Positions 1 to 29,792 of a stretch of 29,792 nt of DNA are shown piece by piece. Source of the DNA: Fidelibacterota bacterium. Its GTDB lineage: Bacteria > Fidelibacterota > Marinisomatia > Marinisomatales > TCS55. Numbering within the stretch: the stretch's first letter is position 1; every line of letters begins with the position of its first letter. A program made the translations under genes and the position numbers. The stretch covers positions 1-29,792 of the forward strand of contig JBHHTW010000028.1 of assembly GCA_046861385.1 (NCBI GenBank), in the 5' to 3' direction. Below the pieces are notes generated by a model. It made no database searches, was not told the DNA's origin, and was given only the letters and a program-made list of their open reading frames with translations.

Positions 1-25
1 GCAATATATAAACCTGAAACATTTG

Positions 26-100
26 TCGGGGTGAGAGGATTTGAACCTCCGACCTCGTCGTCCCGAACGACGCGCGCTAACCGGGCTGCGCTACACCCCG
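26..100 (-). tRNA. tRNA-Pro(CGG)
   Basis: Reverse complement CGGGGTGTAGCGCAGCCCGGTTAGCGCG-CGTCG TT CGG GA CGACG-AGGTCGGAGGTTCAAATCCTCTCACCCCGA folds as a cloverleaf; anticodon CGG; GGTTCAAATCC T-arm; CCA not encoded. Confidence 0.97.
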
Positions 101-151
101 AAATGGTGGAGAATTTATTATGTTTATTAAAATGAATGAATGGTTTATTAT

Positions 152-763
152 TCAGAAAAGATACTTTATGAAGAAAAATCCGCCAATAAAAAGTATGGCG
201 AATATGAGTGTTAAAAGATTGAAGTATTTATCAATGAAAGCCGTTATTGGTTTTCCAAATTTCCAAATTAAACCTGCTACCAGAAAAAACCTGGCTGTTC
301 GACTAGCAGCAGATGCAATTAAAAACAGGATTATATTTATATTAAAAGCCCCAGCGGATATTGTAAAAATTTTGTATGGAATCGGTGTAAATCCTGCCGT
401 GAAGATTATCAAAAAACCATATTCAGAATATTGCTTTTGAATTGACATAAATAAATCTTCAGTAAATCCTGGAATATTATTGAAGAAAAAATGCGCCACT
501 CCTGAATAAGCACTTCCCTCCCACCATAAATAATGACCAATACTATATCCAAATAATCCGCCGGCAATACTTGCAATACTGCATATAAGCGCAAACGAAA
601 ATGATTTTTTTCTAACACCTAATGCAAGGGCAATTAATAGTACATCCGGTGGGATGGGAAAAAATGAAGATTCTGCAAATGCCAGGAAAAATAAAGCCAT
701 TGGTCCATAAGGTGTTTCCGCCCAATGCAAAACCCAATCGTATAATTTTCTAATCATATTCAT
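152..763 (-). CDS. DedA/YqaA (SNARE-associated) family membrane protein
   Basis: Motifs AFAESSFFPIPPD and AGFTPIPYKIFTISAG; multiple TM segments. Start placed at ATG 763 (ATGA overlap with upstream stop) rather than TTG 769. Confidence 0.88.
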   Translation of the reverse strand: MNMIRKLYDWVLHWAETPYGPMALFFLAFAESSFFPIPPDVLLIALALGVRKKSFSFALICSIASIAGGLFGYSIGHYLWWEGSAYSGVAHFFFNNIPGFTEDLFMSIQKQYSEYGFLIIFTAGFTPIPYKIFTISAGAFNINIILFLIASAASRTARFFLVAGLIWKFGKPITAFIDKYFNLLTLIFAILFIGGFFFIKYLF

Positions 764-1419
764 GTCCAAAAAAAGCTTTTAAACCAGAGTTTTATGAATT
801 TTATTGTATCGCTGAAATGATTCATTGCAGAAGGTTGATCTTGGTATATTGTTGGTATCTTGATGTGATTGATTTTCCATCCAATTAGTGAGGACTTTAT
901 TAAAAACTCACTTTCATAATGGAATCCGTTTTCGTTGCACGTTAATTGATGTAAAATATCCGATTTAAAAGCCCGATAACCGCATTGTGAATCTTTAATT
1001 ACATTTCCACTGCGAACTGAAATGAGTAAACTGGTCATAAAATTTGAAAATTGTCTTAATAGCGGCATCGATTTTCGATTAAAACGATATCCGAGTAATA
1101 TTGTTTTCTCGGGTATGTGATTAAAAATATTCAATAATTCCGGTGGATGTTGAAGATCTATATCAATTGTTATTACAGAGTCACCTTTCCTTTTTTTAAT
1201 TATATTGCACCCTGATTTTATGGATGAGCCTTTCCCTTGGTTCGTTTTATGAGTAATTACAAAGAAGTTATTTTTATTAAATATTTCTTCTGATTTATCA
1301 TTACTTCCGTCATTGATGAAAATAAGATCCTCGCGCCATTTATGATCGATTCTTTCAATAAATGTTTCAATATATTGCTGCCCATTAAATACAGGGACAA
1401 TGATAAAGGTTCGGGACAT
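760..1419 (-). CDS. Glycosyltransferase family 2 (DPM1/polyprenol-phosphate glycosyltransferase-like)
   Basis: IIVPVFN, INDGSND, NQGKG, DxD (DIDLQH), DSQCGYRAF motifs. Confidence 0.9.
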   Translation of the reverse strand: MSRTFIIVPVFNGQQYIETFIERIDHKWREDLIFINDGSNDKSEEIFNKNNFFVITHKTNQGKGSSIKSGCNIIKKRKGDSVITIDIDLQHPPELLNIFNHIPEKTILLGYRFNRKSMPLLRQFSNFMTSLLISVRSGNVIKDSQCGYRAFKSDILHQLTCNENGFHYESEFLIKSSLIGWKINHIKIPTIYQDQPSAMNHFSDTIKFIKLWFKSFFWT

Positions 1420-2355
1420 CTATTTGGAGAAAACACCAATGGCGGACATTACTTCACGTTGAGTGGCAAAACCTGCCGGTTTATTTAACAGTCTCCCGTT
1501 TACAACAAGAGCGCTTGAGCCACCACCATCAAGATTGATTGCTTCTTCGCAGCCCAAGTCGTCCATGATGATTGCTAGTTCAATTAAGTCAACTCCCCTG
1601 CTGCCAGGTTGTCTCCCATCTACCACAAGAAATATTTGTTTACCATTTTTTGTGTACCCAGCTGCGGATCGAGGATGAGTTTCAGGGATTCTTGTCCAGA
1701 AAAAAGCTTCTTCAGTATCAGTTATCCGACGATGACCATTATGGACAAGCACCGGGCCTGCTTGTAAACCGGATTCAACATCCCAATAGGATGACTGGGT
1801 AAAATTTATCTCCTGAATGGGATTTTTCGGTGCATTATTCAACGGGTCCTTCCATTCAAATAAAGAATCATTACGACCAGCAACCCACGCAATATCCATA
1901 TCACCAGTCTTATTAAAACCTATTGCACTTCTTGTAACGTAATATCGTTTTTCCCTCTTCAGAAGAGAGGATAATGGATTTGAAATGATTTTACCGTTCT
2001 GCATAACCAGTCCAACATGTTCAGACGGTGTTTTATGCATCAAAAAATATCCACCATTTATGACAACAATTGCATTGACTCTTTCGGCAAACTGACTGGG
2101 TGTTTCTCTTCGGTCGCTGTCTGAGGATATTAGGACATCTGTTGCTATATTTGGATTTTTAGTGTCCAGTTCTACATACCAAGCATTAATGGGAATTTGT
2201 TTATTTCGTCCTTCAAAAACTCGGATACCACCATGTAGATCTGGAAATTCAGCAGTTATATTTTTCCAGCTCATTGGGATACTGCGATAAGACTGGATTT
2301 TTTCGCATGAAAACAGTAAAAATGGAATTATTATTAAAATTTTCTTATTATTCAT
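1420..2355 (-). CDS. Phosphodiester glycosidase (NAGPA/DUF2233) family lipoprotein
   Basis: Lipobox LFSC after a K-rich/hydrophobic N-terminus; INGGYF, HPRSAAG, VVDGRQ, AINLDGGGSS motifs. Confidence 0.88.
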   Translation of the reverse strand: MNNKKILIIIPFLLFSCEKIQSYRSIPMSWKNITAEFPDLHGGIRVFEGRNKQIPINAWYVELDTKNPNIATDVLISSDSDRRETPSQFAERVNAIVVINGGYFLMHKTPSEHVGLVMQNGKIISNPLSSLLKREKRYYVTRSAIGFNKTGDMDIAWVAGRNDSLFEWKDPLNNAPKNPIQEINFTQSSYWDVESGLQAGPVLVHNGHRRITDTEEAFFWTRIPETHPRSAAGYTKNGKQIFLVVDGRQPGSRGVDLIELAIIMDDLGCEEAINLDGGGSSALVVNGRLLNKPAGFATQREVMSAIGVFSK

Positions 2356-3011
2356 TCAGCAACCATCGTGAAAAATGCTGTATCTAAAGCGGCTTTTGTT
2401 AGCTCATCTTTCAATACAACATACCACTGCCCTACTTGAGCATTTTTAATTGTTTTGTATGTCCAGGAACGCCAATGAACCGACCTGCCAATATTTACAG
2501 GAATTGCTTCAATATATTGATTATTAAAATACCACTCATACAAAATAGTTCTGGCGCCGGTAATATTTCGAATCCCAGAATAACAATACACTTTTTCAAT
2601 ATCTATCGGGAATTCTTTACTAATCTTGACAGGTTTTCGAACGCTATCGATAATAATTTCGCAAAATAGAAAGGTATTAACGTGGAGATCTGGTAAAGTT
2701 TGAGTAGGTGATTCTTCAATTTTATTTGTGTTCAGTTTGAGGTTGCTTCTACCGGTATCCATTGTGATTTCAACTGGTTGAACATGTTCATCTATATCGT
2801 CGATGACCTCCGGTTCGATCAATTCTGGGGAAGATACTATATTTTCTACTAGAATTTCATTGAATGTAATGGCTGTGTAAGTAATATATACCACATAAAC
2901 GATAAATAATGGAATGATATATTTATCAAGTTTTTGCCAAAGTGCAAAAACCAATAGCACCAAAAATATTATAGTAATCGGAAGAAATGCCGGGTCTTGA
3001 AAAATACTCAT
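2352..3011 (-). CDS. Membrane-anchored protein with C-terminal DUF2914-like domain
   Basis: Two N-terminal hydrophobic helices; C-terminal VYCYS...YEWY...HWRSWTYK...GQWYV pattern resembling DUF2914. Confidence 0.65.
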   Translation of the reverse strand: MSIFQDPAFLPITIIFLVLLVFALWQKLDKYIIPLFIVYVVYITYTAITFNEILVENIVSSPELIEPEVIDDIDEHVQPVEITMDTGRSNLKLNTNKIEESPTQTLPDLHVNTFLFCEIIIDSVRKPVKISKEFPIDIEKVYCYSGIRNITGARTILYEWYFNNQYIEAIPVNIGRSVHWRSWTYKTIKNAQVGQWYVVLKDELTKAALDTAFFTMVAE

Positions 3012-3034
3012 GAAAATTATGAATTTCTATTTTA

Positions 3035-3682
3035 TTAATTATTAGAACAATATTGTAAAAAGGAGTATAAAATACTATATCCGAAATCAAAACTAAATTG
3101 TTCTGTCACTTTTCGTTTCATTAAAAAATATTTTGTTGCTTCAATGTGCGGTTGGAAACCCCATATTGGTTTGTTCCTTGCTGCAATGCCGTCAATTTTT
3201 ACCATGTCACTTACCGCAATAATATCAAAATCATTTGGGCATTCCACAACTCCTTCCATATGTGAATAAGCTAAATAGCCGGATTGATTATGATTCCATA
3301 AGTGATTTGAAACCAAATCCACCATTCGAATTCCCCTCTTTATTTCGCCATTCCACAGAGATTCAACTTTTCCTCCGAACATATGCGCCAATAATTGATG
3401 TCCATAACATATTCCCAGAATTGGGATTAATTTCTCTGATGCTTCAAGGATAAAGTTTTGAAGCGGCATTTGCCAATCATTTTTATCATTGACCGATGCA
3501 ACGCTTCCAAGTAATATAATACCGGCAGTTTGTCCATTGACATTTTCCATACTATTGGTTCCGTAAAGACCCGGGAAATGAATTGATATGGGTAAATCAG
3601 AGCGAATCGCTATATTATTAATTGCGTTAATCTCCGGGTCAATTAAAGAAGGATCGATGATCATTATTTGTCTAAAATGCAT
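3035..3682 (-). CDS. Class I glutamine amidotransferase-like protein (stand-alone GATase)
   Basis: GIILLGS, nucleophile elbow GICYGHQ, C-terminal QPHIE (H-x-E). Confidence 0.85.
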   Translation of the reverse strand: MHFRQIMIIDPSLIDPEINAINNIAIRSDLPISIHFPGLYGTNSMENVNGQTAGIILLGSVASVNDKNDWQMPLQNFILEASEKLIPILGICYGHQLLAHMFGGKVESLWNGEIKRGIRMVDLVSNHLWNHNQSGYLAYSHMEGVVECPNDFDIIAVSDMVKIDGIAARNKPIWGFQPHIEATKYFLMKRKVTEQFSFDFGYSILYSFLQYCSNN

Positions 3683-3691
3683 AGAAGAAGA

Positions 3692-3723
3692 TAAAAAGCC
3701 TTTCTCAATAAGAAAAAGGCTTC
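3692..3723 (-). terminator. Probable intrinsic terminator after tRNA-Pro(GGG)
   Basis: Minus strand AAGCCTTT...AAAGGCTT hairpin followed by a T-run. Confidence 0.6.
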
Positions 3724-3733
3724 ATTTAGAATG

Positions 3734-3807
3734 TCGGAGCGACAGGATTTGAACCTGCGACCCCTGCAACCCCATTGCAGTGCGCTACCGGGCTACGCCA
3801 CGCTCCG
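3734..3807 (-). tRNA. tRNA-Pro(GGG)
   Basis: CGGAGCGTGGCGTAGCCCGGTAGCGCA-CTGCA AT GGG GT TGCAG-GGGTCGCAGGTTCAAATCCTGTCGCTCCGA; anticodon GGG; CCA not encoded. Confidence 0.97.
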
Positions 3808-4179
3808 TTAATGCTGATGTAAAAAATCTACTAATGCTTCAAGTTCCCGCTTAACTTTAATCAATACTTCATTTGAAGTTTCATTTAAATTTGTACTTTC
3901 AGTCTCTTCCGTAACTGTATCGAGCGCCTCATGGGTTGATAACTGGTTTTTGGCTCCTTTTATTGTAAACTTTCGATTATAGAGCAGATCTTTAATTAAT
4001 AAGATTGAATCGATATCTTTTTGTCTATACGTTCGATTTCCAGCACGATTCTTTGGGGGGGAAATCTGTCTAAATTCGGTTTCCCAATATCTGAGTACAT
4101 AGGGTTTCAAGCCAGTTATTGCACTGACTTCGCCAATGGAATAATATAATTTCTTAATATTTTTCGGGTCGGTTCTCAT
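3808..4179 (-). CDS. MerR-family HTH transcriptional regulator (short type)
   Basis: KLYYSIGEVS...KPYVLRYWETEF...PPKNRAGNRTY...LLYNRKFTIKGAK, the MerR subtype often found beside tRNA-Pro. Confidence 0.9.
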   Translation of the reverse strand: MRTDPKNIKKLYYSIGEVSAITGLKPYVLRYWETEFRQISPPKNRAGNRTYRQKDIDSILLIKDLLYNRKFTIKGAKNQLSTHEALDTVTEETESTNLNETSNEVLIKVKRELEALVDFLHQH

Positions 4180-4189
4180 TTGATTTCTT

Positions 4190-4235
4190 ATTTAAAGTAA
4201 TACTTTAAATTAATGTAGAGAGCCAGACGGATCAA
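4190..4235 (-). promoter_or_regulatory. Putative sigma70 promoter of merR-tRNA-Pro with overlapping 21-bp palindrome
   Basis: TTGATC (4230-4235)-17 nt-TAATTT (4207-4212); perfect inverted repeat ATTTAAAGTA-A-TACTTTAAAT at 4190-4210. Confidence 0.55.
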
Positions 4236-4245
4236 ATAGATTAAA

Positions 4246-5364
4246 TTAATTCTTTAATGCATCCATCGGAGTTGTGAATTCTAATCCAAAAGCATCCGAT
4301 ACGCCTTTATGAGTTACCAATCCTTTAAACATGTTTAGCCCGTAGAGAAGCGATTCATCATTCTGTAGGGCATGAGTAATCCCGTTATTGGCAAGTATTT
4401 GAATGTATGGATTGGTTGCATTTGTTAATGCTGTTGTGGATGTATAAGGAACCGCACCAGGCATGTTGGCAACACAATAATGAATAATACCATCCACTTC
4501 ATAGATGGGATCATCATGAGTCGTCGGCCTACACGTCTCAATGCAGCCACCTTGATCCACGGCAACGTCGACGATAACAGATCCGGGATTCATTAAACTT
4601 AGCATGTCTCTTGTTACCAGGTTCGGTGCTTTTGCACCTGGAATTAATACGGCTCCAATTAAAAGGTCAGTTCTTGAGAGAATTTCACGAATATTGTATT
4701 GATTGCTATAAACAGTGTGAACATTTTTTGGCATAACCTCATCTAAATACCGAAGACGGTTCAAATTGATATCCATTATATAAACATTTGCTCCAAGACC
4801 GGAAGCAATATGAGCTGCGTTTGTTCCAACGATACCACCGCCCAAAATTGTCACAGATGCAGGTTCCACTCCGGGAACTCCACCTAAAAGAATTCCTTTT
4901 CCGCCATGATATTTTTCCAGATATTTTGCACCTTCCTGCACAGCCATCCGACCGGCCACTTCGCTCATGGGAATCAATAGTGGAAGGGATTTATCCTCAA
5001 GCATGATTGTTTCATATGCAATTGCAGTTGCGCCAGTATCCCTGAAACTTTTTGTTAATATCTCGTCAGCAGCAAAATGGAAATAGGTAAACATAGTTAA
5101 GTCAGAATGACACATGACAACTTCATTAGGTTGTGGTTCTTTGACTTTAACAATCAATTCCGCTTGCTCAAAGATTTCTTTTGGTGTGTCCATTATCTTA
5201 CAGCCAACAGATTCATAATCAAGATCAGAAAAACCGCTGGATTCGCCAGCGGTTTTTTCTATTAAAACATCATGACCGGATCGGTGGAGTTCTAAAGCGA
5301 CATGAGGGGTTAATGCAATTCGATTTTCATGTGCCTTTATCTCTTTTAAAGTTCCGATAATCAT
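4246..5364 (-). CDS. ald: Alanine dehydrogenase
   Basis: MIIGTLKEIKAHENRIALTP, KVKEP, PMSEVAGR, GGGIVG, DVAVDQGG, YCVANMPGAVP. Start ATG 5364 with AAGGAG RBS (372 aa), not the longer ORF-track start. Confidence 0.96.
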   Translation of the reverse strand: MIIGTLKEIKAHENRIALTPHVALELHRSGHDVLIEKTAGESSGFSDLDYESVGCKIMDTPKEIFEQAELIVKVKEPQPNEVVMCHSDLTMFTYFHFAADEILTKSFRDTGATAIAYETIMLEDKSLPLLIPMSEVAGRMAVQEGAKYLEKYHGGKGILLGGVPGVEPASVTILGGGIVGTNAAHIASGLGANVYIMDINLNRLRYLDEVMPKNVHTVYSNQYNIREILSRTDLLIGAVLIPGAKAPNLVTRDMLSLMNPGSVIVDVAVDQGGCIETCRPTTHDDPIYEVDGIIHYCVANMPGAVPYTSTTALTNATNPYIQILANNGITHALQNDESLLYGLNMFKGLVTHKGVSDAFGLEFTTPMDALKN

Positions 5365-5377
5365 ATATGACTCCTTA

Positions 5378-7552
5378 TTAGAATCGTTTTTTCCGGAATG
5401 GACGACGCCCCTTATCTCTTCCATGGTTACGATCACTTCTATCGTGCCGTTCTCTCTTGGGTCGTTCAACCCACCCTTCAGGTTTTGGCAGGAGTGCTTT
5501 TCGACTGAAGTCAAGTCGACCCTGATCATCAATTTTGATGAGTTTCACTCGAACATTATCGCCAGGTTGTAATACATCTTCCACTTTTTCAGTTCTATTC
5601 CAATCAATTTCTGATATGTGAACCAGACCTTCTCGACCGGGTGCGAATTCAACAAATGCACCAAATGTCATCAGACGGGATACAATTGCATCAAATTCCT
5701 GTCCTTCTTCCGGTTCAAAAGTGATGGCTTTTACAAGTTCGATTGCATCATTACATTTATCAACATTTGAACCAGCAACTGTTACATTACCATCATCATC
5801 AACATTGATTTCACATTCAGTATCCTCAATGATTTTTTTGATATTTTTTCCACCAGGCCCAATCAAGGCTCCAATTTTTTCAGGATTAATTGTGATTGAG
5901 AAAATCCGAGGAGCATATTTTGAGATTTCATTTGGTTTGGGCAACGCTTCGTTCATCAAATTAAGAATGTGCAGACGTCCTTCTCGAGCTTGCGCTAAAG
6001 CTTGCTCCAGTAAGTCAAAAGATAGTCCTTCAATTTTTAGATCTAATTGAATGGCATTAATACCATCTGCTGTTCCTGCAATTTTAAAATCCATATCACC
6101 AAGATGATCTTCAGCACCCAAGATATCGCTTAAAATTGCATGACGTTTTCCATCCGTAATCAAGCCCATCGCAATTCCAGCTACATGACTTTTTACCGGT
6201 GCACCGGCATTCATCAGAGATAAGGAGCCACCACAAACAGATGCCATGGAAGACGACCCGTTGGATTCCATAATTTCAGATACAATTCGAATCGTGTATG
6301 GAAAATCATCATAATCCGGCAATACTGGTTTAATGGCTCGTTGCGCTAAATTCCCATGACCAATTTCACGGCGACTTGTAAATCCAATGCGACCCACTTC
6401 CCCAACGCAATAAGGAGGGAAATTGTAATGAAGATAATAACTCTTTTTATAATCTTCATCCATACTGTCAATAATCAACTCCGAACTTTTAGATCCTAAG
6501 GTTGTTACAACCAACGCCTGTGTTTCTCCGCGGGTAAATAATGCTGAACCGTGTGTTCGATTTAAAAGACCCACATCGATGGATATCGGACGAATTTCGG
6601 TCGTTGAACGTCCATCGCTTCTTTTACCTGTTGATAGAACCTGTTCACGAAAAGCATTTTTAAACTGATCGTCAATAATAGACTTAATCGTTTTTTGTTC
6701 ATCAGGGAAAGATTCATCTAAAGCTTCGAGAATTGCATTAGTCATTGACTCTTTAGTATTTGCTCTTTCAAGTTTGTCTGCTATTTTAACGATATCAGAG
6801 ATTTGACTTCCAATTTTTTCATCAATAGCGGTAACTAACGCTTTATCCGGTTCAGGATAGACAAACTCAACCTTTTGGACATCCATTTCTGATAACAATT
6901 CATTTTGGAGGTCAATGATTTCTTTAATCACCACATGGGCATGTTTTAATGCCTCTAATATTTCAGATTCACTAGCTCCATTAGCCTCACCCTCAACCAT
7001 TACAACTGTTTCTTGATTTCCTGAAACAATCATTTCCATATCGGAATCTTGTAAATCTGTACGTGTTGGATTGATGACGAATTTGTCATGTATTCTTCCA
7101 ACTCGAACGGTTGCAATCGGACCATTCCAGGGGATGGTTGATGTCATTAACGCTGCAGATGCTCCAACACCTGAAAGCGTATCAGCCATATTTTCACCAT
7201 CACTCTGTAAAACCGTTATGATGACTTGGACTTCATTTTTAAAACCCTTTGGAAATAAGGGACGTATGGGTCGATCGGTTAACCGACTGGTTAATACCTC
7301 ATGTTCAGCAGGTCTTGCTTCTCTTTTGAAAAAACCACCGGGTATTTTTCCACCAGCATAATGTTTTTCACGATATTCCACCTGGAGTGGAAAAAAATCA
7401 ATACCTTCTCTAGGTTCTTTGGACGCATTTACTGCAGCCAATATTACAGTTTCACCATAGGTTACCATTACGGAACCATTACTTTGACGAGCTACTTTGC
7501 CCGTCTCTAATCGCATTAATTTTCCTGCAATTTCTCTTTCTTTACTTATCAT
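5378..7552 (-). CDS. pnp: Polyribonucleotide nucleotidyltransferase (PNPase)
   Basis: FFPLQVEYRE, GGFFKRE, FTRGETQ, RREIGHG, SNGSSSMAS, GDMDFK; KH and S1 domains. Confidence 0.98.
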   Translation of the reverse strand: MISKEREIAGKLMRLETGKVARQSNGSVMVTYGETVILAAVNASKEPREGIDFFPLQVEYREKHYAGGKIPGGFFKREARPAEHEVLTSRLTDRPIRPLFPKGFKNEVQVIITVLQSDGENMADTLSGVGASAALMTSTIPWNGPIATVRVGRIHDKFVINPTRTDLQDSDMEMIVSGNQETVVMVEGEANGASESEILEALKHAHVVIKEIIDLQNELLSEMDVQKVEFVYPEPDKALVTAIDEKIGSQISDIVKIADKLERANTKESMTNAILEALDESFPDEQKTIKSIIDDQFKNAFREQVLSTGKRSDGRSTTEIRPISIDVGLLNRTHGSALFTRGETQALVVTTLGSKSSELIIDSMDEDYKKSYYLHYNFPPYCVGEVGRIGFTSRREIGHGNLAQRAIKPVLPDYDDFPYTIRIVSEIMESNGSSSMASVCGGSLSLMNAGAPVKSHVAGIAMGLITDGKRHAILSDILGAEDHLGDMDFKIAGTADGINAIQLDLKIEGLSFDLLEQALAQAREGRLHILNLMNEALPKPNEISKYAPRIFSITINPEKIGALIGPGGKNIKKIIEDTECEINVDDDGNVTVAGSNVDKCNDAIELVKAITFEPEEGQEFDAIVSRLMTFGAFVEFAPGREGLVHISEIDWNRTEKVEDVLQPGDNVRVKLIKIDDQGRLDFSRKALLPKPEGWVERPKRERHDRSDRNHGRDKGRRPFRKKRF

Positions 7553-7561
7553 TCTATTTAC

Positions 7562-7831
7562 TTATCCTCTTATTTTCAATTCCTTTACCAACTCCACATA
7601 ACCTTCAGGACTTCTGCGACGCAAGTATTTCATTAGTTTCTTTCTTTTTGCAACCATCATAACCAGTCCTCGACGGGAATGATGATCTTTTTTATTATCT
7701 TTTGCATGTTCAGTTAACTCACGAATGCGCTTGGTCAGAATCGATATCTGCACCTCCGGCGAACCGGTATCCGTTTTATGTTTTCCATGCTTTTTCAGTA
7801 TTTCTGATTTTTCTTCTTTTGTTATAGACAT
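7562..7831 (-). CDS. rpsO: 30S ribosomal protein S15
   Basis: DTGSPEVQI...KDHHSRRGL; 89 aa; AGGAG RBS. Confidence 0.98.
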
Positions 7832-7839
7832 AATATCTC

Positions 7840-8775
7840 CTATAAATATTTTTTCATTAATTCGTTACAATATTGCTTATCATTTTGCAATTGATTTACT
7901 AACTGTTCTGGTGTGTCAAATTTAATTTCATCACGAATCCTCTCGAGAAACTCAATTTCAATTTCTTTATCGTATAAATCATTAAAGTCTTGTGAAATAA
8001 AGTGAATTTCTGCTACAAAATTCTTCTCATCAAACGTTGGTCTAGTTCCTAAATTACACATTCCATACAATGAGTTGCTATTAATCCTTCCTCTACAAAA
8101 ATAGACCCCATTTTTAGGAAATAGTTGATTTTCTTCTACCGGAACAAAATTTGCTGTCGGAAAAGAAAGCCTCCTTCCCCTGCCGGCACCCTTTACCACT
8201 ATTGCTTTAAAACCATAGACCCAACCAAGCTCAAATGACGCTCGTCTGATAAATCCATCCCATATTAATTGTCGTATGTGTGAACTGGAAAAAATAATCA
8301 AATCGTCTTTGACAGCCTTTACAATTTCACATGTGACTTGTTTACTTTGGCAATATTTTTTTAAAAAGTCCGGCGATCCTTCTCTGTTAAATCCGAAATG
8401 ATGATCATATCCGATAATAATATGATTCGGATTAAAATTGCTAACAACTATATCATCCATAAATTTTCTGGGTGTTATAGTTGAAAAATTCTTTGTAAAA
8501 GGAATAACTAATACTACATCAACATATATTTGTTTTAATAAGGATAGTTTTTTATCAATCGACATAAGAAGAGGCAATGCCAAACCTTTGTCTAAAACAT
8601 GCCGTGGATGGGGATCAAATGTGATGACTACAGACTGAACATTTTGTGTTTGTGCTTTAGATACAACTTTTTTGATAATTTCTTGATGACCGCGATGAAG
8701 CCCATCGAAAGAACCAATTGTCACAATCGAATTCCCCTTCTGTTTTATATCGTTAATAGATGTTAAGACTTCCAT
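7840..8775 (-). CDS. ribF: Bifunctional riboflavin kinase/FAD synthetase
   Basis: [41 protein letters not shown]. Confidence 0.96.
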
Positions 8776-9407
8776 TTTTCCTGAAATTCCTCGATATGTA
8801 GAGCGTCATTAACCACATATTCTCCAACACTAAGACGGGTTAGTTCTATTAAATGTCCGACTGTTCCTAATTTCTCAGAAATATCACTTCCAAGAACTCT
8901 GATATAGGTTCCTTTTGAACATGTTACCTGGAATGTTATCAATGGCGAGTTGTAGCCAATCAAATCTATTGAATTGATATGGATTTTACAGGGATCGCGT
9001 TTTATCTCAATATTTTGACGAGCTAATTTATATAATCGTGTTCCATTTACTTTTTTTGCTGAAAACATTGGTGGTGTTTGCAATTGGTCGCCGAGAAATG
9101 ATTGTAACACGCTATTAATTTTATCTACGGATAAATTTGGTATTTCTTTTTCTGACGTAATACGGCCTTCAATATCCAAAGAATCGGTCTGGATTCCGAG
9201 TTTTATAACAGCCCTGTATTTTTTCTTTGATGACGATATTTCCGCTAACTGTTTTGTGTCTTTTCCCGTGCCCAAAATAAGAACACCTTCTGCAAAAGGA
9301 TCAAGTGTACCTGCGTGTCCGACCTTTTTTTCTTTTGTAATCATTCGGACTTTCTTTACCATTTCAAAAGAAGTCCACCCTCGGGGTTTATACATATTGA
9401 ATATCAT
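8763..9407 (-). CDS. truB: tRNA pseudouridine(55) synthase (short form, no obvious PUA domain)
   Basis: KVGHAGTLDP, PPMFSAKK, CSKGTYIR. Confidence 0.96.
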   Translation of the reverse strand: MIFNMYKPRGWTSFEMVKKVRMITKEKKVGHAGTLDPFAEGVLILGTGKDTKQLAEISSSKKKYRAVIKLGIQTDSLDIEGRITSEKEIPNLSVDKINSVLQSFLGDQLQTPPMFSAKKVNGTRLYKLARQNIEIKRDPCKIHINSIDLIGYNSPLITFQVTCSKGTYIRVLGSDISEKLGTVGHLIELTRLSVGEYVVNDALHIEEFQEKWKS

Positions 9408-9766
9408 TCATTATCCTTATGGATTTCATTAAATAATTTCATCATATATTCCTCATGTTTAAGGGAGTCATCTTCATAAAATATTAATTCAGGTGTATTT
9501 TTCGTCCTGATTTCCTGTCCAAGATATTTTCTAAATGCTTTTGCTAGTGCATTTAACCCAGAATTCACACCTTCCCGGGATAATTTCTTATTCAAAACAC
9601 TGTAAAATACTTTTGCGTACCGAAGATCAGGAGAAACGATCACTTTTGTAAAAGTAACAAAGCCAAGATGGGAAATATTGATATGTTTCGTCGTTATTTC
9701 GCCTAGAATTTTCAATATTTGTAATCCGACGCGATCCGTCCGTTTATAAGGTTTTTGTATGGTCAA
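9404..9766 (-). CDS. rbfA: Ribosome-binding factor A
   Basis: RTDRV...VSPDLRYAKVF...TPELIFYEDDS; lies between infB and truB. Confidence 0.95.
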   Translation of the reverse strand: MTIQKPYKRTDRVGLQILKILGEITTKHINISHLGFVTFTKVIVSPDLRYAKVFYSVLNKKLSREGVNSGLNALAKAFRKYLGQEIRTKNTPELIFYEDDSLKHEEYMMKLFNEIHKDNE

Positions 9767-12177
9767 GTTGTAATAAGAGTCCGCTTTATTTTTTGGATTT
9801 CATAGACAACTATTTTATCATCTGTTTTGAATTTTTGAAAGCCTTCGACTCCAATACCGCATTCAAGACCTTCTTTCATTTCTTTCACATCATCTTTAAA
9901 ACGCTTCAATGAATTGATCGTTGATTCGTAGATAACTTCTTCATCGCGAATGATTCGTGCCTTTTCGCCCCGCTTAATGACTCCATCGTCCACTTTACTC
10001 CCGGCTATAAAACCAAGTTTTGGAATTTTAAATGTTTCTAATACAGTAGCATGTCCCAAAACATTCTCAACTTGTTCAGGTTCCAGTAAGCCCTCAAGGG
10101 CCAATTTCACATCTTCAACTGCATTGTATATCACATTATATGATCTAATTTCAACCCCTTCTTGTTTGGCAAGTAGTTTTGCATTTGAACTGATTTGTAC
10201 ATGAAACCCGATAATGACTGCATTCGATGCTGATGCGAGTAAAATATCTGATTCCGTAATCATACCCACCGCTTTATGAATTACTTGAACACCTACTTCT
10301 TCATGTTCGATTTTTTCCAAGGTTTCAGCTATTGCTTCTATTGAACCATCAACATCACCCTTAATCACTAGAGGAAGCATTTTAATTGAACCATCTTTAA
10401 TCATTGCTGACATGGCATCCAATGATTGAGTAATCACTCGTTTTTGTTCAATTTCTCGTTTTAATCGCTGACGATCTGCTGCGATCCGCTTTAAATCTTT
10501 TTCATTTTTAAAAACAGCAAATATTTCAGCAGCTTGAGGGACTTTTTCAAATCCTAATACTTGAACAGATTCCGATGGACCCGCCGACTCAATGCGCTGT
10601 CCACGTTCATTCATCATTGCTCTAACTTTTCCTGGATAATTGCTGCAAAGGAACGAATCTGTTACTTTTAACGTTCCTTTTTGAATTAATACAGTTGCTA
10701 TTGGACCATGTCCTCTATCCAGTTTTGAGTCTATGATGGTTCCCCGTGCCTCTGTATCCGGATTTGCTTTTAATTCTAAAACTTCAGCTTCTAATAATAT
10801 TGAATTCATTAATTCCTCAACACCATCACCGTGTTTTGCTGAAATGGGTATTGCTTGAATTTTGCCACCCCAGTCCTCTACTAAAACTTCATGCTCCGAT
10901 AATTCTCTTTTCACCCGGTCTGGATCAGCTGCCGGTAAATCCATTTTATTTATGGCGATAATTAAGGGTACTTCTGCAGCTTTTGCATGGTCAATTGCTT
11001 CAATTGTTTGAGGCATTACACCATCATTTGCTGCAACCACTACCACGACGATATCTGTGATTTGAGCTCCTCTTGCACGCATGGCAGTGAATGCTTCATG
11101 TCCAGGTGTGTCTAAAAATGTAATTTGTTGGTTGTCACCCACATGAACCTTATAAGCACCAATATGTTGGGTAATACCGCCGGATTCTCCCGCAACCACA
11201 TTTGTTTTTCTGATAAAATCTAATAGAGATGTTTTACCATGGTCAACATGCCCCATAATAGTCACGACCGGTGGACGTGGTTTAGCGTTAGCAATGTCTT
11301 CTTCAGTATCTTCTGTTAAAAATAATTCCTCACCGACGTTTATAAATTTTTCCGCTACTAAATCAAATGAATCTGCCAATAGTTCAATAACTTCCCAATC
11401 AAGTCTTTGATTCATGGTTACCAATTTTCCCAGACCCAAACATTCTTGAATAATTTGACTTGCGTTTACTTCGAATATTTTACTGAGTTCTTCAACATTA
11501 GAAAATTCTGCAACTTTTACAGTTTTTTTCTCGTTTTCGCCAAGCTGTTCTTCTTCATATTTTTTATCTTTTTTATACTGTTTTTTCTTCCCCTTAGTAT
11601 CTATTTTTGATAAGGTTTGTTTCACAGCGTCTTTTACACTTTTTTTAATTGGTTTATTTTTTTTATCGGCTTCTTTCTTTTTTGGTCGCGATGTTTGTCC
11701 AATTTGTGCCTCAATTTCTGAGAGGTCAATTTTTCGCATTTTTTGCTTTTTAGGCTTTTTGAGTTTCTTTTTTTCTTCTTCTTTAATTTTTTGTTCTGCT
11801 TCTTTTTTCTTTTTCTGCTCTTCTTCTCTTTGCTTTTCCTCCTCTTTTCTTTTCTTTTCCTGTTCCGCTGTAGTATTTTTTTCTACTTCTTCAATTTTTC
11901 GCTGTTCATCTAACGATAAAAGATTAATTTTTTTTGAAACTTTTTGTTGTTCAATAATTCTGGAATGATGAATTTCTCGTCTCACCTGCTCTTTTCTATA
12001 TCGAGCAATACTTGCCATATCTTTTGCAAATTCAGATTCAATAAGGGTCACCGTTTCTTCATCAACAGGTGACATGTGGCTCGCGACATCTATACCGTGA
12101 TCTTTAAGAAAATTTACTATTTCAGTGTGAGAAATATTCAGCTCTTTTGCAATTTGAAATATGCGACGTTTTGCCAT
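9763..12177 (-). CDS. infB: Translation initiation factor IF-2
   Basis: RPPVVTIMGHVDHGKTSLLD, GGITQHIGAY, DTPGHEAF, NKMD; K/E-rich N-terminal linker. Confidence 0.98.
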   Translation of the reverse strand: MAKRRIFQIAKELNISHTEIVNFLKDHGIDVASHMSPVDEETVTLIESEFAKDMASIARYRKEQVRREIHHSRIIEQQKVSKKINLLSLDEQRKIEEVEKNTTAEQEKKRKEEEKQREEEQKKKKEAEQKIKEEEKKKLKKPKKQKMRKIDLSEIEAQIGQTSRPKKKEADKKNKPIKKSVKDAVKQTLSKIDTKGKKKQYKKDKKYEEEQLGENEKKTVKVAEFSNVEELSKIFEVNASQIIQECLGLGKLVTMNQRLDWEVIELLADSFDLVAEKFINVGEELFLTEDTEEDIANAKPRPPVVTIMGHVDHGKTSLLDFIRKTNVVAGESGGITQHIGAYKVHVGDNQQITFLDTPGHEAFTAMRARGAQITDIVVVVVAANDGVMPQTIEAIDHAKAAEVPLIIAINKMDLPAADPDRVKRELSEHEVLVEDWGGKIQAIPISAKHGDGVEELMNSILLEAEVLELKANPDTEARGTIIDSKLDRGHGPIATVLIQKGTLKVTDSFLCSNYPGKVRAMMNERGQRIESAGPSESVQVLGFEKVPQAAEIFAVFKNEKDLKRIAADRQRLKREIEQKRVITQSLDAMSAMIKDGSIKMLPLVIKGDVDGSIEAIAETLEKIEHEEVGVQVIHKAVGMITESDILLASASNAVIIGFHVQISSNAKLLAKQEGVEIRSYNVIYNAVEDVKLALEGLLEPEQVENVLGHATVLETFKIPKLGFIAGSKVDDGVIKRGEKARIIRDEEVIYESTINSLKRFKDDVKEMKEGLECGIGVEGFQKFKTDDKIVVYEIQKIKRTLITT

Positions 12178-12180
12178 GAT

Positions 12181-13641
12181 TTATGACTCTATATCTTCCA
12201 TTTTTATTTCAGAATCTTCAATAGAATCATCAGTTACAGATGTGTCAGATTCATTTGTGTTATTTTTTAATTCTTCAGACTTTTCTTTTAATTCAATACT
12301 TTTTTCCCTTTGATCACCTTCATTATTTTCTGATTTACTCTCATCAGCGAGGATTTCTTCTATATTCAATTCGTCCTCTTCCACTTCTTCTTGCTCTATC
12401 CGTTCAATAAAGGCTTGAACAATGTTAAAAGACATTTCCAAGTTTTCGCTATCAAAACCGTCGATTGCCAACAACTTATTTTCATCAGTATTAAGTAAAT
12501 CAGATACGGTCTTTATATTATTATTGGCTAATAATTTTGCAAATTCTTCATTGAAATCTGGAACATCTTCCAATGCTGTAGCTTGATCACTTTGCTGACG
12601 CTCATATTCATTTTTGCTGTATGCATCAATTTTATATCCTGTAACTTTCGAGGCAAGATTTATATTGACACCTCCTTTACCAATTGCAAATTCCAGATCA
12701 TTTTCATTGAATAGGGCCACACAGTATTTTCGATCGTCATCGATGTAAAGATCGATAGGTTTCGCAGGCGACAACGCTCTTGAAATTAATATTTCTGATT
12801 GATCGCTATGGTTAATAATGTCAATTTTTTCATTATTTAATTCCCTCACAATGGCTTGTATCCTGCTGCCGCGCATACCGACACATGCACCCACAGGATC
12901 AATTCTTCTATCTTGTGATTTTACAATAATTTTGGCCCGATCACCCGGATGACGGGCAATGGCTAATATTTCAATAATTCCATCGTCAATTTCCGGCACT
13001 TCCATTTCAAATAATTTGAAAAGAAAATGGTTGTCACTTCTTGATACAACTATTTCTGGTCCACGCGGTGTCACTTCTACTGATTTAACTACTGTTCTTA
13101 TTGTATCTCCCCTGCGATAACGCTCGGAATGAATTTGTTCATTTCGTGGCATCCTCAGTTCTGCTTGTTCGATATTAATAAAAATATTTTCACGCTGTAC
13201 TTGGTGTACAACACCAATGACGATTTCGCCAATTCTTTGAGCGTAATCTTCATAAATATAATGCTTTTCAACATCTTGGATGCGTTGACTGAAAAATTGT
13301 TTGGCAGTATTAACCATTCTTCGACCAAAAATACGTGGGTCTATTACTTCAACAAATACGTCACCAATTTCAAAATCTTCATCGGGTAATTCTTTTTGAG
13401 CGTCCTCCAATAATATTTCTAATACTGGGTCTTCTATTTTATCAACAATCGTTCTCTCCGCATATATCTCTATCTCACCCTTATCTATATTTATAATTAC
13501 GCTGCAATTAGAATTTTCTCCACGCTCCTTCTCAATTATGTAAAGAAAAAGTTGTTCAAGAATACTTCCAAGTTCAGATCGCTCAACGTTCTTTTCCCTG
13601 GCTATTTCTGAAAAAACTTCTATTAATTCTCGGTTGATCAC
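12181..13641 (-). CDS. nusA: Transcription termination/antitermination factor NusA
   Basis: S1 and KH domains (LFEMEVPEI, DPVGACVGMRGSRI, AIGKGGVN); GTG start with GGAG RBS; acidic tail. Confidence 0.97.
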   Translation of the reverse strand: MINRELIEVFSEIAREKNVERSELGSILEQLFLYIIEKERGENSNCSVIINIDKGEIEIYAERTIVDKIEDPVLEILLEDAQKELPDEDFEIGDVFVEVIDPRIFGRRMVNTAKQFFSQRIQDVEKHYIYEDYAQRIGEIVIGVVHQVQRENIFINIEQAELRMPRNEQIHSERYRRGDTIRTVVKSVEVTPRGPEIVVSRSDNHFLFKLFEMEVPEIDDGIIEILAIARHPGDRAKIIVKSQDRRIDPVGACVGMRGSRIQAIVRELNNEKIDIINHSDQSEILISRALSPAKPIDLYIDDDRKYCVALFNENDLEFAIGKGGVNINLASKVTGYKIDAYSKNEYERQQSDQATALEDVPDFNEEFAKLLANNNIKTVSDLLNTDENKLLAIDGFDSENLEMSFNIVQAFIERIEQEEVEEDELNIEEILADESKSENNEGDQREKSIELKEKSEELKNNTNESDTSVTDDSIEDSEIKMEDIES

Positions 13642-13654
13642 TTTGACTCCATAT

Positions 13655-14092
13655 TCATTTAAATTGAATGACTACTTTTGTATCTAAAATTTTTGTCAAT
13701 GATAATTGAAATTGGCCTCTATTTTTATTTCGAAGAAAAAGGGTTTCTCCATCAAAACCACTTAATTCTGCTTTGACGTTTTTTTTATATCCATCCTTAT
13801 CATAAATGATATTAAGCCTTCTTCCAACATTCTTCCTGAATTGAAAAGGTTGTGTAAATGATTCGGTGATACCGAATGAAGTGACTTCCAGCGATGCACC
13901 GTCAGGATAATAATTGTCCAAAATGCCCGAATTTTGAATAGTTTTGGATATCCGGGTCGTGTCAACGAGTGAAATAGGGTTTTCACTATCTATAATGCAA
14001 CGAATTAATCCTTTATGTGGATCTTCTTTCATATCCATCAAATAGAATCCTCTCGGAAGCATATTCCTAATATTATTTCTCAATTCATCCAT
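13655..14092 (-). CDS. rimP: Ribosome maturation factor RimP (divergent)
   Basis: Directly upstream of nusA; LEVTSFG...QFRKNVGR resembles the LEVSSPG...F..GR motif; 145 aa. Confidence 0.85.
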   Translation of the reverse strand: MDELRNNIRNMLPRGFYLMDMKEDPHKGLIRCIIDSENPISLVDTTRISKTIQNSGILDNYYPDGASLEVTSFGITESFTQPFQFRKNVGRRLNIIYDKDGYKKNVKAELSGFDGETLFLRNKNRGQFQLSLTKILDTKVVIQFK

Positions 14093-14103
14093 GTCTATAC
14101 ATA

Positions 14104-14132
14104 CGAAAAGTGGGCACGCAACCCACTTTTCG
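14104..14132 (-). promoter_or_regulatory. rimP leader hairpin
   Basis: Perfect 11-bp inverted repeat CGAAAAGTGGG-7 nt-CCCACTTTTCG, 11 nt upstream of the rimP start; matches the AGTGGG...CCCACT hairpin commonly seen before rimP. Confidence 0.8.
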
Positions 14133-14138
14133 GGCGGA

Positions 14139-14167
14139 AAATTAAGTTCTAATAATTAGGTTTACAA
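14139..14167 (-). promoter_or_regulatory. Putative sigma70 promoter of the rimP-nusA-infB operon
   Basis: TTGTAA-17 nt-TAATTT followed by GC-rich discriminator TCCGCCCG. Confidence 0.6.
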
Positions 14168-14184
14168 GGTTAATGTTTCTCAGA

Positions 14185-14871
14185 TTATTCGTCTGAATTG
14201 ACTTGACTTAAACGGCCTGTAATCTCATCGATTTTATTTTGAACATTCTTATCAACATCTCCATGCTTTAAAATGCTATCCAGCAATAATTTAGATTCTT
14301 TATATTTGCCTATTTCTAAATAAAATTTAGCAAGGTTGAGTTGGGTTTGAATTTTTTGAAAATTCGTAGTAGAAGCGGAAATGGCTCGTTGATAGTATTC
14401 AGCCGCGGATTCAATATTTGAGTTGTTCTTTTCAATTTCTGCCAGTAGAGTTAGAGCGCTGGCATGAAATTCATCTGACGGATCCTCAATAAATTCATTT
14501 AGATACGATTTTGCTGTCAAATAATCTTCAATTTCATAATAATTCTTACCGAGTAAAAATAACCCTTTTTGAGCTGGTTTTGAGCCTGAGAAATCATCAA
14601 CCAATAGTTCCAATTTCAACCGTCCATCATCCTTATCACCTTTTGTTAGACTAACCAATGCCTTTCCCAAAGCTGTTTCAGCAGCCTGGTTTTGTGTTAG
14701 TTTTTTATTATATATGTACGTAACGACGATAACCCCTAAAACTATCCCTATAGATAGTTGGATGATCTTCTGCTTGTTATTACTAAAAAACATTTTTATA
14801 GAATATAATCCTTCTAAAAATGGATCTTTTTGAATTTCTCTTCTTGTTATCTTTTTTCTTGCTTTGAACAT
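14185..14871 (-). CDS. Membrane-anchored tetratricopeptide-repeat protein (YfgM-like architecture)
   Basis: Basic N-terminus, one TM helix, TPR-like helices (LFLLGKNYYEIEDYLTAK, AAEYYQRAI, LNLAKFYLEIGKY). Start ATG 14871 with GGAG RBS; the ORF-track start lies inside tRNA-Arg. Confidence 0.75.
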   Translation of the reverse strand: MFKARKKITRREIQKDPFLEGLYSIKMFFSNNKQKIIQLSIGIVLGVIVVTYIYNKKLTQNQAAETALGKALVSLTKGDKDDGRLKLELLVDDFSGSKPAQKGLFLLGKNYYEIEDYLTAKSYLNEFIEDPSDEFHASALTLLAEIEKNNSNIESAAEYYQRAISASTTNFQKIQTQLNLAKFYLEIGKYKESKLLLDSILKHGDVDKNVQNKIDEITGRLSQVNSDE

Positions 14872-14903
14872 TGTTGTTTCATCTCCAATGAATGATTGTA
14901 TAT

Positions 14904-14980
14904 TGGTGCCCACAAGAGGAGTCGAACCTCTGACACCAGGTTTAGGAAACCTGTGCTCTATCCTACTGAGCTATGTGGGC
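14904..14980 (-). tRNA. tRNA-Arg(CCT)
   Basis: GCCCACATAGCTCAGTAGGATAGAGCA-CAGGT TT CCT AA ACCTG-GTGTCAGAGGTTCGACTCCTCTTGTGGGCACCA; anticodon CCT; CCA encoded. Confidence 0.97.
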
Positions 14981-15035
14981 AAATCCGGCGGAAAAATTAC
15001 AATAATAGACTAATTGAAAAAATAGGCAAAACTGG

Positions 15036-16037
15036 TTAATATTGTTCAGATACCAGGTCTCTATTCATGAGCTCAATTACAGCGTTACTCGGATCCATTT
15101 TATTATATATTACATCGTAGACAGTCTTGGATATGGGCATTTCAACTTGATACTTTTCACATAATTGATAAACTACCTCAGCGGTCTTGACGCCTTCAGC
15201 CACCATAACCATTTTTGAAAGAATATCTTTAATTTTCTTTCCTTTTCCAATTTCTTCACCCACAAATCTGTTCCGGCTATATTTACTTGAACATGTAACA
15301 AAAAGATCGCCAATACCGCTTAAACCAGCAAATGTACTCTCTCTTGCGCCCATAGCAACCCCCAATCGAGTGATTTCTGCAATCCCTCTGGTTAAAATGG
15401 CTGCTTTAGTGTTATCTCCAAATCCAATTCCATCACATATTCCTGCTGCGATTGCGATAACATTTTTTAACGAACCACCCAATTCAACCCCAAGAATGTC
15501 AGAATTGGTATAAACACGTAAGAAATTGGATGAAAATAGCTCCTGAACTTCTCGTGCATAATTATGATTTAAAGATGCAGCAACCAAAGTAGTTGGGATT
15601 TTTCTAATCACTTCTTCAGCATGACTTGGACCATACAGAGAAACTACATTGTTTTGGTCTTGATTTAATTCTTCACAAATAACCTGACTCATGGTTAATA
15701 ATGTTTTCTGCTCAAGTCCTTTGGCAGCATTCACAATAATTGAGTCATGTATATTATAGTCGCTTAAATGTCGGATTAATTCTCTGACTCCATGGGAAGG
15801 GACAGCCACAACAATGAATCGTGCATCTTTGACGGACAATTTAAGGTTTGAAGTAAAATTAATTTTTTTATGTACTTTATAATTGCTTATTAAAGGGTGA
15901 ATTTTATTTCTTTGAATCTTGAGTATTTTCTTATTGTTACGTTGCCACATAATGACTTTATGACCCAAATTAATTAAACCATCCCCTAAAGCGATTCCCC
16001 AACTTCCAGTGCCTAAAATTGTAATGCTGCTCATCAT
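15036..16037 (-). CDS. gpsA: NAD(P)H-dependent glycerol-3-phosphate dehydrogenase
   Basis: GTGSWG, AVPSH, AKGLE, GPSHAEEV, GGSLKNVIAIAAG, GDLFVTC, SRN, AEGV. Confidence 0.96.
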   Translation of the reverse strand: MMSSITILGTGSWGIALGDGLINLGHKVIMWQRNNKKILKIQRNKIHPLISNYKVHKKINFTSNLKLSVKDARFIVVAVPSHGVRELIRHLSDYNIHDSIIVNAAKGLEQKTLLTMSQVICEELNQDQNNVVSLYGPSHAEEVIRKIPTTLVAASLNHNYAREVQELFSSNFLRVYTNSDILGVELGGSLKNVIAIAAGICDGIGFGDNTKAAILTRGIAEITRLGVAMGARESTFAGLSGIGDLFVTCSSKYSRNRFVGEEIGKGKKIKDILSKMVMVAEGVKTAEVVYQLCEKYQVEMPISKTVYDVIYNKMDPSNAVIELMNRDLVSEQY

Positions 16038-16058
16038 ATTTCTAATATATATATTATG

Positions 16059-17840
16059 TTATACCTTATATATACTATCTATTAATTCTGCGTACTTTTT
16101 TTCAACTACTTTACGTTTTACTTTAAGTGTAGGAGTTAACTCTCCGGAGTCAACAGACCATTCATCAGGAACCAATTTGAATTTCTTTACGGATTCATAT
16201 TTAGCAAAGTTTTTCATGGCTTCTCTCACTTCTTTTTCAAACAATTGAATCGTTTTTGGATTGTTAAGATAATCATTGTTTATTCCTTCTTCTACAGCCC
16301 ATTGGTTCAAGTTCTCAAAGGCGGGAACAATCAACGCGGATATAAAGTTTCTTTTATCTCCTATTACAATTGACTGTTCAATATATTTCGATAATATTAG
16401 TGCATTTTCCATTGGAGCCGGAGCAACATTTTTTCCTCCTGATGTTACGATTAGGTTCTTTTTTCTATCGGTAATACGGAGAAATCCATCCTCATCAATT
16501 TCACCGATGTCACCAGTATGAAACCAATTATTCTCGTCAATGACTTCAGCTGTTGCCTCTGGATTATTAAAATAACCAACCATTACATTATCCCCGCGAC
16601 ATAAAATTTCGCCATCTTCCGCAATTTTAATTTCTACGCCTTCAATGGGTTTACCCACCGTTCCAAATTTGACTTTATTTGGAGTATTGATCGATATCAC
16701 CGGGCTCGTTTCAGTCAACCCATAGCCTTCCAGAATAAGAATCGTAGCTGAAGCAAAAAATTCTGCGATTTCTTTCGATAACGGAGCTCCGCCAGACGCA
16801 AAAAACCTTAAACGACCTCCAACTTTTTCCTTAATTTTGGAAAATACTAATTTTTCAGCCAATCCAAATTTAAGACCAAGCATTCCTGTTGGCCGCTCTT
16901 GTTTAAGTAAAAATGGGGTTGCCAGTTTCCCAATTTTTATTGCCCACCAAAATATTTTTTGTCTGATTGCCGGGTCATTATTTACTTTATCAATAATTTT
17001 TGCATACATCTTCTCATAGAGACGAGGAACACTCGTCATAATCGTCGGTCTCACTTCTACCATATTTTCACCAACGGACTCAATTGATTCTGCGTAATAA
17101 ATTCTTGCCCCACCGGAGAATGCAGAAAAATGACCGGCCATTCTTTCGTACGAGTGACTTAGAGGTAGAAAAGAAAGCAGGACATCTTGATTGCCAATAT
17201 TTATGGCTTTGCGTCCGTTGACAATATTTGATACCAAGTTTTTATGAGACAGCATCGCCCCTTTCGGATTCCCCGTAGTACCGCTAGTATATATTAACGT
17301 TAGTAAATCATTCTCATTGATGGATTGACTATGATCTTTCAAATCAAAACCGGATTCATTTTTAAATGATTTACCTTTTTCCATCAATGATGAAAATCCG
17401 ATCACATCCTGCCATGATTGATCACCATCGTTCATCAGGATAAACCCCTTAAAATTTGGACATTCTTCAACCAGCGATTTGGTTTTCTCTAATTGCTCTT
17501 CATTCTCCACAAAAGCATATTTTGTTTCAGAATCATTAAAGATAAATTTGATATGTGGATTGGTTAATGTGGGATAAACGGTCACAATAATAGCACCGAG
17601 TCCGGAAATACTATAATCTGCAATAGCCCATCGAGATGAATTATTGGATAAAATGGCAATTTTATCTCCTCTTTTGATACCGAGTGATTTTAATCCGGAT
17701 CCAACCAATTCAACCGCTTCACCGATTTCTTTAAAGGTTTTCCCTTCCCAAACACCATTTACTTTATCAAATAAACTATATTTGTCTGCGTTATTTTCAA
17801 CAGTCTGAAAAAACATTTCTGGAATTGTTTTGTAGGTCAT
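16059..17840 (-). CDS. fadD: Long-chain-fatty-acid--CoA ligase (AMP-binding, FAA1/FadD15 type)
   Basis: IYTSGTTGNPKG, FLPLSHSYER, EGYGLTETSP, WFHTGDIG, ITDRKKNLIVTSGGKN, LTPTLKVKR; AGGAG RBS. Confidence 0.93.
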   Translation of the reverse strand: MTYKTIPEMFFQTVENNADKYSLFDKVNGVWEGKTFKEIGEAVELVGSGLKSLGIKRGDKIAILSNNSSRWAIADYSISGLGAIIVTVYPTLTNPHIKFIFNDSETKYAFVENEEQLEKTKSLVEECPNFKGFILMNDGDQSWQDVIGFSSLMEKGKSFKNESGFDLKDHSQSINENDLLTLIYTSGTTGNPKGAMLSHKNLVSNIVNGRKAINIGNQDVLLSFLPLSHSYERMAGHFSAFSGGARIYYAESIESVGENMVEVRPTIMTSVPRLYEKMYAKIIDKVNNDPAIRQKIFWWAIKIGKLATPFLLKQERPTGMLGLKFGLAEKLVFSKIKEKVGGRLRFFASGGAPLSKEIAEFFASATILILEGYGLTETSPVISINTPNKVKFGTVGKPIEGVEIKIAEDGEILCRGDNVMVGYFNNPEATAEVIDENNWFHTGDIGEIDEDGFLRITDRKKNLIVTSGGKNVAPAPMENALILSKYIEQSIVIGDKRNFISALIVPAFENLNQWAVEEGINNDYLNNPKTIQLFEKEVREAMKNFAKYESVKKFKLVPDEWSVDSGELTPTLKVKRKVVEKKYAELIDSIYKV

Positions 17841-17920
17841 TTTAATAATTCTCCTATAATATTATGTGCAAATATATAGACATTATTGTTAATATTTCGT
17901 CTTATTTATGTACCATAATC

Positions 17921-18004
17921 GCCGGGGTGGCGGAATTGGTAGACGCGTTGGTCTCAAACACCAATGGGGGTAACCCCGTGCCGGTTCGACTCCGGCTCCC
18001 GGCA
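17921..18004 (+). tRNA. tRNA-Leu(CAA)
   Basis: GCCGGGGTGGCGGAATTGGTAGACGCG-TTGGT CT CAA AC ACCAA-long variable arm GGGGTAACCCC-GCCGGTTCGACTCCGGCTCCCGGCA; CCA not encoded. Confidence 0.97.
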
Positions 18005-18022
18005 CAATTTTCGATTTTTTTC

Positions 18023-18051
18023 TTGCATCTTCTCATTTAAACTTTTACTTT
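18023..18051 (+). promoter_or_regulatory. Putative sigma70 promoter of the candidate small RNA
   Basis: TTGCAT (18023-28)-17 nt-TACTTT (18046-51). Confidence 0.6.
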
Positions 18052-18057
18052 AAGCGT

Positions 18058-18146
18058 GAAGGTGCTGGTTTGGTACCTTTGGTATGTGGAAGGGGTAGAT
18101 ATTCACTTAGCACCGAGGTCTTCGTGAAATCTACCCCACTTTTTTT
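18058..18146 (+). ncRNA. Candidate structured small RNA with 5'-end/terminator-loop pseudoknot
   Basis: Relatively GC-rich island between a promoter and a T7 tract; stem GGGGTAGAT-(A)-TTCAC / GTGAA-ATCTACCCC; loop TTAGCACC complementary to 5' GGTGCTGG. Confidence 0.65.
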
Positions 18147-18478
18147 ATCTTAATTCCTTTTATACCTTCGGTTGACCCGCCATTTTCGTATAGGTTTTTG
18201 ATACATTCTATCAGCAACTTCACTTCAACTAATTCTTTAAGTTCGTTTTTTGATTCAAGTAAGCGATCCAAAGATTTTTCCAGTAAGTAATCACCACCCC
18301 TTTTTCGGCCACTGCTGTAATTCAAGTAGGCTCCAGTTAACATAATGAGTGGTTTTAAGAATAATTTTTTATTTTCATCTTTGACTTCCTTCCAACAATG
18401 CTCCCAGCTGATGTGAGCTTGATAATATTCCTGATCATTAAAATATTTAATCCCTTTATTGAATAATGCTAAGTCCAT
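18131..18478 (-). CDS. DUF309 family protein
   Basis: GIKYFNDQEYYQAHISWEHCW matches the F-N-...-Y-x-A-H-x-x-W-E-x-x-W pattern of DUF309. Confidence 0.8.
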   Translation of the reverse strand: MDLALFNKGIKYFNDQEYYQAHISWEHCWKEVKDENKKLFLKPLIMLTGAYLNYSSGRKRGGDYLLEKSLDRLLESKNELKELVEVKLLIECIKNLYENGGSTEGIKGIKIKKVG

Positions 18479-18491
18479 AATGTTTGTGAAT

Positions 18492-18520
18492 AAAAAAAGG
18501 GCTTCATAATAAAGCCCTTT
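18492..18520 (-). terminator. Intrinsic terminator (possibly bidirectional)
   Basis: AAAGGGCTT-7 nt-AAGCCCTTT with a T-run on the minus strand, ~30 nt after the 18550 stop. Confidence 0.75.
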
Positions 18521-18549
18521 AATTTTTCCTCAATTGAAATTGATAATCT

Positions 18550-19053
18550 TTAATTCTTTTTCTTTTTATCCTTCTCAAATACCTTATCAGATACATTGTT
18601 TAGTTCATTTTCAAGCAATGTGAGCTGCTGCTGAATTTCTGATAGTGATTGTGTGGTTTTACGACGTAGTCTTCCAAGATCGTCTTCTAGATCGGCAATA
18701 TCAGTTTCAACATCACCAAACCGTTTAAATGTTTCGCGTTCTACCTCGTCCAGATTGAATTGAACTTCTTCAATCATATCCACCAATGAATCAGCGGTCG
18801 CATTAATTAATTTTGTATTTGCAATAATATTGCGCTGTGCCTGTTGTAAGTGTTTTCCTCTGCCGATAAACTGCAAGTTTAATACTCTGAGGTCTTCCCG
18901 AAATTCATTATGAACAACGTCAACATGCTGTTTATCATTTAGATTTAATTCATCCATACGCTTAATCATTTCCCCGGACATATACTGAAAATAGCCTCCG
19001 GCTAGTATCAATATGACTAAAATACTAAATACAATTTTATCTTTTACTGTCAT
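18550..19053 (-). CDS. Hypothetical protein, N-terminal TM anchor plus long coiled coil
   Basis: 167 aa; hydrophobic IVFSILVILILAGGYF; heptad-like acidic helices; GAGGAAAAGGA upstream. Confidence 0.75.
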   Translation of the reverse strand: MTVKDKIVFSILVILILAGGYFQYMSGEMIKRMDELNLNDKQHVDVVHNEFREDLRVLNLQFIGRGKHLQQAQRNIIANTKLINATADSLVDMIEEVQFNLDEVERETFKRFGDVETDIADLEDDLGRLRRKTTQSLSEIQQQLTLLENELNNVSDKVFEKDKKKKN

Positions 19054-19069
19054 TCCTTTTCCTCAATAA

Positions 19070-19372
19070 TCAGTTACTTAATGTTTCAAGTCGTTTTTCC
19101 CATTCGCTCATTTCTTTTTTCTCTTCTACAGGGGCTTGTTCTTCTGGAGCGGATTCCTCGGTTTTTCCAGCTTTTATATCAGCCAGCATTTTTTCTTTTA
19201 AGGTTGCATTTTCTTTGAGATCGTTCATTAATGAAAGAACTTCGTCATTAAAGTCAGCGATTGTATTATCCAATCGAGAAAGCAATTCACCCGTAAGAAT
19301 TTTGCCGTAATTCTCACTTACCCCTTTTAGAAGTGTCGCAAGTTTTTCACGTAATATATAGTCTTCAGACAT
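19070..19372 (-). CDS. Hypothetical small acidic helical protein
   Basis: 100 aa ORF filling the gap; helical N-terminus, E/A/P linker, C-terminal MSEWEKRLE. Confidence 0.75.
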   Translation of the reverse strand: MSEDYILREKLATLLKGVSENYGKILTGELLSRLDNTIADFNDEVLSLMNDLKENATLKEKMLADIKAGKTEESAPEEQAPVEEKKEMSEWEKRLETLSN

Positions 19373-19447
19373 ATTTAAATGAGTTTATTTGGTTGTTTAT
19401 AAGTCTTCGAAATTGTCACGCATGAATTATAAATAACAAGCCATATT

Positions 19448-19939
19448 TTACGCATCTATCATAGATTTATCTTTTATACTATGAACTCGTTGTAATTCCA
19501 CCTGTGTTAAACCATTTTTTGAAAATTCATCTATCAGCGGTAAATATATTTTTTTCTGTAATGAATAGGGTAACCAATCGACCGTATCCATTTCCGTCAT
19601 GGACTTCCCACCACCTATAGATGTTTCAGATCCGCGTTTAAAAATATGTTTTTGAGCAATGATGTAGGCTTCCACGCGATCTTCAACTACAATTGCAAGA
19701 GAATAATCATATCTTCGAAAATCTTTTTTTACGGGCATGTTAATTGTTTTGATTAGATAACTCTCTTTAGTAAAAAATTCTATTTCATAACCTAAATTTT
19801 CTAAAACTTGACGACTTATTAACAATGCTTCTTCCTGGGAGACTTGGTATCGAAAGGATCTGACCATTCTTGGTGGATTAGGACAAAAAGAAAACTGCAC
19901 GCTAAGGAGCGCAGCAAGCATGCATCGGGTTGCCAACAT
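19448..19939 (-). CDS. Hypothetical exported protein (possible lipoprotein)
   Basis: 163 aa; hydrophobic N-terminus ending in FSFC; 2 nt from the upstream stop. Confidence 0.65.
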   Translation of the reverse strand: MLATRCMLAALLSVQFSFCPNPPRMVRSFRYQVSQEEALLISRQVLENLGYEIEFFTKESYLIKTINMPVKKDFRRYDYSLAIVVEDRVEAYIIAQKHIFKRGSETSIGGGKSMTEMDTVDWLPYSLQKKIYLPLIDEFSKNGLTQVELQRVHSIKDKSMIDA

Positions 19940-19941
19940 AT

Positions 19942-20649
19942 TTAATAAATTTCAAATATTGAAGGGGTTTCTTCTGTTTTTATTTCTTCCTTTGCATTAA
20001 TCATAAAATCAGGATTATAATAAACTAATCTTAAAAAACCTATATCCCCTTCCAGTAAACTAGTTTCTGTTTTGGGTTGTTGAACCACTCCATTAAGGAC
20101 GAGAACGATTCTAGCTGGAGAAATATTCCATGAAGATCTAAAAAAAGCACGAGAGTATTTTACGTTGAGAAAGTTATTATACGAGGTTGATGGTCCATTG
20201 ACTGTTTGGTCTGTGGAAAATGGGTTTCCATAAACTTCGCTAATATTTCCCTCGATTCGTAAAAAGAGTTCAATTTGCTTATCTAAATCATCATTTTCCA
20301 ATTGGAAATCAATTTCTGATTTCCAAAACCCGCTATCGCTATACACAAACCATATTCTTACTGAGTCTGTACCAAGCCATCCAGACATAGTTACAGTTCT
20401 GTTATCAGCATCTGGTTGAGCAATTGACATATTTTCCAACGTGGGTATATTTGAAATATTTGAACCCCATTGGTATCCTTTGTAACCATATTCTAAACTG
20501 AAATCGCTATTTGTCCTTTTTGAAGTGTCTACCGAGTCTGCGATAAATGTTGAATCAACAATTGTCGTGTCCAAGGGCGTTTCTACTGCCACCTCTCCCT
20601 GCGCGATAATTAATGAGCAGATAAATGTTGGCATTAATATTCGTTTCAT
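19942..20649 (-). CDS. Hypothetical secreted protein
   Basis: 235 aa; short signal peptide MKRILMPTFICSLIIA-Q; D/S/T-rich linker; GAGG/AGGGA upstream. Confidence 0.75.
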   Translation of the reverse strand: MKRILMPTFICSLIIAQGEVAVETPLDTTIVDSTFIADSVDTSKRTNSDFSLEYGYKGYQWGSNISNIPTLENMSIAQPDADNRTVTMSGWLGTDSVRIWFVYSDSGFWKSEIDFQLENDDLDKQIELFLRIEGNISEVYGNPFSTDQTVNGPSTSYNNFLNVKYSRAFFRSSWNISPARIVLVLNGVVQQPKTETSLLEGDIGFLRLVYYNPDFMINAKEEIKTEETPSIFEIY

Positions 20650-20689
20650 CGTTCCCTTACCTCGTTGATTTAAGTTTCACCTTATATAA

Positions 20690-20718
20690 AAAATACAAAG
20701 CTAATTATGTTAGTGCAA
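20690..20718 (-). promoter_or_regulatory. Putative sigma70 promoter for the 19942-20649 gene
   Basis: TTGCAC-17 nt-TATTTT. Confidence 0.5.
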
Positions 20719-20729
20719 GAGCAAATATG

Positions 20730-21683
20730 CTACTTAATTACTGTGCCAATTCGGTTAAATCGTGGTACCCACGTATCCAAGTTTAAAGACATATATGCAA
20801 ATAACGCTTCACCTAATATATGATTTTCCGGTACAAATCCCCAAAATCTGGAATCGAGACTATTGTCTCGATTGTCACCCATAGCCCAGTAATAGTTCTG
20901 ATTGACGACATATTCTTCAAGCTCCATTATAGGTTGCCCATCGAATAATAAATCTCCTCTTGGCAGGTTTGTCGACCACGGATTAATTAAATTCCCATTT
21001 GGGTAATAGTCCTCGTACACTTTTAACGATTCTTTTCTTCGATACAAATCATCCGGATCGATTACAGTGAATTCGTATTCATAATTTTCATTTTTTAGAG
21101 TTAATTCATGCCCGTCAAAAAGCATGAGCTGCATCACCAATATTGCATTTTCAGGTTTAATAGGAATTATATCCCCTTTTTTGGGGATGACTAGTTGAGA
21201 AAAATTATCTTTATTCCCTTTACCTAAAAATATTTTTGGATCTCTTTTTCTAGGATCTGCCATCGGTAGAATAAAACGACCATGCTCAGGCAGCTCAAAT
21301 TCTGTACCATTTACAAACACTCTCCTTTTAACAATTTCCAGTGTATCCCCGGGCTCGGCAATGCACCGCTTGACGTATTTTAAATGAGGGTCTCTTGGAT
21401 ATTTGAAGATAATCACATCACTTTGATGAGGATTTTTAAACTCTGGGAATCGATAATACGGAATTGAAAAACCAATATCAGTGTAAGGTATTCCGATCCA
21501 ATCGGGTGTTCTCATTCCATATACAAAGCGGTTGCCGATAAGAAAATCACCCACCATGATGGTTTTTTCCATGCTCCCGGTCGGAACAATATATGCCTCT
21601 ACCAATGTGACTTTTAGCGTAAAGGCGATGATCACTATGATGAATAGAGATCGCGTTTCATTAATAATTTTATTTTTATCCAT
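20730..21683 (-). CDS. lepB: Signal peptidase I
   Basis: VPTGSMEKT (Ser), GDFL, YVKRC (Lys), MGDNRDNSLDSRFWGFVP; large internal insertion. Confidence 0.95.
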   Translation of the reverse strand: MDKNKIINETRSLFIIVIIAFTLKVTLVEAYIVPTGSMEKTIMVGDFLIGNRFVYGMRTPDWIGIPYTDIGFSIPYYRFPEFKNPHQSDVIIFKYPRDPHLKYVKRCIAEPGDTLEIVKRRVFVNGTEFELPEHGRFILPMADPRKRDPKIFLGKGNKDNFSQLVIPKKGDIIPIKPENAILVMQLMLFDGHELTLKNENYEYEFTVIDPDDLYRRKESLKVYEDYYPNGNLINPWSTNLPRGDLLFDGQPIMELEEYVVNQNYYWAMGDNRDNSLDSRFWGFVPENHILGEALFAYMSLNLDTWVPRFNRIGTVIK

Positions 21684-21719
21684 GATAGAATTTAGGAGTT
21701 ATGTTTATATGAACAATGA

Positions 21720-22652
21720 TTAATCAATTTCGATACCTTTAAAGTGTTTCAAACTGGGTCCGCTCTTTTGTATGGTGACAGCATATACGTCTAAGCGTAT
21801 ATCTTTTGTCACTTCATTATCCATTAAATATTTATCGACTGATTTTGTTAATTTTTTTATTTTTGATGCATTCACTTGATTTTCAACACCACCCATGGTT
21901 TTACTTGCTGCTGTCTTTACTTCAATAAAAACTAGTTCATTATTTTTTTCAGCAATAATATCAATTTCACCATACGGTGCGCAATAGTGATTTAATGATA
22001 CAATTTTGTATCCTTTGTTGTATAAGTCCAAAGCAGCTAATCGTTCCCCCAAATGTCCGACTTTTGTATTTTTCTTTAGCCACTGAATGGTCGGAAGATG
22101 TTTATATACCGGATTGAATGTTCGTCTGTGAATCGGTGTTGCTTTATGCTCTATTAATTTTTCAATATGTTTCTTTGTACCGTATCCCTTATGGTGCGCA
22201 AATCCGTATTCAGGAAAAATGATGTCATATTGTTTCATAATTAAATCACGAGTGACTTTGGCAATAATTGATGCTGCTTTAATAGAATCAACCAAATCGT
22301 CTCCGTGTATTATTCCTTCATTTGGCACAATTTGATTTGGTAGAGCATAGCCGTCAATTAGGGCTTTTTTGGGTTGGGGATTTAATGATCCCAATGATTT
22401 GAACATGGCTTTATGAGTTGCTTGAAGAATATTTGTTCTATCAATTTCATCCCTATCCACTATTCCAACTCCGATAGAAATGGCGTGGGTATTGATATAT
22501 TCGAACAGAATTTCGCGTTTCTTTTCAGATAATTTTTTTGAATCAGCTAATCCTTCGATGTGGTGGTCTTCGGGTAATATGACAGCAGCAGCCACCACCG
22601 GACCTGCCAAAGGTCCCCGACCGGCCTCATCTACTCCTGCGATTAATTCCAT
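21720..22652 (-). CDS. rnhB: Ribonuclease HII fused to a C-terminal YraN (UPF0102) domain
   Basis: N-terminal GVDEAGRGPLAGPV, DSKKL, LIDG, AASIIAKVTRD, HKGYGT, HRRTF; C-terminal GERLAA...GY...GEIDIIA...LVFIEVKT...RLDV. Confidence 0.93.
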   Translation of the reverse strand: MELIAGVDEAGRGPLAGPVVAAAVILPEDHHIEGLADSKKLSEKKREILFEYINTHAISIGVGIVDRDEIDRTNILQATHKAMFKSLGSLNPQPKKALIDGYALPNQIVPNEGIIHGDDLVDSIKAASIIAKVTRDLIMKQYDIIFPEYGFAHHKGYGTKKHIEKLIEHKATPIHRRTFNPVYKHLPTIQWLKKNTKVGHLGERLAALDLYNKGYKIVSLNHYCAPYGEIDIIAEKNNELVFIEVKTAASKTMGGVENQVNASKIKKLTKSVDKYLMDNEVTKDIRLDVYAVTIQKSGPSLKHFKGIEID

Positions 22653-24976
22653 TTATATTCCTTAATATCTTCCCCGTCAGATTTTAACCAAAAAGCTCCA
22701 CTTAAATCGGTTCTGTGAATCTTAATTTTTCTCGATTTGAAACGGTCAATAACAAACGGTGACGGATGGGAAAATTTATTCTTCCACCCAACAGAAATTA
22801 CAGACATTTTTGGGTTTACTAAATCTAATATTGACTCAGATGAGCTTGTAATAGATCCATGATGTGCAACTTTTAAAACATCTGATTTCAGTAAGTCTTG
22901 ATAGGGAATCAATGATTCATCGCCTTCAAATTCAAGGTCACCTGTAAATAAAATACTCGTTTTACCATAAATCAATTTAAATACGATACTGGAATTATTT
23001 ACATTATGCGCCGAAGCAGCAAATAAAGAATCGGGGGCTAAAATTTGAACAAATACATTTTTGGATAACTTTCTCGTTTCTCCGCGTTTTGGATGCTGAA
23101 TCATAATTGAATTAGAGTCTGAATATTCTACGATTTTACGATATGTCCAGGATTTATACGGTAAATAGGTATCCCATAATGTATCGATTTTAACTTCACC
23201 TAATAACGAGACAATCCCTCCAATGTGATCATTGTGCGGATGACTCATTACTACCCAATTGAGCTCATGAATCCCTAAGTAAGTCAAAACGGGTAAAACG
23301 ACATCTTTCCCCATGTCATTATAACGATTTCTCTCACCTGCATCAATTAGCATGATTTTGTCATCAGGAAGTTTTACTATGATTCCGTCTCCTTGTCCAA
23401 CATCTAAAAATATCACATCAAGTGTTTTTTCATTAAACGCCCATTTCCATACAGAATAATTCAGTACAAATAGAATGATTAAGAATCCGTATTTCCTTCG
23501 AATTTCATTAAAAAACAACACAATGGATAGTAGAACTAAATAATATGCAATCATTTCATACGGCGTGAAACTCATTTTTAAAGTTGAAAATGAAAATGTT
23601 GAAAATAAATGAGTATTAAAGGTAATAATCTTTGCAATCAGCCAAGCGGTGTTTCCGAGTACATACCCAATTCCCGGTATCCATCCTAAAAACAAAATAA
23701 AAAATCCAATTCCAACTAAAACGCCTATCAACGGAACGATCAGCACATTGGCAATGAGAGCAATCAATGGAAATTTTCCAAAAACAAGGATGGTGAGTGG
23801 TAAAGTACCGATTTGCGCCGCAATGGATACCAAGAATAATCCCCAAATAAATTGAGGTACTTTATGACCGATATTACTTACTTTTAATTTTTCCGGAAGT
23901 ATTGTTTCAAACCAATTATAGAAAAAGATAATAGATGCAACGGCTAAAAAACTCAACTGGAATCCCAAATCAAATAAGTCCAGCGGTCGAAAACATAAAA
24001 TACCCATGGCAGCTCCCCCAATAATATTCCATATATTTGCCGTTCGATTAAATACAGGTGCCATTACATATAGAGCTGCCATGATAGTTGCTCTCACAAC
24101 ACTCGCTTTCCCTCCAGTTAGGATTACGAAAATAATCAGACCAAGAATGACAACAATTCGATCGGCTCCCCAAGGGAGATGAAACATATTTTTAATGAGG
24201 AGCAGCACGATTAAAACGTAGCCAACATGCAGTCCGGATACTGCCAATACATGTATCACCCCTGTTTTAACAAATGATTCTTTAATACTTGGATCAACAT
24301 CGGACTTATCACCGAGAATCAAAGCGCTGAGTAATCCAGCAGCATCGCCTGGCGCATATTCATTAAAATGAGACCGGATTTTATTTTGAATGGTGTAAAT
24401 GAATCGCCCAAAATGGAATTTTGAATTTCTCCGAACCGTCACATAGTCATTTTTATCAGGGAATATCCAACCATATATATTTTTTCGATTATAAAATGAT
24501 TGAAAATTAAATTCACCGGGATTTCTCACTGAACTGATTTGTTGAAAATCCCCAAATCCAGTTAAAGTATCACCGATAGTAGCGATCAATTTGGTTTTTT
24601 GATAGAGCCAAATATGGATATTTTGAATATCGAACAAATTCAACCGATATTTATAACCTGCCTCTGTTTCTTTTATTTCTGCTATCTCTCCGCGAAATTC
24701 AATTTTCGAGTCATGGAATTTATTAGCAATGGATTTCAGACGGTTTTGGTGGAGCAGAGTCGTTTGCATCCTTTGGGATCCAAATGCAATAAAGCAGATC
24801 AAAACACCTGAAATGAGTAAAACATCTTTTTTATTAAATAATAAGCCAACACCGACAGTAATTAAAATAATTACAAGACTACTGCAGTTAATAAATTCAC
24901 CAAGTATTAACCCTATAATAAATGCGAGACTGATATATACAAAGGGTGTTTTTTTATATAAGTGAACCATTCCCAT
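22643..24976 (-). CDS. comEC: DNA internalization competence protein ComEC/Rec2
   Basis: RNPGEFNF, ALILGD, GVIHVLAVSGLHVG, SVVRA, GFQLSF; C-terminal MBL domain DVGQGD, SHPHNDHIGG, LFTGD, HHGS. Confidence 0.95.
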   Translation of the reverse strand: MGMVHLYKKTPFVYISLAFIIGLILGEFINCSSLVIILITVGVGLLFNKKDVLLISGVLICFIAFGSQRMQTTLLHQNRLKSIANKFHDSKIEFRGEIAEIKETEAGYKYRLNLFDIQNIHIWLYQKTKLIATIGDTLTGFGDFQQISSVRNPGEFNFQSFYNRKNIYGWIFPDKNDYVTVRRNSKFHFGRFIYTIQNKIRSHFNEYAPGDAAGLLSALILGDKSDVDPSIKESFVKTGVIHVLAVSGLHVGYVLIVLLLIKNMFHLPWGADRIVVILGLIIFVILTGGKASVVRATIMAALYVMAPVFNRTANIWNIIGGAAMGILCFRPLDLFDLGFQLSFLAVASIIFFYNWFETILPEKLKVSNIGHKVPQFIWGLFLVSIAAQIGTLPLTILVFGKFPLIALIANVLIVPLIGVLVGIGFFILFLGWIPGIGYVLGNTAWLIAKIITFNTHLFSTFSFSTLKMSFTPYEMIAYYLVLLSIVLFFNEIRRKYGFLIILFVLNYSVWKWAFNEKTLDVIFLDVGQGDGIIVKLPDDKIMLIDAGERNRYNDMGKDVVLPVLTYLGIHELNWVVMSHPHNDHIGGIVSLLGEVKIDTLWDTYLPYKSWTYRKIVEYSDSNSIMIQHPKRGETRKLSKNVFVQILAPDSLFAASAHNVNNSSIVFKLIYGKTSILFTGDLEFEGDESLIPYQDLLKSDVLKVAHHGSITSSSESILDLVNPKMSVISVGWKNKFSHPSPFVIDRFKSRKIKIHRTDLSGAFWLKSDGEDIKEYKWN

Positions 24977-25013
24977 TTGGTCATAAACGATTTAAACTTT
25001 GATGAAAAGGCAA

Positions 25014-25042
25014 TTGCCTCCCATGAATCATCCGTGTAAACT
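25014..25042 (+). promoter_or_regulatory. Putative sigma70 promoter of the symporter-suhB operon
   Basis: TTGCCT (25014-19)-17 nt-TAAACT (25037-42); the -35 lies within palindrome AGGCAATTGCCT. Confidence 0.6.
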
Positions 25043-25074
25043 TGGCTTCAATTTTTAAACAAATCAAGGTGACT

Positions 25075-26634
25075 ATGAATAAATCAAAAGCTGGAATGAT
25101 CTCATTTTCGATTATTTTAATTGTATTGGCAATGTTCGGTGTAGAGTTTTATGAAGGCATTTGGTCTTTTCCTTCATTTTCTCCCATACCTCTAATGGTT
25201 TTTGCTCTGGTTGGTACCGGTATTTTCATTACCATAAAATTAGGGTTTCCACAGTTAAGGTATCTCAAGCATGGGATCAATGTCACTCGAGGAAAGTACG
25301 ATAATCCCGAGGATGAAGGTGATCTCAACCATTTCCGCGCACTCACAACTGCGTTATCAGCCACCGTTGGGATTGGCAATATTGCCGGAGTAGCAACGGC
25401 AATTTATTATGGTGGTCCCGGTGCTATATTCTGGATGTGGATCACTGCATTTTTTGGTACCACCCTTAAATATGCAGAATGTTCATTGTCTTTAAAATAT
25501 CGAGATATCGATAGCAATGGAATGACAGCAGGTGGTCCTATGCATACGATTGAATCCGGAATGGGAAAACACTGGAGATGGATGGCTGTAGCTTTTGCCA
25601 GTTTTGCAATCATATGTTCTTTTGCTACGGGAAATGCGATTCAGGCGTTTACTGTTTCTGATCAAATTTATTCCGAAGTATCACAATTCCTTGGAACAAA
25701 TCATTTTCTTACATTGAAACACCACATTTGGACAGGTTTTGAATTATCGGTTCAGCAAGTGATCAATGGTTTCGTTCTTGTGGGAATCATTGGAATGGTT
25801 ATTATCGGCGGCATAAAAAGAATTGGACGCGTAACCGGTTATCTGGCACCCATCATGGCTATAATTTATGTTTGTGCTGCTTCTCTAATCCTTTTGGTTA
25901 ATATTGATAAAATTGGATCCAGTATTTCATTGATTTTTGAAATGGCTTTCAACCCGCCTGCAACGATCGCAGGTGCAAGTGGAGGAATTTTATTAACCAT
26001 GCTTTGGGGAATAAAACGTGGATTATATTCCAATGAAGCCGGTCAAGGCAGCGCCGCCATCGCCCATTCCACCGCGAAAACTAAATATCCTATCCGAGAA
26101 GGCGCTGTCGCCATGCTGGGCCCCTTCATCGACACAATCATTATTTGTTCCCTGACCGGTTTAGTGATTATTTCCACAGGCGCATGGCAGCATACACAAT
26201 TTTATATGAATATTACCGATCCAAACTTGCCGCATGTTAAAGATATACTTGAAGTGGGGTTATTTAACAGCAGCCTTTTAACATCCTATGCATTTAAGGA
26301 AGGACTGAGCTTTTTGTTTAATTACGGTGATAAAATTGTGACAGTATCTGTGCTTCTATTTGCGATTTCGACAGCAATCAGTTGGTCTTTCTACGGTGAT
26401 CGCTCCACACATTACTTATTTGGTCAAAAAGCAATTTTACCATATAAATGGGTCTTTCTGGTATTTGTGTTCATTGGCGCTATAGCAGAGTTGGATGCCA
26501 TTTGGGCTTTTGGTGACGCTGCGCTGGGATTTATGACCTTCCCGAATTTAATATCGATAATTTTTCTGTCGACCGCGCTAAAGAAAATGACAAAAAAATA
26601 TTTCTCACAGGAACATATCCTCTATAAAAAATAA
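25075..26634 (+). CDS. Alanine/glycine:cation symporter (AGCS/AlsT family)
   Basis: ALSATVGIGNIAGVA, GGPGAIFWMW, GGPM, GGIKRI, RGLYSNEAGQGS, FIDTIIIC. Start ATG 25075 (AAGGTGA RBS) preferred over TTG 25042, which overlaps the -10 box. Confidence 0.93.
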   Translation: MNKSKAGMISFSIILIVLAMFGVEFYEGIWSFPSFSPIPLMVFALVGTGIFITIKLGFPQLRYLKHGINVTRGKYDNPEDEGDLNHFRALTTALSATVGIGNIAGVATAIYYGGPGAIFWMWITAFFGTTLKYAECSLSLKYRDIDSNGMTAGGPMHTIESGMGKHWRWMAVAFASFAIICSFATGNAIQAFTVSDQIYSEVSQFLGTNHFLTLKHHIWTGFELSVQQVINGFVLVGIIGMVIIGGIKRIGRVTGYLAPIMAIIYVCAASLILLVNIDKIGSSISLIFEMAFNPPATIAGASGGILLTMLWGIKRGLYSNEAGQGSAAIAHSTAKTKYPIREGAVAMLGPFIDTIIICSLTGLVIISTGAWQHTQFYMNITDPNLPHVKDILEVGLFNSSLLTSYAFKEGLSFLFNYGDKIVTVSVLLFAISTAISWSFYGDRSTHYLFGQKAILPYKWVFLVFVFIGAIAELDAIWAFGDAALGFMTFPNLISIIFLSTALKKMTKKYFSQEHILYKK

Positions 26635-26637
26635 ATC

Positions 26638-27414
26638 ATGGATTTGAACCACATTCAAGATGTGGCTGTGAAAGCGGCAAAATCTGCAGCAGAACTGATT
26701 TTATCCGCCAATGAACTACCGAAAGTTGCTAACTATAAAAGTAAGGCTGATCTTGTAACCAAAACGGATACTGAGTCCGAACAATTAATCTGTAAAATGA
26801 TTAGTGAAAATTTTCCAAATCATGGGATTCTCGCAGAGGAATCCGGCGCTCATTATCCAAATTCAGATTATCAATGGATCATAGATCCTTTAGACGGTAC
26901 AACTAATTTTGTTCATAATTACCCTGCATTTGCTATCTCTATCGGTGTTTACTACAAACATAAGCCAATGGTCGCTTGTATCATTGAACTGCCCGTATAC
27001 CACATCTATACGGCCGTAAGGAACCAAAGAGCATATTGCGATGAGTCAATGATTTCCGTATCAGCAGTGAATGAGTTGGATAAATCACTTCTTGTGACAG
27101 GTTTTGGTTACAATCATGATGTTTTATGGGAAAGAAATATGGAATTATTCAAGCGATTCACTGATACCACCCAAGGTGTTCGCCGTTTAGGAGCGGCTGC
27201 AGTGGATTTATGCCACGTTGCCTGCGGAAAAGTAGATGGATTTTGGGAATTTGATCTTAAGCCATGGGATACAGCAGCCGGAATACTTTTGGTTCTAGAA
27301 GCCGGCGGGAAAATCACACAAACAAATGGTTCGGCATTTTCTATATTTGACAATCAAATTCTGGCGTCAAATGCTCTTATTCATAAGGAAATGATGCAAA
27401 TTATCAATTCTTGA
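26638..27414 (+). CDS. suhB: Inositol monophosphatase family protein
   Basis: DLVT, LAEES, WIIDPLDGTTNF, RRLGAAAVDLC, PWDTAAG. Confidence 0.9.
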   Translation: MDLNHIQDVAVKAAKSAAELILSANELPKVANYKSKADLVTKTDTESEQLICKMISENFPNHGILAEESGAHYPNSDYQWIIDPLDGTTNFVHNYPAFAISIGVYYKHKPMVACIIELPVYHIYTAVRNQRAYCDESMISVSAVNELDKSLLVTGFGYNHDVLWERNMELFKRFTDTTQGVRRLGAAAVDLCHVACGKVDGFWEFDLKPWDTAAGILLVLEAGGKITQTNGSAFSIFDNQILASNALIHKEMMQIINS

Positions 27415-27579
27415 TTATAGTCGCGAAGCCTGGAAAGAATCGTAAAGGATAAGACCGAATCTTTGCTGAAGTTCTTGTTAAGTTGTTATACTAATTTTTA
27501 AAAAGAACTTTTGGATAAATCTATAGCTTCCGAAAAGTTTTTTGGTTTTTTTATTTACTATTTTCCATTTCACATATTT

Positions 27580-27600
27580 CCTGCCTGACCGGCAGGCAGG
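27580..27600. repeat. GC-rich REP-like palindrome
   Basis: CCTGCCTG-ACCGG-CAGGCAGG, perfect 8-bp stem in AT-rich intergenic DNA; single copy in this window. Confidence 0.6.
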
Positions 27601-27624
27601 CATCTTACATCTACCGTCAGATAT

Positions 27625-29364
27625 TTAGAGATCGTCCCGTCCAATATTCACTACGTCATTAAATGTCAACCTTCCATTCCCGGTGACCCTCCCAATCGTT
27701 GTAGAAGGAACACCAATTGTCATGCAGATACGTTCAAATTCCATTAAATCACTTTCTCTAATAGACACAACCACCAGCCCTTGTGTTTCACCGAATAACA
27801 TTTCATCCTGACGTAATTTTCTGGATAAATGTATTCGTGCTCCCAATTCTTTATCTGATTGACTTAATGACTTTGCAATCGCCACAACCAATCCACCATT
27901 TGATACATTACTGACGGATTGTATTAGTTGCGTTTGAATACCCTGTAATACAACTTCCTGCAGACGTGATTCCATACCCAAATCCACAGATGGAATTGAT
28001 TCGATGGATAATTTTTGAATTTCCTTCTGATACAGGGAACCGTTCAATTCGCCGCGATGGCTTCCCAACATTGTGATAAAATCATCTTCTTTTTGAAATG
28101 ACTCATTTATCCCGATGGCATCATCTATTTTTTCACCAAAAACGCATACTTCCAAATCAGGTCGTGGATTATCAGATGTTATCAGTGGATTAATCAGTTT
28201 CATATTCAATAATCGACTGGTTTCTTTTGCTCCTGAATACAACTCCTGGACTTCCCATTGATCATCGTTTTTTCTTAAATCTCTCCCATGCATTATTATG
28301 GTAACGCCTAAGGGCTTATACCCTTTTATGACTAACTGCCGGCTTGCATTGGCAATGAGAATTCTACTCCCGGATCTAATATGGTTTTCTATTAATTGAC
28401 GGTTATCCGGAACAGCTATCGCAATATGATGATGATTTCGATGATAAATGGCTGTGGTACCGATAGAATATTTTTCAGGTTTTAAATGACCATATTTTTC
28501 TTCACTGACTCTCTTCCAGATTGATAATACAATATGGGAATAGTTTTTCAATTCCTTTTGAATCTTCGTACCCAACTGTTTTTCCGGTTTTTTTATAATA
28601 GGAGTTAATGTTTGTTGAGTAGGTTCAGTTGAGTAAAACGATGCAAGGGATACATTTGCCTCCATTTTATTGTTAATAAATAGAGAAATGAATCGGGCAG
28701 ATTTATATCGCCCTATTATTTGACATATCAACCCTTGTTCATCAATCAAGCTTTTAATTTTGACTAATAATTCTTGATTCCCCATACACAAAATACCACA
28801 AACTTTATTATTCGATAACATTTCGATATCCTCGATTTTGGAAAATGTCAAATCTAAACCGAAGGAATTTTTCGATATATCAAGGAGAGCATTGCCCAAG
28901 GAGGCGGCATTAACTATAATAATACCGGACCCATCAAACTTTTGTAACTCAGAACAAACCTTCTTCATATTTGCCCCGTCGTGGATAAATAGTATCGATT
29001 CATCTCCAAGAATTGGATTAACCCATGTTTTATCATTCTTTCTTATTCCAACGGATATGGTTGACCGGGTTCCTTCATATCGAAGAGCCGGAGTTAATCC
29101 ATAGGCATGCTGTGTTCGTAATGAAGATGCTTTTAGGATAGAATTTTTACTTTTATTGCCTATTATGAATGTGTGCGACTCTGTTTGGAGAAGTGGTTTA
29201 TTATTTTCTGAGAATATATTCCGAAGGGCCGGAATGGGATGACATAAATATCTTGAATAATGAAAATGTTTTAGAAGAGTATATTCAAGTTCAGACGGTT
29301 GCCTCCCCATTTGAGAAGTGACTTTATTTTCACTAAATTCAAAACGATCGTATTTTTTCAGCAT
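27625..29364 (-). CDS. Degenerate PurL (FGAM synthase II)-like / AIR-synthase-fold protein
   Basis: C-terminus (LGSHRGELNGSLY...PSVDLGMESRLQ...SNVSNGGLVVAIA...LFGETQG...IGRVTG) follows small PurL; N-terminal GRQPSELE; ATG 29364 with AGGAG RBS, 579 aa. Confidence 0.7.
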   Translation of the reverse strand: MLKKYDRFEFSENKVTSQMGRQPSELEYTLLKHFHYSRYLCHPIPALRNIFSENNKPLLQTESHTFIIGNKSKNSILKASSLRTQHAYGLTPALRYEGTRSTISVGIRKNDKTWVNPILGDESILFIHDGANMKKVCSELQKFDGSGIIIVNAASLGNALLDISKNSFGLDLTFSKIEDIEMLSNNKVCGILCMGNQELLVKIKSLIDEQGLICQIIGRYKSARFISLFINNKMEANVSLASFYSTEPTQQTLTPIIKKPEKQLGTKIQKELKNYSHIVLSIWKRVSEEKYGHLKPEKYSIGTTAIYHRNHHHIAIAVPDNRQLIENHIRSGSRILIANASRQLVIKGYKPLGVTIIMHGRDLRKNDDQWEVQELYSGAKETSRLLNMKLINPLITSDNPRPDLEVCVFGEKIDDAIGINESFQKEDDFITMLGSHRGELNGSLYQKEIQKLSIESIPSVDLGMESRLQEVVLQGIQTQLIQSVSNVSNGGLVVAIAKSLSQSDKELGARIHLSRKLRQDEMLFGETQGLVVVSIRESDLMEFERICMTIGVPSTTIGRVTGNGRLTFNDVVNIGRDDL

Positions 29365-29740
29365 GGTATTATCTCCTGTATGTGTATTATACGTAAACGG
29401 GTTCCCTGAATACAAAATACGGAATGAATCGATTGTATTATATAAATTATTGTTGGCAGTTATTTTACTGACGACCTTTCAAAGCCGTAGTAAAATGTAT
29501 GTACAAGGCGATAGATTAATCCTCCTATATATTATTAAATCTTGATCCAATTTCTGAGAATCAGCAAAAGCCGATCCATGATAATCTCAATGTTATTTTA
29601 TCCAAAAAATGATAAATATCTATACAATCTGATTTATGATAAAATAGAAGGTGTAAAGTAATTATTTAGGTCGTTTACGATAGGAAAAACATAAATGGCA
29701 CATCGATAGTATAAAAACATTAACATCGGGAGACTAAGCC

Positions 29741-29792
29741 ATGAATGAACATAACGAAATAGCTCTGTGGCCGCGCCGTAGCTCCCAGCGAA
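29741..29792 (+). CDS. 5' end of a gene running off the window (MNEHNEIALWPRRSSQR...)
   Basis: ATG preceded by GGGAG RBS after a long AT-rich intergenic region; frame open to the window end. Confidence 0.5.
   Translation, partial: MNEHNEIALWPRRSSQR

Follow-up and report, generated by a model that had tools for sequence, protein, structure and literature searches.

An uncatalogued stand-alone small RNA (sRNA) is probably encoded on the + strand at ∼18058–18146 of the window (the whole 29,792-nucleotide stretch of DNA that was analysed) and, on the best overall explanation of the data, would act in trans. That this stretch is a real and independent sRNA gene, folding as a 5′ hairpin (P1), a linker and a long 3′ hairpin (P2), we regard as very likely. 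The gene is ∼89 nt long, carries its own −35/−10 promoter and intrinsic terminator and is present as a single copy, with one match in the genome from which the window derives. The predicted promoter-to-terminator unit, the fold and the distribution within one clade are borne out by comparative evidence. Every sequence feature listed in the initial annotation was found at its coordinates; its proposal of a pseudoknot between the 5′ end and the terminator loop did not withstand comparison, as described below.

Of 61 related genomes, 42 matched 18006–18160 in a BLAST search (E ≤ 1e-10), which delimited a core at 18037–18146. A scan that required three motifs to be invariant covered 185,579 species genomes and matched 91 stretches; among the 80 of these that were listed, 55 carry the name Marinimicrobia, Neomarinimicrobiota or Fidelibacterota, 25 are unnamed metagenome-assembled genomes (MAGs) and none carries the name of another phylum. 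The 42 loci derived from BLAST display the same motif invariance, with the exception of L007. The covariance model R1 matched 89 of the 151 genomes of the window's order (Marinimicrobia/SAR406), including 26/26 in family f1, 24/27 in f8, 4/4 in each of f7, f10 and f14, 8/10 in f16 and 10/15 in f9, and matched 0 of 122 genomes from the other orders of the phylum. The RNA family is order-wide, confined to one order of Marinimicrobia/SAR406 and vertically inherited. Viral contigs gave no match to the RNA, which speaks against carriage by phage. Three subtypes (A, B and C) swap modules: type B keeps the loop CCGAGGUC with the linker replaced by UCCCGCGAGGUA, and the type C paralogue keeps the linker with the loop swapped.

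The promoter is as the initial annotation had read it, with a −35 box TTGCAT (18023–18028) followed after 17 nt by a −10 box TACTTT (18046–18051). GCAT is kept at the −35 position in most type A loci and the −10 region is a near-invariant TTACTTTAA in the 42 loci, while type B relatives show TTGACA and then, 17–18 nt on, TATTTT, TATCTT or TACTTT. The spacing is thus kept in two sequence-divergent subtypes: in types A and B the boxes lie 17–18 nt apart and ∼7 nt before P1, despite differing promoter surroundings. Such conservation of sequence argues for a promoter belonging to the RNA itself. The −10 box is weak, and it is solely from this box that we infer a transcription start at ∼18058. The terminator stem (18092–18106 with 18124–18137, with one bulged base) and the T7 tract that follows (18140–18146) are likewise present as annotated; this stem covaries and at least six T's occur in the 10 nt after it in 77 of 85 relatives, as would be expected of an intrinsic terminator. 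A simple consensus scan, limited to loops of at most 8 nt (17 nt here), listed neither this terminator nor this promoter, which by our own count fits fewer than 9 of 12 consensus positions; the support for both elements therefore comes from their conservation in relatives.

The predicted 89-nt RNA has a folding energy of −33.6 kcal/mol (z = −3.46), better than 200 of 200 shuffled sequences. In an alignment of 85 distinct sequences, 95.2% of the cells of the proposed helices are paired and nine pairs show changes on both sides, values equalled by 0 of 500 shuffles; slid controls reach 40–47% pairing, and RNAalifold, unaided, recovers the same helices. P1 (18058–18080) consists of a 5′ arm (18058–18065), the loop UGGUUUG (18066–18072) and a 3′ arm (18073–18080), giving 7–8 base pairs. 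Its columns 6–12 and 20–26 are paired in 85/85 sequences, with AU replaced by UA in three sequences and UA by CG in one. Both sides are changed in 8/8 P1 pairs in types B and C, in an alignment fitted to the model, and in a divergent subtype the helix is wholly re-coded as GAGGC/GCCUC. Over 25 divergent members, in an alignment that was also fitted to the model, 18 of 25 pairs show changes on both sides.

P1 is followed by the 11 nt linker GGUAUGUGGAA (18081–18091), columns 28–36 of which are invariant in the 85 sequences and which is unpaired in both the minimum-free-energy and the consensus folds. P2 (18092–18137), which forms the terminator stem, has arms at 18092–18106 and 18124–18137 with a bulge at 18100/18101; 95.1% of its cells are paired and 7/17 pairs are changed on both sides, again with 0/500 shuffles equal. 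Its apical part (18107–18123) contains the pairs 18109–18121, 18110–18120 and 18113–18118. The apical pair of columns 57–69 is UA in 41 sequences, AU in 24 and GC in six, and the pairs G58–C68 and C61–G66 show no covariation at all, a pattern equally compatible with base pairing and with a protein that recognizes the sequence. At the tip lies an invariant, Shine–Dalgarno-like CCGAGGUC (18113–18120), which is kept in types A and B. These compensatory changes support a fold in which a single-stranded, invariant linker joins P1 to a long P2. A GGAA/UUCC pairing between linker and loop was discarded because, as judged by eye, no compensation occurs where one side changes.

Downstream of the RNA there is no gene on the + strand, in agreement with the initial annotation, and the next ORF is convergent. 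This is a DUF309 ORF (18131–18478, − strand; taken from the ORF list and identified by Pfam PF03745, E = 3.5e-11), the stop and last codons of which overlap the 3′ arm of P2. DUF309 is the first downstream ORF in only 20 of the 90 loci that have a downstream ORF of at least 80 residues, so that the conservation of the RNA is not due to this overlap. Counting ORFs of at least 80 residues in 98 distinct loci, the first one downstream is on the opposite strand in 87 and on the same strand in three, with none within the flank examined in eight. The doubt already expressed about a cis riboswitch is upheld by these 87/98 loci and by the lack of any Rfam riboswitch or T-box match, and on the same grounds (no same-strand gene to regulate, no Rfam match) a T-box or attenuator was rejected. 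A small protein gene was also dismissed, as the sole + strand ORF reads AUG-UGG-AAG-GGG-UAG and substitutions are compensatory, as was a start codon at the GUG/AUG after the loop, where neither frame nor stop is conserved.

Searches with Rfam 15 (4227 models) over the whole window returned four tRNAs and nothing else. In the region 17850–18300 at E ≤ 10, the best non-tRNA match was mir-254, with 21 bits against a threshold of 70, and ten loci of types B and C gave one tRNA only. The comparison with Rfam called for in the initial annotation thus left no family reaching its gathering threshold, and the RNA family is previously uncatalogued. A literature search at the level of result listings gave no description of this family or of any regulatory RNA in SAR406/Marinimicrobia. 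The same kind of search traced no account of terminator-loop pseudoknots in sRNAs of Bacteroidota; as to the distant kinship with such sRNAs that had been suggested, the host belongs to Marinimicrobia/SAR406 and not to Bacteroidota.

Several known classes of RNA could be set aside. The genome's own SRP RNA sits on another contig (55.1 bits). Searches for 6S RNA (RF00013 and RF01685, the latter of which also missed its control genomes) found no match at the locus or elsewhere in the genome, and the two-hairpin fold is unlike the 6S rod. A Y RNA was rejected since the genome, which is 97.85% complete, yielded no Ro/TROVE gene, and a likeness by eye to 5S rRNA or 16S helix 45 has no Rfam match. 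An 8-mer shared with the 1.5 kb rRNA was estimated to be at chance level. A tRNA-like or tRNA-derived element is contradicted by negative ARAGORN and RF00005 results in 18037–18146. In the same 97.85%-complete genome neither CsrA nor Hfq (PF17209, for which control genomes gave matches) was found, and an Hfq-dependent sRNA was rejected on the latter ground.

Among the closest known counterparts are stand-alone, Hfq-independent sRNAs with their own intrinsic terminators, such as GibS and MasB of Bacteroides and RsaE/RoxS of Firmicutes. The RNA described here resembles them in its size of ∼90 nt, its separate promoter, the hairpin at its 5′ end, a single-stranded stretch that is conserved, a U-tailed terminator hairpin and a host genome in which Hfq was not found; unlike them, it matches no Rfam family. 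The Firmicute sRNAs RsaE/RoxS carry C-rich anti-Shine–Dalgarno loops, whereas the exposed conserved motif here is the G-rich, Shine–Dalgarno-like CCGAGGUC.

A working model would run as follows. Transcription would begin at ∼18058 from the σ70-type promoter (TTGCAT, 17 nt, TACTTT) and stop at the intrinsic terminator. P1 and P2 would serve as protective scaffolds, with P2 doubling as the terminator and displaying the Shine–Dalgarno-like CCGAGGUC at its tip. The RNA may then act in trans without Hfq, contacting a partner RNA, presumably C/U-rich (ACCUC-like), by means of its exposed apical loop, its linker or the two together. This mechanism is offered tentatively, as a possibility that falls somewhat short of being probable. 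The window's own genome shows no excess of 8–10-mers complementary to the loop, the linker or the P1 loop, and a duplex scan of 4505 candidate start regions stayed at the level of noise. The 12 other GACCTCGG sites in this genome lie mostly within coding sequence; the only one between genes, on contig C3, lies antisense to another gene's real ribosome-binding site and was rejected as a target for that reason. The neighbouring p167 operon was also rejected, because the 9 nt match in p167 varies synonymously in orthologues.

The same exposed motif can be read in another way, as a decoy in which the rigid P2 presents a GAGGU Shine–Dalgarno mimic and titrates its partner, either 30S subunits, held by the anti-Shine–Dalgarno end of their 16S rRNA, or an RNA-binding protein with sequence specificity. 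In types A and B the tip always carries GAGGU, with flanking paired bases that are invariant rather than covarying, and a second CGAGGU occurs in the type B linker. The 16S rRNA of a genome from the same family ends in GGAUCACCUCCUUUCU, which is complementary to GAGGU, CCGAGGUCUAUG stands at a genuine start region of this window's own genome, and the failure of the searches for base-pairing targets is also in keeping with a decoy. However, at most five contiguous pairs can form with the anti-Shine–Dalgarno sequence, and this pairing cannot be extended because the adjacent position of the loop covaries internally with column 57. Each RNA offers only one or two sites, far below known titrating RNAs such as CsrB, a type that carries many more binding sites per molecule. 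Genes for CsrA, Hfq and Ro were not found and no candidate protein partner was identified; p167, the syntenic neighbour, occurs even in families that lack the RNA. On balance a decoy seems unlikely, although by no means negligibly so. Its more specific form, in which a Shine–Dalgarno mimic on a nuclease-resistant hairpin would bind the 16S anti-Shine–Dalgarno tail or C/U-rich regulators and so set the numbers of free ribosomes or regulators, appears improbable. The type C paralogue, the loop of which is often UUACCUCAU, would be a possible regulator partner in such a reading.

The usual upstream neighbour of the sRNA gene is a tRNA-Leu(CAA) gene (17921–18005, + strand; ARAGORN, with an Rfam tRNA score of 55.3 bits), and the RNA might accordingly be regarded as the 3′ trailer of this tRNA, co-transcribed with it, serving as a terminator or processing platform and possibly released in the manner of 3′ETS-leuZ, a regulatory RNA of E. 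coli that is cut from the trailer of a tRNA-Leu operon. The two cases are alike in that the RNA follows immediately on a tRNA-Leu gene and has the last terminator of the unit at its 3′ end. The tRNA-Leu(CAA) is directly upstream on the same strand (within ∼115 nt) in 37 of 42 loci; two type B loci have it 330–340 nt upstream. It is 972 nt away in one of the 42 loci and was not found within the flank examined in four; counted as loci where it is not adjacent, this makes 5/42, together with 5/7 loci of another set that includes type B.

A further likeness to 3′ETS-leuZ, and a hint of expression, comes from an rRNA-depleted metatranscriptome, in which one 213 nt contig spans 18057–18095 without mismatches and joins the 5′ part of the tRNA, 126 other letters and the first 39 nt of the RNA. 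As assembled contigs only were checked and this RNA contig is joined to tRNA-Leu, it may reflect either co-transcription or carry-over of DNA; a second contig stems from what is probably a DNA run. Shares of matching words were small in 22 of the 24 sequencing runs listed, and in the four runs that were aligned nearly all of the coverage came from tRNA-Leu look-alikes of other organisms, so that these shares are uninformative on the habitat or level of the RNA.

Against a trailer stands the −35/−10 pair of fixed spacing, which is conserved between tRNA and RNA and also where no tRNA is nearby. The RNA is far from or without tRNA-Leu in L030, L031, L037–L039, L147–L149, L151 and L153. Similarity to tRNA-Leu is within chance: local alignments do no better than shuffles (p = 0.28; 25/25 pairings with p > 0.1), which also led us to reject an origin from tRNA-Leu or from an attachment-site copy. 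In families f12 and f15, where the RNA is missing, this tRNA-Leu runs into an ordinary hairpin of 8–10 bp with a T-run, and the end of p167 comes directly after. This bears out the earlier judgement that the RNA is no plain tRNA terminator; it shares with such terminators a G+C-rich stem and a T-run ending the tRNA-Leu unit, but differs in its irregular 14 bp stem, its 17 nt apical part of invariant sequence and its conserved upstream hairpin, linker and promoter. Unlike 3′ETS-leuZ, it has its own conserved promoter, exists without the tRNA in several lineages, resembles no tRNA in sequence and occurs in a host in which Hfq was not found. An RNA made only as a 3′ETS-type trailer was rejected on the first two of these grounds, and a trailer in the broader sense is decidedly improbable. 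The kept promoter, the loci without tRNA-Leu and the covariation of both hairpins uphold the independent RNA gene of the initial annotation. Co-transcription with tRNA-Leu would be compatible with the RNA having its own promoter. Phyletic coupling with the syntenic neighbour p167 was also rejected, as 130 of 151 genomes carry p167 and families lacking the RNA are among them.

The pseudoknot mentioned above would pair TTAGCACC (18107–18114), within the 17 nt loop, with GGTGCTGG (18061–18068) through six Watson–Crick and two G–U pairs. This complementarity and the small hairpin TACC-TTT-GGTA (18074–18084) are indeed present in the window. Across the 85 distinct sequences, however, none of the eight pseudoknot pairs has changes on both sides, and two central pairs are broken, 10–60 being unpaired in 73/85 and 13–57 in 51/85. 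The 5′ segment is held in P1, and loop column 57 covaries with column 69 within the loop and not with the 5′ segment. The GCACC version of the loop occurs in only 9/85 sequences, which belong to the genus of the window and to two genera next to it. The eight-pair complementarity is within chance, as 1099 of 5000 shuffled loops (22%) reach eight contiguous pairs with the G/U-rich 5′ segment. By this comparison, the H-type pseudoknot is not conserved and lies outside the shared fold.

A two-state switch, the other option of the initial annotation, could still draw on the same pairing, with the 5′ arm leaving P1 to form the pseudoknot with the terminator loop or, in another form, with the freed 3′ arm of P1 pairing with the linker or the base of P2 and so altering termination or accessibility. 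Within the genus of the window, P1 (−9.5 kcal/mol) and the pseudoknot helix (−10.5 kcal/mol) are about equally stable, but the latter is subject to the objections just given. A small hairpin of columns 21–24/28–31 is possible in 85/85 sequences, yet has no both-side changes. A helix between the 3′ arm of P1 and the first bases of P2 is possible in 98.3% of cells and has G–C in place of A–U in two sequences, but 36 to 184 of 500 shuffles equal its measures. By eye, alternatives of a similar kind exist in type B (CCUC/GAGG, and CCUCUCCC with GGUAGGGG). Since P1 is made first in transcription, P2 accounts for most of the −33.6 kcal/mol, far above any alternative helix, and there is no + strand gene that read-through could serve, such a switch is very improbable.

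SAR406/Marinimicrobia are abundant uncultured bacteria of the dark and low-oxygen ocean. Where seeds are usually C-rich, the loop of this RNA is G-rich and Shine–Dalgarno-like, so that a mechanism of the decoy type becomes open to testing; were the mimic reading true, the RNA would be a global translation-control decoy, and we know of none of this kind described for bacteria. The family itself is ready for inclusion in RNA catalogues, which would improve the annotation of marine metagenomes and metatranscriptomes. As an order-wide family with covariation, a promoter, a terminator and three subtypes, it provides a handle on post-transcriptional control in SAR406, in a setting where, as far as the window's own genome is concerned, the genes for Hfq, CsrA and Ro were not found.

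The window is the entire contig C39 of a 2.43 Mb genome (104 contigs, 97.85% complete) that holds the RNA in a single copy. All the sequence elements named in the initial annotation are present, including the eight-pair complementarity between 18061-68 and 18107-14. On the forward strand, a tRNA-Leu(CAA) gene (17921-18005) is followed by a -35 box (TTGCAT, 18023-28) and, 17 nt later, a -10 box (TACTTT, 18046-51). The RNA comprises a 5' hairpin, P1 (arms GAAGGUGC at 18058-65 and GUACCUUU at 18073-80, enclosing the loop UGGUUUG), a linker (GGUAUGUGGAA, 18081-91) and a long terminator hairpin, P2, whose 14 bp stem with one bulge (18092-18106 with 18124-18137) carries a 17-nt top and precedes a T7 tract (18140-46). 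A simple consensus scan listed neither this promoter nor this terminator. Folding of the 89-nt RNA gave P1 and P2 at -33.6 kcal/mol with a z-score of -3.46, and none of 200 shuffled sequences was as good. The next ORF, for a DUF309 protein, is convergent (18131-18478, reverse strand), and its TAG stop codon (18131-18133) falls within the P2 stem's 3' arm; in other genera the overlap of the convergent ORF with the RNA reaches 43 nt.

Homologues, which the initial annotation had proposed as a check, were collected by BLAST, by a motif scan and with a covariance model (R1). Of 61 genomes (60 relatives and the genome itself), 42 gave a BLAST match to 18006-18160 at E <= 1e-10; the four f1-family genomes lacking one have a completeness of 66-89%, and one of these has its match truncated by a contig end. 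The block conserved among these relatives (18037-18146, 71-99% identity) ends abruptly past the T-run. The motif scan, which demands three invariant motifs, found 91 stretches across 185,579 species (one genome each); among the 80 titles listed, 55 name Marinimicrobia, Neomarinimicrobiota or Fidelibacterota, the other 25 are unnamed MAGs and no other phylum is named. The 42 BLAST-derived loci show the same motif invariance as the motif-scan set, locus L007 excepted. From 133 loci, 84 distinct sequences plus L007 were aligned (A1; 85 rows, 97 columns, 35 of them invariant, mean column identity 86%). R1 matched 19 of 151 genomes in a phylum-wide sample, all 19 in the order of the window, and none of 122 genomes from the phylum's other orders; inside the order, 89 of 151 genomes matched. 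By family the matches were f1 26/26, f8 24/27, f7, f10 and f14 4/4 each, f16 8/10, f9 10/15, f3 2/2, f5 2/4, f6 1/1, f4 and f13 1/2 each, f11 1/9, f12 0/26, f15 0/10 and f2 0/4; the filters were stricter in searches of more than 40 genomes, and genome incompleteness was common, so that a blank means 'not found' rather than 'absent'. The viral contigs searched gave no match.

Three sequence subtypes can be distinguished. Type A, found in the genome under study, in f1, f7, f8, f10, f14 and f16 and in others, has P1 arms AAGGUGC/GUACCUU, linker UUGGUAUGUGGAA and apical part CCGAGGUC, downstream of TTGCAT, 17 nt and TACTTT. Type B (f9, f3, f5, f6, f4) has P1 arms GAGGC/GCCUC, linker UCCCGCGAGGUA and the same P2 with CUCCGAGGUCAU, downstream of TTGACA, 17-18 nt and TATTTT, TATCTT or TACTTT. 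Type C, a second, weaker match in five f8 genomes and the sole match in two others, combines a different P1 with a type A-like linker (GUUUGGUAUGUAGAGAA) and a different apical part, often UUACCUCAU; its loci are L153 (1501-1598) and L183-L188 (about 201-304). In some f8 genomes the weaker-scoring type C stands alongside type A, and its frequent hairpin top UUACCUCAU is complementary to the type A GAGGU. Two contigs of one public MAG (L047 and L066) hold differing type A copies, through a mixed bin or else a genuine duplication. The upstream boxes of types A and B stop about 7 nt short of P1; that the promoter holds this position amid diverging surroundings is what argues most strongly for independent transcription, and we infer a start at about 18058.

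On A1, P1, P2 and three apical pairs are paired in 95.2% of cells, with nine pairs changed on both sides; none of 500 shuffles attained any of these measures, and slid controls paired 40-47% of cells. P1 (columns 6-12 with 20-26) is paired in 85 of 85 sequences, AU giving way to UA in three and UA to CG in one; both sides have changed at seven of the 17 P2 pairs, and the apical pair 57-69 is UA in 41 sequences, AU in 24 and GC in six. RNAalifold, supplied with no structure, returned the same helices. R1 also recovered divergent members; across 25 such sequences both sides have changed at 18 of 25 pairs, including all eight of P1, in an alignment that was fitted to R1 and therefore leans towards the model. 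The pseudoknot between 5' end and terminator loop put forward in the initial annotation does not hold up: none of its eight pairs has changed on both sides, pairs 10-60 and 13-57 are unpaired in 73 and 51 of the 85 sequences, and column 57 covaries with column 69, not with its pseudoknot partner. The loop contains GCACC in only nine of 85 sequences, from the window's own genus and two others (g4, g10), other loops being mostly GUUCC or GUCC; the type B 5' segment is GAGGC, paired within P1. As a chance control, 1099 of 5000 shuffled loops attained the same complementarity to the 5' end. Given the unpaired and uncovarying columns, the rarity of GCACC and the type B pairing, the pseudoknot is a coincidence specific to its lineage or, at best, a local alternative. 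Two further helices can always form, though without covariation: one joins columns 21-24 with 28-31, and the other joins the P1 3' arm with the P2 base, where a single pair differs on both sides (in two sequences) and 36-184 of 500 shuffles attain the observed measures.

A tRNA-Leu(CAA) gene lies directly upstream on the same strand at 37 of 42 loci, 972 nt off at one and nowhere within the examined flank at four. Among type B loci it is 330-340 nt away in L150 and L152 and absent within 1.5 kb in L149 and L151; L147, L148 and L153 have none nearby. At 98 distinct loci the closest ORF downstream (80 aa or longer) was sought; it is convergent at 87 and on the same strand at three, with none in the examined flank at eight; at the 90 loci having one, it encodes p167 at 43 and a DUF309 protein at 20. 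p167, a membrane-anchored coiled coil of 163-176 aa belonging to no Pfam family, is convergent to the RNA also in type B and at loci without the tRNA, and occurs in 130 of the 151 genomes surveyed in the order (91 of the 94 of high quality), RNA-less families included. It has an N-terminal membrane helix ahead of the coiled coil and an invariant GRGKH motif, and in many families its gene stands tail to tail with tRNA-Leu or the small RNA. Behind the same tRNA-Leu, f12 and f15 have a plain short hairpin with a T-run, and the p167 end comes immediately after; at the f2 and f11 loci inspected, p167 was seen without either the tRNA or motifs of the RNA at its side. The loci without tRNA and these plain hairpins therefore identify the RNA as an extra gene within an old tRNA-Leu/p167 junction and not a tRNA terminator, as had been argued from its loop. 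Farther along the window, 18550-19053, 19070-19372 and 19448-19939 (all reverse strand) form an apparent operon for proteins without a Pfam family, p167 among them.

Four of 24 listed sequencing runs were compared with the locus; nearly all of their coverage is of the tRNA and stems from look-alikes. A 642-nt contig from a run that is probably DNA covers 17948-18151. A 213-nt contig from an rRNA-depleted metatranscriptome starts 10 nt before a tRNA-Leu, continues with 126 other letters and then matches 18057-18095 with no mismatch. It places the 5' portion of the RNA, or that of a relative, in an RNA library, joined to a tRNA, giving neither ends nor level, and fits co-transcription or DNA carry-over.

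Elsewhere in the genome, inspection by eye shows TAAATT/TAATTT and then a G+C-rich CCGCC-like discriminator ahead of about ten tRNA genes, suggesting promoters under stringent control; the small RNA's promoter has no such discriminator. A G+C-rich palindromic repeat, TTCCCTGCCNGCC...GGCAGG (ten strict matches, on contigs C15, C30, C38, C52, C68, C85, C89, C93 and C98), stands directly behind tRNA genes in several copies and suggests a REP-like element family. Contig C23 (about 8213-8640) carries a tRNA-Gln/Arg/Glu cluster with short tandem repeats between the genes (ACCAGTTACCAATA..., GATTTTT...).

The RNA, which the initial annotation could not assign, matches no Rfam family. SRP RNA is located elsewhere in the genome, tests against tRNA were negative for a tRNA-like or tRNA-derived origin, and a small protein gene is rejected by compensatory substitutions and the absence of a conserved frame. 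6S models match nothing in the genome, the 6S-Flavo search leaving its own control genomes unmatched too; neither 6S RNA (RF00013) nor 16S rRNA (RF00177) was found in this 97.85%-complete MAG, whose rRNA is probably unassembled, and 6S RNA may be divergent in the phylum. Searches of the openly accessible literature on small or noncoding RNA in Marinimicrobia/SAR406, and on terminator pseudoknots in Bacteroidetes small RNAs, turned up no description of such an RNA.

Hfq, CsrA and Ro were undetected in the genome. The anti-Shine-Dalgarno end of 16S rRNA, which reads GGAUCACCUCCUUUCU in a genome of the same family, contains the complement of the loop motif GAGGU. This motif also resembles a real start region in the genome itself, and its complement, ACCUC, occurs in some type C loops. 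Since searches for base-pairing targets gave nothing reproducible, the weight is spread over four readings: action by RNA pairing is quite possible, at somewhat under an even chance; a decoy for a protein or the ribosome is rather unlikely; a role as tRNA trailer, which the frequent upstream tRNA-Leu and the tRNA-joined contig would accommodate and the loci without tRNA would not, is doubtful; and a switch between folds is very improbable.

The family is real, absent from Rfam and the literature searched, in an understudied phylum, and its kind is ordinary, a stand-alone bacterial small RNA. The comparisons show a promoter-to-terminator unit, covariation in both hairpins, and two exposed modules of invariant sequence that the subtypes exchange independently of each other; these modules may be its contact surfaces for partners in trans.
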